From NCBI GenBank assembly GCA_000388065.2, contig KB932202.1: DNA of 64,000 bases, one strand, 5' to 3'. The notes below the pieces were generated by a model. It ran no database searches, was not told the DNA's origin, and saw only the letters and a program-made list of their open reading frames with translations. Positions within the stretch are counted from its first letter, which is position 1, and each line of letters starts with the position of its first letter. Shown piece after piece: positions 1 to 64,000 of this stretch. This DNA comes from Fonticula alba ATCC 38817. Its lineage: Eukaryota; Protista; Nucleariida. Both the position numbers and the translations under genes were made by a program.

Positions 1-850
1 GGGGGGGGAGCGCTTGCGAGGCGACCGGGTGCACCCTGGCGAACGGCCCATGGCAGTGCTATGTCTCGCTATTTATCCCCCCCCCCCCCCTCGCCCCCTC
101 CCCATAGGTCCCGGCCTCCCTCTCTCCAGACACGCACCCAGGGATGCCCGCCAGATTGCCCTCTGGTGGGAGGCCGACAAGCGCCATGATCATGCCACCT
201 GTGCCCGCATGCACGCCCTCACAAGGAACACCATTCCAGCACATGACCTGTGCGTGGGCACCAGCGCGCCGTTTTTCGGCCCCGATTTCGAATTAGCCCC
301 CTCTAGCTGCCCCCGCGGCCGCGCCAGCGCACCAGGCATTTTCGCGCCACCACGGCTAGTTGTGCGTGCCCTCGCCCTGACGCATGCGCGCACGCTCGCG
401 CGGTGCCTCCGCCCCTCCGCTGGGCGCCCCCAGCATCCCCCCCNNNNNNNNNNNNNNNNNNNNNNNNNNNNNNNNNNNNNNNNNNNNNNNNNNNNNNNNN
501 NNNNNNNNNNNNNNNNNNNNNNNNNNNNNNNNNNNNNNNNNNNNNNNNNNNNNNNNNNNNNNNNNNNNNNNNNNNNNNNNNNNNNNNNNNNNNNNNNNNN
601 NNNNNNNNNNNNNNNNNNNNNNNNNNNNNNNNNNNNNNNNNNNNNNNNNNNNNNNNNNNNNNNNNNNNNNNNNNNNNNNNNNNNNNNNNNNNNNNNNNNN
701 NNNNNNNNNNNNNNNNNNNNNNNNNNNNNNNNNNNNNNNNNNNNNNNNNNNNNNNNNNNNNNNNNNNNNNNNNNNNNNNNNNNNNNNNNNNNNNNNNNNN
801 NNNNNNNNNNNNNNNNNNNNNNNNNNNCCCCCCCACCCCCTCCGGCCACG

Positions 851-3800
851 ATGTCGCGATCCAGCTCCCGCATCGACGAGGTCGCCTTCCTCGACCGCAT
901 CACCAAGCTCGCGGACACCTGGCGGGTACCGTTCCCTCACGATCTTGCCCTTTTTTTTTCCCCGCTTGAATTGCCGCCCCGCGCCGCCCCGATCAGGATG
1001 TCCAGCGCCCATTTTTCCGTCCAATTTCTAATCCCCGCCCCCTCCCGCGCCCGCCCCCGCGCAGAGCCACCCGGAGCTCTTCAACCACGCTTCGCAGTTG
1101 GTGGTCATTGTCGGCAAGAATGACTCCAACAATGACAACGACCTGGACGGCTTCGAGACCGGTCTCGGCGGTGACTCTGGCGAGAAGATGCAGCTGACTC
1201 AGCGCGCCTCGGCCATGCACGTGCGTCGCTCTTCCTCTCTCTCTCTCTCTCGCCTCTCGCCGCGAATCGGCCCTCTGTCTCGCATGCTCCCCTCTGACTG
1301 CCTTCTCGTGGTGCGCCAACAGCACTGGCTCTTCGGCTATGAGGTCCTCAACACGCTGCTCATTTTCTCCCTCACCAATGAGGAGGAGTCCCACACTTCG
1401 GTCGGCCTCAATCTGGAGATCGTCTGCAGCAACCGCCTCGGTACGCGCATACCACCCCCCCCCCCTCCCCCCTCTTCTCCCTTTCTCCGTCCCCCTCTCC
1501 CCTCCCTCTCTTGGCCCCCCTTTGGCCCAGCTCACCCGGTGGATCGGATCCCTCCTCTCCTTCTCGTCCTCCTTTCAGCCGCCTTCTTCAATGGCATCCC
1601 CCCCGATGTTGCCAGCCGGTGCAATCTCGTTGTGCGCGGCTTCGACACCACTCAGTCGCCGCTGGACCAGCTGTCCGAGGCGGCCAGCGCCCTCTTCGAG
1701 CGCGTCTCCACCGTGGCCGAGGTGCGTGTGCCTGTCGCCATCTCACCCCGGCTCTCCTGTCGGGTCGCCTGCCCGGCCTTTTCCCGATCGGCCTTTCTCC
1801 CTCCCCCGCCGATGTTTGCCCTGCTGACTGGGTCCCTCCCTTGCAGATTGCCGTCCTCCCGAGCGGCCGTTCGGAGAGCAACTTCTCCGCCGCCTGGAAG
1901 GAGGCGCTCACCACGGCCGGCAACGCGCGCAACCTCAAGTTCAGCCTGAACACCGCGCCCACCTTCGCCGATGGCCTGGCCGAGGCCATGATCCCCAAGG
2001 ACAACACCGAGATGGACAACATCCGCTCTGCCGCCACCGTGGCCGGGGCCTCCATGCGTGCGGTGGTCTTCCGGCGCCTCTACTCCTATGCGGATCGCGG
2101 CCGCGCGGTCACCCACGAGGCTTTCGGGGCCAGCCTTGATCAGTTCCTCGAGGAGCCCACGGAGAATCTCCTGGAGGAGCTTCGCGTTGAGAGCACTGTG
2201 CGTCTTTCCTCGGCCCTGTGCTCCTGCCCTTCCTTCCCCATCCCCCTGCGGTCTTTTCTTCCGGGCTCAGCTGCTGGTGGTCCCCCCGCCCTTCTTTTCT
2301 TTGTTTCCTTACACAGATGCTTCCCCCTCGCCCACCCTCCTTTGATTGACTCTCCCGCCGGCGCTTCCCACCACAGATTGATGCGGACTTCCTCGAGCTC
2401 GGCCACATGACCACCGTCCTGTCTGGCCCTTCGACTGCCCGGCAATCGACCCTTGTCAAGGGCTGGCCTGGTCCTCCGGGCCTGGAACCGACCCAGCGCC
2501 TGCGCGACACGGCCGGTTCCTGTGTGTCGGTGGCCCTGACCATGCGCTACCGAAACTACTGTGCCCCGGTGGCGCGTACCTTCCTCTTCAGCCCTTCTCA
2601 GGTGTGTTCGGCGAACTTGCTGCCCCCCCCCCCGCCTCTTCTTCGATCGCGTGTCCGGCCTTACACTGGCAATTCCCCCTCGCCCCCCCCCCACCTCGGA
2701 ACAGGACCAATCCGATGACTATGAGGCTCTGCTGGCCCTGCGCCGTCATCTGCTGGTCAATCTCCTGACGCCGGGGGCCAAGCTGGCACACATCTACCGC
2801 GCGGCCAAGAACTTTGTCGAGGCTCGCCGGCCGGGGCGTTCGCAGTACCTTTCCCCGGTGCTGGGGTTCATGACGGGGCTACGCTTCCGCGAGTCGGAGT
2901 TCACCATTTCCGAGAGCACCCCCGACCATGTTACCCTCCAGGCCTCAGCCAATCTCTGCCTTTCGCTGAGCTTCGTGGATGTTCCCTTCGCTTCGGCGGA
3001 CAGCCGGTGGTACCTTGCCCGCTTCTTGCCCAGTCTTTCTGCGCGCCCCCGGTCGTCTGCCTGGACTTCCTCGCCCCCCCTCCCCCCCCCCCCTTTCTCT
3101 CACCTCCCCCTTCCCCCCTCCTGTCACAGCTACTCCCTCTACCTGGTGGACACGGTGGCCATCTTCCGGAAGCCTGTGCAGCCGGCTTCGCCGCTGGCGG
3201 CGGCCATCCTGGCGCCTCTGCACTCGGACGGCCCGGACGCCGCGGCACCGATGGCCTTGCATGCACATGTCTTGACCTTCCGCGCCCCATGGCGCCTGCG
3301 TGACATCATCCTGCATGTGGTCGATGAGCAGGGCGGCTCCGGGGCTGGGGCCGGCTCCAAGCCCGAATCCGAGGACGAGGGCCCGCGCACGCGTGCCGGC
3401 GCCGCCGGGCGTCGGTCCATCCTGATGGAGGACCGCCTCCGGAGTTCCGAGGGGGTGCGCCTGCTTGGTCCTTCGCGGCCCACTCTTGGCACCTCTGCCG
3501 CCGCCGCCGCCGCCGCCGCCGGCCCCTTTCTCGCGTTGCTCCTTTCTTCCCAATGGCTCGGCCTTTTCGAGCCGCTCGCACCCCCTCGCCCAGTACCTGA
3601 CCCTGACTGCCGTCCATTCAGATGTCTCGCGAGGAGCAGCGCCAGCTCGTCCAGAAGGAGCTCTTCAACCGCATGCAGGAGCAGGGTAAAATCCGCCAGG
3701 AGGCCGCCCACTCGAAGGACGGCTACTCGGAGGGCGGTAACTCGGCCACCGAGCTCCGCAAGTACGAGGCCTACCGCGACGAGTCGCAGATCCCGCCCGA

Positions 3801-5005
3801 TCGCCAGTACCGGCGGATTTTCATCGACCGTCGGGCCGACGCTGTGGTCCTGCCGATCTTCGGCTTGGCGGTCCCCTTCCACCTGTCCACCATCCGGTCG
3901 ACCACCCTTTCAGCGGCCGCCGAGTCTGGCTTCCTCCAGCTGCGCATCAACTTTGCCACGCCCGGGCAGACCGTCAGCAAGCGCGAGGTCATGGTGCGCA
4001 CCGGGTGACCGTCCACTCTGCCCTCCTTCTCCCTGTTGCTGATGTCCTCCTCCGGTGTCTCTCTCTCTCTCTCTCTCTCTCTCGCTCTCCCTCTCCCTCC
4101 TGCCATCTTGCCTTGCTGACTCGCCCGCCTTGCACCTGTGCTCGCCCTGCCAACCACCAGACGTACATGCCGCCAAACCAGACCTACATCCGGGAGCTGA
4201 CCTTCCGTGCGCCCGAGCCGGCAGACAATCTGCGCCACATCAGCGATGATATCAAGAATGCGCGCCGGGCCTTTGTTGAGCGGTGCGTCGTCCCCCATCT
4301 CTGCCGGCTGTGCCACCCCGCCATCCTGTTCCACACTCCCTCAAAGCTGACCATCTCCCTTGTTACTCTGCCTGCCAGTGAGATCGAAAAGCGCGATCGC
4401 GAGCACCTCATTGATCAGGAGCAGCTGAAGCTCATTGGTGCGTTTGACGGTTTATTCTCTCTCTCTCTGTCTCTCTCTGTCTCTCTCTTTCTCGCTCTCT
4501 CTCTCCCTTTCTCTCCCTTTCTCTCCCTCTCTCTCCCTCTCTCTCTCCCTCTCTCTCCCTCTCCCTCTCTCTCCCTCTCTCTCCCTCTCCCTCTCTCTCC
4601 CTCTCTCTCCCTCTCCCTCTCTCTCCCTCTCTCTCCCTCTCCCTCTCTCTCCCTCTCCCTCCCTCTCCCTCTCTCTCCCTCTCTCTCTTCCTCCCCTCCT
4701 TGTTTGCCCTCTTCCCTGGTTGCCCCCATCAGCCCCACCACTGACTCCTCCCCCTCAGATGGCCGCGTTCCTGTGCTGGATGGCATCCGCATTCGCCCGA
4801 GCCTTGGGCCTGTCCGCGGTGGCGGCGGTGATGCCGGGTCCCTGCAGATCCATGCCAACGGCATCCGGTTCCGGTCTCGCGCCCAGGGCCATGTTGGTAT
4901 GTGGTGCCCCGCCCGTCCCTCTTCTTGCCTGGACCCCCGCCCCGCCCCGCCCCGCCCCGCCCCACCCCCAAGCTCACGCTCTCTCTGTCCCTGTCCCTGT
5001 CTCTG

Positions 5006-5051
<46 letters not shown>

Positions 5052-6622
5052 CCCCTGTCTCGCCCCGTCTCTCCGGCTCGGACCACCCCCAGACATCACC
5101 TTCGCCAACATCAAGCACATGATCTTCCAGCCGTCCGAGGGCGAGCAGGTGGTGATCCTGCACTTCCACCTGCGCCATGCGATCATCATCGGCCGCAAGA
5201 AGACGGTCGACGTGCAGTTCTACTACGAGGTGGTCACCGTGAACTATGATGACGTGACGTCGGCCTCCTCTTCGCGGCGTCTTGGCGCTGGCGCCTCGGC
5301 TCAGAGCGAGGCCGAGCTCGAACGCATGGAGCGCCGTCAGCGCCTGATCAAGGACCGCGAGTTTGACAAGTTCGCCGATCGAATCTCCCGGCAGGTGCGC
5401 GCCTCGGTGTTTTTCCCCGTCCCCCCTCCGATGGGGACATCCCCTTTCTCCTGCTGACTTGTCTCCCCGCCTCGCTCGCCTTGTGGAATTGCGGCCACCC
5501 GGATGGCACGATGACAGAGCAACGGCGCGGTCAAGGTCGACACGCCCATTCGAAACCTGGCATTTTCGGGTGTCCCCTTCCGCGCGAATGTCCTCATGCA
5601 GCCGACCTCCTACACGCTGATGCACATCACCGAGGCGCCGTACTTCATTGTCACCCTGGAGGAGGTGGAGCTCGTCTATTTCGAGCGCATTACCGTGCGT
5701 GTGGGGGCCTGTGCCCTGTCGTGGCTGCCCATGCTCGGGCCTCCTGCTTGCCCTCCCATCTCCCCGGCATACTTACCTCGCTTCGCTCGCCTTGCGCGGT
5801 TCCCCGTGTGAGCAGTTTGGGCTCCGGAATTTCGACATGGTCTTCATCTTCAAGGACTATGCCCGGCCGCCGGTCCGCGTGTCGGTCATCCCGGTGCAGC
5901 AGCTGGAGGACATCCGCAACTGGCTGACGTGCGTGGCTGCCGGCCTCCGGGCCAGCCCCCCCCCCCCCACTTGTGCTTCAGCATGCTTGGCGTCCATGCC
6001 CCCTGCCACTGACCCCCCCCCCGTTGTACCCTTTCGTTGCGCTGTGCCCCCCACAGCACGTGTGAGATTCCTTTCCTCGATGGCCGCGTGAACCTCAACT
6101 GGAACCAGGTCATGCGCAACGTCCGCGAGCCTTACTTCTTCCAGGACGGCGGCTGGTCCATCTTGGTCGAGGGTTCCGTATGTGTCGTCTCCGTTCTTTT
6201 CTTCCTCTCTCTCTCCCTCCCCCTCCTTTGTTCGTCCCGCTGCCTGCGCGATCCTATCACTAACAGGAGCCCGATGTGTGTGGCTTGTCTCGTGCCTTGC
6301 CCCCCCCCCCCCCCACCACCACCAACACCACCACCACAGGACTCCGAGGAGGAGGAGGTTGACAGTGGCCCGGAGTTTATTCCCGTACGTTGGTTACCCC
6401 CTTTGCCTGGTTCTTGCCACCCCCGGGCGCCCGCTAATCCTCCCCACCATCCATGCCCCCTTCTTTGTACTCCTGCCCGCCAGTCCGATGCATCCTCTTC
6501 CGAGTCGGACTACAGCTCAGAGGACGACGCTTCCGAGGAGTCGGACTTTTCCGAAGAGGAGGACTCCGGTTCGGAGTCCGAGTACGACGACTCCGAGGAG
6601 GAGTCGGAATCTGACGACGACT
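851..6622 (+). CDS. SPT16: FACT complex subunit SPT16 (multi-exon; acidic C-terminus runs into the N-gap 6647-7072, so the 3' end is missing)
   Basis: About 18 exons with canonical GT-AG junctions (e.g. 851-925, 1065-1220, 1323-1440, 3622-3993, 5518-5695, 6059-6174). Spliced peptides carry SPT16 hallmarks: HWLFGYE, RYRNYCAPVARTFL, IFIDRRADAVVLPIFG, LRINFATPG, YIRELTFR, LQIHANGIRF, DITFANIKHMIFQP, ILHFHLRHAIIIGRKKTVDVQFY, FSGVPFRANVLMQPT, RNFDMVFIFKDY, NLNWNQVMR, FFQDGGWSIL, then a D/E/S-rich tail. Confidence 0.95.
4445..4690 (+). repeat. Compound (CT)n/CCCTCT microsatellite in an SPT16 intron
   Basis: About 245 nt of almost pure C/T dinucleotide-based repeat. Similar tracts at about 24527-24690 and 5000-5050. 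Confidence 0.9.
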
Positions 6623-6646
6623 GTGCGTGCAATCCCCCCCCCCCCC

Positions 6647-7072
6647 NNNNNNNNNNNNNNNNNNNNNNNNNNNNNNNNNNNNNNNNNNNNNNNNNNNNNN
6701 NNNNNNNNNNNNNNNNNNNNNNNNNNNNNNNNNNNNNNNNNNNNNNNNNNNNNNNNNNNNNNNNNNNNNNNNNNNNNNNNNNNNNNNNNNNNNNNNNNNN
6801 NNNNNNNNNNNNNNNNNNNNNNNNNNNNNNNNNNNNNNNNNNNNNNNNNNNNNNNNNNNNNNNNNNNNNNNNNNNNNNNNNNNNNNNNNNNNNNNNNNNN
6901 NNNNNNNNNNNNNNNNNNNNNNNNNNNNNNNNNNNNNNNNNNNNNNNNNNNNNNNNNNNNNNNNNNNNNNNNNNNNNNNNNNNNNNNNNNNNNNNNNNNN
7001 NNNNNNNNNNNNNNNNNNNNNNNNNNNNNNNNNNNNNNNNNNNNNNNNNNNNNNNNNNNNNNNNNNNNNNNN
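6647..7072. other. Assembly gap hiding the SPT16 3' end
   Basis: N-run. Other gaps at 444-828, 7749-8042, 14885-14963, 46172-46349, 47077-47212, about 54978-55072 and 56202-56246. Confidence 0.99.
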
Positions 7073-8352
7073 CCCCAAGAGAGAGAGAGAGAGAGCCTGC
7101 CAATGCAGCTCTTGTGGCATGCACAAAAAAAACACCCCTATGCCACCAAAATACACACCCCGGCCACATATTAGTCATATGATTCGCGTACACGTGCGGG
7201 GACGTGACACCGCGAGATTGGCAGCTGCCGTGTTCCAGCCGCCGCAACCGCGAGCCTGTGGTTTTCTTCACGACGACCGCCGATTCGGGGTGTGTCGGAT
7301 TTCACTTCGGTCCGAGGTGCGACCTTTGCGTATGTCCCCCCGCCCCCCGCCACTCGCCCTGCGTCCCGGACCGCACACCCTCTGGACCTGGTACCCTTCG
7401 CCCGTACGCATCCCCGGAGGAGAAGCAGGGGGCGGCAACAGAGCCCGGGGGAACAACCAGGAGGGTGTTCCCGGCCGGAGGGCAGGGCTCATCGTGGCGG
7501 GTCCACAGGCGGGCCAGAGCCGAGGCACGCGCACCCGTGCAGCAATCATAACAATGACCCGGCGGCGTGGGGACGGCAGGGGATGTGTTCTCCTGACCCC
7601 CCCCCCCAGCCCTTCGGCGGCCGGGCGTGCGAGCACCTGCGCGGACCTGGGGGCATGATGACTGGGGTCTTCCGGGGCCCTCCAACTTTCGGCCTTGGAG
7701 GCGGCCGTGTCCTCTTCCAGTGTTCGCTTGTGTTGGCCCACTGCCCCGNNNNNNNNNNNNNNNNNNNNNNNNNNNNNNNNNNNNNNNNNNNNNNNNNNNN
7801 NNNNNNNNNNNNNNNNNNNNNNNNNNNNNNNNNNNNNNNNNNNNNNNNNNNNNNNNNNNNNNNNNNNNNNNNNNNNNNNNNNNNNNNNNNNNNNNNNNNN
7901 NNNNNNNNNNNNNNNNNNNNNNNNNNNNNNNNNNNNNNNNNNNNNNNNNNNNNNNNNNNNNNNNNNNNNNNNNNNNNNNNNNNNNNNNNNNNNNNNNNNN
8001 NNNNNNNNNNNNNNNNNNNNNNNNNNNNNNNNNNNNNNNNNNCCGCCCCCGCCCCCGCCCGCGCCCCCGGCCCAGGCGGTGGCTTTGTATTATTTTCTGG
8101 CTTTCCCCCGCTGGGCCCCTCGCGCACCTGGAACCAGACCCGGTCCCTCGGGGCGCCCTGCCCGGTCGGCCCGGCGGTGGGATCTCACCTTTCGGGTGGC
8201 CTGCTGGACCGGGGGCGCCGAGGTCCCAAGCAGCCTCGCCTCCCGCCTCCCGCCTCGCGCTCTCTCTCTCCCTCTCTCTCTCCCCCTCCCTCCCCTCTCC
8301 TCCCTCCTCTCCGCCTGGCCCCCTCCCTTCTCCCCCTATCCGCCCCCCAATC

Positions 8353-8537
8353 ATGGACTTCCACGACGACCACGACGAGACTGTCCTCGCCTGGGGCGAT
8401 GCCGGTGCCCCGGTCCACCACCACCTCTACATGGATGAGGGCGTTGATGGCGCCTTCGACCAGGAGGCCATCCTCCCGACCGACGGCCACCCGACCGACC
8501 CGGTGCCCGAGGTGTGTTTCCCTCCTCCCCCCCCGCC

Positions 8538-8574
<37 letters not shown>

Positions 8575-11117
8575 CCTCCCTCCCTCCCTCGCTCTTTCTC
8601 GGCGGCTCTCTCCTCACTTTCTGACCGATGGCTCGCTCCTCTTTTTCCTCCCTCCCGCCGGAGCAGCTCCTCGATGACCCCTTCGGCACCATCCCCACCT
8701 CCCAGCTCCATACTGGCTCGGACAGCGGGATCCCGACGGTCGAGAGCGCCTCCCCGGTGGCGACTCGGACTCCGGGGTCGCCGACCGGCGCCGAGGCCAG
8801 CTCCTCGCGGCTGACCATCAGCTCCTCGGCTTCCGGGGCCGAGGGCCCCATCTCCCCCCTGACCGCCGCCGGTCCTGGCGGAAAGTCCACCTCCATGATG
8901 GCCGACTTCGCCACCAGCCCGATCCCCCCGCCCGTGGCCACTGGCGAGTGCACCAACCCGGACCTGGTCATTGTTGTCGACCAGCCTCAGCGCCACGGCG
9001 AGGGCATGGACAACTACACCTCCTACCTGGTGACGACCACGGTGCGTCCTTGTGCAGCCTGCTTGCCGCTGCCGGTGGCCCCGGCTTTTGTTCTTGCCTT
9101 TTTCCGCCCTCGTTCCATCCCCCTTCCCCCCCCCCCCCCCCCCCCTCCCCGCCCCTCACTGTGTGCGCGCGCTAACCTCGCGCACACAGACCACCATGCG
9201 CGAGTTCGCTCGGCAGACCGTGTCCGTTCGCCGGCGCTACGGGGACTTCGTCTGGCTGGCGGCGCGCCTGCGCCATGCGCACCCGACTGCCATCCTCCCC
9301 CCCCTGCCGGAGAAGAGCCGGCGCGCCTACCTCGACCGCATGCAGCCGGCCTTTGTCGAGCGCCGCCGGGCGGCCCTGCAGCGCTTTATGAACCGCTGCG
9401 CCTCGCACCCTGGCATCTGTACCTCGCAGTGGCTGCGTCTTTTCCTGGAGGCCCCGCGCGCCGTACGTCTCGTCGCTTTCCCTCCTCCGGCTTCTCGTCA
9501 CAATGCGATCCCCCTCTGCGAGCACTTGCCATCTGCCCGTCCGACAACTCACCAACTTTCTGTGCGCACGCACCTGCCAATCCGCCCGCCCATCTATGTA
9601 GGAGCTGGAGACCCGGATTCAAAGCTCTAAGATCCCTAAGGATGACATCTATGATGTGGTTCTCAACGGTACCTCCCCGATCACCCTCCTTCTCCTCCCC
9701 CTTCTCCCCCTTCTCCTCTTTCTCCCCCTTCTCCTCTTTCTCCCCCTTCTCCCCTTTCTCCCCCTCCCTCTCCTTCTCTCCCTCCTCTTTCTCCCAGACG
9801 CGCCGGCCGCGCACTGATCTCCCTCCGCCCCCCCCCCTTCCCACTTTCTCCCCCTCCCCCCTCCTCCTCACACACACATACATACACACGCACACACATT
9901 TTCCCTCTCGTCCCGGACTCTAACCTCCCCAGTCCGTGACATCATCTACGATGTGCTAGCCCTCTCAAAGACCGAGAACCCCGACCCCCGGTTCGTGCCC
10001 CACCACGAGTACCTTGCCGACCTGCAGCAGGCCCTCAGCAACCTGGAGAAGCTGTATTCCCGTCTGCAGAAGAAGCATCTGGACCTGGCGGCCGACCACT
10101 ACGACTTCGGCTCCATCCTGACCCTGATGGCCGAGGAGGAGCGTGATGCTCCGCGCCCGGCCGGGGCCGACCTCGCTCCCGGCTCCTCGTCGTCCGGCCA
10201 CCAGGACAACACCCTCAGCTCCTTCTCGGCTGGGGCCGAGCCTCGTGAGCCTGGGACCTACTCGATCGGCAGCTTCCCGCCGGCTTCCGGCCCTGTGGCC
10301 GCCGCGGTTTTCCGCACCATGGCCGCGGCCGAGGAGGCCTTCTCCATCGTGCAGAAGGACTTTGTGGAGTATGTCGAGCGGAACTTCATCGAGCAGATCC
10401 ACGACTACATGCTTTACTGCTACACCATTCGCGATGTGCTGAAGTCCCGCGAGCAGCGCCAGATCGATATGGAGGAGCTGGCCGAAATCTCCCAGGAGCT
10501 GGCCGACAAGTATGAGGAGCTCAAGAACCCGGATGCCCCGGCCAGCACCTCCAGCTGGCTTTCTTCCCTCTCGTGCGTTCCCCCCTCCCCCCCCATACCA
10601 TGTGTGATGTTCGCCAGACCCCCTGCCCCTGGCCATTCCCGGCTCCCTTCCCCGTGTGCGGCCACTGACATGCTCTTCCGATGTGGCCCCCCGCTTGTGC
10701 CAGTGGCGAGAGCAAGGAGACTCGTGCCACCAAGATCGGAGAAAAGCTCTCCCAGGTGCGTCTCTTCCCCCTGCATGCTCCTTTTCCATGCCGGCCATCC
10801 ACGGCTCAGCTCTCCTTGCCCTGGGTGCCCGCTCGACTGACACATCCACACTGGCGCACGTGCACCCGCGCGTACCCCGCGCCCGCCCACAGGTCCAGCA
10901 GGAGGCGCAGACTGCCTCGGAGATCCACTCGCAGTTTGCGCAGCTGGCTCTGGTGGAGCTCGAGCAAATCGGCCTCCAGCGTAGCCAGGATTTCACTGCC
11001 CTCCTGCGCAACTATGTCCAGGCCCAGGTTTCGCTCCTGCGCTCTGGTCGCTCGATCTATGCCACGGCCCTGGAGAAGATCAAGGCCTACACCTCGGGCG
11101 ACCTGCCCGCCGAGTGA
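8353..11117 (+). CDS. Sorting nexin, PX + BAR domains (SNX4/Atg24-like)
   Basis: ATG 8353, TGA 11115-11117. PX motifs: YTSYLVTT, VRRRYGDFVWL, ILPPLPEK, FVERRRAALQRFMNRCASHP. Helical BAR region: PDPRF...LSNLEKLYSRL...DYDFG-like segment, EQIHDYMLYCYTIRDVLKSREQRQ. Subfamily assigned from remembered motifs only. Confidence 0.88.
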
Positions 11118-11901
11118 GCGACCCCGTCTCCGCCCTTCCCCCCCCCTCCCCATCCCTCTGATCTTTCCCATTTCCACCTTTTGCTGCTGGCGGATCTCCG
11201 GTGTGTTCCTGTCTTTCAGCCTGGCCGACCCCGACATCCCCGCTCCCCCCCCCCCCCCCCCCGCTCCCGATGTGCTCCTCTTTCCCTCGATACACCCTTT
11301 CCTTTTTTCTTCTTCCTTTTTGGGCGTGCCAGTGTCCTTTTCCGGCCATTTATTCTTGTTCTTGTGGCGGGCTCTCTGCGTGGGAATGAGAAGCCGTGTG
11401 GATGTGTGGATGTGCAGCCTTTCGTGCACATCCAGACATCTGCATGCGCACCACTGGTCGGGGGGGGGGGGGGGGGGGGGTAGCAGATTGCAGGGGGGTG
11501 GGGGCGGAGGGGGGGGGTGCCTGGGGGAGAGAGGGGGGGAGGGGGGGGGGGGGGGGCGGTATGAGCTTCTCAGGGAAGGGAGCGAGCACGGAAGTGCTCC
11601 TGCGAGCGAAGGGGCGGAAAGGGCGGGAGGGAATGGCGAAGCAGGCAAACACGTCCGGGATCTGGGGCTGTGTCGCGGCAGGCCGGTCAGACACCGGACC
11701 ACGCACATGCTCCTGGCAAGTCTCGCGGAACCGGCTCCTTGCCCTGCCCTTCTCCCCGCCGTGCCGTGTGGCACTTGTCTGCTTCCTCGCCGTGACAGCT
11801 CTCCGTGATTCAGCTCACCCTCATGAATGCCTCCCTGTGACCCTGTCACACAATGTGGGCACGTGTCGGTCTTATTTTTTGCAATGGAGGGGAAAACCCA
11901 A

Positions 11902-12726
11902 CTACAGAGCAGAGCAGAGCAGGGCAGGGCAGAGAGGAACGGCGGCCGGAAGGAGTGTTTCTCCATGAAACAGCCGCCCCACATCTCCGGACCCGTGCTG
12001 CTTCCTGTGCTCCCGTCCCCTGCCCCCCCCCCCTTGACCAGTTCTCTCTCGTAACACCGCCGACACAAACGTGGCCTGCGCTTTCCTGGTGGTATTCCGC
12101 AAGTGCACATGGCGGCGCATGGGAGGGGAGGAGGGGGAGTGGGGGGAGGAGGGATGGGGCGAGGGGGGGCGGGGGCGTGCCGGGGGACGGAGAGGCTGCT
12201 TACCGTCCGAGCAGGCCCTCGTCGCCACGTTCGATGTGCACCACATAGGCATGGTCCTTGGGGAAGACCACGGTGTCACCATCCCGGAGCTCCAGGCGGT
12301 CGTCTCGGACAAGTACAAAGATAGCCGTCTGAGGTGGCGAGGGCTCGCGCACGGTCCACGACTGGGACAGCTGCCCCTGGCCGGTGACCGAGGAAAACTC
12401 CACCGGCGCGGGGTCCGGCGCGCCGCCCCACCACCACCAGTGTGCCGCGGCCGAGGCATTCGAGGGCGAGCTGAGGTCCGGCATGCCGATGGGGGGGCCG
12501 CCGTTTTGCCCGGCGGCCGCCACCTGGGCCGCAGCCGACTTGGCCCCGGCCACCACCGCGCTGCCCAGCATCCCGGCCGGGTTGGATGTCAACTGCGAAT
12601 ATGACCGCGGGTTGACCAGGGAGCTGCTGGAAGGCAATGACCGGTACACCTTGGTCGGGTTGGAGCCGAACAGGCGCAGGGTGACCTTTCGCCGGGGGAA
12701 GGACTCGAGCACAATCTCGGCTGACA

Positions 12727-12789
<63 letters not shown>

Positions 12790-14454
12790 TCCCATCCTGC
12801 GAGTGGTGGCGGCGGCCGAAGCCCCAAGAACGTACCATGCTTTCTGGAGCAGTGGATGTCATTGATCCAGAGGGCACAAATGTGGTGGTCACGCCCGCAA
12901 AAGAGCGAGCCTCCCTCCGACGGCAGGGTGACCATGTGCCGGGAGGCCTCGCCGTCGCTGCGCTGGGCATCGGCGTCGATGAGGGTGCTGGCGGCCCCGC
13001 CGGCGGTGCTGGAAATGGCCCCCGCCGGAGCGCCGGTCACCCCGGCCGCCGCGCCCGCAATCCCCGATGACCCGGGAGACGGCTGGACATACGGCGTGTT
13101 GAAGGCCAGTGGCAAGACCAAGCTGGCGTGCAGCTTGCCGGGATGCCCGAAAGGGCGCTGAATGCCGCCCCCGCGGGCGGTCAAATGCACCCCGCGCCGT
13201 AGACCCCCGGCCGGGAGGCTCCCAGCGGTGACGACGGTGGCGGCCGCCGTCGCGGCGGCGCCCGGCGAGGAAAGGACCCCGGGCCCGAGGCCCGACGTGT
13301 GGGCCGGCGGCGAGCCGCTTGAATCGACGAAGGCCAGCGGGATGGCGGCCGCTTGGTGGTAGGGGCCGCCGGGGCCGCTGCCGGACCCTCGAGAGCCGGC
13401 ACTGGCCTCGGCCAGCAGGGACATGGTGGCCGGGTCCAGCGGCACCGGGTTCCCCGGCGGATACCACCACCACCACTGGCTGTCGGTGCCCGGGTGGAAT
13501 GGCCCGTGGCCGGTGGCCCCGCCGGGGTCCTGGCCCGGCTGCTGGCGGGCGCCCCCCTCGACCCCGAGCTGGGTGGCCACCGCCGGGAGCAGCATCTCCT
13601 CGGCATTGGCCGCGGGCCAGAGCCCGGCGCCGGGGGCCGAAGCGGGCCCCCCCCCCGTGGTCGGGCGGGCGAAGTCCCCGGGCCCGGTGCCGGCGCCGGC
13701 CGCCGACACCGGCATCTCGAACTTCCCCTCGGCCAGGGGCGCCGGCATGCCGGTCGGCATGGTGTCCGTCAGGCGATCATTGGAGGAGCGGGCATCCTGA
13801 TCGCTGGCCTCCCTTCCCTGGTCCTCCTGCGGGTAGAAGCCCTGCGAGTCGGGGCCGCCTGCCGGCCGGCGCATGTCCTCCTCCGAAGCGGAGTAGGGGA
13901 GGGTGGCCATGCCGGCCAGCTGATGGTGCGCGGCCGGCACCGTGGCCAGCAGGTCATCCTGCTCCGGGCCATCGAGCATGTCCACCTCTCGGGACCCCTC
14001 GGCTCCCCCTTGGCTGGGGGTGGCCGTGGCCATGGGGGCTGCTGAGTCATCGGCGGCCGGCAGGGCGTGCAGGTCGCCGGAGCTGCCCTCTTCCTGGCGC
14101 TCGGAGGCTGCCCCATCGGCCAGGGCATCCATCGAGTGGTCGGTCGAGTGCATCCGGTGCGCGGCCAGCAGGCGGCTGTCGGAGTGGTCATCATTGGCGG
14201 TCAGCTGCGACAGGGAGGACTCGGACTTGGGCCCGGCGCCGGCGCTGTCGTCGGACTGCTCGCCGGCCGCCGGGGGGGCGCCCCCGCGGGCAGCCGGCCG
14301 GGAGCCCGGCTTCGGCGACTCATGCACCCGAATGCAGGCCCCTTGGCCAGCCTGGCACATGGGCCCCCCGGTGGTGGCGCCTGCCGGGGGCGAAGCGTCC
14401 ACCGGCCCGGGAGGGCGCTGTTGGTCGGGCACCAGGCCGGCTGACTGGTCTGGC

Positions 14455-14486
<32 letters not shown>

Positions 14487-14726
14487 CTCGGCCGGAGCAT
14501 GCGGCCCGGTCTCGGCCGCGGCCAACGCGGGCGAGCTCCCCGCCCCCGGGGAAAAGGCCTGCACAGCCCCATACGGCGACGACTTGCTGAGCACACATCG
14601 CCTCAGGTACGTGTGCAGCGGATGGGAGATGGTCGGCACGGAGGTGGCGCACGGGGGCGGCGGGCCCGGCAGTGGGAAGGGAGCTGTTGAGTAGCCTCCA
14701 ACAGGCGGCGACTGGTAGGGCAGCAT
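11902..14726 (-). CDS. Low-complexity protein with a C-terminal FHA domain (PNKP/APTX/APLF-like FHA)
   Basis: Large first exon 14726->12836, intron 12835-12721 (GTACGT...CAG), exon 12720->12204, donor GTAAGC at 12203. Splicing gives SLFCGRDHHIC...DIHCSRKHAEIVLE...LFGSNPTKV...LRDGDTVVF, i.e. the FHA GR, SRxH and xxN motifs. The start and the last exon (stop taken at 11902) are uncertain. Confidence 0.65.
12727..12788 (+). repeat. Poly-G homopolymer (62 nt); poly-C tract of the FHA-gene intron on the minus strand
   Basis: Uninterrupted G run. The length may be unreliable in a short-read assembly. Confidence 0.9.
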
Positions 14727-17700
14727 GGTATTCCGGCGGCGGGTGCACGCGGCGATGCACTTGCACAGGGGGATGGGCTTTGGACGAGGGGCTGCGGAGC
14801 AGCTTTCAAGAAGCCTGTGCCAGACGGACGGCCCAATCGAGTGAGCAGGGCGAAGTTGAGGGGAGGGGAGGGGAGGGGAGGGGANNNNNNNNNNNNNNNN
14901 NNNNNNNNNNNNNNNNNNNNNNNNNNNNNNNNNNNNNNNNNNNNNNNNNNNNNNNNNNNNNNNGGTTTCTCTTCGCCGCGGCCTTCGTGCCGCGCCACAG
15001 GGGGGGGGGGGAAGGGCGCCCAGGTGGGGTTGACGCTCGAGCGTGAGGATGCGTCGGCGCGCGCACACTAAGAGCTATCCAACACGGGTCATGGGGTGGC
15101 CTGGGCGGAGACCAAGAGCTGAGGGGTGTTCAAAAAAAAAAGAGCCAAGTTAGAAGAGTGGAAAGGGTGCGCCGACGGATGAAGGGCGACGGCGCATAGG
15201 CGCCAGTGCCCGGCGGGGGAGGGGGGGACATGGCCCGACGGGTGGGTACCTGATGAAGGGGAGACACAAAGCACGATGCTTACAGATGGCCGAGGCGGGA
15301 AAGGGGTCTCTGGCTTGGCAGCGCGGGTGACTGATCGAATGGAAGGTGTCCGGGTACGGGGGCGGCAGGAGTCTTTCTCTTGTGACGAGCTCTAAGCAAT
15401 GAGGCTGAGACGTGGTTGACGCTGAGGGGAGCTCTTGCACCGGAGGCGGAGCTTGGCTGTGGGCGCGGGAGTGCGTGGGCGCGAACGCGAGTGTGCTGGG
15501 GCCGTCTCAACCGGGGAGAAGGAGCCTGCTCTGTGAGTCCAAAAGCGGAAAAAGCACGATGTCGGGAGGGAGACCGGGGGGGGGGGGGGGGGGGCGACAA
15601 GCAAGGCAGTGGCCGGGGGTGTCAGTGTCCGTATGTGACAGGCGATTGGGATGCTCATGACATCAGCTTGCTCCAAGGCCGGCGGGGGCAGGACCCTGGT
15701 GAAGCAGACCAGAAAGAGGGGATATCGAGGCAGGGGGGGGGGGGCTGGAGGGGACAGAGCGATGGTGCCAGGGAAGCGAAGGCAACAAGTTGGATGGCAA
15801 GTGGCCTCCTTGTCCCCGCTGGATCTGTCTTTACCAGGACAAGCAATCGGCCTTTCACCGCCGATGCTGAGGGTCGAGGGGAAATGCGAGGCCGTGACTC
15901 ACACGCAAGGCAAGACAGGGGACCAGGGGATCGACAAGATCAGGCACAACCTCACCGAGCGTCTAGGCGCGGTCGAAGGAGGCAGTGGCGCGGAGGGGAG
16001 ACGAAGTGGGGCAACAGAGAGTAGAGAGAAGGGAGCGGTCGAGCACGAGGAGGGGTGGGAGGAGAGGCGACAGATGGGGGGAGGGGAAAAGACCTGGGCT
16101 GGATCGAAACGAAGTGGTATACACGGAAGCGCAGGCTATTCGGCTGTGATGCAGTGTAAAAAAAATCGCCCACACGGGGGCCCAAGTCGACATCCCCAGC
16201 CTGTCCCACCCGGAGAGAGGGCGACAGAGCGAGAGCAAGAGAGAGAGAGAGGGGGGGGGAGGGAGAGGGAGAGAGAGAGAGAGGACGAGCGAGACAGCCG
16301 GGGAAAGAAAGCACACGAGAGATGGCTGGGTGTATATCGGGGGGCTGTGGGCAGCACCCCAGTCAGACATGTCATCGGCGCAGAGGGTCTGCCTCGGACA
16401 CGCGCAAGCTCCGGCTCGTGCCAAAGCATGCACGATCGGCGATGGAAGGTCTTTGGGGGCGATCGCCAAAGGGCCCAGTCCGGGCGGTGGACCGCCGTGA
16501 GATGTCATCCGGACCTTCGGACCATAACGGCCCTGGAGATGATGGGCACATTGCCGGGCGGGGGGGGGGGGGGTGCAAAGTATACGTCCCAGCCCTCGGC
16601 GCTCCGGGGAGGGCCAGCCGTCGATCGAGGGGCACCAGCTTGGTGAAGCAGGCCCTCCGCCGTCAGCGTATCGTTTGCACAGACACACCCTCATGCCGCG
16701 TTGGCCTGTCTGTCCTGGACGGGACGCCGCGGCCCCCTGAGAGCGGGGATCCTCCTCGGCATTCCCCAGAGCCAGGGGGGGCGGGACGGCGAGTGGCCAG
16801 TAAAGCGATGCACCGCCCCAGGGTTGTGGAGGGCGAGGGCGGGGGGGGGGGGGGGGCCGGAGACAGCAGCCGGCGGGGAGAGTGGGAGAAACAAGCACCG
16901 GGCGCGGGCGCCCCTGCTCGCGCGCCGCATGAGCGCCAGCACGCGCCGCATAGCAACGGCACCCCCTTCGACCGGGACGACAACCACCGCCGGGTCGGGG
17001 ATGGCTCAGCGAGCCCGCGCCCGCCTCCGTGGCCGAGAGCAACAACAGGTATTAACACACCTGCTTGTTCCCACCCCGGGGGGGGGAGGGGGGGAGACAG
17101 GACGCCCTCGGTCGACCTCCCCCACAAGTCTACCTCCGCCGGATGGCGCCTGCGGCCGGTGTGTCACAGGCTCGGCAGATAGATCGGTCAGCTGCTGCCA
17201 GCGGTGGCCTTCTCCACCAGGCCGGGTGATGCATTTCCCGCCTCGATAAGGTCGCCGGGTCTTTGGGCATTACATCAGCTACGGTGCTGCCGCCTGGAGG
17301 CTGAGGTCGGGCGCGTGGAGAGGGAAGGGGGAGGGGCGCGCGGGAACGAGGGGCGAGGTCCAACTGACCCCCCGCCCCTACCCCCCAGCCCGGACCCCGG
17401 CGGTCTGCCAATGGAGCCCGGGGGATGTTCCCATCGGAAGGAGGCGTCCGGTTGTGGGTCTGGCTCCATCATCCGTGTGCGCCAGCCCGCCCGGCTTATC
17501 TCCCCGCCTGTGTGACGCCTGTGGGCTGGGGGGGGGGGGGGGGGGGGACCAGGGCGGTGAGGGAAAACCGGCTAGAACGAGGGACAAAGAAAGAGACTCA
17601 TTGACTCAGCGTCTGAAACCCGGGGGGAGAGGGGGGGAGAAGAAAACCAAGGAGGGGCGGGCACCCACAGAGCGAACGCCCTCAACAACCCCCGCCCCCC

Positions 17701-19982
17701 CCCCCCCATGGGGAGGATGTCGGGAGCAAATATTTTCCCCCCACCCCGTATATGTTGCACACGCGTGCGCACGTATGTGTGCGTGTGTGTTCACCACGGC
17801 GCCTTCAGACCGAGGGCGCCATCGAGGAGACCCGCCAGCATCCCACATGGCTGCATGTGGAGCAATTGAGCGCATGCATCTATTTGTTGTGGGATGGTCC
17901 TGATCATGGGGCCTAGCCCATTGACCCGGCGTACGGCCCATCTCAAGGATGCTGGCACCGTAGTTGCTGGGGGGAAGCCGGAAAGCAGCGCTGACGAAGA
18001 GCCCACAGGGCCAGTGCATAAGGGCGTCCGGCCCTGGGCGATGCACCCAGGGGACACAGTCAAGCGGGGGAGAAGGTTGAAGGGACACACATGACGCACA
18101 GAGCATTCGAGCTCCTTGCTCGGCCCCGGGGGGAGGGGGGGGGGTCATGGAGGGGCGAGGAAGGGGCCGCCAAGGGGCCTGGGAGGGGATTACCGGTGGG
18201 GGGAATCCATCAACTGGTGGGGTACGCATGGTATGAAACCCCCGGAGGCCGGCCCGTACGTGGCCTCCAATGGCAACTCACGTAGCACACAGCACAGGCC
18301 CGCGCGCGCATTGGATTCGGCGATAATCTCCCCCGCACAGGTGTTCGTGCGGCATCCCCGGTTGCCGGGGGAAACCACACTTGAAGTCATTCCCACTCCC
18401 GGCCCCGCCATCCCCACGCCTGGGCCCGCCGGTCCGCCACCCCGCCCGCAGGCCTCCTGTGGGGCCGCCGGAAGAAGCATACCACGAGGTGAGCGAGGAA
18501 CATCGCGCCGGCAGACAAAAAGGGTATCCCCACACCCGGCGGCCGCCGAACCCCCGCCCGCAGAAAGGTCCCACCCGGCGAGCCGAAATAACCCACACAA
18601 TCGCCCCCGATGCGGTGTGCCCCCCTTTCCCCCTCCCCCACTCTCTGCAGGTTAGGCGCATGGCGCCGCGGTGGTGCGGAGCCCGGAGTTCCCCCGATCT
18701 CCTCCGCCGGCTCAGCCCGAAAAGGAGGGCAGACCATGGGCACGGCCACAGAGAGCCCACAACAGATCCCCCGGAGAACCGGAAGCCCCTCAACGAACCA
18801 ACCCTCGGGGCCCCCCTGGTCTCCGGCTGCCGTCCGGCCCCGGCGCGTCGAGCCGGGCCGGGCCGGGCCGAGGAGGGGGAGGGGGCAGGAGAGAACGGCC
18901 GGCACTGCACCTCGAGGAAACCGGCCCGATCCAGCGGCAGCGCCCGGCTCGAAGAGAGAAAGGTATCTGTGTGCAGGGGGGGGGGGGGGGAAGAAAAAAA
19001 AAGAAAAAAACAAGTCCAGCGGAAACACATATCAAACAGTTGTGGACGCTCTCCAGCTCGCCTGTCCGACCGATCGGCGCCGCCAGCCAGGGTGTTCCTC
19101 CGGCCCCACAATTCGCAGAATGTTGGACTCGGTATCTCAGTTACACGAGACTCGGTGTCACGTGCGGCGCTCCCTATAATCCATCGGATTATTATAGACC
19201 TGGGATGCTGTGCTTTGCTTGAAAAGGCGACCCACAAAAACAAGGGGCGGCGGGCCTTTTCAGTGCCTTCCCCGTGTTGTGCTCCGGCAGGGGACCTGGT
19301 TGGCCTGGGCATGCTTGTCCCTTCCCCCTTGCCCGCGGCCGCCCAGGACGACGCATCGCCGAATGCCGGTGGGTGCGCAATGTCCCCCCCCCCCCCCCCC
19401 GATGACCCGAGGTCGCTGCGCCCATCTCCCCCGGGCTTCTTCTGGCTCACGGCCAGCCAGCAGGGCGTAGGAGGGTGGGATCATTTTCATGGCTGGCGTG
19501 ATGGAGAGACCACGACACACTGGGCTAGGCCGTGCGTCGAGGCCGCCATGGTGTTCACGGCCAAAGCACCCCCCCCCCCCCCGGGAGCATCCGCGCCTCA
19601 CGGGAAAGCCCCCGCGCCGTTCGGAGCCCCGGGGCCCAGCCTCACCCGCCGGCTCCCATCCGTCTGCCGATCTGGTCGAGCGAGATCCCCCTGCCTGGAA
19701 GCCCGTCGCGAAGCCGGGACTTCGGCGCCCCGCCCTGAAGACGACCCACGCCGGCTGCCCCCAGCCGCGTCGAGCCCTGGCCTCCCGCCCCGTCCCCATC
19801 CCCCCGTCCCCATCCTCTGTGCCTCCCCTACCGCCACCCCGCTCCTCTCTCTTCCCTCCCCCCTCTCCGCTCCTGCCGCCCCCCTCTCTTCCTTTCTCTC
19901 TCTCTCTCTCCCCCCCTCCCCCCTCCCACTTCTCTTGCACCGGTGCCGGCGATTTGCCCCCCACCTTGATGCTTCTGCTCTC

Positions 19983-20369
19983 ATGACCGATACTCTGATC
20001 AACTCCAACTTTCTGGGGCCCCTTTCCGGCGATGGCCGGCTTAATCTGACCCTGCTCCGGGTGCCTGTCCTGCCGGTGGCCGAGGCGCCCGATGGTGGTG
20101 CTGTCCCCGATGCCACCGCCGCCAAGGGGAAGCCACTCACCAAGGGTGCCGGGATGGCCTGGGCTTCGACCACCGGCAGCGCGGCCGCGCCAAGCACCCT
20201 GCCGTCGGCGGCGGCCGCCCCTCGGGATGCCGGTTCCGCCTCCTCTTTTCTGGACTTGTCTCGGGTGGACTTCTGTCTGGCCCCGGAGGACCGTGCCAGC
20301 CTGAGGGCCACGGCCTCGGAGGCCGGCGCCGCGACTCCAGCCCCCACCCGGGCAGCGCCTCCCAGCTTT

Positions 20370-20401
<32 letters not shown>

Positions 20402-23400
20402 CACCTCCGCCGGCTCCGGCAACACCCCGGTCGTGGCAGCCAGCGCGCCGGCCACTCCCGCGGCCCCGGTTCCCGGTCGCCGGGTCGTCATGTCGTATGC
20501 GCACATGGCGGCGGCCAAGCTGCCAGCCGCCGAGACCGCGCCGGCCAATGCCCTGCCCGGTGGCCTGTCGCTGTCTGCGCTCCCGGCCCCGGCCTTCCCC
20601 CTGAGTCCGTCTCTCTTTTCCTTTACGCGGTCGCCGGCCCCTGTCGCCGCCCAGCCTGGCCATGTGTCGGACACGTCGCGTATGTCTTTTTCCCCCCCCC
20701 CTCCCCTCCCTGTTTCACCTCCTCCCCCCACCCCCTGAGGCGGGAGGGGGGGCTTCCCGCTTGGGTGTCGCTGCCCTGCTCCCCCTTGGGCCCCCGTCCA
20801 TCTTCCGCCCACTCACCCCTCTCCGCAGAGTCGCCCACCATTAGCCTCACCTGTGGTGGGGCGCCCAGCGCCGCGCCGATCTCCCCACAAGCTTTCATCG
20901 AGGATGTCGTTCCCTTGGTATCCGGTGCGTGCCGGGCAGTTTGATTTGTTGCAGCTCTGTCGCTATTCTCCTCGCCCGGGCTCGGTCCTGACCCCCGACA
21001 AAACCCCTCCCCCCTCTCCCCCCTCCCGACGATCTGGGCTTCCTTCCGGCCGGTTTGCCCGCCGGCCGACCCTCCAGAGCACCTTCGCAACTTTTCGCAA
21101 AAGGCCTCGGTCCCGCCCCTCCGGCCGCGTGGGTTCATCAATTCCGGGAACATGTGCTTCATGCACTCGGTGCGCTCGGCTGGCGGCTCCCTTTTTCCAT
21201 GGCCCTCCCCCCGGCGGCGGGGGTGGGGGGTCGTCCAACGTGGCTCCTGCTCCAACACTTGTGCTGACCTTGGCCCCTTCTGGCCGAATCCGAATTTCCC
21301 AGGTCCTCTCGCCGCTCATCCACTATGCCCCGATCCAGCATCTGATGGCGTCGATCCCGCCGCGTCACATGCAGGCCCTCTCCGAGCTGGCCCCCTTCCT
21401 GAAGGCCTTGTGCGTGGTGCACCATGCTCGTTTCTCCTCCCTCTCCCCGGCATGTCTCCCGTTGCGCTCCGTGTGCTTGGCATGACCGACTGACGCCGCC
21501 CTCCTGATGGGCCTTTCCATCCTGCCTCCCCTGCGGCTCCTTCTCCTTGCCCGACAGCGCGGACCTCATGCGCCAGTTTGAGCCGCTGACCGGGTCCGGC
21601 TCGCAGCCGGGCACCGCGCCGACCTCGCCGAATAAGCGTCAGCCGGTTGGTGCCGGGGCCACTGTCAGCACCAGCTCTGGGCCCCTCAACGGTGTGGGCA
21701 TTTCGGCTGACCAATTCCCCTCGACCCAGGGTCCCCTGCGTTTGCCGCAGGACATCCTGACCGCCGTTCACTCGAAGAAGGGCCTGGCCCTCACTGTATG
21801 TCCACGCGCATGCCGGCCTTCCCCTGCTCTCCTGGGCCCCCTCCCCCCCCCCCCCTATCTCTCCTTCCTGCTGACTCTTTCTCCTCACCTCCCCCTTTCT
21901 CGCCCTTGCTTTGTCTCCCCTCCTCTTCCACTGCACGCCCACTTAAATAGGGCAACCAGGAGGACGCCGAGGAGTTTCTCGGTCATATCCTGATGCTGCT
22001 GCATGAGGAGTTCTGCGAGAGTGCGCACTTCCCCTCCCTTCCCTCTGTCCCTTTCTTTCCCGCTCGCCTCCCCTCGTTCTTTCTCCGCACGACTCACGCC
22101 TTTGGTCATTTGCTCTCGCCCGCCGCCGCAGTCCTCCAGTACGACGACCGGCTGTTTAAGAAGCGCACCGGCCGGTCACGCACCGGCCAGGATGATGACG
22201 ATGATGACGGCTGGTCCGTGGTTACTGGCACATCGGGCAACCGAGTCGTGCATGCGCGTGCTGTGCGTTCTTTTGCGGTGCCTTTCGGCTTTCATTCATT
22301 GCCCGGCTCCCCCCCCCCCCACCAATCATCTCACCACCCCCGGCGTGCCTGTCGCTTCGTTATCCTCTTCAAACCCCCTGCAGGTCGGATCGGACTCCAA
22401 GTTCCCGACCCCCATCTCGCAGATTTTCTGGGGCCGGACGCGTAACATCGTCAAGATGGTCCACTCCAACACCCCCTCCATCACATTCCAGCCCTTCCAC
22501 ACGATCCCCCTCTTCATCAATGTACGCTGTTCCGGGAGGGCAAAGCGGGGGGGGGGGGGGGACTGCCCCGTCTTTAACCGGGCCTTTTCTCTCTGCCCTT
22601 TCTTCTCTGCCTTTTTCTCTCCACTCATCCTGCCTCTCCTTTGTCCCCTCTTCTCGTGCAGTGTCCGTCGGTCACCTCTCTGGAGGGTGCCATTCTGAAC
22701 TTCGTGCAGGAGGAACCGCTGCTTGGCTTTGTCGATTCGAACACCGGCCAGCCCGTGCGCATAGATCTTCCAACATCTGCGCTGCCTTTCTTCCTCATGG
22801 TTTTTTTTTTTGCTGACCTGCTCCTCCTCTCTCCTCCTCTCTCCTCATCACTCCTCCTCTCTCCTCATCACTCCCCCTCTCTCCTCATCACTCCCCCTCT
22901 CCCCCTCTCTCCCCCTCTCTCCCCCTCTCTCCTCCTCTCTCCTCATCCCTCCCTCCTATCCCCCTCTCAACAGGCCACGGCCCATCGGTCTTGCTCTTTT
23001 GAGACCCTTCCACCGATGATCATTTTCCACATGAAGCGCTTTGTGTACACCATCAAGCCCGTGTCCAACGGGCGAGACCAGCTCCTGCCCCCTGGAGGCA
23101 GCCCCCTCGGCGGCATTGACGACATGCCCGAGATGCCGGACATCAACATCGTCAAGATCCGCAAGCCAGTTAGCTTCCCGCTGCACCTCCAGCTCCCGGC
23201 CGAGTCCATGCATCGGAGCCTGTCCGCCTCCTCGTCCTACGAGCTTCATGCAGGTGTGTTTGCCTTCGGAATCCCCCCCCCCCCCCCTCCCCCCTCCCCC
23301 CATTGCCTTGCGCACCCCTCACTCACTCGCTCCTCCCACATCCGCCAGTGGTAAACCACCATGGCCCCTCGGCTCAGGGCGGGCACTACACCTGCTCGCT

Positions 23401-23632
23401 CAATCACCCGTCCCTGGGCTGGCTGCGCTTTGACGATTCTCATGTCACCCCGCTGGCCAGCCCGCCAGTGATCACCCCGGCCGCGGTGCGTGCAGCCGAG
23501 TATCCTCGGCCGCGGCCGGCGACCACCAGCAGCCCCCGCTCTTCGCCTCTGTTGGTGTCTGCCGCCGGGGCCGACCCCTCGGGTGATGAGAGCGGCGACG
23601 CGTACCTGCTCTTCTACCGGCGCTCAGGCTGA
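19983..23632 (+). CDS. USP10: Ubiquitin C-terminal hydrolase, USP10/Ubp3-like
   Basis: Cys box RGFINSGNMCFMHS, QEDAEEFL, acidic loop DDDDDDGWSVV followed by TPISQIFWG and TFQPFHTIPL (USP10/Ubp3 pattern), IIFHMKRFVY, His box VVNHHGPSAQGGHYT, WLRFDD, AYLLFYRR. Multi-exon with canonical sites; Ala/Pro-rich N-terminus. Confidence 0.9.
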
Positions 23633-24206
23633 CGCCAATCTGACAGGCACTTCTCGCCGTCCCTTTCTGTGTGTGCCTCTCGCTTGCTGGCTGGCTGGCT
23701 GGCTGGCCGGCTGGCTCTGCCTCACGGGCCGGCACAGGCCGCCGTCTGCTCCTCGAGCGCGTCCACCAGGGGGCCCCCAGGGTTCCCATTTGTCCTTGTT
23801 CCTTCTCCCTCATCACGTGAATGTATCCACATGAACAAACCTCTCTTCGTTGGCACCAGGCGATCCTTTCCCACAGTTACGCGCCTTGGCGCGCGCGCGC
23901 GCGCGCACCCCTCGCGAGGGAGGAGGGGGCTGGGGGGGGGCTGGGGGGGGGCCTGCACTGTGCGGAATCCCGGTCACCGGTCTTTGGGCATGGGAGGGGA
24001 GACAAGGGGCGCGATCTTGCCGCAGGTCGACTGCCCCCGGGGGTCGGCTTTTTCCATGCACTTCCCCTCCTCCGTCTTGCCTCGCCGCTCCCCGCCGCCT
24101 CTCCGGTGGGCCTTTTCCCCTTCTTGATCTATCCGTGCTCCCGCTTCCCTGCTTGCCGTTTGTTCTTGGCGTCGAGAAAAAAAAAGTCGCCCTCCTCACG
24201 CTGGGC

Positions 24207-24533
24207 ATGGAGTCCTCCCTGGACCATGCGTGCAACTTCTCCAGCCGGCTCTTCTTGGATCAGCTGCGTTATGAGTATGGAAGCAACCTCCTGCCGCCTG
24301 CCCTGTCCGGGCAAGCGCCCTTCTTGGGCAGCCCGCAGCCCAGCTGCTCTTTCCATGGTGTCCACTTGCCGGATCTATACTCCTTCGCCCTGTGGGACTC
24401 ACTGAGCGGCGGGTCGGCCTCGGTAACTTCGCCTCTGCCCGCGGCCATGGCCGTTGGCATGCTCCCCGTGCCGGACCATGTGTCCTTGGATCATGTCCGT
24501 CTTTCGCTGGGGCTGGCTGGCTATTCTCTCTCT

Positions 24534-24570
<37 letters not shown>

Positions 24571-27450
24571 CTTCTCTCTCTCTTTCTCTTTCTCTTTCTC
24601 TCTCTCCCTCCCTCCCTCTCTCTCCCTCTCTCTCTCTCTCCCTCTCCCTCTCTCTCCCTCTCTCTCCCTCTCTCTCTCTCTCCCTCCCCTTCCCTCCTCC
24701 CGCGCATCCTCCTGTCGTAGCTGCCCCTTCGGCGGAGCTAACCCCCCCTCCCCCCCTCATGGCCTGACGTAGATCATGCTCCTTGGTGCTCTGCGGCTAC
24801 AGGCCTCCGGCCAGCCGGTGCTGGCCACGCGGGCCGGGGCCGAAGTGGCCGGCGTGGCTGGCGACGTGGAGATCCTTTCGCCCGTGGGCGCTGGCCAACC
24901 ACCGCACACGGTGCGGCCAGATGGCCGGCCCGCCCAGGCGGCCTTCGGTTCCGGCTCCACCGGGGACAGCACCGGATCGCGTCTTGGCGGCCAAGGGTCC
25001 TCCTCGGCGGCCACCGTGGTGCCGGTTCGCGAGCCCGGCGTCCCGCTTGTGGGCCCGGCCACGGCGCAGGCTCTCGGGCAGTGGCATTTTCCCGACCGAT
25101 ACCCCGGCCCGGCGGCGGACTTCCCATACTCGGACTTTGTGTTGGCCAGCGGCCGGCGCTCGTCGCGCTCAGCGGCCGAGGCCGCGGCCGCCAGGCAGCG
25201 CTCGGCGGCCGCCAGGCAGCGCTCGGCGGCCGCCACCGGGGCCGATGCCACCGATGGCACGGGCGCCCCGGCGGCGGCCGATGTCGACGATCCGGAGGAG
25301 GCGCCCCGCCCGCCGGAGCCCGAGCACCGGCCTGGGGGAGTGCAGCCGGACGCGCGGGCCGCCTGGGACGGCCGGGTCTCCAACCGGCCACCTATACGGC
25401 CGGCGGGGAGGCCGGCCCGGCCCAGCAGCCCCCCACCCGGGAGCCTGCCTCGTCTGGCCGCTGGTCCGGCTCGTCGAACTCCGGCACCGAGCATGAGCTG
25501 CCCGTCCTGCCGGTCGACGAAGAGGAGGACGACCTTTCATGGGCCAGCACCTCGATGATGTTGAGCGACTTGGACCGGGTGGCGCGCCTGGCCGCAGCGA
25601 CGCCAGCACCTGCGCGGCCGGGTGGGCTTCTCCCGCCGCTGTCCCCCGGTGGCCATGGGCTGACCCCTTCGGAGGCGGCCGGCGGCGTGGTTTCCCGGCC
25701 CGGGCCTCTGGAGCCATACACCCCCCCCTCCGGGGGGAGTGGCTCGCACGAAGCCGACGATGTGTCCTCGCACCAGCTGAACCGGCTGCTGGAGGACCTG
25801 GGCACGGCGCTCAATGCCATGGGTTCGCCGTCGGACGCGGCGGCCATCGGACGCGACATGGCCCGAGTTGGCTTCTCGCGGTCGGTCATGGAGCCCTCGT
25901 CGCTGTTGGACTCCTCGGTGCCTGGCCCCGCCGGCAGCCGGGGTGGTGGTTTCGGTGCCGGCGTCGGCGTCGGCCCCGGCAGCGGCAGCGAGGGCGACGC
26001 CTTCCCAGCCCGGGTGTGGGAGAACCCCCTCGGGGAAACCTATTTGCAGTTTGGCGTCCCGCGCGAGCTGCCGGCCGAGGCTGGCCATGCTGACGCCAGC
26101 CTGTCGGCGGCCAGCAGTGTCGACACGCGAGTCATCGAGCAGCTGTCGGCCGCCGTGCAGCACCTTCGCCCGACGGACTTCGATTCCGGGCAAATCCACC
26201 GAATCCTGGATGACACGACGTTCTTGTCGACCCCCGGGTCCTCGGCCACGCCGCCCTCCTCGCGGTCTGCCCGGACCAGCGCGTCCCGCTCGGCATACCG
26301 GGGGTCTGCCGCGCAGCTGGCCAGCAGCACCTCGCAGGCCGAGGTGTCTTTTGCTTCGGAGGAGTTACCTCCGGCGCCGGTGCCGGCACCGGTTCCCGCG
26401 GCAGCTCCGGTTGCCTTCCCGACCCCGGTTCCCGTGCCGGCAGCTGTTCCGGCTTTGGCGCCGGTGTCGGCAGCACCAACTCCCGCGGTGGCGGTCCCCG
26501 CGCCAGCAAAGACGCCTCGTCCTCCGAGTGGCGGCGCCCTGCCCGTCGGGTGCGCGGATGCCGCCTTTTGCCTGCCCCTTCCTCCCCTTTGGCCCTTTCC
26601 TGCCATCCGCCCGCCCATTTGCCCCCTGCGCCTTCTTGTCTCTGACCTGTGTTGTGCTGGGCGATCTCCTGCATGGACAGCTTCCCCCCGGTCGGGCCGA
26701 TGCCTGCGGTCCCGGTGCACCATCACCATCATGCGTATCTGCAGCAGCAGCCCTTCCCCGGCGGAACACCCATGCCTGGGCTGCTCCGGTCTGTCGACTC
26801 GTCTGGCAATCTCTCCTCCTCCTCCTCCTCCTCCTCCTCCTCCTCTTCGACGGACAGCCTGTCCCTGGTCCCGGCACCGGCTCCGGGCCCGGGCCCAGGC
26901 CCGGCCCCGATCTTGATGTCCCGGTCGCCAGCGCGGCCGCTTTACGAGGCCGACCTCCATGGCCCGGGAGATGCGGCCTCCGGGCTCTCGGCCTCCGGCC
27001 TTTCGTCGGAGTACTCGCTCTCCGCGGCACGGCGCCGGCCGGCGGTCCAGTCGCCCTCCCCCCAACGGCATGTCTTCCCGGCCGCCAATCCGGGAAGTCT
27101 TCCCAGCCAAGCCGAGTCCGACATGTCGGACTCCTCGAGCCTGAGCGCTCCGCCCGGGGGGTGCGTACGCGCCGGCTCGCCGCGACTCTCAGCCTCCTCC
27201 CCCACCCCCTCCGCCGACGCTGACCCTGTTCTTCTCCCCCTTCGCCTGGGCCGCTCCCCTCCCCGCATGCCTGGGCCTTGCACACGGGAGCAGTGTGCAC
27301 AGACGCCCGCCGAGTTCCGGCGCCCCGCCGAGCGCCGGCACGTGGGCGCCCTTCCCCCCGGCCCCGGATGCCGGCCCCGGCCCGGCCGGCCATGGCCGGG
27401 TCCCGGCGGTCATTCATACCGACGACCTGGAACGGCTGTTTTTCGGGTGA
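24207..27450 (+). CDS. Hypothetical Ser/Pro/Ala-rich protein (4-5 exons)
   Basis: ATG 24207, intron about 24480-24772, long coding-like segments 24773-26549 with a frame change near 25340-25410, exon about 26681-27160, and a last exon ending VIHTDDLERLFFG-TGA (27448-27450) with consistent splice phase. No recognisable domain. Confidence 0.55.
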
Positions 27451-28073
27451 GTGCTCAAATGCCAACGGAACTACGCTGACAGTCGATTGTGGGCTCTCTC
27501 TCTCTCTCACTTGATGCGGGTATTGTGGGGGTGGTGTTCGTGGCAGGGGGGGGGAGATGGTGGTGGCGGTGGGGACAACAGGGGTGTTTGTGTGCGCGCG
27601 TGTGTGCGTGCGTGTGTATGTGTGTGCGTGTGCGTGTGCTTATTTTCCGCCCCGTGACGGGGAAGTCCGTCGGCGCAATGACCCCTATCCTTGTCCGTGT
27701 CCCTCCATGAAATGGACCCGGGGGGGGGGGGGGGGCAGAAATGTCACTGGCTGGATCTTGTCATGATGGGGGCGGGGCGGCTCCCCCCAGCGCATTTGGC
27801 CAAGTGTAGGCTCGCCGGCGGCGCCCCCGCCATCTCCGGCCATGTCGCTGGGCGCTTGAGTGTTGCCTGATGGCCTTGCGCTTCGCGCGACCGTGCGAGG
27901 TGAGGGCACGCAGGCCCCCGCCCCCCGGTGGTGCCTGCCGACTCGGCGCGCCCACATGCTGGCCTTTAATTGCCTGGTCACCAGGCCTCACGGGGGAGGG
28001 CGTCCTCCACTCTGCCTTCGGCCCCTTTTCCCTGGGCAACGGGCCGTAAGTGGGCATGCAACGTCCTTGGCGA

Positions 28074-28107
28074 GGGGGGGGGGGGGGGGGGGGGGGCGCT
28101 GGGGCCC

Positions 28108-28173
<66 letters not shown>
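28074..28173 (+). repeat. Intergenic poly-G tracts (about 23 nt and 58 nt)
   Basis: G runs at 28074-28096 and 28116-28173, upstream of the NXPE-like gene. Confidence 0.88.
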
Positions 28174-28175
<2 letters not shown>

Positions 28176-28496
28176 TCTTGGTCCGCCAGTGCCAGGGCCT
28201 GGCATGGGTCGGGGCGGGCCCCGCGGACGGAAGCCTTCTGACAGCGACCCGGGCCCAAGTGGCGGCAGAGGACGCTCCAGCCCCGCATCTGCTTCTTCTT
28301 GTCCTTGCCCCCTTTCTCTCGCATTGTTGTTTGCCTCCTTTTCGCGCCCCGCCTTCCCCCCCTCGCGCCCCGCTGCTCCCCCGTGCTGCGCCAGCCTCCC
28401 CGTGCAGACTTGCCGCGCGCGGCTCGCGTCGCGCCCTTTCCGCCCATTTGGCCCTCCCCTCCCCCCCCCCCCGGCCGCAAGGTGCCCCGCCTAAGC

Positions 28497-31400
28497 ATGG
28501 GAGCCGACGACGCCGCGCCCGGGATCGGGCTCCACCTGGAGCTTGACGACGCGGAGGAGGACCTCCTTTCAGTCCACGGGTCGCGGCCAGCTGGACGGCC
28601 GCGACATGGCCCGACCAGCCGAGCCGATGGTCCCCTCCGGTCGCTGGGCCGGGGCTTGCGCCGCGCGCTGCAGACACTGGCCGGCAGCCGGCCCGTGGCG
28701 CCGCCCTCGAGCCCGGCCGACACCGAGCGGCACTCGTTGGTGGCCGAGCTCAGCCGGTCGAACAGGGCAAGGCGCAAGTCGCCGGCAGCGCCGGGCCCCA
28801 GCCCGGGGGACCACCATCTCCCGGGGGCCGGTCGCTCGGGACCCTTGAAGCCGCGCGCCGACCGGCGCCTGGTCCTCCTTCGCCAGGTGTTCTTGGCGAC
28901 CATCGCCGCCGCGGCTTTTGTCGCGCTGCTCGTGGTGCGTGGAAGCCCCCTCGCCGCGGCCCCCACGCCGAGGCCGTGCTTAATCTGACTTTCGCGCGCG
29001 CCCCTGGTGCCCGACTCGCGGGCAATCTCACTCCCCGCGCCCTCTCGCTGAGGCAGGTTTTTTCCCCACCCAGCGGGGATATCACCGTCGATGGGCAATA
29101 CACATGCGAGTGCGTCTGCCCCGGGCGCCGGGGGGCCTCCTTGCGTCCTGGCGCCTGTCCGCCGAGAGGCGTCCTCCGCTGACCATCCGCACGTCATACT
29201 TCCCTCCAATTCGCCCGCCGTCGCCGGTTGGCCGGTGGCGCGGCGAACGCAACCCCAGGGCCGCGGTCCGGGCCTCCCTCAACATGGTGGTCACCTCGAC
29301 GGCCAACCTGCAGACGAGTGTCATCCGGGCGGAGGACGCCCAGCGCCTTGCGCCCACCGTGCCGGAGCGTTTTGTCCTGGCAGCACGGCCCCGGCCGATG
29401 GACTTGCAGAGTGTCGTGGCGCCGGTCGGCTTTGAGGAGCAGCAAAATGACGCGTCCGTGGCCCGCGACGCCGGGTCCTGGTGGACCGTGCGCATCATGC
29501 CCTCGCCGGAGCTCCACTGCGACTCGCTCGGCTCGGACGCCTGCTCCAACCCCGGCAGCTGGTCCTTCTTCCCGCTGAACCCCTCGACCCAGCACCCGGG
29601 CTACTCGGGGTGGGACAGCGCGCTGCGCGCGCCGCGCGCATGCGCCGGGCACGCGGCCTTCGACATCCTGTACGCCACCCAGGGCGGGGAGATCTTCGGC
29701 GCGGCCGACGATGAGGGGCACATCGAGCCGGACACGGCCGCCGGTCTGCCGGGCGGCGCGGCCGGCGAGCTGGCCGATGCCACGGCCGGCTCTGCCGGCG
29801 CGGCCACCCCCCCCTCTGGGCCCCACCAGCCAACCATCGGACGGGGCTGGTATGAGGCCACGCTCTACATGCCCATCGAGGGGGCGTGGATTGTCGGGGC
29901 CCATCTCCTGTGGGAGTACTACCCCCGGGGTCTGGAGTGCGTTTGTCCCCGCGCGGCCATTGGGTCCTTTTCACCCCGCCCCCCCCCCCCCGGAGCCGCG
30001 TATGCCGGGCCCGGGGCCCCTTTCGCCGGCCGCCCCCGGTGGCAGCTTGCTCGCGCAGCCCAAACTAATGTCACCCGCCTGTGGCCCAGTAACTATGCCA
30101 CCCACCAGTCGGCCATCGCCTCGCTGGCCGAGAACATCGCCTCGCAGCAATCCCCGGAGACCAACTTCCGGAACCGGCACCGCCAGGTGGTGTACCCCCT
30201 GCCGGCGCCCCTCGGGGCCGGGGCCCACATCGCCGGGTCGCCATCGCTCTTCTACCGGCCGGCCACGCGCGACCCGCGGTCGCCGCCCTCGCGCCATGCC
30301 CGGCACATTGCCCGGTCCTTCAGCATCAGCCGCCGGCAGTTGCCGCTGTGCAATTCGTCGTCCTCCCCCTCGGGCACGGTGCCGGACTTCACGCGCATGG
30401 CCGGGGTCTGGTCGTCGGACGCCCTGTCGCTGTTCTTCCCCTCGGGCTGTCGGCTGGCCCGGATCGCGCATCCCCGGTGGCTGCCGCAGCCCCGGCGGCC
30501 GGATTCCACGGCCGACCTGACCGATTCGGACTTCGGCCCGGCCGGCCGGGTGCCCCGCATGGCCGACCACGACGCCGACAATCTGACCGCCGTCGGCTTC
30601 CACAAGGGCCTGCCGTTGGGCATCGACCTGGATGCCTTCGAGCAGGACCCCGTGGAGGAGTGGCTATTCAGCTACGAGCGCCGTGACGACCCGACCGTGC
30701 GCACCAATCGCCGGTGGATTCGCATCATCGGCGGGTCCAATGCCCAGCGGACATTCCAGCGCCTGTGCGACATCCTCCCCTCGACGACGGACCCCCGGAC
30801 GGCCGGGCCATCGCGCGTGTGGAGCCACTCCTCGGGCCGGGTCCGAGCCTGCCTGCCGGCCAACGGCGCGGTCATCACCTTCCGCCATTGGGTGTATCAG
30901 GGCCGACCGGCGGCCGAAGGGGCCAAGACCGGCACCACCGGCACCACCGGCACCACCGGCACCGCCACCAGCGATGACGGCCTCCAGCGGGAGCTCCTGG
31001 AAACCAGCCTGCTCTTGGACTTGACCCAGGCCGGCCTGGCCCCGGGGGATCTGATCGCCTCGGCCTACTATCGGCATCATTTCCCGGTGCAGGCCGCGCC
31101 GACGGCCGCCGGGTCGGCCAGCGGCCCGGCGCCCCACCCGGACCCGCAGGCCGAGCGTCTCGGAGAACGACGCGCCCCGGACATGCTGTGGCTCATGATG
31201 GAGCACCAGGCCCCGCATCGGGTGCACGACATTGGCCTGCCCCTGCGCCAGGCCCTGACTCGGTACAGCCGCCTGCTGGCCGACACCCCGGCCTCGGAGA
31301 AGGCCGCCAGCATTCCCCCCCGCGAGCGCATCCTCTTCCTGACGGAGATGGCCGTCCGCACGGATGCCGTGGTGACCAGTCACCTGGGCCCGGATGTCCG

Positions 31401-31719
31401 GGATGATGGGCTCTATGCGGCGGGGTTGCGGCTGGCGGCCGCGCGTGTGCATGAGCGCTTCCGCGCCGGCGACCGGACCCCGGTCCAGGATGAGGTCATC
31501 GCCCGCGCCGGGCAGCGTCTCATCCAAACCAATCGCCGGATTCGCGCCCGGGCGTTGGACATCCGCTCGTCCATCGGCGACCTGGCTGTCATTGTGGATC
31601 TCTTCGGGCCGACCATCGGCCTGGCCGCATGGGGCCTCATGCCGGACATGTTCCACCTGCCGGATGCCGCGTACACGGCCGTCGTGGAGATCACCCTGAA
31701 TGCCATGCGCCGGCTGTAG
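28497..31719 (+). CDS. Predicted type II membrane protein with an NXPE/PC-esterase (SGNH-like) luminal domain
   Basis: ATG 28497. Single hydrophobic segment VFLATIAAAAFVALLVVF spanning a splice junction, two short introns, then a long ORF to TAG 31717-31719. Motifs GRGWYEATLY (Ig-like strand), IRIIGGSNAQR (GDS-like loop) and C-terminal PDMFHLP (DxxH). The CDS is well supported; the family call is moderate. Confidence 0.7.
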
Positions 31720-31859
31720 TCCAAGCAGCGAATGCATGACAGGTCTTTGTAGAAGCAGAGCTCGGCCAGGTGGGAGGTAGGGGGGGGGGGGGCAAAGCTG
31801 GATCGGGGGAAGGGCGCAAGCACGAGGAGGAGGATCGAGCGAGGAGCACGACCCGAGCA

Positions 31860-34791
31860 TCACTCCGCATTCGCCAGTCCGACGATACGCGACCGGCGCC
31901 CGGTCCCATCGATGACAAAGAGGTTTTTGACCAGGTCCCGGAAGAGGGTGGTGTTGTTCTTGTTCGCCTGGAAATGCGCATCGAAGCTGGGTGTGCCCGC
32001 GAGCGAGAGTGAGAAGAGACGGGAGGAGGTCAGCATACACAGGTGGGAGAGAGAGAGAGAGGGGGGGGGGGCGAGGGACGAACAGCCAAACGCAGGGGGG
32101 AGGGGGAGGACGCACTGCTTGCGGAAGGAGTCCAGCGAGATGGGGCTTGGCCGGCTGTTCCAGCGGTCCAGCAGGTCCTGAGCCGTGAGGAGGTTCGGCA
32201 CTGTGTGTAGCGGTGTTGACAAGGGCCATCCGGGGCAGGGAGGAAGGGGGAAAGGGAGGGGGGGGGGGCATGAGCACGGCGATCTAAACGCGAGAGGATG
32301 CCAAAAAAAAGAAAAAGGCGGCGAGGAAGCGGGGCACTTACGGGTAGGATCGAGCTGCGGAATGAAAAAGGGAGGCGTCCGATCAGGGCGGCAAGACGAG
32401 ACACATCACCGTTAGAGCCGGGAGATGGAGTGTGCAAAGGCCGGGGGCAAAGAGAGGGGGCGGGGGAGGGAACAAGCATGAGCAGGGATCGGACGCACAG
32501 CCGGCTTCTTGGCCGCATTGCCGGCCGACTGGGGGCGCTTGCGCTTGCCGGTGCCGGCCAGCTGCGCGGCTTCCGAGGCGTCTCCCCCGGCAGCCAGGTC
32601 GGACCCGTCTTCATCGGCGTCCTCGTCACTGGTGAAGCCGCCGTCACTGACCGCGGCATAGGGGTCGTAGTCACTGGAGTAGTACTCCTCCGAGTCGGAG
32701 TCCTCCGACTGCTGGCCACCGCGGTCAATGACCGACTCGCGCCAGACCGCCTGGAACTTGGGGTTGCGCCGGCGGGCGCGGTTCCGCTGCCGGCGCTCCT
32801 CATCCTCGATGGTGTCCATGGCTTGGTACTGTGGGCACGTGGAGTAAAACAGGCGCGCGCGCGCGCGCGTGTGTGTGTGTGTGTAGGTGCAGGCGCAGAA
32901 CGTGTGGATTTGGTGTGAGAGCGAGCCAGGACACCTGGCAGGACAGGGGGGGGGGGGGAGGGACCGGCGAGTGCCTGACAAAGGACAGGCGGGAGCCGGC
33001 AGGCGCAGGGGGAAGGAAAAGGTGCAGAGGGCAGCAGGCACACCGGAGGGCGCGGCAGCGGGCCCTGTCACGCACCGACAGATTGCGCTCCATTTCCTCA
33101 TGGTCAAAGTCATCATGCACGTTGGAGCCGGTGTCATCGAAGAGCCAGGTGCTATCCTCATCGGGGTTGACCTCGACGTCCTCGAACTCCTCCTGGTCGT
33201 CGTCCTCGGCAAATTCGCCGAAGCCCTCCGGGTCATCGTCCGGGTTGTCGAACTCATCGATCGGGCCGGTGCCATCCATCAGGCGCCGGTACTGCCGGCC
33301 GCCGGATTCACCCTCATCATCGTCGGACCAGTTGCCGGAGCGGCCACCACGGCCAGCACGACCAAAGCGAATGGCCGAAACACCCCTGCGACGGGAGCCA
33401 AAGCAGCGGAGCCAAGCAAAATGCAGGGAGGTTAGCCATGCGAGAGTTCAAGGGGGAGAGGTCGGGAGAGGTCGGGAGAGGTCGGGAGCGCGATGCTCCT
33501 GGAGAAGCCGACATACCCGCCGCTGCCGCGGTTGATGCGCCCGGCGATGCGCTGCTCCAGGCGGATGCGCTCCGCATTGCGGCGTTCGATTTCGCGGAAC
33601 TTCTTCAGTGCCTCGGTCGGCTCATTCCGGTTGACCGGCGGCAGGCCGGCCTCCAGGGCGGCGGCATTTTGCGCGGCGATGGCGGCCTGCGTCGGCTCGG
33701 ACGGAAGCTCCGAGACACGCATCGCCGCAAAGGCATAGGTCTGCGTCACCGGGATGACATTCAGCTGCCCGGGGTTGGTGGCGTCGCGCACCAGCATGAC
33801 ATACGTCGACCGGGTGGCCCCGTCCGTGGTGTCGGCCTTCCCGTGGTAGGTCGTGTCGCAGGCGGTAAGCGTCCACGGGGAGCGATCCTACATGCACAGG
33901 GGGGATGGCCACGCGACGAGGACATCAAGGAGACAGGGGCGGAAGGCGGAAAGGGGGGTCAGTCAGGCGGGGCGGCAGGCCGTCAGCCAGGCGGCGGAAG
34001 AGCCGGGAGAGGGGCGGGAGGATCGGACTACGAACACGCATGGTGACAAAGTGCGTCTCCGGGGTGCGCCGGTCGATGGACAGCTGGCGGGTCTTCTGCC
34101 GCCGGCGCCGGGGCTTCTCGTCGCCATCCTCGCCGGCAGCCGGGCCGGCGGCACTGGCTCCGGCTCCGGCGCCTGCAGAGCCAGCGGCCGCGGCGGCAGC
34201 AGCGGCGGCAGCTGCCGCCGGCGACCCGAGACCCAGGACACTCGACCCGGGGGTGAGCCCGGCCACGGCCGGGGTGTTCTGGGGCTGGTGGACCACACCA
34301 CCGCGGCGGGTGATGAGTCGCTGCTGGTCCCGCAGGAAGCCCGATGCCTGCATGCGGAATTGTTTCCGGATGTTGAGCGTCTTCGGGCCGCCGGTGGCCG
34401 TGCCGGTGGCCACGGCATAGTCACGGAGCGACTGCAGGTCTTGCGAGGGGGTCTGGAAGGTCATCAGGTGGTACTGGTGCCCGATGTCAGCCAGATGCGA
34501 GACGAGCCTGAGCCCGGCACACGGCGAACGGGAGGGGGGGGGGGGGCGAGGGCATTTCAACGAGCGGTGAGCATGAGAGGAAGCGACACATGAGCGCGTG
34601 CGCGTGCGCGGGCGCACAGGCACACATGCAAACACAAGAAGGCGGTGTGCGGGGGACACAGGGAGAACGCACGTAAACTCCTCCATGTTGGCCGGGAGGT
34701 TTGATGAGAAAGGGGACCGGCGCTCCATCATCCGCCGGCTGGCGGCGGCGAAGGCGCTTCCAGGCGGGGCAGCGGGCGGATTCGAGCTCAT
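31860..34791 (-). CDS. GTF2F1: Transcription factor IIF large subunit (RAP74/Tfg1)
   Basis: ATG 34791 (MSSNPP), about 7 exons. SPWTLT...YHGK...STYVMLV...LNVIPVTQTYAF resembles the RAP74 triple-barrel segment (PWLL...G...YY...FP...WYNF). Long acidic middle region (DDDPEGFGEF...DFDHEE) and a short C-terminal winged-helix-like region (LTAQDLL...LFRDLVKNLF). TGA at 31860-31862. Confidence 0.75.
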
Positions 34792-35621
34792 GATGGTGTG
34801 TGTGTGTGTGTGTGTGTGCTCCGCCGCACAGAGGGAGATGGAGGAGCGGGAGGAAGGGCTGGGAGAGGCGGGGACGGCGGGGCTGTGGGGGGAACAAGAG
34901 GAAAGGCAACAAGCAGGGGAGGAGGAAAAAAGAACAGCGGGCAGGGGGAGGGGAGGCAACTAGATGCCCAGACGCGGTCCGTCAGGGGCTCCCACACCGC
35001 CCCGGCAAATGTGTCCCGGCCCTTGTTCGAGGCGGTTTTAGCTGCACCTCCGCATCTTGTGTCCCCCCCCCCCCCTCCCCCTCGTGCCCGGCTCCACACC
35101 CGGTCTACGCGCGCGCGCTCGGCGGGCGCCGCGGTCCCGGGCAAGAAGGCGCGGCGGCCAGCCAGCAGGGGGCTGTCCGGACCCCTGGAGGCCGGGCTGC
35201 GGCATCTTGCACCGATTCTCGCGCCCAAGGGGGAACATTCTGCTCGGTGCCCCGGCTCCAGACGGGTCTGCGCGCGCGTGACCTGGATACCATGTGGCGT
35301 GATACATTCCATGGCCCCATTCTATTCCCGCAGAATCGTATGCGGGCATGTTTCCCCCCGGGTCCGGGGGGGGGGGGGGAGCGGCGTTTCCCCGGCCACG
35401 CCCACCTTGCGTAGACAGGCCCCGGCCGTTTGAGGGGCCGGCCGTGGGGCTCGAGGGGGGGGGCGTGAGGTGCCTTTTCGGCAGACCTGCCGCCTTCCGT
35501 GGGATGTGTCTCTGGGTATCACCCTCCTCCATCCCGCTTCCTCCTCGCCTCTCCTCCATTTCCTGCTCCCCCTTCTTTTGATATCCCCCCCTCTCTCCCT
35601 CCCTCCCTTGCCCAACCGACT

Positions 35622-36976
35622 ATGAATAACGGACACGAGCTGACGTACGAGATCTTGCATGTGCCTCCTCCTCTCGGTGCAATGCCCACCTAACAGCCTG
35701 CGTTTTTCCCTCCTTCTGCCCGGACCCCGGGCTCGGCCGCCCCTCCCTCCCTTTCCTTCCCCCCTTCCCCGCCCGCCCCCCCCCCCCTCTCCCCGTTTCC
35801 CAGCGTTGTCCTCCCCGGTGACACCCTCTGGACCAACTGTCCATCGGTGGCGGCGGCCTCGCCGACGGCCGGGAACCTGGCCAGCGGCACGGAGAACGCC
35901 CCTCTGACCCTGGGCCCCGGTGTGCGGGCCATCTTGCTGGACGCCGAGGCGGAGCCCAGCGACTCGGCCACGCCGGTGGCCATCGTCAGCTCCAGGGCCG
36001 GTGTGGCATGGCGCGGTCCGGGCGCCGCGAAGAGCGCCTCCGCCCCGAAATCCCTCTGGGTGGAGTCCCACAGCCGCCGGGTGCGTCCTGGCACCGGCAT
36101 TCACCGTCGGGGCTGTCTTTGCTCCGGCCTCGCTCGGTGCCCCCCCCCCCCCCGCCTTGCGATCTTGTCCGACGTCATCGCTGACCCTGGCTGCCTTGCC
36201 ATTTGCCCCTTCCCCCCCCCCCCCTCGTCCAGTACCTTCCGGCCGAGAATGAGTCGGTGATCGGTGTCATTGTCGACCGCGCCGGGGAAACCTACCGCGT
36301 GGACATCGGCGCGCCCACTCTCGCCTCTTTGCCGCTCATGGCCTTCGAGGGGGCAACCAAGAAGGTCCACCCCGACCTCAAGGTGCGTGCATGCCCAGCC
36401 GGTCCTGATCCTGCCCCCAGCTCGTCCCATGTGTTGGACTCACCTTTGCGTGCGCTCTTCCTGCTCGACCCCGCGCCGTGCCCTCCCCCTCCCCCCTCCC
36501 CCCTGTCTCCTGTGTCGCGGATCTGCTCGCAGCCCGGAGCCGTTATCTACACGCGCATCTCCATGGCCTACCGTGACCTGGACCCGCCGGAGCTGGACTG
36601 TCGCCAGGCCGATGGGCTTGGCGGCCATTATGGCGCTCTGCCGGTGGACGGGCCCATTTACTGCTTCAATGTGCCGATTGCCGCGGCCCGGCGCCTGCGC
36701 GCCCCATGCCCGGCCGGCAACACCCGGCCCCCGGCCCGCGATCGCCAGCCCCTCAGCGTGCTGGACATCATGCGCACGCACTTCCACTTTGAGGATTGTG
36801 TCGGCGACAATGGCGTCGTCTGGATTCGTGGCCTGGGCTCGCTCGAGGGGGCCAACGCCTACCGGGCAGTGGCTCTACTGGCCGAGGCCATCAAGATGGC
36901 CGACGGCTGCTCGCAGGACATGGTCAACAAGATTGCCAAGACCCTGGTCGATACCCTGGGGCTCCACTCTTCATGA
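35622..36976 (+). CDS. EXOSC3: Exosome complex cap subunit RRP40
   Basis: Exons 35622-35644, 35804-36080, 36233-36382, 36533-36976. VVLPGD, YLPAENESVIGVIV, YRVDIG, LPLMAFEGATKK (S1 domain) and the KH-region GDNGVVWI. Confidence 0.93.
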
Positions 36977-37869
36977 GAGGAGGTGCCCTCCCGGGGGGCG
37001 AGGGGCCAGGCGGCGGCTCCGGTGCAGGAGGCTGCGCGCGCGCGTTGCGGCATTTTCCCTCCCCCCCCTCCCCCCCCCCCTCTGTGTGCCCTCCCGGCTG
37101 CATGCTCTGGTGAGCGTGCCTCTGCCCGCACGCCTGCCGGCCCTGCTGGCCCCTCGCCCGATGTCGGTGTTCTCCCAGCGCGCGCACGCCCACACACACA
37201 CACACACACACTCAAGCATGCGTGTGCCACCCCCTCGCATTTGGCTCCCTGATTGAATAGATAAAAAACCTCCCAAAAGACCCCTTCTTGCCCTTCTTGC
37301 CCGCCCGCTGGTGATTGCCTCCCTCCCCCCAGAGCCGGCAAATCGCGCACGCCCCCGGCGAGAGGAACCGGCGGGTGAAGGCGCCTGCGTGGCCAGATGC
37401 CAACGGTCGGAGCGGAATCGTGGAGCCCCGAGCATGTGATGTGCGCGCGCGCCGAATCTGTTACCTGCGCTCTGCCGCGCTCGGCGGCCTCTTGCGCACG
37501 CTAGTGTTGCCTCCCGGAAACTGGCGGCGCCGTGCGTGTCGGGGCGTGTGCGTCTGGGGAGGTGGTGGGTGGGCTGGGGCGGTTCCGGCCGCCGAGCCCC
37601 CGGGCCGAGGGCCGGTGGTCTAAGAGCAAGCCGCGCACAGCGGACGGGCACCTGGAAGGATACCCGTCGCCGGCCCCTCTCCCTCCCGCCTCTCCCTTGA
37701 GCCATCCCTTCTTCGCCTTTCTCCCTCCCTCCCCCTGTCCGGCAGGAGTCACCCCCCCCCCCTCCTCATACACATACACACACACACACACACATTCACG
37801 CACCGCACCGCACCGCATCGCATCGCACCGCGTCCGCCTCTCCCCCCGACCGTCCTCCCCGCTGCCATC

Positions 37870-40457
37870 ATGTCTGCCCAGATGGCTGCCGCCCCTTCGG
37901 GCGCCGAGAGCCACGACCCCCCCATGCAGGAGGTGGATACCCCTCCTCCCCCGCCCCCGCCTACGGCTCACCTGTACCAGCTGAACCTGCAGAACCAGAC
38001 GGCCGTCACTGGTGGCGGGACTCTTGGTGCCGGGGCTGCCGTGATCGGCGCCTTCTGTGGTATTGACAAGCAGAAGGTGCGCGGCCCTCCCCCCCCCCCC
38101 CCCCCCCGGGCCTCTCTACCCGCCCATAACCCGGGGAAGAGGTCCCCCTCTCTTGCGTCGGGCATTCGCCAACGCACTCGCACATGGACACCCATTGACA
38201 TACCCATGCCCCGGACACGCACACACGCACACACGTACATCCGCTCGCCCCTTTGGCCTCTGCAGGAGATTGCCCTCATCCAGCACACCGCCATTACCCT
38301 TGTGCGGGTGGACGACGAGGGCCGCATCCATGAGATGTCCCGGACCGAGATGTTCGGTGTCATCCGCAGTGCCGTGGCCTTCCACACCTACGCCAGCAAC
38401 AAGGGTGCGCCCCCCTCTCCCCTCCCCCCTGGCGGGGGGGGGGGGCCGGAGTGTCTCGCTCCCAAATCACCAGGACCATCGCTAACTCCCGCGCCCCCGG
38501 GCGCCCTGTGGCCCGAGCACAGACTTCCTGGCCATCGGCTCTGACTCGGGCAAGATCGTCATCCTCGAGTACAACCCGGTTATCAAGCAGTTCCTCACGG
38601 TGCACGAGGAGCCCTACAGCCGGACCGGCGTCCGGCGCATGGTCCCCGGGCAGCTGCTGGCTGTCGATCCCCTCGGGCGTGCCCTGCTCGTCGGTGCCCT
38701 GGATAAGCAGAAGCTTGTCTATGTGCTGAGCCGCGACCATGCCCACCGCCTGACCATCTCCTCGCCGCTGGAGGCCCATGTGCCGAACTCGGTCTGCCTG
38801 GCGGTGGTCGGCCTGGACGTTGGGACCCGGAACCCGGTGTTCGCGGCCCTGGAGTCCGAGTATGAGGACATGGACATGGACCCGAGTGGCGAGGCGGCCA
38901 GCGACCTGATCAAGGTCCTGTCGTACTACGAGCTGGACCTGGCTCTCAACCACATGGTCCGCAAGGCGCGCACTCCGATCGACGCGACTTCGCACATGCT
39001 CGTTCCCGGTATGTCGCCCTGCCGCACGCGCTGTTGGCCGTCGTCTCTCTCGCTCTCGCTCTCGCTCTCGCTCTCCTTGCTTCCCCCCTCAGCACGATCC
39101 CCTGCCCCGTCATCATCCTTCTGCTAATCCCTCCCCCCCCCCCCTCCCCGCGGCCATGTCCGGGCAGTTCCCGGTACCACCGGCTGTCCCTCGGGTGTGC
39201 TGATCTTCTCGGCGGACACGGTTGCCTGGCGCGGTGTCGGAATTGGCCCGGACACTCCGGAGCTCCGGGTTCCTCTCCCTCGGCGGAACCATCCCCTGGG
39301 TGACATTGCCCGGCCTTCGATGGTCACTTCGGCCGTGCTGATTCGCACCCGGAAGAATGTGCGTACCCTGGCCTTCTTCCTTTTCCGCCCTCCCCCTCCC
39401 ACTTGAGTCGGTCGAGCCCCGGCTGGATGGTGGCATTGACGGTATTTGCTTGGCCCTGCCCGTGCCCCGTTCGGCCGCCGCGCCTCCCTCCAGCGTCGCA
39501 TCGTGTACCTCCTCCAGTCGGACGATGGGGATCTCTTCCGCCTGATCATCGAGCTCGATCCCAAGACCGCCCAGCCGGTGGACATGGTCCTCAAGTACAT
39601 CGAGACCCTGCCCTCGGTGGCGGCATCGCTCTGCTTCCTTGAGGATGCTGGGGCCTTTTTCACGGCTTCGGAGTTCGGTGACCAGTACGTCCGGCAGCCG
39701 CTTGCGCCAGCTCCCCCTGGCCGGCCCCAAGGGCAGCCACGCCCCTGGCCACGCCCCTGGCCCTCTCTTGGCAGCTGCACTGACACCGAAACACCGCCCC
39801 CCCCCCCCCCTCCTGCACACAGCGTCGTCTACCGTCTCATCGAGTCCACCCGCGAGACTGTCGAGGAGGATCCCCTGCGCGCGAGCGACTTCACCCGGCA
39901 GTATGCCCAGTACTACCGCACGGATGCCGGGTTCGCCAACATGTCTCGGTCCTTTGGGTTTACCTCGCGCGTGGGCGCCGCCGATGCCACGGCCCTGGCC
40001 ACGGCCCAGCGCCCTCTGGCTTTCTTCACTCCCCGGGCCCCGGGCGACCTGGTCAACCTGGCGCCGGTCGACTCGGTGGCCAGCCTGTCGCCGCTGATCG
40101 ACTCCGGCATCCTGCCGGTCTCCTTCACCGACAGCTCCATCGGCCAGCATGTCCAGGCGTCCGACGGTCGGGTGATGGTCACCCTGACCGGGTCCGGCAG
40201 TGTGGGCGGTGGCGGGGCCGAGCTGCGCCTCTTGCGCGCTGGCGTGCGCTCGGTCATCGGCGACCGGGGCTCGGCGGTGGCCGAGTTCCCCGGTGTCCCG
40301 TCCGGCATTTGGGCTCTTCGCCAGCGCCCGTCCGGTGCGTTGGTCCCCTGACGGCCCCTCCCCCACCTCCCGGGGCAACACATCCGTTCTCGCTGATCCC
40401 TGGGTGTTTGGCGGCTTTCCTCCATCCTGCTCCCCCCTCCCCCTCCCCTCCCCTCCC

Positions 40458-40493
<36 letters not shown>

Positions 40494-43400
40494 ATGCACC
40501 CGCGTACTCACATGCAAATACCCCCCCCCCCCCCCCTTGCCCTCTTTGTGGCCGGTACCGGCCAAACCCACACAGACCTCTTCGATTCGTACCTGGTCCT
40601 GTCCTTCCTGAATGATACGCTGGTCCTCTCGGTGCAGAGTGCCCATGTGACGGTGGTCGAGGATGCGGCCGGGTTCCTGACCAAGGTGGCCACCATCTGC
40701 GCGGCGCACCTCGGTGGGGCCGGCCTGGCGGACCAGAGCGCCGGCCTGGTGCAGGTCCATGCCAATGGTGTGCGGCACATCCGCCCGGACAAGAGTGTCC
40801 AGGAGTGGCGCCCGCCCCCGGGCACGCAGATTGTCCATGCCATCGCCAACACCCGGCAGGTGGCCATCACCCTGAACCAGGCGTCCGGCGCCGGTGCCTC
40901 GGGGGATGATTTCGCCGAGCCCGGCGGGCCGATCGTCTATTTCGAGCTGGACCAGCATGGCCAGCTCAATGAGTACCAGCACCACAAGTCCCTGGGGGCC
41001 GAGGTGACGGCCATGGCCTTCGGCATTGTGTCCGAGGGGGCGGTCCGGTCGCCGTTCCTGATTGTCGGCACGCTGGAGGACGAGAGCGTGCGAGTGCTGT
41101 CCCTGGACCCGGATGGCTTCTTCGACACGCTCATGACCCAGGCCCTGCTGGCCCCGCCGTCGTCCATCCTGGCCACCAACTTGCAGGACCTGCCGGCTCC
41201 CGGCGCCGCGGCCCCCATCAGCGGGCAGTTCACCCTGCTCATCGGCCTGCGCAATGGCGTCCTCGTCCGGACCAACATCGACCGGCTGACCGGCATGCTG
41301 AGCAGCCCGCGCAACCGCCTGGTCGGCCACACCCCGGTCAAGCTGTCGCCCTTGACCACCAACTCCGTGCTGGACCAGAGCGCCGCCTTTGACCACTGCC
41401 GTGACGCGGTGCTGGTCCTGTCCTCCCCGGCTTCCTATGTGTGCTACTCGCACCAGGGGCGCGTCTCGGTCCTGCCGCTGACCATCGATGCCGGGGATGC
41501 TCCTGGTGCCGGGGCCGGGGCCGGGGCCGGGGCCGGGGCCACGGATGGCCCGGTGGCCGTCGACCATGCGGTCCCCTTCTCCACGGACAAGTTCCCGCGT
41601 AACTCCTTCTTCGCCATTTCCGGCCGGAAGATGCGTGTGCTGGACCTGACCCCGGCCGTGCCGGCCGTCGGGCCCGGCCTGACTGACGCCGGTGCCGGCC
41701 CCAAAACCGACACCTCAGCCGGCGAGAGTGGCCTCATTCGCGGGGCGACCTTCCACACGGCCGCTCGCGTGGCCTTGCGCTACACCCCCCGCAAGATGAG
41801 CATCTGCCCGCGGCTGGGCCTGGCCTTTGTGGGGGAGGTCGACCACCGGGCATGGGGTGTGGATGATCTGCTCGAAGCCCAGGGCCAGCCGGCTTCCTCG
41901 AAGGACACGGTGCGTCATGCCGGGCCGTGGCTCGTTGGATGGGATGCCATGCCATTGCTAGGGCAGGCCGCGGGCGCGGCCTGTCCCCGCGTGGCCTGTC
42001 TTGTCGTTTCTTTGCCCCCCCCCCCCCCCCCCCCCCCCCCCGGCCCCGGCCCCGGCCCCCTTCCGGGGCGGGGCCCGCCATTTTGATGGGCCGCCCCCCT
42101 CGCCCTCGTTGTCCTGCTGGCTAACATCGCTGCCCCGCCTCCCGTGTGCCAGTCTGCGGCATCGCTTCCGTCGGTGCGCGCGCCGGCCGGCTTCTGGGCC
42201 TCATGCCTGCGCGTGGTGGATCTGCGCCAAGCGCTGCACCTGGGCACCATGACCCCGGTGGCTCGGGGCACCCTGCCGGCCGATCAGCCCCTCACAGCCA
42301 CGACATGGGTCGAGGAGCTCGGCAACAACCAGGCCATCACCAGCATGGGCTTTGTGATGCTCCAGCCCCCGGCGCCGGTCGGCCACACGGGGCCCAACCC
42401 CAATCCCCCGGCGCCGCATGTGGTTGTCGGCACGGCGGTCAACCTGCAGCTGGCCCCGCGCAAGTGCGCCGGCGGCAAGCTCCACGTTTATGCGCTGGAT
42501 GAGACGGCCAAGACCCTAAGCCTGGTGCATACGGTGCGTGGGCCTCCTTCTATGTCTCTTTGCGCGCGCCTCCCCGCCCGCCCCTCGCTCGCCCTGCATC
42601 TCCATCTGACCCGCGACCCCGTCCTCTCCAGACCGACGTCGATGATGCGCCGACCGCCGTGTGCGGCTTCCGGGGCCGGCTGCTGGTGGGCCTTGGGCGC
42701 ACCCTGCGCCTGTATGACAATGGCCGCCGGCGGCTGCTGCGCAAGTGCGAGAACCGCAACCTGCCGAACCTCATCACGCGCATCCAGGCCCCGGAGACCC
42801 CCGGCGGCCGGGGGGACGGTGCGGATGACCGCATCATCGTGTCCGATGTCCAGGAGTCCGTCAGCCTGGTGTCCTACCTGCCGGTGCCGGAGAACCATCT
42901 GGTGGTGGTGGTCGATGACACGGTGCCCCGCTGGGCCACCGCCGTCACGGCCCTCGATCATAACACCCTCGCCGTGGGGGATAAGTTCGGCAACTTCAGC
43001 CTCCTGCGCGTGCACCACGAGTCGGTTGGCCGCATCACCAATCCCAACTGGCACCCGTCGGCCGACCGGGTGGACTTCGAGCGCGGCCTCCTCGGCGGCG
43101 CCCCCTACAAGGTATGCATTTGACGCCTCTCGAGGAGAGCCACACCGCGTCCTCCGTTGCCCACGCAGGGCCTCTCCCGCCACAGTGTTGCCCATCTGGC
43201 GCCGGTTCCTGTGCCTTCTCCCCCGCTTCCCCCCCGTCTACCCATGTGCTGACCGTGGATGCCTTCGGCTTTTCCTCCCTCCCTGGCCATCCCCCTCCCC
43301 CTCGCGCCTTCCCTTGGTGCTGTCTCCGGCTGCGGCGCTTGCAGTTCACCAACATCTGTGAATACCATGTTGGCGATATGATCACCTCCATCCATCGCGC

Positions 43401-43746
43401 CCAGCCGCACGCGGCCACCGGCGCCTCGGACGATGAGAACATCATGTACACCACCCTGCTCGGTGGAGTCGGTGTCATGGTTCCCATCCGCCGACAGACC
43501 AACATCGAATTCCTCCAGCTGCTGGAGATGCACATGCGCAATGAGGTGTCCTCCTTGATTGGCCGCTCGCACCTGGCCTACCGGTCATACTATACCCCGG
43601 TGCGCAATGTCATTGATGGCACCCTGTGCGAGCTCTTCTCCACCCTGTCCCTGGAGAAGCAGGCCGCCATCGCGGATGCCCTGAACTCCGAGGTCGACGA
43701 GATTCACACCTACCTGGAGGAGCTCCGCGTGCAGACCGGCTTCTAG
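37870..43746 (+). CDS. SF3B3: Splicing factor 3B subunit 3 (SAP130/Rse1)
   Basis: HLYQLNLQ, FGVIRS, DFLAIGSDSGKIVILEY, VHEEPYSRTGVRRMVPGQLLAVDPLGRA, LTISSPLEAH, YYELDLALNH, DSYLVLSF, RGRLLVGLG, LYDNGRRRLLRKCEN, DVQES, GDKFGN, IMYTTLLG, FLQLLEMHMR, RSYYTPVRNVIDGTLCELF. TAG 43744-43746. Confidence 0.97.
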
Positions 43747-44296
43747 GGGGAAATGTGCAACTGCTCTGCTCCCCCGGCCTCCTGTTGCGGCCTTCCTTCC
43801 CATGCGCCGAGCACACGCACACCCGCGTGCATCTTTGCTCATGTGTTTACTTCAACACTGCTACCTGGGTACAATATACACACACACACACACACGCACA
43901 CCCTCGCGCCTGCGCATGCTGTTCACTCATGTGTAGATACACACATATTTCCATGTATATGCATCTGCATACCCGTGGGAGCATCTTCCCCCAACGAAGG
44001 GTAATGACGTCGAGGGGGAGGGGGAGCGACAAAGAGAGAAAGAAAGAGAGAGAGAGAGAGAGAGAGAAGGGCAGCCAAATTTGGACTGATGCATCACTGC
44101 GCGCAGGCTATGATCTAAAACTTGACAGGGGGGAGGGAGAGAGAAAACGCGCATACGCACGCAGGCCATACACGGAGAGGCGCCTCCGGGCATCGCGCGT
44201 GGCACACCGACAAGGACATGATTTGAGGGGGGAAGAAAAAAAGGGAGGACCAGACAGGGGGGGGGGGGGGGGGGGGGGGGTGTATATGTGGCAGAC

Positions 44297-44788
44297 TCAG
44301 TCGATGAGCGAGCTGCTGCTGCTGGCGACGGATTCCGCCTCGGCCGCGGTGATGAGCATGACATTGCCACGACCACCGCCGCCGGACTCGGAACCGATTT
44401 CCTCCTCGGCAGTGATCTTGAACCCGGCGGCCGAGAGCTGCCGAGCAAACTCGTCATAGTAAGTGGCCCGACCGAAGTCGATGGTGGTAATGACACGAAG
44501 CAGGGGCTTGATGGTCTCCACCAGGAAGGACCGGCGCCGCTCGAAAGTCTGCGTGAAGTAGAGCAGGCCGCCCTCCTTCAGGAGATTGGCCTTCACATGG
44601 AGCAGGGCAGCCGACGGGTCGGGCAGCAGCATGAAGGACCCACTGAAGTAGACCGCATCAAAGCGCTGGCCACCGGGCGGCAGGAAGTAATCGTAGATGG
44701 ACATATGCTCGACCTGGGGTCCGGAGCGCGCGCCGGAGAAGGGGCAGGAGGGGCAAAGGACCAGGTGTTATCCGTGCAAAGCAAGAGT

Positions 44789-44821
<33 letters not shown>

Positions 44822-45338
44822 GGGGAGAAGAACACGAGGGCGGGGGTGTCGATCTACAAGCCGGACGTACGTTCACCAGGCCCGAGGCGTTCTTGTCGCG
44901 GATGAGATCCTGCGCACGAGCAATGTAATCGGCATCGATGTCGACACCCTTGATGCGGAGTTGGCGCTCGTTGATGATAGAAATGTTGTTCAGGAGGGCA
45001 GCCGCGGTGCCTGAAATGCCGGGATGCGGCGCGTGAGGTTGGGCGTGGCGAGAGGGGAAGGGGCGAAGGCAGGAGCCACGCTCCAGAGGGGAGGAGAGGG
45101 GGGGGAGGAGGAGGAAACGCACCGACACCGACATCAAGGACGCTGGACTTGGCCGGCAACTTCTCCAACACGGTGCGGTACCACTCGGAGGTGAACCAGA
45201 CGATGGCCGCGTCATAGATGGCCGCACGAGTCCAGCGACGCCAACGGTCGAACCTGCTCGGTGACAGGGGGACAGCGGGGTGGGAAAGGGGGAATTGCGC
45301 GAATGCAAGTGTTTTGGCGCGCATGTGTGCGAGCAGGG

Positions 45339-45392
<54 letters not shown>

Positions 45393-46542
45393 GGGGGGGG
45401 GAGGGAGAGAAGGCCAAGGGGAGGAGGAAGAAAAGAGATGGGTGCTTGGTTGCCAGCGCGTCAGGTGCTTTTGTGTGATCATCTACCAGCGCGCGCCAGG
45501 ACTCCGACGGAGGGGAGGGCGGACCACAAAAAAGGCCCGCGGGAGAAGAGACCGGGCAGCCCTCGATCCAGTGCGAGGAGTGGGCAGCCCCCCGAGGGCG
45601 TCTTCCATTCTCCTGCGGCCTGTGTGTCAGCAGCATGGTGGCCGTGGCTGGCGCTGCGCGCGGGCACCCTCGTGGCTTCCCCCGCGCCGGACATTGCCAA
45701 GCGAAGCCACCAGCCGGCCCGCAGCCACGGTCTCCTCTAGCCCGCCAAGTAGGCCCGAGCAACTGCCAAAGGGTTGCTCCGGGTATCGGGCTGGGCAGGG
45801 AAAGGAGGGTGTGGGTGTGTGGAGACCTTGGCCGCTGGCCGGTGGATGGGCATCGGGACGGGGGTATGCACGTGCATGTGCGCGCGCGCGCGCGCGCGTG
45901 CGCAGACGGCCAGGCAAGCGCACAACCGGCAGTCCGCCGCCCCTCCTGGAGTACATGGCCAAAAGCTGGCTCAGACCTTTTACTGTGGACATCATGTGCG
46001 CGTGCATGGGCCGAGAGGAAGAGGGAGATCGGAGGAGCGTCGTGTAGGGAAAGCGCACAACCGGCAGTCCGCCGCCCCTCCTGGAGTACATGGCCAAAAG
46101 CTGGCTCAGACCTTTTACTGTGGACATCATGTGCGCGTGCATGGGCCGAGAGGAAGAGGGGGGGGGGGGGGNNNNNNNNNNNNNNNNNNNNNNNNNNNNN
46201 NNNNNNNNNNNNNNNNNNNNNNNNNNNNNNNNNNNNNNNNNNNNNNNNNNNNNNNNNNNNNNNNNNNNNNNNNNNNNNNNNNNNNNNNNNNNNNNNNNNN
46301 NNNNNNNNNNNNNNNNNNNNNNNNNNNNNNNNNNNNNNNNNNNNNNNNNGGAGGCGGCGGGAAGGGGGGACGCACCACTGGGGCCACGATTCGTTCTCGG
46401 GCGCGGAATAGACCCCGGCATAGGCCAGCTCACGGAGGGACTCCTTGGAGGCGTGCGGGTTGTTCGATGCCGCGACCTCGCGAGTCTCGGGCGGCAGCAG
46501 GTCCTCGGGGTACAAGTTGCTGTTGGCACCGGATTCAGCCAT
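44297..46542 (-). CDS. Class I SAM-dependent methyltransferase (unknown substrate)
   Basis: Exons 45253->45123, 45010->44871 and 44713->44297 encode motif I VLDVGVGT, IKGVDIDADY, FDAVYFSGSFMLL, LLKEGGLLYF. A probable first exon 46542->46376 (MAESG...ESWPQ, phase 2, GTGCGT donor) splices in phase to the 45253 exon (WPQW-FDRW). That link crosses an N-gap and is less certain. Confidence 0.82.
45456..46001 (-). ncRNA. Candidate intronic composite box C/D + H/ACA scaRNA-like guide RNA (U5 U41 2'-O-methyl guide; U2 psi34 guide)
   Basis: Minus strand. Box C-like ATGATGT (45995-45989), guide AGTAAAAGG-T, box D' CTGA (45974-45971). H/ACA-type hairpin 45792-45739 directly followed by box H AGAGGA (45738-45733). 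Second long hairpin 45730-45642, then ACA at about 45627-45625. C'-like GATGATCA (45483-45476) and box D CTGA (45464-45461). 4-bp terminal CGCG/CGCG stem. Lies in the sense orientation within a long intron. Not verified by covariance search. Confidence 0.6.
46026..46053 (+). other. Illumina TruSeq adapter remnant (assembly artefact)
   Basis: AGATCGGAGGAGCGTCGTGTAGGGAAAG differs at one position from the TruSeq read-2 adapter start AGATCGGAAGAGCGTCGTGTAGGGAAAG. It sits between two identical 110-bp copies (45916-46025 and 46051-46160) next to an N-gap. Confidence 0.95.
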
Positions 46543-48008
46543 AGCGAGAAGGGGCGAGGGAAGGGGCTGACAAAAGGGAGGGAGGAGGGGAACCCACGAG
46601 TCGGGAGTGAGGGGGTGGTGGGGTGGGGGAGAGGGGGGGGGGGGAGTCATTGATTGCTGGGATGCCGTCTCGACCCATCGGCCCGCCTGCCTAGATACCT
46701 GGCCCCCGGGGGCGAAAGACAGCTCGGGCGGGAAAGGGGGCCCGGCTCGTCCACACAACAAGGTGGAGGGGGGGGGGGGTCAGGGTCCGGGTGAGCGGGT
46801 GCACGGTCCGGGAATCGGGTCACTTGGCGCCGGGGGCGCGGGGGCTGGGGGGAAGACGGGGGCTGGCCAGTCAACCCCAGCTACTGGCATGTCCAGCCTG
46901 TCCCACGCGCGCCCTCCTCGCTCGCGTGCTTCTCGGCAAGGGCCAGCTCCCGAACGTGCGCGCACATGAGTCGGGGCATATCCCACACACATTCACGCAC
47001 GCACGAACACCCACGGGGAGATGCCCCACGGCGCACCTCCCCCCCCCCTCCCCCCCCTCCGGGAGCCAACAAGGCCNNNNNNNNNNNNNNNNNNNNNNNN
47101 NNNNNNNNNNNNNNNNNNNNNNNNNNNNNNNNNNNNNNNNNNNNNNNNNNNNNNNNNNNNNNNNNNNNNNNNNNNNNNNNNNNNNNNNNNNNNNNNNNNN
47201 NNNNNNNNNNNNCCGGCGGGCTGTGGGGCGGGGGGGGGGGGCATCTTCCCGGTGTGTCGCTCCTCCCGGAGGCCGCGGCGCAAGGCGCACCCTGTCCTGG
47301 AGAAGTATGTTGCGGTGCGCGCGCCGATGCCGAGAGACGGCCCGAGCAACCAGCACGGATGGGCCCCTGTGAAACAGAGCCCCCTGGCAGCGCGCCTTCT
47401 GACAACCGAGATTTTCATGCTGTCGGCGTGAACGCGACGCCCTGCTCCGCGGCGCACATTGCTGCCAGGCCGGCCGGCCCGGCCCATAGCCCGCCCTTTT
47501 CCAGCTCCCACAAGTGCCCCCCACAACACCGGCCCTCCAGTGGCCACGGGAGATTGCCACAGACCGCGGTGCTCAGCCGGCCGCATCCGTATCTCCAGAA
47601 CAGGCGCGTGGGTAGTGCCAGCGCATCCACATCGTTGGGAGATGATCGGAACCCTTCGGCCGCGCCCCACACCAACGCCCGGGGGGGGGGGGGGGCCCCA
47701 CACGAAAGGGGGCAAACGCGGACAGGCAGGAGGGAGACAGGGAGGGGGCACCGCAGAGGGTGGGCGCTAGACCCCCTTCCCCCCCCCCCCCCCCCCCCCC
47801 AGCGCGCATCACCGCACATCGCCGCCGATAAGTGCAAATCAGCCCAGACCCGGCACGCCTTGACACAGATCAGGGCATATCACAGCGCCGGCTGCCGTGG
47901 TCTGGCGCAAATCGGCGCCCGCCAGCGCGCACGCATCGGTGCCCGGTGCCCTATGTGCGTGTGTGCGTGCGTGGGCGGGTGTGGACGCGGCCGGAGCCGG
48001 CGGCGGCG

Positions 48009-48067
<59 letters not shown>

Positions 48068-48105
48068 GGTACTCTTCTATTGCTTGTCACATGGCCGGGG
48101 AGCTA

Positions 48106-48501
48106 CTACAGCTCAAGGTCTTCGTCGGGCTCGTCCTCGTCAAAGTCATCTCCCTCGTCGTAGACATACTCGATGAGTCCCGTCGGCCCGGGCGCCCAGG
48201 GAACCTGCACACCGAACAGCCAGTCGGCCGGCGGAAGAGCCGGCAGAGTGCCGGCCGCAGGAGCGGAAGTGGCACCTGTGCCGGCGATTGTGGCCCCGGA
48301 CCCGGCCGTGGGCGATCCATAAAAGAGGCTGTCCGTTTGGGCCCGGGTGAAGGGCAACTCGACATCGGCCCGGGCTCGACGTTCGGCCTCCGACAGGCCG
48401 AGACTGAAGGACACCCCGGCCAGACCGGCTGCCAAGCCGGCGTCCGGCTCCAAGGCCAGGGGCACGGCACTCGCGCCGGCAGCTGGCTCCGGCTGGAGGG
48501 G

Positions 48502-48538
<37 letters not shown>

Positions 48539-49620
48539 GCTGGCGCCGGCGGCCGCGAGGCAGCTGCCTGCGCTGGCGCCGGCGGCCGCGAGGCAGCTGC
48601 CTGCGCTGCCGGGGCCGGGTTCCGGGATGGGGGGGCAAGGGCGGCAAAGTCGCATGCGACGAGCGGCCGCCGGGTCAGGCCGACCGCGGCGCCAGGCCCC
48701 GGGTCCAGGAAGAGCGTTTCCACCAGGCACCACTGGCTGGCGGATCGGCCACCGCGACGGCTGAGCGTCAGCACCAGCTGGCATGCATGTCGCGCGCGCA
48801 CGCGCAGGGCCGTGTTTGCCCACTTGCCTGCCGGTGCCCCGGCCTGCGGGCAGCCTGGGCCCGAGGAGGCCGTGTAGGCCAGCAGCCGGGCGGCTCGGGC
48901 CGCTGGGCCATCGGCCCCGAGGAAGGGCCCGGCGTCGGCCGGCACCGGCTCCGGGGCCTCCAGCCCGGGAATGGTGCTGGCAATGTGGCGGCCCTGGCCA
49001 GGGATGGGACCATCCTCGGCGGTCAGCCGGAAGACCGCGGCCGCGGGACGCTCCAGCGCCGCCAGGAGATATGGCCGGAAGAGATCGGCCGGCAGGGACA
49101 CCAGCGACCACACTTCGACGCTGTCTGGGCCAAAGTGCCCGGCCGCCGCGATCTCCAGGGCTCGGGAGACCTCCGACAGCAGCCGCCCCGGGGCGAAAGC
49201 CGGCACATGGTGCGGCTGGGCCCGATCGCCGCGCAGGACCAGCGGCGAGATGTCCTCCAGGAAGAAGAGCACCCGTCGGCGCCACCGCCGAGCCGGCCCC
49301 TCGGAGATGCCGGAGGGCCCGGCCCGGGAGAGGGCCTCCCCCGCGGCGATGGTCAGCTCGGCCGGATCTTCGACCTCCGGGCATCGGAGCCGGAGGAAGA
49401 CCGGGTCATCGGGGCTCGAGGGGCGCAGGGCGATCGGCAGGGTCAGTCGCGCGTAGAGCATCGGCCCGGCCGGCGCGGCCAGTGTGTCGGCCAGCAGCAC
49501 GGTTCTCCCGGGCAGCGACGATAGGAGGGAGCATTCGGCCGTAGGCCGGGCAGAGGCCAGCTCACCAAGGAGCCCCGGGGCCAGGAGCTCGAACCGGTGC
49601 CCGGCGACAGCGGCAGACAT
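48106..49620 (-). CDS. ELP5: Elongator complex subunit 5 (Elp5/Iki1)
   Basis: Apparently intronless ORF. The C-terminal signature VSFSLGLSEAERRARADVELPF...LIEYVYDEGDDFDEDEPDEDLEL matches the Elp5 tail pattern, and LSRRGGR resembles the conserved RRxxGR motif. The N-terminal part is divergent. Confidence 0.8.
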
Positions 49621-51096
49621 CGGGGGGGAGGCGGAGCGGCGGGACAGCGACACAGGGCACCGGGCTGGAGGCGAGCGCGGGAGGGGGCCGGCAGAGGAGG
49701 AGGCGAAAGGGACAACGAGGCGTGAAAGGCAAGGGGGCGAGGGGTGCCGGGGGCGTGGGGCCGGCCCCGGGCGCGCGGCCCGCAGGGCGCCGGCATCTGA
49801 GCCGGGCCGGGCCGACTGAGCGTGGGTACTTTCCGGGGGTCACGTTGCAATCACGCATTTTCGGGAATCACCCAAAAAGCGTCGCAGTCGCCCCCCTCTC
49901 TCCTCCCCCCCCCCCCCCGGGGTCACCCGGAGAGGAGGCGGGCGTGGGACGCGCGCGGGTGGGCCCGTACGCTTCACTGGTTGGCGGGTGCGAGGCGGCC
50001 ATAGAGGGAGACCGGCCGGGGAAGCACCGGGGCGGACGGTGATGAACAGGGCCCCGACGCGGGCAGGGGCGGAGAGACCTGTTGGGAGCGCGTATGGCAG
50101 ATAATGCCGAAGCGATATAGGCCCGCCAGGGCGTCGGGAAATGTGGCCTTGATTTATTTCTTCGTCATACTGTGGCGCCCACGCCCAGGCGCTTGCCGCT
50201 GGCTGGCGCACTCCCAGCACTTTGGTCCTGGAGGCTGCTCTTGGCCTTCTCGCCCGGGGCTGGGGCCTCTCTGGTGGGGCTATCTTTCTGCTTTTATCGG
50301 CCCCCCAGTGCGTGGACCAAAAAACAGCCCACCATACGCAGGGGCCCTCTCGGCCGGCCGGCCGGCCCGGCGGGCTGGCAATAATGTTCCCCCACGCGCG
50401 GCACATGCACCAGCCAAGGGCTGCCCGCCGCCCTGAATGCCGCGGGTAAAGGGCGGGGGGGGGGGGCGGGACGAACAGACAGGCGAGGGGGGAGGGGGGA
50501 CAAAAAGAAGGAAAAGACAAGAGAGGCGGAAGAGGGCCGGGAGGCCGCGGGCGGCCCGCCCCGCCCGCCGGGGTGCGGAGGGGGTGGGGCGCCCGGGCGG
50601 GGGGGGGGGGGCGGCATACGGGGCGGGCGGGGGGGGGGGGGGGGGGGGGGCATTGGCCGCCGGAGGGAGACGCCGACCGAGCCGAGCCGAGCCGAGCCGG
50701 GCCGCCCGATGCGCCGGACTGCCGGCCCCGCCCGGGATGGTTGGCGTGCGCCTTTTTTTGTGGACGCCCTCTGGCCTCCGGGGCGCCTCGCGCACCCGGG
50801 GCGGCAATCAGCTCCTTACTCTCCGGGCCGGGCTTTCCCCCTCCCCCTCTTTCTCCGGCTCACCGCGCGCCCCCTCCCCCCTCTCTCCCCCCTCCCCCCT
50901 GCCTCCTTCCCGCCGTCCACTCGCCGCTCGCGCCCCTCCCGGTCGGTCACCACCAGCGTAAAGCGCGTCCGGACGCCGGGACATTCGCACACTCCCCCTT
51001 CGCCATTGGCGAGCCTGAGCGCGCTCCCGCCTCCTTTCTGCTTCCCCCCCCCCCCCCCCCCCGTCCTCGCCCCCTTCCTGCCCCCCTGCTCCCAAG

Positions 51097-52117
51097 ATGC
51101 GGTTTGCTCCCTTGCGCGTGCCGCTCAAGCGGCGCATGGAGACGCTGGTCCTTTTCTTTTGGACGACACAAATGTTCTGGGCCTCGGTGCTGCTGGCGGT
51201 CATCGCCTTTACACCGCCTCTCTGGCCCATTGCCCTGATTTACTTCGTGTGGATGTGGAACGACAAGGCCCCGTGGAATGGTGGCCGTCCATTCCGCTGG
51301 CTGCGCGCTCACTGGGTACATATGCCATCTTCCCCTTCGCCCAGCCCCCCCCCCCTCCTCCCCTCCCTTTCGCCCTCTCGCCTGGTATCCCCCAGGACAC
51401 CAAGCAAAGGGGTCGCCCCGTGCGAGGCTCCGACGCGCTCTCTCTCTCTCTCTCTCTCTCTCGGGGGTGCTCCGCCGCCCCGCTCTCCCCGACGCATGGC
51501 CTCCTTCTCACCGCCCTGTGCCACCTGGCTGTCTCTAGATCTGGGGCCACTTCCGCGACTACTTCCCGGTGACCATTGTCCGCGCATCGCCGGCCCCCTT
51601 CGACACCACGCGCAAGTATCTCTTCGCCTACCACCCCCATGGCGTGATTAGCTTCGGCGCCTTTGCCACCTTCGCCTGTGCGTATCACGGCTTCGATCGG
51701 CTGTTCCCCGGCCTGGCGCTGCGCCTGTGCACGCTGAACAGCAACTTTTGGTTCCCCTTCCTTCGGGACTTCATGCTGTCCATGGGCCTGATCAGGTACT
51801 GGCTCCTCCCCGGCGCGCCCCGGCACGCCCTCGCACGCATGCATCTCCCGGCGCTCGGCCGGCTTGCCATCTTGCCACTGGCTGACCCATGACATCGGGG
51901 GGGGTTACTCCCTGCCCCCTCTCCCGCGCCCGGCCGGCCGGCCGGCAGTGCCGATCGCCGATCCATCCAACGCTCGTTCGACATCGGCGGCCCGGGATCC
52001 TGTGTGGCCCTGGTGGTCGGCGGTGCGGAGGAGGCCCTCGACGCCCGGCCCGGGACCATTGACCTGACCCTGGCCCGCCGGCGTGGCTTCGTTCGCATGG
52101 CCCTGCGCACTGGGTAC

Positions 52118-52157
<40 letters not shown>

Positions 52158-53344
52158 CATGCGCCGCTTTTGGGGGGCTGCTCGGGCCTTCGCCGCCGCC
52201 GCCGCGGCCAGCCGTGCGACGAAGCGGGCACGTGGGCCACTCGCGCCGGGCATCAGCCACTGACCTCTGCATCCTTTCGCGGACTTGCTGCCGCTGCTGT
52301 CGCCCCTCCTCCCATCCCCTGGCCCGATGCAGGTCCTGGCTCGTCCCTGTCATTGCCTTCGGCGAGAACGACGTATACAACCAGCTGGTGGCCAACCCCC
52401 CCGGGTCCCGGGCCCGCGCGGCTCAGTCATGGTTCAAGAAGATCTTCGGCTTTTCGACCCCGCTCTTTTCCGGGCGCGGGGTGTTCAACTATGACTTCGG
52501 CCTGCTGCCCCTGCGTAAGCCGATTGTCGTGGTCATCGGCGATCCGATCCCCCCGCCGGGGTATTCGCCGGCCATCCCGCGCCTGCTGCCCTTGGATTTG
52601 GATGCCGCGGTGGCGGGCATCACGGCGGCCGATGACTCGGCCACCGAGGAGCACGACCCTCGCCCGGTCAAGCCGAGCACCGGGCCGGGGCCGGACCTGG
52701 CGGCCGCCCCGTCGGTGGCCAGCCTTTCGCAGTGTGACACGGCGGCCTGCTCGCCGACGGAGGTCCCGGCGCAGTTGCCGGAGTCCCCCGCCGCCGAGGC
52801 ACGGCCGGCGTCGCCCCCGCCGGCCCCGGTGCCCGGCAAGATGCGCGGCAAGGCCGGGCGCCGGGGTCGCCCGGCTCCCGGGCAGAACAAGTCCGACTCG
52901 GACCTCAGCCTGGCCTCGGTGTCGTCGCTGCCGCCGGGGGCAGGCTCGCCGGAGCGGCCCCGGTCGCCGGGCTCGCCCGAACGGCCCCGGTCGCCGGCCC
53001 CGGTCGCGGCGGCCAGCCCCGAGCCTCCCCCGGCGGAGGAAGCCTCCCGGTCCGCCGCCGAGGCCACCACCACCATCATGGCGTCCGGCGCCCAGGCCGT
53101 GTCGACGGCCGTGGCGTCGGTGCGTACGGCTCGCCGCCGCCGGCAGGCCGGGTCCTCATCCTCGCAGGGGGGCGCCTCCGAGGCGGGTGGCGCGGCCTCC
53201 CGGACCGGCGGCAGCAGCGGCCCCTCAGATCTGCTCATCCAGCAGTACCATGTCCTGTATTGCGAGAAGCTGCTCGAGCTCTACGATCAGTACAAGGACA
53301 TCTATGCGCCGAATCGGTCGCTGGACATGCGCATTGTCCGCTAA
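51097..53344 (+). CDS. DGAT2: Diacylglycerol O-acyltransferase 2 family (DGAT2/MOGAT/Dga1) with a long low-complexity insertion
   Basis: N-terminal PLRVPLKRRMET, hydrophobic hairpin, FRDYFP, YLFAYHPHGV (HPHG motif), VVGGAEEAL, RRGFVRMALRTG, LVPVIAFGENDVY, PIVVVIGDPI, C-terminal YCEKLLELYDQYK. Four exons with canonical sites. Confidence 0.93.
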
Positions 53345-53910
53345 AAGACGCGCTCATAGACACAGGTAGCTAGGCAAGGGGAAGGCCGACAGCGAGAAGT
53401 CACGGAAGGCTTGTGCCGTGCGCCGATGCGTGCGGCGCGAAGCCCGGTGGCCGAGGCGAGGCGTGCATATGCGCTCAGGTGTGCTGCCCGGTGGGGATGC
53501 GCCGCGCACCGGCCGGCCCATGCCCACCATGCCCCCGCACCTCGCGGCAATGCCTGTGCCGCTCCTCGTCTGCCGCTCGTGTGCCACCAAAAAGACAATC
53601 TCCCAAACACCATCCCTCCTTTTTTGGGTGTCTGGCGGGGGGAGAGGGGGTGTACTCGGGGATCGGCGCTGGCGGTTGGCCCTTTGCTGGCGGCTTCGCC
53701 CCCTCGCCCCTTGGGGAGGAGAGCACCGAGAGGTGTGACCTTGGCATGCGGGTGCGTGCAGCAGGCCCTTCTCCCTCTCGCGCCTCTTCCCCAAGAGGCG
53801 TGCCGCGCCCCAAGAACCGCATCCCCCCGTTCGGCCGATCGCCGGCGCGTGGGGTGGGTGTCGTCGGGACACATGCCCGCTCGGGGAGGGCGGGGCAGCA
53901 AAAGGAAATA

Positions 53911-53992
53911 CACCGGCGACAGGATTTGAACCTGTGCGGGCAGAGCCCATCTGATTTCGAGTCAGACTCCTTAACCACTCGGACACACCGGT
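53911..53992 (-). tRNA. tRNA-Ser(CGA), intronless, 82 nt
   Basis: ACCGGTG-TG-TCCGAGTGGTTAAGGA-G-TCTGA-CT-CGA-AA-TCAGA, long variable arm GGGC/GCCC, T arm ACAGG-TTCAAAT-CCTGT, G73 discriminator. Followed by a T-run terminator (TTTCCTTTT). Confidence 0.97.
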
Positions 53993-54023
53993 CGGATGTT
54001 GGGATGCCGGCCGCGAGACGTCC

Positions 54024-54115
54024 ATTTATAGGTTGCGCTTTTGGGCGGGCCGCTCCCCGCGAGGCGAGAGGTTCGCCAATCAAGGAATGGCGGACAATGG
54101 CCTCAACTATAAATA
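54024..54115. promoter_or_regulatory. Divergent TATA-like elements upstream of the two tRNA genes
   Basis: TATAAAT on the minus strand at 54030-54024 (32-38 nt before the minus tRNA). TATAAATA on the plus strand at 54108-54115 (35-42 nt before the plus tRNA). CCAAT at 54076-54080. These A/T elements stand out against the GC-rich background. Confidence 0.6.
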
Positions 54116-54149
54116 CCGAGATGTGGGGCATTCCCCACATGAGAAGTAA

Positions 54150-54231
54150 ACCGGTGTGTCCGAGTGGTTAAGGAGTCTGACTCGAAATCAGATGGGCTCT
54201 GCCCGCACAGGTTCAAATCCTGTCGCCGGTG
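54150..54231 (+). tRNA. tRNA-Ser(CGA), intronless, 82 nt, identical to the minus-strand copy
   Basis: Same cloverleaf; anticodon CGA at 54183-54185; TTTTT terminator at about 54238-54242. Confidence 0.97.
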
Positions 54232-54817
54232 CATTTCTTTTTGGATGCCGATCCGCGGTTCTGCCTTCCCAGCTCGGCGCGCCCGCGCGCACGCCCACAC
54301 CCCGGTTGTTTTGATTTACATTGCCGGCCGGTCTGGCGGCTCTACGGCGCTGAGCCGGGCGCATGCGCGAGCCGGGGGAGGGGGCGGCAGGGCCTTTTTT
54401 CCCCCCCCCCCCCCCCCCCCGCCTCGGGGGCGCCCCCTCCTGCTGGCACCGGGCGTGCGGCCGGCCGAGCGGGCAGGGGCATACCCCAACAGCAACCCCG
54501 GCGCTCGTCTCCCCCTCCCCCCCCCCCGGGAAGGGAACGGGCCCGGGGTAGCACGCCCGAACCGCGACCTCGGGCCGGTGTGTCCTGCCGAAGGGGGAGA
54601 CCCCACAGGAAAACAGCGCGCAGGGGGGGGGGGGGGGGGCGTCGGCAGGAATTCCCCCCCCAAACAAGGGCCAAATTCCGTCGGCACTAGGAACTATTTG
54701 AGACCCCGCGGCCGGAGCCCGGCCGGAGAGTGTGACCGACAGCCAGCACCCTTCCCCCTCTGCCGCCTTCTCTCTTCGCTTTTTGTCGGTATTTCCTCCC
54801 CTCGCAACAACGCCACA

Positions 54818-55910
54818 ATGAGCTCCCACACCAGCACCGCCCAGGTACATCCCCCCCCCCCTCCCTGCCCCCTGCTCCCGTCTCTTGCCGGCTGCCCGGC
54901 CACCTGGCCCCCGCGTGTCGCCCCGTCGCGCTCACCCCCCCCCCCTGCATGGCGGCCGGCCAGCCTGGAGGAATGCCNNNNNNNNNNNNNNNNNNNNNNN
55001 NNNNNNNNNNNNNNNNNNNNNNNNNNNNNNNNNNNNNNNNNNNNNNNNNNNNNNNNNNNNNNNNNNNNNNNNGGGGCGGGGGAGGGGGGGCGGGCGGGGG
55101 GCAGCCTGCCCCGCGCCGCCTTGCCGGGGCGTCCCTTTCTCCCCCCCCCCCCCCCCCCCTCCCCTTGCACGATCCCCGCGCCGCCCTCCCAGGTTGATAC
55201 CTCCATCACCGTCCCCTCCCTCCAGCTGAACTTCAGCGACCCCGAGGTTGTCGCCGCCCTGAAGGCCTTCGTCCATCCCCACTCCAAGTCCACCTGGTCC
55301 GTTGCCCGCCACATGCGCGTGCCTGCTGCTGCGTGGATTTTACAAGTCCCGAGCCTTACCCCCCCGCCCCCTTTCCCCGCGCCATCCATTCCCATTGCAT
55401 ACGCAGGATTCTTCTCCAGTACTCCTCGGAGATCAACGCCCTGACCCTGGCCGGAACCGGCGAGGAGGAGGCCGGTGAGGAGGCCCTGCGTTCCCTGCGC
55501 GACGAGCTGAGCGACGCCCACGTCATGTACGGCTGCGTGCGCGTGTCCGTTGTCGGCGGTGGCGAGCGCAGCAAGACCGCCTTCGTGGTCTGGGTCCCGG
55601 CCGGTGTCCCGACCGTCATCAAGGGCATGGTCCACCACCACATCAAGTCCGTCAGCGAGTTCATGCGCGTACGTGCCTCCCTCCTGCTCCCTCCGCCCGC
55701 CCGCCCCGGCGGCCCTTCCTCCTGCATGGGTCCTCGTGCACTCACTGACCGATCGGTTGTGCCACCTCCATCACCGGCTGCCGACGCCATCGCCGCACAT
55801 GCGCACCCGTGCAGCCGTACCACCTCCAGATCGACGCCCGCGAGACCAGCGATCTCGACTTCGAGACCGTGCACGATCGTTGCGAGCGCTCCGCCGGTGC
55901 CCGCTACTAA
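54818..55910 (+). CDS. Coactosin-like ADF-H (actin-binding) protein
   Basis: Exons 54818-54844, 55193-55296, 55407-55668, 55815-55910 splice in frame. KSTWILLQY, LAGTG, LRDELSDAHVMYGCVRV, RSKTAFVVWVPAGVP, final AGARY-TAA: ADF-H/coactosin pattern. Confidence 0.85.
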
Positions 55911-56569
55911 GCACCTACGCCCCTCGGCAGGGGGTGGTGCCATCATCGCATGTCCCCCCTCGCCTGGGCTGTCTGCGCCCGGCTGCCGGCCGCCTGTGCC
56001 CTGCCACGCCTGCTGAACAGGCTTGGCCGGGGCGCGAGGGCCAAAGAGACACCGAGACCGAGCGAGACCCCGCCTCGCTCCCGGGGCAACGGTGTTACCA
56101 CCGCCGGCCGCCAGCGCGCGCCCCATCCACCCTCGACGATTCTCCCTCTCCCCCTCCTCCCTCTCGCCGGTGTGCCTGAGCGCATCCCCCCCCCCCCCCC
56201 CNNNNNNNNNNNNNNNNNNNNNNNNNNNNNNNNNNNNNNNNNNNNNCCCCCCCTCCCTTCTCCTCCTCCACGCACACGCACCTGTCATTCATCAATCATC
56301 ACAATACACCAAATTCCATCCAGCCTCAGATTCAGCAGGCCTGTACGGCCGGCGGCGGCCGGCCCTGGTGAGGAATCACGTGTGGCTCCGGCACAGCGAG
56401 GCGACCGGGGACGCGAAGGACGCGCGGAGCACCTCCCTGGAGGCAGAAGGCCAAGCACGCTGGCCGGGGGGGTTCGCCCCTTCGAAGGGGGGGGGATATA
56501 TTCCCCGGCTCGCCTGTTCCCGCTGACACCCTCTTCTCTGGCCGCCGCTCATTCACTCATCGACCAAGC

Positions 56570-57438
56570 ATGCCTCCCGCGAGCTGTGCTGCCAAGGCCG
56601 GGACACCGGCGGATGACTGCCTTGTCTGTCGATCGCGGCCCGGCGGTCTGACCCAGGTACCCCCAAGCGTCCTTGTCCATGGTTCGTCAAAGAGCATCGC
56701 CTTCTCTCGGGCTGGGGGGGGGTTCTCTGCTGTGCATGCACGAATGGGCAGGCCCATTCCCACATACATGCACACATGCATGCTTGCATGCTTGCTATAC
56801 AGATGTGTGCGTGTGCGCGCGTGTGCCTGTACATTGACCCTTGTCATCGATAGCCGGCGGTGGGTCGCTTGTGCCCGGGTCGCTGGCCGAGCGTCAGGCG
56901 CTGCTTGCCTGCCGGCGGGCTGCCCGAGCAGCCCTCCAGCAATTGGCCCGCTGTCCGGGGCACCTGCCGACCGGCTGCACCAGGCTACCGATGGATGAGG
57001 CATCGGCCGCGCTCGAGGCCGCCGTGGCCGCGGCCGAGGTCCTCGAGCGCAGCACCGGCCCCAATGCCGGCCTGGACAGCACGCTCACCCTGCGGACTGG
57101 ACGCGTTGAGGCCGATGCCGCGGTCATGTGCGGTCGGGCGGGGGATTTCGGCGGCCTGGCCGCGTGCCCGGGGATCTTGCGGCCCGTTCGATTGGCTTTG
57201 GCCGTCCTCCAGCGCTCTCGGGCCGGCTCCGGCTCGGGCCTCGATCCCGGCGGTCGAGTGCTCCCCTGGTACGCGGGCCCCCGCCCCTGTCATGTCCCTT
57301 TGCCATTCAGCACGCATTCCCTTCTGAATGTGTCCCTCCTGCGTGTGCTTATTTACACCTGTCCGCGCATGTACACACACATGCACACATGCACACATGC
57401 ACACATGCACACATGCACACATGCACACATGCACACAT

Positions 57439-57475
<37 letters not shown>

Positions 57476-58868
57476 CACGCACACACACACACATACACAC
57501 ACACACACACACATACATGCACGCATACACACACGCGCACGCACATGCACGCATACACACATGCACACACACACACACATGCACGCATACACACACGCGC
57601 ACGCACACACGCAACGCACGCACCTCCCCATAGTCTTCTCAGTGGTGAGGGCGGCTGGACGCTCGGTCGAGAGCTCGATGCATCCAAATACCCTTGCTCT
57701 GAGGAGCCACTCGTGGTCGACCGTCCCACATACGCTGAGGCCCTGGTCTCCGGGGCCCTAGTCACTGGTCCGTCACCTGCCGGCCCACCCTCCTGCCTCC
57801 CATTCGAACGTGGCAACCACTGACCCCCATGAGCACGGTGTGCTCTCGGGCCGGGCGTTGGAACCCCCGCAGAAAAGCGTGCTGCTCAGCGCATTCGGCT
57901 CCTGGATGTCTACGCTCGGAATGCCAAACGGGCACGGCTTTCCCCGGCGGCCCACCCGGGCAATGCCCATGCCGAAGTGCCAGCCTCAGGACGCGAGCCG
58001 GCGCCTTCGGACTCCCCGGCCAGTGTCCCGCCAGGTGGCGACACGATCGGCGTTTGTGTCATCGACGGGGCCGGGCGAGTTGCCTGCGCCACTTCCTCCG
58101 GTGGCATTTGGCTCAAGGAGGAAGGCCGTGTGGGATCGGTGCGTGTGGTGGGGCCCTGCCGAGGCTGGCCGGTGGGCGTTGGGCTCCTCGCCAGCGCATC
58201 CCCCCTAACCGCCATCGCCCACCATGTAGAGCCCCCTGCTGGGGGCCGGACTCTATGCCAGCGCCTTTCGCAGGGAGTCCGGACGGTACGGCCCCAGGCC
58301 CATGCCCCCGGTGGGGGTCTGTACCACCGGCCGCGGGGAGCAGATCATTCGCACGCAGCTGGCCCGCGAAATGGCAGATGCCGTCTCCCAAGCGGGAGAT
58401 CCCCTGATCGAGGTCCTGGGCCGGGCATTTCGCCATACCTTCCTCGGTGCGGCCGGCTCGCCCATCGATCACTGTCTTGCCTGCTCCTCCTCTGACCCTC
58501 GGCCTCCCGGCCCTTCTTCTTTCCCTCCCCCACGGTCCAACTTTGCTCCTCCGTGCGGCCCCAGATGCTCCGCAGCTTTCGAGCCACCCTGTCCGGGATG
58601 GGGGTTGCATCGTGATGACTGCCAGCCGCGAAGGTGCGCACATGCCGGCGGTCCTTCACTTTGCATCGGTGTGTCACTGACAGTCGCATGGGGGGGGGGA
58701 GATGCAGATTGCTCAGTGGACATTGGTTGGGCCCACTCCACCGACACGCTACCGGTGGCTTTCGGCCGCCTGGAATGGGATCCCGCCGCCGCTCGGTGGC
58801 GGGTCGGTCGAATTCAGGTGCGCCCACATCGCCGGGCGCTTGGCTTCGTCGCCCAAAAGCCCGTCTAA
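56570..58868 (+). CDS. TASP1: Taspase-1-like threonine aspartase (Ntn-hydrolase, asparaginase-2 family)
   Basis: Spliced VLVHAGGG, NAGLDSTL...EADAAVM, LPCLLSGEG, autocleavage site GD/TIG (Thr codon 58043-58045), ATSSGGIWLKEEGRVG, LLGAG, TTGRGEQIIRTQLARE, WAHSTDTL. The basic KRAR segment before the cleavage site and the WxHST motif favour taspase over isoaspartyl peptidase. Confidence 0.85.
57372..57612 (+). repeat. (CA)n / (CACATGCA)n compound microsatellite in a taspase intron
   Basis: Alternating purine-pyrimidine repeat of about 240 nt with an 8-mer CACATGCA unit followed by (CA)n. Confidence 0.9.
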
Positions 58869-59523
58869 CATCAGCATGTCGACACAGGCCCTCATATCCA
58901 GGCGCCCGGCCCGAGTGAATGCGGGCCCCGGCCTCACCACCGGCGGAGCGCACTTCCCCGGCGTGCAGGCGGCCGATGCCCCCCCCGGGCCAAGCTTGTG
59001 AGGGGCAATAAAAGGAAAGAAGTAAGACCCCTTGGAGGGACGACGGCACATGCAGAATGCAGCAACCATGGCGGCAGATGGAGGGAAAGACAAGGACATT
59101 CACATATATTTACAAACACATATGGTTATGTGGGTGGATGGGCGGGCAGGCAGGCGGGGCGGGCGGGCGCGTACATGTGCGCATGCGTGCGCCGGCCGAT
59201 GGCTGTTCCCCGAGGGGTGCGGAGGCTGGTGGGAACCCTGAAGGGCGGTGTGGGGGGGGTGCCTGTGCATGGGCCATTGTGCAGGCGCGCGAAGGTGACA
59301 TGCCGGCCCATGGCCAGCGGCATGAACGCACACGCACACATATGCATCTACAAGTGAAGGGACGAAAAGAGATGCCTGGGCGTTTGCCTGCGCGGATGGG
59401 CCACATAAGAAGAGCACAGTATCCCAACAGACTGATGGTGGGAGGGGGGGGGGGGGGCAGGGGCGCACACTGGCGCGGCCAGCACGGGACCACGCCCAAG
59501 GTCCCAACATGGGGATCTCCCCC

Positions 59524-62500
59524 TCACCGAAGCTGTGCCCCATCGGCATCACAGAATTCCCGGACCAGCGTGATGGCAGTCAGCAGCCAGTCGGGGATCT
59601 CCGGCTGCGCGCCCGCCGGAGCGCGAGCCACAGCCACATGTAGCGCCAGCTGAATGGCCAGCACCACGCGATGGGCGTAACGGTTCAACTCCTCCAGCAT
59701 TTCCTCCAACACCGTCTCGCTGGTCAGCTGCCGTCGACAGGGGAGGGGGGGGGGTAGGAGAGAAGGAAAGAGGAGGGGCGGAGGGGAGAGCGGGCAAGAG
59801 TCAGCATGGGAGGCGACCAGCGGCTGGCAGGCGGGCGGCTCCATCGGGGCACCGGCGTCCGGCAGGGGAGAGGAAGGGACTTGTGCCCAAGTGTGCGCGT
59901 ACCGTGGACTGCTGCGGGACCTGGGGCAGGGGAAGGTGGGCGAAATGCCCAAAGGAAGACAGGTGCTGGGTGCCAGACAGCAGGGCCAAAAGCTCCGGGG
60001 ACCGGCCGGAGTCTTGGGCACTGGGGCTGGCAGGGGCCACGGCGCCGGCGCCGGGCCCCCCCTCCGAGCGGCCACTGCCACAGCGGCTGCTCAGGGTAAA
60101 GTGCAGCTGGAAGAAATCCTCGAAGGTCTTGTAAACGCAACGTTGGGCAGGCGGCTCTCCCTGAACCGGGAGCAGGACATTGAGAGCGGGCTCGAAGATG
60201 GACACCTCGAAGGCCTGATGGCACACACGGCGGAAGAACCGAAGGCCAAGAGGGGGGAACAAATGTCAGACATGGGCAACAGGCCAAGCATGGGACAGGA
60301 GGAAAGGAATCGGAGGAGGAGGAGGAGGAGGAGGAGGAGGACGCACGAAGCCGGCCGAGGCGGTCAGGCGCTGGAAGCGGTTCTTGACGCCGGTCCGGCG
60401 CACAGCCCCCAGAACATTGAAAGAGGGCAGTGAGAAGGGGTCCGAGGCATCAAGTTTGGACGAGGCGTCCACCGTCCGGGGGAAGGCCATGCTTTCGAGG
60501 GAGGCAAAGGAGACACTGTGTCACGGGGGGAGATGCCCGCGAAGGAAAAAAAAAAAAGAAGCCCGAGAGAGAGAGAGAGAGAGAGAGGACGGGAAGGGGG
60601 TGCCCAGGCGGGTCAGTCGCTGGGCCGGCAGGCACAGAGCCCAGGAGCCAGGCAGACACAAGACAACATGGCGACAGACGCACCTGGGCCGGGACGAGGG
60701 AAGAGCGCGGCACAGACTGACATCCGACTGGAGGAACTCTGCCAAGTAGGCCGGGAGCCCCGGGCCATCGGGGCGGAGTGTGAAGAGGGCATCCGCCAGG
60801 GCCAGCGGCGGGGAGTACTCCCCGGCGCCCGAGGCCGAGTGGATGGAAAGCCCCGAAGACCGGAAAGAGTGGTGCGAGGGGGAGGGAGATAGATGGCCGC
60901 CACCGGCCCCGCCGGGGCCCCGGTCGACAGACCCCGTTCGGGACAGGCCCCCTGCCATGCCGGTGGGCGGCAAGAGAAGCTGCCCAGCGGCTGGTGCCGC
61001 CGAGGCCGGGGGGGGATCGCGGGCCCCCATGGCCAAAGCCGGGCCCTCCTCATTGGAGGAATTGGTCGACAGGGCCCGTGCGCGCGGCTGCTCAAAGGTG
61101 TCGGCCAGAATATGCGGCCGGCTCCGGGAGGCTGACATCCGGGTGGAGGATGACAATGACAGGGTCCGGAGGATGGAAGTCCCGCCACTGGTGGACAGGC
61201 CACGCACCGAGCCCCCAGCCCCGCCGGAGACCGAGTGCCCGGATTGCGAAGAGGCCACCGAGCTCAGGGAGGCCGAGGAACTGGACAAGTGGACGGAGGG
61301 CGCGCCCCCGGTCGCCGAGCCCGCAGAAGCCTCCTCCACCGGGGAGCAATACGTTTCGGCCATCTCGCCGAGCCCCAGATACGAAGCGAAGCTCAGGGTA
61401 TCCGGATCACGGTTCTTTAGCAGCTCGATCAGGTTGGTGGAAATGTCCTCAAAGAGACTGGCAATGGCCAGCGAGGGGAAGGTCAGGAACACACGGCCAT
61501 GTCGGGAGGCCTGCCCAGAAAAGAAGGAACGGGGGGCGAGCGGCCAGGCCGAAACCGAGCAAAAGAGAACAACGCGAAAGGAGGACAGACAGACAGACAG
61601 ACAGGGCAGCGGGGGACGACAGATGGACGCACGCATTCCGCTGCTCCGGCGTCCGCGTGGCCAGGAAGACCATGGGCCGGGACTGGAAGTCGCCGGAGAG
61701 CTTGGACAAGAAGGAGGACATCGGATCGCCATCCACCTCCTCGATGATGTCGGGTGTGGCTTTGGACAGGAGAACCGACGGCAGGAGGGAGATGATCATG
61801 GCCGTGCCGCTGACATCCCCAGGCAGGGGGATGGCCTCAACCCGGGCCAGCGGCCACCGAGCGACCAGCTCCAGTCGAGCCGGACCCCCGGGCAGCTGCT
61901 CGGCCGGCGGGCCATCAAGCAGGGAGTTGGGGTGGACCCCGGACACGGCGCCGGCCAGGCCGCTGGAGGATCCGCCGCCGGTGGCCGCGGCACCGGCCAC
62001 CGCCCCGAGAGAGGCCCCGGTGGCGGCTGACAGCGATCCGCCCGACAGCGATCCGCCGGCCCCACCGGCACCGGATCCGGAGCCGAGCACCGCGCGCACC
62101 ACCACCAGCAGATCGTCGAGGATGTAAATGGCACGCGGCTCGCCGACCAGGGCCGGTTCCACGCGCTCGCCGAAGAGCCCACGCCGCCGGTGCGAGTCCA
62201 CCAGACTGGCACTCCGGCGCTTGGAGGCGGGCCCCATGCCTCCGGGCGGGGGAGCCGCCACGAAGACCGAGTGCACACTATGGATGATCCGGCGCCGCTG
62301 GCCGGCCGGGCCGCCACCGAACCCCGGACCCGGCAGGAAGGAATCCGCCTGGCCAAGCTTGGCGAAGCGCCGCTCGAAGGCGACCAGGCGCTCGGCCGCC
62401 TCGAGCGCACGCTTCTCCTCATTGACCATGTTCACGATGTCGGTCATTTGCTGGAGAATGTCCACCAGGGCGGCCTGGTCCGGGTGGCCTTCCGGCGTGT

Positions 62501-64000
62501 ACCGCAGGATCTCCCGCAGCAGCAGCGGGTACTTGCACACACGCTGGGCCGGCGTCAGCAGGAAGGAACTCAGGGCCAGCCCGCGGGCAGGCGACCCGGG
62601 CAGGAAGGCCGCGCCATCTAGACCGCGCAGGGCATCAGCCGCGCGCGATCCATACTCCCCCGCACGCAGGGCCGCCACCAGGGCCAGGGCCGCCGGCGTG
62701 CCGGAGCAGTGGGCCACATACGCCCGGAAGAGGGGCAAAATCGGGCGAATGGCCGGGGCCAGCACATCTACCAATGGGCAGGCCAGGGCCGCCGCCCGCA
62801 GGCGCCCATACAACCGGGCACTGATGTCTCGCAGGACGGCCAACTGGCCAAAGAGCCGGGTCTGGGGGAGACGGCCATCCGGGGCCAGATGCCCGGCCGG
62901 CATGCCGGCTGCCTGCCCGGCAACCGGGTCCTGCAGCGACAGGAGACCCACCTGGCGCAGAGGTCGCTGGAAGTACAGCTCCAAGACCAGCAAATCGCGC
63001 AGGTAGCTGCCCTCCGTGCGAACCAGCTCGAAGATGGCCTCCTGGCGACGGAGGGCATCCCGCGGCAGGGCTTCCGCCAGGGCCGGGTCGACCGTGTCCC
63101 GCCACAGCACATGACTCTGGCTCAGGGCACAGGGAGGCTGGGCGGCCACATTGCCGACAGACCCCCCCGGCAGGTCGGCCCCTGGCGAGTCGGCCGCCGT
63201 GTGGCGAACAACAATCGGTCGCAGGGTCCCGCCGGCCGCCGGGCCAATGGACCCGCCCCCGGAGGCCGGCTTCTTCGGGCGCTTGGAGCTTGTGCTGCGG
63301 CTGGGCTGGTCAATCAGAGTGCCAACGGCCGGGGTCCCGGGGCGCAGGGATTCCGGCAGGACGGCGTCCGCCTGGGTGCGGATGTCGCGCTCCAGCTCGG
63401 CCTCCGTCGACAACCGGACCAGGGCCCGGTCGGCCAGCCGACGCACGGCCGCCAACGGGAAGAAGCCGGCCGGCCGATGGGCAACCAGCAGCTCGGTTGC
63501 CGAGGCCGGCATACTTGCCTCCTGGCTGCCCGGCGGCTGCTGAAGGAAGCCCACGCACTCGGCGGCCCAGGCGGCCCCGGGGGGGAAGGCATTGGCGCAC
63601 ATTTGACGACCAAATGCCCACCCGGCCGCGGCCGGCGGGGTGGCCTTGGCCGGGGGCTCCTGCACGCGGATGAAATCCCCAGGTCCAAGCGACAGGAGGG
63701 GCTGCTCCGGGGTGGACCCCCGGGCGCCGATGGCGGCCGTGGCAAAGACCACGGCCCCCGCGCTTGGGGGCTCCGGCCAGTGAGCGGCATCCAGCTCGAG
63801 GCCCGCCATGTCCGGCGGAGTGTCACTGTCACCCGAGGAATCGCTGTAATCCCCATCGCTCGAGGAGGAATCGTCCTCGGAGATGGCCGTGCCAGAGAGG
63901 TTGATTGGGACCGATGGCGGGGCCAGGCGCGAGGGGGGCAGCGAGATGCGCCGCAGCTTGCCGGCCGACATGCTGGCGATTTGCGGCAGCACCGGCACGG
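59524..64000 (-). CDS. Dbl-family RhoGEF: SH3-like, DH and PH domains plus a C-terminal PX-like region (5' end beyond the window)
   Basis: ORF 63998->61633 contains SH3-like LLSLGPGDFIRV...GWAFG...GFFPL, DH RRQEAIFELVRTEGSYLRDL...LSSFLLTPAQRVCKYPLLLREILRYTP...VNEEKR and PH-like IYILDDLLVV. Further exons in phase from 61457, including CVYKTFEDFFQLHFTL. Stop at 59524 is probable, but the site could also be a splice donor. Confidence 0.88.

What the first reader, a model, noticed from the sequence alone, without database searches (positions are those of the whole stretch)
45456..46001. Candidate composite C/D + H/ACA scaRNA hidden in a 1.1-kb intron, apparently guiding both U5 and U2 snRNA modification
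Seen in sequence (minus strand, 5'->3'): terminal CGCG, box C-like ATGATGT, guide, D' CTGA, an insert containing hairpin / box H (AGAGGA) / hairpin / ACA, then C'-like GATGATCA, guide, box D CTGA and a complementary CGCG. Established knowledge: a C-D' ... [H/ACA domain] ... C'-D layout is the architecture of vertebrate composite scaRNAs (U85, U87, U88, U89), which are intron-encoded and modify spliceosomal snRNAs. Inference: this about 545-nt element is one such RNA. It would pair a U5-Um41 guide with a U2-psi34 guide, tasks done by separate RNAs in human (U87/U88 versus U92) and, for U2 psi35, by the protein enzyme Pus7 in budding yeast. I do not know of this combination or of such an RNA in this lineage. 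It would also explain why this intron is several times longer than the others here. Caveats: it is long, and the second hairpin and ACA placement are not canonical.
Basis: partly seen in the sequence, partly recalled or inferred. Interest (0 to 1): 0.9.

Follow-up and report, generated by a model that had tools for sequence, protein, structure and literature searches.

The report
Long intronic guide RNA for spliceosome RNAs
An intron of a methyltransferase gene in the amoeba Fonticula alba carries a stable RNA of about 545 bases, built like the animal U87/U88 Cajal-body guide RNAs, that should direct a conserved methylation of U5 and probably also a conserved pseudouridine in U2; such RNAs have so far been described only in animals.

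Summary

**Well supported**
- **U5 guide:** box C, an antisense to U5 loop 1 and box D' sit in the exact register for Um41.
- **One folded RNA:** a significant long-range helix (z about -5) joins the D' end to the C' end across about 400 nt.
- **Expression:** two metatranscriptomes contain contigs from this element only, not from the host exons, and they end 9-24 nt inside the predicted RNA ends.
- **Shared layout:** a metagenome scan found more than 20 independent eukaryotic RNAs with the same design, including a vertebrate SCARNA6 (U88) and plant-like contigs. All have the same U5 guide, box D plus a terminal stem 230-540 nt downstream, and often the unusual C' box UGAUCA/U.

**Probable**
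- **U2 psi34 hairpin:** the first hairpin, its pocket and the H box beat all 600 shuffles of the window.

**Not supported**
- **Second hairpin and ACA box:** the second hairpin has about zero probability in the full-length fold. The sequence at its 3' end is CCACCA, not ACA.

**Caveats**
- **Intron length:** the "1.1-kb intron" is inflated by an N gap, an Illumina adapter and a 113-nt false duplicate.
- **Organism:** it is Fonticula alba, and no relatives could be fetched for covariation.

**Verdict:** a U87/U88-type scaRNA outside animals, with a new guide combination.

The parts
45456..46001 (-). Whole predicted RNA (about 546 nt), from the 5' GCGC to the 3' GCGC
   Evidence: Boxes and guides read. 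The RNA-library contigs X5 45476-45725 and 45799-45977, and X6 45465-45669, all lie inside it.
45989..45995 (-). Box C, AUGAUGU (last base deviates from RUGAUGA)
45975..45984 (-). 5' antisense element AGUAAAAGGU, complementary to U5 loop 1 (G)CCUUUUACU. The fifth base upstream of D' pairs with the second U of UUUU, which is human Um41.
   Evidence: 0.00 expected by chance. The identical element occupies the same position in Rfam SCARNA6. Chicken U87/U88 guide U5-U40 from the 5' element (PMC2653536).
45971..45974 (-). Box D', CUGA
45929..45970 (-). 5' arm of the long-range closing helix, starting directly after D'
   Evidence: Cofold energy -58.2 kcal/mol against -40.3 +/- 3.4 for shuffled arms, 0 of 500 as good. 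Its best partner in the whole intron is the 3' arm. Pair probabilities are 0.85-1.0.
45485..45527 (-). 3' arm of the closing helix, ending 3 nt before C'
45740..45796 (-). Hairpin 1, with an internal pocket. The 5' strand GAUAC (45787-45783) pairs with U2 36-40. The 3' strand UACUUGG (45751-45745) pairs with U2 27-33. U34-A35 are left unpaired.
   Evidence: pair probabilities 0.75-0.99. In one search, 0 of 600 shuffles of 128 kb gave a pocket, box and stems this good.
45733..45738 (-). H box AGAGGA (ANANNA), 15 nt after the base of the upper stem of hairpin 1
45642..45730 (-). It forms in local folds only and is followed by CCACCA, not ACA.
   Evidence: I8; z -1.97 locally. Pair probability is about 0 in the full-length ensemble, where 45735-45639 pairs with 45912-45821 instead.
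45621..45627 (-). ACACACA, the nearest ACA, 14 nt beyond the second hairpin. It is predicted to be part of the stem of a third hairpin (about 45628-45522).
45476..45481 (-). Box C', UGAUCA
   Evidence: The same variant (UGAUCA/UGAUCU) lies 10-16 nt before box D in SCARNA6 and in about half of the independent families found.
45465..45475 (-). 3' antisense element CACAAAAGCAC. Its target was not identified (it would pair with GUGCUUUUGUG).
   Evidence: no complement elsewhere in the window. It does not match the U4 A65 guide of U87.
45461..45464 (-). Box D, CUGA, followed by C-GCGC, which pairs with GCGC 46001-45998
45254..46375 (-). Host intron 1 of the methyltransferase-like gene H696_01277 (exons 46542-46376, 45253-45123, 45010-44871, 44713-44297)
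   Evidence: My four-exon model translates exactly to the annotated 284-aa protein P0121.
46026..46349 (.). Assembly artefact zone, not part of the RNA: Illumina adapter 46026-46050, false duplicate 46048-46160, N gap 46172-46349

Best explanation
The element is a single intron-encoded guide RNA of about 545 nt, of the box C/D type. It has the same architecture as the animal U87/U88 (SCARNA5/6) scaRNAs.

**How it is made and folded (inferred).** After splicing of intron 1 of H696_01277, the RNA is trimmed to the box C / box D ends. A 32-bp interrupted helix brings D' and C' together.

**U5 methylation.** The C/D' module pairs with loop 1 of U5 snRNA and directs fibrillarin to 2'-O-methylate the uridine equivalent to human Um41. 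The sequence shows the pairing and register; the methylation itself is inferred.

**U2 pseudouridylation.** An H/ACA-type hairpin (hairpin 1 plus the AGAGGA box) sits at the tip of the internal domain. It probably recruits Cbf5 and converts the U2 branch-site-region uridine equivalent to human U34 / yeast U35 into pseudouridine.

**Confidence.** About 0.8 for the C/D U5 guide as one RNA, about 0.5 for the U2 psi34 activity, and about 0.6 for the statement as a whole.
For: - **Motifs and register:**
- **Genome-wide improbability of the U5 unit:** the 14-mer is expected 0.00 times per window, and it also needs a box C at the right spacing.
- **Closing helix:** z is about -5, and its best partner in the whole intron is the arm next to C'. 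Pair probabilities are 0.85-1.0.
- **RNA libraries:** X5 holds 0.17 of 179 words of the 1.7-kb stretch but 0.57 of the 54 words of the element. X6 holds 0.10 against 0.32. All held words therefore lie in the element and none in the exons. The contigs are 100% identical to the window and end at 45977 and 45465-45476, within 9-24 nt of the predicted ends.
- **Same layout elsewhere:** 23 of 58 loci carrying the U5 guide have a terminal stem of 7 bp or more at a CUGA 230-540 nt downstream, against 3.9% with shuffled flanks. One of them is Rfam SCARNA6 at 134.7 bits. The C' variant UGAUCA/U recurs.
- **No alternative boxes:** there is no other C or D box that could close two separate C/D RNAs.
- **U2 pocket significance:**
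- **Precedent for imperfect pockets:** non-canonical pockets with extra unpaired bases work in vivo (PMC5733568).
Against: - No Rfam family matches, even at E up to 10.
- The terminal stem is only 4 bp, and box C ends in U.
- The X5 contigs leave a hole at 45726-45798, exactly over hairpin 1 and the H box. X6 covers only the 3' 205 nt. Depth is only 4-6, so this may be chance, but it would also fit processing into pieces.
- The contigs carry no strand information.
- The raw-read run gave no reads, so it was no test.
- There is no ACA at a hairpin end, no CAB box, and two unpaired guide bases lie at the top of the pocket.
- The target of the 3' guide is unknown.
- The organism's own U2 and U5 were not seen.
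- No relative was available for covariation.
Confidence: 0.6

Rival explanations
1. It is a long box C/D scaRNA only. The U5 guide is real, but the internal 400 nt is a structural insert, and the U2 psi34 'pocket' is not used, either as a relic or as a coincidence. No Cbf5 module assembles.
For: There is no ACA box at a hairpin end, and the sequence CCACCA there is confirmed by RNA-library contigs. The second hairpin has about zero probability. Neither loop has a CAB box. Part of the H box is paired in the minimum-energy fold. None of 24 other long U5-guide RNAs has a U2 psi34 pocket. The coverage hole lies over hairpin 1.
Against: The pocket, the box at 15 nt, and the 9-bp upper and 6-bp lower stems were matched by 0 of 600 shuffles of 128 kb, which is less than 1e-5 per 535 nt. 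The site is the most conserved U2 pseudouridine and is RNA-guided in animals (PMC5733568). Hairpin 1 is stable in every fold.
Confidence: 0.25
2. The intron yields two or more separate stable RNAs (a 5' piece of about 200 nt and a 3' piece of about 270 nt), made by processing or as independent units, rather than one 545-nt RNA.
For: X5 has two separate contigs with a 73-nt hole between them. X6 holds only the 3' part. Some vertebrate tandem scaRNAs are known to be processed into halves (established knowledge).
Against: There is no box D near 45799 and no box C near 45725 to cap separate C/D RNAs. The closing helix joins the two ends. Depth is only 4-6, so holes are expected. Homologous-layout RNAs elsewhere are single units closed by terminal stems of 6-8 bp.
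Confidence: 0.1
3. It is not a functional RNA. The motifs are chance matches in a GC-rich intron, and the RNA-library contigs are stable intron debris or DNA.
For: Overall folding energy is no better than shuffles. There is no Rfam hit. The contigs are unstranded.
Against: Several independent improbable features coincide. Coverage in two metatranscriptomes is confined to the element, while exons and the rest of the intron are absent. The same architecture is found in many eukaryotes.
Confidence: 0.05

Closest known systems
Vertebrate U87 and U88 scaRNAs (SCARNA5, SCARNA6; Rfam RF00478)
   Same: - Intron-encoded.
- Identical AGUAAAAGGUCUGA unit directly after box C, guiding U5 Um41.
- Box D' followed by a helix that closes a large internal domain.
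- C' of the unusual form UGAUC(U/A), followed by an 11-12 nt guide, box D and a terminal stem.
   Different: - Twice as long (545 nt against 265-294 nt).
- Not detected by the Rfam model.
- The 3' guide is not the U4 A65 guide.
- The internal domain has no ACA at the hairpin ends and no UGAG CAB box.
- Its first hairpin carries a U2 psi34 pocket, which I did not find in the SCARNA6 copy or in any other long U5-guide RNA recovered here.
SCARNA8 (U92) and Drosophila scaRNA:PsiU2-35.45
   Same: A predicted H/ACA-type pocket for the same U2 branch-site-region uridine (human 34, yeast/fly 35) (PMC5733568).
   Different: Those are free-standing two-hairpin H/ACA scaRNAs with ACA and CAB boxes. Here a single hairpin with an H/AGA-like box is embedded in a C/D RNA.
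U85 (SCARNA10), the composite C/D-H/ACA scaRNA of human and Drosophila
   Same: One RNA predicted to direct both a methylation and a pseudouridylation of spliceosomal snRNA.
   Different: U85 acts twice on U5 (Cm45 and psi46), whereas this RNA would act on U5 and U2. U85 has a complete H/ACA domain.
Pus7 (S. cerevisiae)
   Same: Makes the same U2 pseudouridine (psi35).
   Different: Pus7 is a stand-alone protein enzyme that uses no guide RNA. If the pocket here is active, this sister lineage of fungi uses the RNA-guided route.

Membership tests
Box C/D guide RNA | Box C (RUGAUGA) near the 5' end and box D (CUGA) near the 3' end, joined by a terminal stem | tested here: met
   AUGAUGU at 45995-45989 (one deviation), CUGA at 45464-45461, and a GCGC/GCGC 4-bp stem. 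The stem is weak on its own.
Box C/D guide RNA | Antisense element of 9 nt or more ending at D/D', with the target nucleotide paired to the fifth base upstream | tested here: met
   AGUAAAAGGU against the universally conserved U5 loop 1. The fifth base pairs with Um41. The organism's own U5 was not checked.
Box C/D guide RNA | Binding of fibrillarin, Nop56, Nop58 and Snu13 | not testable with these tools
   Needs immunoprecipitation.
SCARNA5/6 (U87/U88) family | Match to the Rfam covariance model | tested here: not met
   No hit at E up to 10. The model does find a vertebrate copy in L007 at 134.7 bits.
SCARNA5/6 (U87/U88) family | U5 Um41 guide in the C/D' module, and a C' UGAUCU-type box with a second guide before box D, around a large closed internal domain | tested here: met
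SCARNA5/6 (U87/U88) family | 3' guide for U4 A65 (U87) | tested here: not met
   The guide CACAAAAGCAC differs from the (A)AGUUUUCAAG of SCARNA6-type RNAs.
Composite C/D-H/ACA scaRNA / box H/ACA RNA | Hairpin-hinge-hairpin-tail fold | tested here: inconclusive
   Hairpin 1 is robust (pair probabilities 0.75-0.99). Hairpin 2 forms only in local folds and has about zero probability in the full-length fold.
Composite C/D-H/ACA scaRNA / box H/ACA RNA | H box ANANNA after hairpin 1 | tested here: met
   AGAGGA at 45738-45733.
Composite C/D-H/ACA scaRNA / box H/ACA RNA | ACA (ANA) directly after the 3' hairpin | tested here: not met
   The sequence there is CCACCA, confirmed by contigs. The nearest ACA is 14 nt further on.
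Composite C/D-H/ACA scaRNA / box H/ACA RNA | Bipartite pocket leaving U-N unpaired, 14-16 nt from the box | tested here: met
   5 + 7 bp with U2 27-33 and 36-40, and 15 nt from the upper-stem base to the H box. 0 of 600 shuffles were as good. Two guide bases (CC) stay unpaired at the top.
Composite C/D-H/ACA scaRNA / box H/ACA RNA | CAB box (UGAG) in a terminal loop | tested here: not met
   The loops of hairpins 1 and 2 have no UGAG. The only UGAG overlaps D'.
scaRNA (functional class) | Localisation in Cajal bodies | not testable with these tools
   Class membership is inferred only from the snRNA targets.

The most novel reading that the evidence does not exclude
The U87/U88-type long scaRNA is ancient. 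It is present in animals, in plants and in the fungal sister lineage, so it may date back to early eukaryotes. In Fonticula it works as a hybrid particle in which a single H/ACA-type hairpin, with no second hairpin and no ACA box, is carried by a box C/D scaffold. It makes the key U2 branch-site pseudouridine that yeasts later handed to the protein Pus7.
Probability: 0.3. Interest if true: 0.7.

Novelty: new variant of a known kind. Interest (0 to 1): 0.58.

Why it matters
- **Range of the RNA type:** in the papers I could read, composite or U87/U88-type scaRNAs are described only in animals. An Arabidopsis screen explicitly found none (PMC2685112). Arabidopsis U5 Um44 and U4 Am67 still have no assigned guide (PMC8053127). 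A member in Fonticula alba, together with the plant-like and protist contigs found here, would push this RNA type back towards the root of eukaryotes.
- **Evolution of the U2 modification:** the predicted U2 psi34 pocket bears on how the most conserved U2 modification switched between RNA-guided and protein-only synthesis in the fungal lineage.
- **Testability:** this can be tested directly in the established yeast pus7-delta assay.
- **Annotation:** it also explains why this intron is several times longer than its neighbours (112 and 157 nt).

Tried and rejected
- **Rfam.** Gathering thresholds on the whole window gave only two tRNAs. At E up to 10 on the region, only chance miRNA hits appeared.
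- **Orthologous introns.**
  - The exon-4 ORF is not on record as a protein.
  - A word-index search with the exon-4 peptide gave only bacterial methyltransferases of 64% identity or less, because of the length filter.
  - The exhaustive search found the organism's own protein alone at high identity.
  - Its 90% cluster has one member and one contig. A covariation test was therefore impossible.
- **Raw RNA reads.** Run X9, carrying the 'organism B' label, gave 0 reads, so it was no test.
- **Metagenome scan.** It found no close relative of the element; similarity never extends beyond the seed.
- **Target of the 3' guide.** There is no complement in the window. By eye it gives no convincing match to the U1, U2, U4, U5 or U6 sequences as I remember them, so that comparison is unreliable.
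- **Other ACA-anchored hairpins.** None is convincing in the internal region.
- **Whole-element folding energy.** It is not better than shuffles, so it says nothing in this GC-rich RNA.
- **Stretch laid for reads.** I deliberately left the (CA)n repeat and the exons out, so the exon1-exon2 junction was not tested with reads. It rests on the annotation and an exact protein match.

Full report
**What is in the sequence.** Read on the minus strand, the element runs as follows:
- GCGC (46001-45998)
- box C AUGAUGU (45995-45989)
- CCAC, then AGUAAAAGGU (45984-45975)
- D' CUGA (45974-45971)
- about 490 nt of GC-rich insert
- GA-UGAUCA (45483-45476)
- CACAAAAGCAC (45475-45465)
- D CUGA (45464-45461)
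- C-GCGC (45459-45456)

AGUAAAAGG(U) is the complement of the invariant U5 loop-1 sequence (G)CCUUUUACU. The fifth base upstream of D' pairs with the second U of the run, which is Um41 in human numbering. The 14-mer guide plus D' is expected 0.00 times in shuffles of the window.

**Assembly problems next to it.**
- Upstream lies an N gap (46172-46349).
- There is a 113-nt exact duplicate of 45913-46025 at 46048-46160.
- Between the two copies sits an Illumina TruSeq adapter with one mismatch (46026-46050).
- The second "box C/guide/D'" unit at 46106-46119 is therefore an artefact, and the 1122-nt intron length is inflated.
- The intron is still several times longer than introns 2 and 3 (112 and 157 nt).

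**Organism and host gene.**
- My four-exon model (46542-46376, 45253-45123, 45010-44871, 44713-44297) translates exactly to a 284-aa protein found by the exhaustive protein search.
- That protein is XP_009493443.1, H696_01277, of Fonticula alba, on scaffold KB932202.1 of GCA_000388065.2.
- It is a class I SAM-methyltransferase-like protein.
- F. alba is an amoeboid sister lineage of fungi. No snoRNA or scaRNA catalogue for it turned up in the paper library.

**Is there an RNA?**
- Two metatranscriptomes hold 31-mers of this locus. X5 (gut) holds 0.17 of the 179 words of the 1.7-kb stretch but 0.57 of the 54 words of the element. X6 (compost) holds 0.10 against 0.32. Every held word therefore lies inside the element, and none lies in the exons or the other introns.
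- Laid on the window, the X5 contigs cover 45799-45977 and 45476-45725, and the X6 contig covers 45465-45669. All are 100% identical to the window.
- The outer limits (45977 and 45465) fall 24 and 9 nt inside the predicted ends. That is expected for k-mer contigs of a short RNA at depth 4-6.
- This is good evidence for a stable RNA far more abundant than the host mRNA.
- Limits of this evidence:
  - The contigs are unstranded.
  - X5 leaves a 73-nt hole (45726-45798) over hairpin 1.
  - X6 has only the 3' part.
  - The one raw-read run gave nothing, so it was no test.

**One RNA or several?**
- The arm directly after D' (45970-45929) and the arm directly before C' (45527-45485) form a 32-bp interrupted helix.
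- Its energy is -58.2 kcal/mol, against -40.3 +/- 3.4 for shuffled arms (0 of 500 as good).
- Among all 46-nt windows of the intron, the best partner of the 5' arm is exactly the arm next to C'.
- Pair probabilities in the full-length ensemble are 0.85-1.0.
- No other C or D box exists that could cap separate C/D RNAs.
- I therefore favour one RNA (about 0.75).

**The same design elsewhere.**
- A metagenome scan for ATGATG-N3-7-AGTAAAAGGNCTGA gave 116 loci. None is a close relative of the element.
- In 23 of 58 distinct loci, a CUGA 230-540 nt downstream is followed by a stem of 7 bp or more with the 5' flank, against 3.9% with shuffled flanks.
- About half of these carry UGATCA or UGATCT 10-16 nt before that CUGA, the same unusual C' as here.
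- One of the loci (L007) is a full-length Rfam SCARNA6 (U88) at 134.7 bits. Its consensus shows the same order: box C, U5 guide, D', closing helices, two hairpins each followed by ACA, UGAUCU, guide, CUGA.
- Chicken U87/U88 are 284-294 nt, intronic, and guide U5-U40 from the 5' element (PMC2653536).
- L080 is a plant contig, with a snoR134/snoR97/U36a/Z223/Z278 cluster.
- L080 and three further plant-like loci align well. The box C/guide/D' block is conserved, and two hairpins are each followed by ACA.
- So the Fonticula RNA belongs to a widespread, apparently old class. Rfam's vertebrate model does not reach it.

**The H/ACA part.**
- Hairpin 1 (45796-45740) appears in every fold, with pair probabilities of 0.75-0.99.
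- Its pocket strands GAUAC and UACUUGG pair with U2 36-40 and 27-33, with one G-U pair. This leaves U34-A35 unpaired. AGAGGA follows 15 nt after the base of the upper stem.
- A pattern scan allowing G-U pairs finds this site as the only hit in 128 kb, against an expectation of 0.5. When stems as good as the real ones are also required (9 and 6 bp), 0 of 600 shuffles qualify, which is under 1e-5 per 535 nt.
- Even after correcting for all uridines of the snRNAs, the match remains significant.
- The site is the most conserved U2 pseudouridine. It is guided by SCARNA8 in vertebrates and by scaRNA:PsiU2-35.45 in flies, and made by Pus7 in budding yeast. Pockets with extra unpaired bases are known to work (PMC5733568).
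- Evidence against a canonical H/ACA domain:
  - In the full-length ensemble its probability is about 0. There, 45735-45639 pairs with 45912-45821 and hairpin 1 sits at the tip.
  - The sequence after the second hairpin is CCACCA, and contigs confirm it.
  - The nearest ACA is 14 nt on, inside a third predicted hairpin.
  - Neither loop has UGAG.
- Thermodynamic folds of a 70% GC RNA are weak evidence either way, and no relative was available for covariation.
- I put the U2 psi34 activity at about 0.5 and a canonical two-hairpin H/ACA domain at about 0.2.

**The 3' guide.** CACAAAAGCAC would place a methyl group on GUGC-U*-UUUGUG. It is not the U4 A65 guide of U87-type RNAs, and I found no target. 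It may be an orphan guide or may match a lineage-specific snRNA sequence.

**Comparison and novelty.**
- The RNA works like U87/U88 and shares their defining layout.
- It fails the Rfam model, lacks the ACA and CAB boxes, is twice as long, and pairs a U5 Um41 guide with a probable U2 psi34 guide. That combination is not known elsewhere and is absent from 24 other long U5-guide RNAs.
- The papers I could read describe composite scaRNAs only in animals (PMC2685112, PMC10473218, PMC3884663).
- I rate it a new variant of a known kind, with interest about 0.58. It is a solid and useful extension for snoRNA evolution, directly testable, but it is not a new principle.

Noticed in passing
window 46026-46349: The scaffold contains an Illumina TruSeq adapter (46026-50, one mismatch), flanked by a 113-nt false duplicate (46048-46160) and a 178-nt N gap. 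This is a local misassembly in GCA_000388065.2.
   Followed up: yes
L008:480-810(-), L096:5225-5530(+), L080:3140-3480(+), L014:1-300(-): Plant-like metagenome contigs carry a conserved RNA of 273-307 nt: box C, the U5 Um41-type guide, D', two hairpins each followed by ACA, then UGAUCA/UGAUAA, a guide and box D (alignment A1). L080 is a plant contig by its snoRNA cluster. Arabidopsis U5 Um44 has no assigned guide (PMC8053127), and no composite scaRNA was found in Arabidopsis in 2009 (PMC2685112). This may be the missing guide.
   Followed up: partly
L001, L002, L006, L009, L011, L012, L024, L036, L041, L052, L054, L085, L113 and others: More than 20 independent families of long (230-540 nt) box C/D RNAs carry the U5 loop-1 guide and terminal stems of 6-8 bp, in contigs of 28-70% GC from many environments. 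Only L007 (SCARNA6) is recognised by Rfam.
   Followed up: partly
L007 and L113, last 30 nt before box D: Both share the 3' guide AAGUUUUCAAG, which by my recollection is the complement of the U4 region around A65, as in U87. Other families have different 3' guides.
   Followed up: no
window 53911-53992 (-) and 54150-54232 (+): Two tRNA-Ser(CGA) genes lie head to head, 157 nt apart, with identical Rfam scores.
   Followed up: partly
window 40200-43746 (+): An SF3B3/RSE1-like splicing factor gene ends about 550 nt from the 3' end of the host gene, in convergent orientation. A spliceosome protein gene thus lies next to a spliceosomal-RNA guide, which is probably coincidence.
   Followed up: partly
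window 45340-45390 and 45880-45905: A (CA)25 microsatellite lies in the intron downstream of the RNA, and a (GC)12 tract lies inside the RNA.
   Followed up: no
host gene 44297-46542 (-): The host protein's closest homologues, apart from itself, are bacterial 200-aa methyltransferases (50-64% identity over the last exon). No eukaryotic relative appeared among the best hits, which may indicate a gene of bacterial origin that has since acquired introns.
   Followed up: no

Follow-up and report, generated by a model that had tools for sequence, protein, structure and literature searches.

Position 34 of U2 snRNA (position 35 in yeast) is pseudouridylated opposite the branch-point adenosine, and this psi34/35 is among the most conserved modifications of snRNAs. 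In vertebrates, SCARNA8 (U92) guides the modification at U2 psi34, and in Drosophila scaRNA:PsiU2-35.45 does so (PMC7960923, PMC5733568); both guides are free-standing double-hairpin H/ACA RNAs with ACA and CAB boxes. The equivalent U2 psi35 of S. cerevisiae is the product of the stand-alone Pus7, which differs in being a protein-only enzyme that works without a guide RNA (PMC5733568, PMC7960923). Since SCARNA8/U92 and scaRNA:PsiU2-35.45 restore psi35 in pus7-deleted yeast (PMC5733568, PMC7960923), the heterologous assay proposed in an earlier note on the DNA described here is already established. A further lineage, U87/U88 (SCARNA5/6), guides U5 Um41 (PMC7960923, PMC5733568), and the insert between boxes D′ and C′ of vertebrate SCARNA6 is an H/ACA domain in the consensus structure. 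Fusions of C/D and H/ACA guides have been described as an animal feature (PMC7671301, PMC4041459). In U85 (SCARNA10), for instance, guides for the 2′-O-methylation and the pseudouridylation of snRNA are likewise joined in one RNA (PMC4041459, PMC5733568); both of them act on neighboring positions of U5, whereas those of the Fonticula alba RNA presented below would act on U5 and U2.

The window analyzed here is the whole stretch of 64,000 nucleotides taken from contig KB932202.1 of Fonticula alba ATCC 38817. On its minus strand lies a SAM-methyltransferase-like gene with exon 1 at 46542–46376 and exon 2 at 45253–45123, the motif VLDVGVGTA spanning exons 2 and 3. The first intron of this gene, about 1.1 kb long (45254–46375, minus; donor GTGCGT, acceptor at 45254), hosts a predicted scaRNA of about 546 nt (45456–46001, minus) which is bounded by a C/D terminal stem, GCGC/GCGC. 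Its 5′ module has the order AUGAUGU-CCAC-AGUAAAAGGU-CUGA, in which box C (AUGAUGU, 45989–45995, minus) precedes an antisense element to U5 loop 1, AGUAAAAGGU, and box D′ (CUGA, 45974–45971), the latter two together occupying 45971–45984 (minus). An insert of about 490 nt separates D′ from the 3′ module (45461–45482, minus), which consists of box C′ (AUGAUCA, 45482–45476), an 11-nt guide, CACAAAAGCAC (45465–45475), and box D (CUGA, 45464–45461). Methylation by the D-box guide would fall on the fifth base of GUGCUUUUGUG; no target of this guide was found.

Several features of the surrounding DNA concern the assembly and its repeats. Just 3′ of the scaRNA, (CA)n is repeated over about 50 nt (45340–45390, minus), and inside the scaRNA (GC)n extends for about 22 nt (45877–45897, minus). 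The host intron also contains an assembly artifact, in that a segment of about 110 nt, box C and the U5 antisense element among its contents, is present twice (46160–46050 and 46025–45915). The junction between the copies (46027–46050) is the tail of the Illumina TruSeq universal adapter, apart from one mismatch. A gap of 178 N (46172–46349) adjoins this artifact (46027–46160), and an X6 contig diverges from the assembly beyond 46018. Elsewhere in the window, two tRNA genes (53911–53992, minus, and 54150–54231, plus) face each other head to head with about 160 nt between them, each at 59.6 bits with Rfam.

By its letters, the predicted RNA at 46001–45456 has the C/D scaffold that defines the U87/U88 (SCARNA5/6) lineage. 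The module for U5 Um41, formed by box C, AGUAAAAGGU and CUGA, is identical to that of SCARNA6, and the 3′ layout of SCARNA5/6 recurs as AUGAUCA-N11-CUGA followed by the GCGC/GCGC stem: in both, a long insert sets C′ far from D′, C′ is of the UGAUC type, a short guide precedes box D and a terminal stem closes the RNA. They differ in length, the vertebrate RNAs measuring about 265–275 nt as opposed to about 546 nt in Fonticula alba, and in the D guide, which is AAGUUUUCAAG (for U4 Am65) in vertebrates and CACAAAAGCAC in Fonticula alba. The Rfam SCARNA6 model left the RNA unscored even at E ≤ 10, presumably due to the insert of about 490 nt where the model has about 200 nt. More generally, Rfam scans of the window, of 2.5 kb and of 576 nt, at the gathering threshold and at E ≤ 10, gave no match on the minus strand at this locus, H/ACA families included.

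Relatives were sought among JGI and ENA metagenome contigs with the pattern UGAUG-N3-7-AGUAAAAGGU-CUGA, which is matched by 116 loci (L001–L116). Only three of the 20 representative loci scanned with Rfam, the vertebrate-type L005, L014 and L067, score as SCARNA6 at 108–135 bits, and their 5′ module is identical to that of the window RNA. More than 20 further sequence families, ranging in G+C from 0.30 to 0.70, carry a CUGA box 250–510 nt downstream, after which comes a stretch able to form 5–10 bp with the bases preceding box C. Most of them resemble SCARNA6 and the window RNA in the unusual C′ box UGAUC, located 10–20 nt before box D. Judging from this layout, the loci not named by Rfam have the appearance of U87/U88-type scaRNAs from protists, algae, fungi or invertebrates that have escaped annotation. 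Locus L107 (G+C 0.40) has the guide CACAAAAGCAA, nearly the same as CACAAAAGCAC. The L007 group shows a center of the form hairpin-ACAUCA-hairpin-ACA; its members, like those of the JAABU group, are too alike internally for an analysis of covariation. A parser based on the minimum free energy (MFE), which looked for the order hairpin-H-hairpin-ACA, was dropped as it failed on true SCARNA6 too. When the Fonticula RNA was compared with the 116 metagenomic loci by blastn, only the C/D′ module matched, and a close relative was not found.

The earlier note, made from the letters alone, had described an H/ACA hairpin within the insert whose pocket fits the branch-site region of U2 and selects psi34. 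On re-reading the window, the letters at 45792–45733 (minus) match that description exactly. The candidate 5′ guide hairpin (45739–45792, minus) is closed by a lower stem AGCCC/GGGCU, and its parts, read along the minus strand, are the lower stem 5′ strand AGCCC (45792–45788), the 5′ pocket strand GATAC (45787–45783), the upper stem 5′ strand CCGGAGCAAC (45782–45773), the apical loop CCTTTGGCA (45772–45764), the upper stem 3′ strand GTTGCTCGGG (45763–45754), an unpaired CC atop the pocket (45753–45752), the 3′ pocket strand TACTTGG (45751–45745), a single C (45744) and the lower stem 3′ strand GGGCT (45743–45739). Directly after the lower stem stands AGAGGA (45738–45733, minus), a candidate box H which fits ANANNA. 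Folding of this 60-mer with RNAfold yields a 6-bp lower stem, AGCCCG/CGGGCU, the pocket and an upper stem of 10 bp; a single bulged G interrupts this upper stem, where the earlier drawing had a G·G mismatch. With a lower stem of 5–6 bp, a pocket and an upper stem of 9–10 bp containing one irregularity, the hairpin has the shape of an H/ACA guide. The spacing agrees as well: from the upper stem to AGAGGA the guide spans 15 nt, or 13 when counted from the first paired base of the pocket, in keeping with the rule of 14–16 nt between the target and box H/ACA.

The energy of the 60-mer is −24.7 kcal/mol as against −21.1 ± 3.0 kcal/mol for dinucleotide shuffles (z = −1.2). The RNAfold check thus bears out the H/ACA-compatible shape and gives no advantage over shuffled sequence; the hairpin is thermodynamically unremarkable for DNA of 63–70% G+C.

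Pairing was assessed against the conserved segment of U2, from which Fonticula's own U2 may differ. This 5′ region is near-universal from yeast to man, and its positions 27–40 we take to be UCAAGUGUAGUAUC, that is, UCAAGUG-UA-GUAUC. The strand GAUAC is fully complementary to G36–C40, while UACUUGG pairs with U27–G33 through a G·U at both ends. Against this segment, the base pairs of the earlier scheme are correctly counted, with 5 + 7 base pairs, two terminal G·U pairs and U34-A35 left unpaired. In its target site and in the logic of its pocket, the hairpin proposed here resembles the 5′ hairpin of SCARNA8 (U92) and Drosophila scaRNA:PsiU2-35.45. It differs from guides of the SCARNA8 type in being embedded in a C/D-terminated RNA, without ACA after the second hairpin and without UGAG in the loops, and no sequence homology of the Fonticula RNA to SCARNA8 or scaRNA:PsiU2-35.45 was detected. 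Two details of the pocket weigh against its use, namely the unpaired CC at its top and the G·U pairs at both ends of the 7-bp helix.

The sequence on either side of the hairpin agrees less well with an H/ACA RNA. A candidate 3′ hairpin (45642–45730, minus) can be drawn with a lower stem CCGUGGCUG/CAGCCACGG, an upper stem GUGGCUUC/GAAGCCAC and a UUGGCA loop. The box ACA expected directly after this hairpin (45730–45642) is absent, its place being taken by CCACCAUG; the nearest ACA triplets form the non-canonical ACACACA (45621–45627, minus), 14 nt past the 3′ hairpin and with CUGA directly upstream. Furthermore, when upstream sequence is included, the global MFE structure pairs 45842–45821 with 45737–45713, segments of the minus strand which are near-complementary (about 22 of 25 nt). 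This long helix takes up the GGA of box H as well as the 5′ strand of the 3′ hairpin, and it moves the lower stem of the guide hairpin to an alternative register, GCCCAGCC/GGCGGGC (from 45796, minus). At −111.4 kcal/mol, this fold is about 10 kcal/mol better than the one in which box H is forced free (−100.8 kcal/mol), and in the ensemble computed for this longer RNA the last three bases of box H are paired with a probability of about 1. Inside the long helix would lie the guide hairpin together with a CA/CU-rich loop of 28 nt, CCACACACCCACACCCUCCUUUCCCUGCCC. Words like GGCCAC/GUGGCC are abundant in the region and make many alternative pairings possible, so that any single fold is tentative. 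A reading as telomerase RNA, prompted by CCACACACCCACACCC at about 45822–45807, was set aside, CA-rich low complexity being common here.

A further proposal of the earlier note concerned TTGGCA, found in both apical loops (45769–45764 and about 45700–45695), as a possible divergent Cajal-body (CAB) box. This proposal finds no support. The loops read CCUUUGGCA and GCUUGGCAAUGU and contain no UGAG, the known CAB consensus to which TTGGCA bears no likeness, and TTGGC is not a motif common to the family. The sole UGAG of the whole RNA overlaps D′. UUGGC occurs four times in the RNA, where a rough estimate from composition predicts about 0.6 occurrences.

How often such a pocket arises by chance depends on where it is looked for. 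In the window as a whole, a bipartite 5 + 7 match with at most two G·U pairs occurs four times, which is the chance level expected from composition. A fuller scanner demanded at least 11 pairs, the stems, the box and a spacing of 13–17 nt, and was applied to both strands and 21 U2 uridines; about 1.5e-4 of all window positions satisfy criteria simpler than these. Besides the hairpin described here, it returned three further H/ACA-like hairpins, at about 16200 (minus, U2 U37), about 40840 (minus, U2 U44) and about 63091 (plus, U2 U15–17), or about three comparable hairpins per 128 kb. These three offer 13–14 bp to U2, look like chance matches and served as background; the one at 16200 lies within CT-rich, possibly intronic sequence. 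The hairpin taken alone is therefore not significant, and since comparable ones are expected by chance genome-wide, the weight rests on hairpin, box and context together.

Within the 546-nt RNA the same pocket is much rarer. Dinucleotide shuffles of this RNA gave a guide hairpin for U34 in none of 1500 cases, under criteria looser than what is observed, and one for any of the 21 U2 uridines in 13 of 1500. The background from real sequence agrees with the shuffles, at about 6e-4 per uridine per 546 nt, and for any of about 25 known snRNA pseudouridines we estimate a p of about 0.01 within an RNA of this length. In the context of the scaRNA, the pocket match is thus unlikely to be due to chance. 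The pocket is not a common trait of the family: when 25 RNAs of the family were compared with U2 and U5, the window hairpin was the only match, the same scanner finding no U2/U5 pocket in the 24 others, including the inserts of true SCARNA6.

Signs that the RNA may be made come from metatranscriptomes. Mapping covered 45395–46030, which avoids the (CA)n tract, the N-run and the adapter junction, and 45865–45910 was skipped as a repeat; raw-read RNA runs of a second organism were left out, as their many unrelated studies suggest a different and commonly studied organism that has this DNA as a passenger. The gut metatranscriptome X11 contains contigs that are 100% identical to 45476–45725 and 45799–45977, and the compost metatranscriptome X14 a contig that is 100% identical to 45465–45669. 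All of them are confined to 45465–45977, with a depth of 4–6 and flanks of 61 and 29 nt, contigs of this kind showing presence and not absence. Both metatranscriptomes have zero depth at 45395–45460 and 45989–46030, and no contig crosses the ends of the stretch. The 3′ limits in these two independent datasets lie 1 and 12 nt from box D. The hole in X11 (45726–45798) is the hairpin itself, and neither metatranscriptome covers the hairpin. In the Organism-A 'RNA?' runs, coverage is even across the stretch and its flanks, and these runs do not discriminate. The limits of the contigs agree with an RNA whose ends were cut back to the C/D stem, but with neither a lariat nor an unspliced transcript. 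A stable lariat is rejected, the 3′ part of the intron (45395–45460) being at zero depth in both metatranscriptomes; two separate small RNAs are unlikely, as neither half has a complete C/D pair.

Taken together, we lean towards a hairpin that works as a guide for U2 psi34/35 and is set in a SCARNA5/6-type, C/D-terminated, intron-encoded RNA of Fonticula alba. Of the earlier proposal, the hairpin, its pocket, box H and the spacing obey the rules for H/ACA guides, and the pocket picks U34 (yeast U35) in a scaRNA context where such a match is not expected by chance; the fold is not favored over shuffles, no ACA box follows the 3′ hairpin, and no counterpart of the pocket was seen in relatives. 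In a rival explanation the RNA is real and the hairpin purely structural, a part of the insert of a box C/D scaRNA that binds no H/ACA proteins and fits U2 by coincidence. Such a structural role would agree with the global fold in which a long helix consumes box H, with loops that lack the CAB motif UGAG next to a missing ACA, with the failure to detect the pocket in other family members, true SCARNA6 included, and with the chance hairpins at 16200, 40840 and 63091. It also has precedents in the human long box C/D scaRNAs mgU2-47 and U90, whose structured internal hairpins are not of the H/ACA type (PMC4041459). We nevertheless regard it as rather unlikely, given that an in-context pocket for U34 with stems, box and spacing has a chance of about 6e-4 (about 0.01 for any known snRNA pseudouridine) and that vertebrate members of the scaffold do have an H/ACA domain. 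U2 psi34 is, moreover, a known target of guide RNAs in animals, which counts for a guide function of the hairpin.

Two other explanations appear less probable still. According to one, there is no stable RNA at all, the hairpin being a chance product of intron DNA and the signal stemming from unspliced transcript, DNA carry-over or two flanking fragments. This is difficult to reconcile with two independent metatranscriptomes that stop at 45465 and 45476, near the D box, and at 45977, leaving the ends of the stretch uncrossed, with a box C/D scaffold whose layout is conserved across many eukaryotes, and with the presence of both C and D box, which a single flanking fragment would not have. The evenness of the Organism-A 'RNA?' runs over stretch and flanks speaks for it, as do the position of the X11 hole exactly at the hairpin and the short flanks of 61 and 29 nt, next to which three contigs would fall inside the RNA by chance with a crudely estimated probability of about 0.06; chance hairpins of this kind are also expected genome-wide. 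On balance, we hold this explanation to be improbable. The hairpin might also be a genuine H/ACA guide for a substrate other than U2 U34, such as rRNA, another snRNA or mRNA, for a bipartite match of 10–12 bp is not rare in several kb of rRNA (roughly up to 0.1 with freedom of register). Considering that the match falls on a known and conserved snRNA modification site, and that the other guide of the RNA likewise aims at an snRNA, at U5 loop 1, this seems more improbable than any of the explanations above.

If the hairpin does serve as a guide for U2, the intron would be spliced first, and trimming of the RNA would then stop at its C/D terminal stem. Box H, AGAGGA, and the hairpin would be bound by the set of Cbf5/dyskerin, Nop10, Nhp2 and Gar1, and in the pocket GAUAC would pair with G36–C40 and UACUUGG with U27–G33 of a Fonticula U2 that presumably matches the reference at positions 27–40. 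U34-A35 would stay free of pairing where the upper stem begins, 14–15 nt from box H, and U34 (yeast U35), opposite the branch-point adenosine, would be isomerized by Cbf5.

Even if the hairpin is only structural, the annotation gains one more U87/U88-type scaRNA. Beyond this locus, the scaffold of the U5 Um41 guide is widespread and mostly unannotated, and it offers a handle for finding the scaRNAs of protists. Fonticula branches deeply on the fungal side of the opisthokonts, and a guide for U2 psi34/35 in this organism would be relevant to whether the ancestral mechanism relied on a guide RNA or on Pus7; it would also make the animal-type joining of a methylation guide to a pseudouridylation guide within a single Cajal-body RNA older than animals. 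We tentatively entertain, as a possibility that we do not favor, that composites of the U87/U88 lineage predate animals, that the intronic RNA of Fonticula, with a working pocket in its H/ACA module, services both U5 loop 1 and the branch-recognition region of U2, and that psi34/35 was guided by RNA in an early holomycotan lineage and came to be made by Pus7 in yeasts only later.
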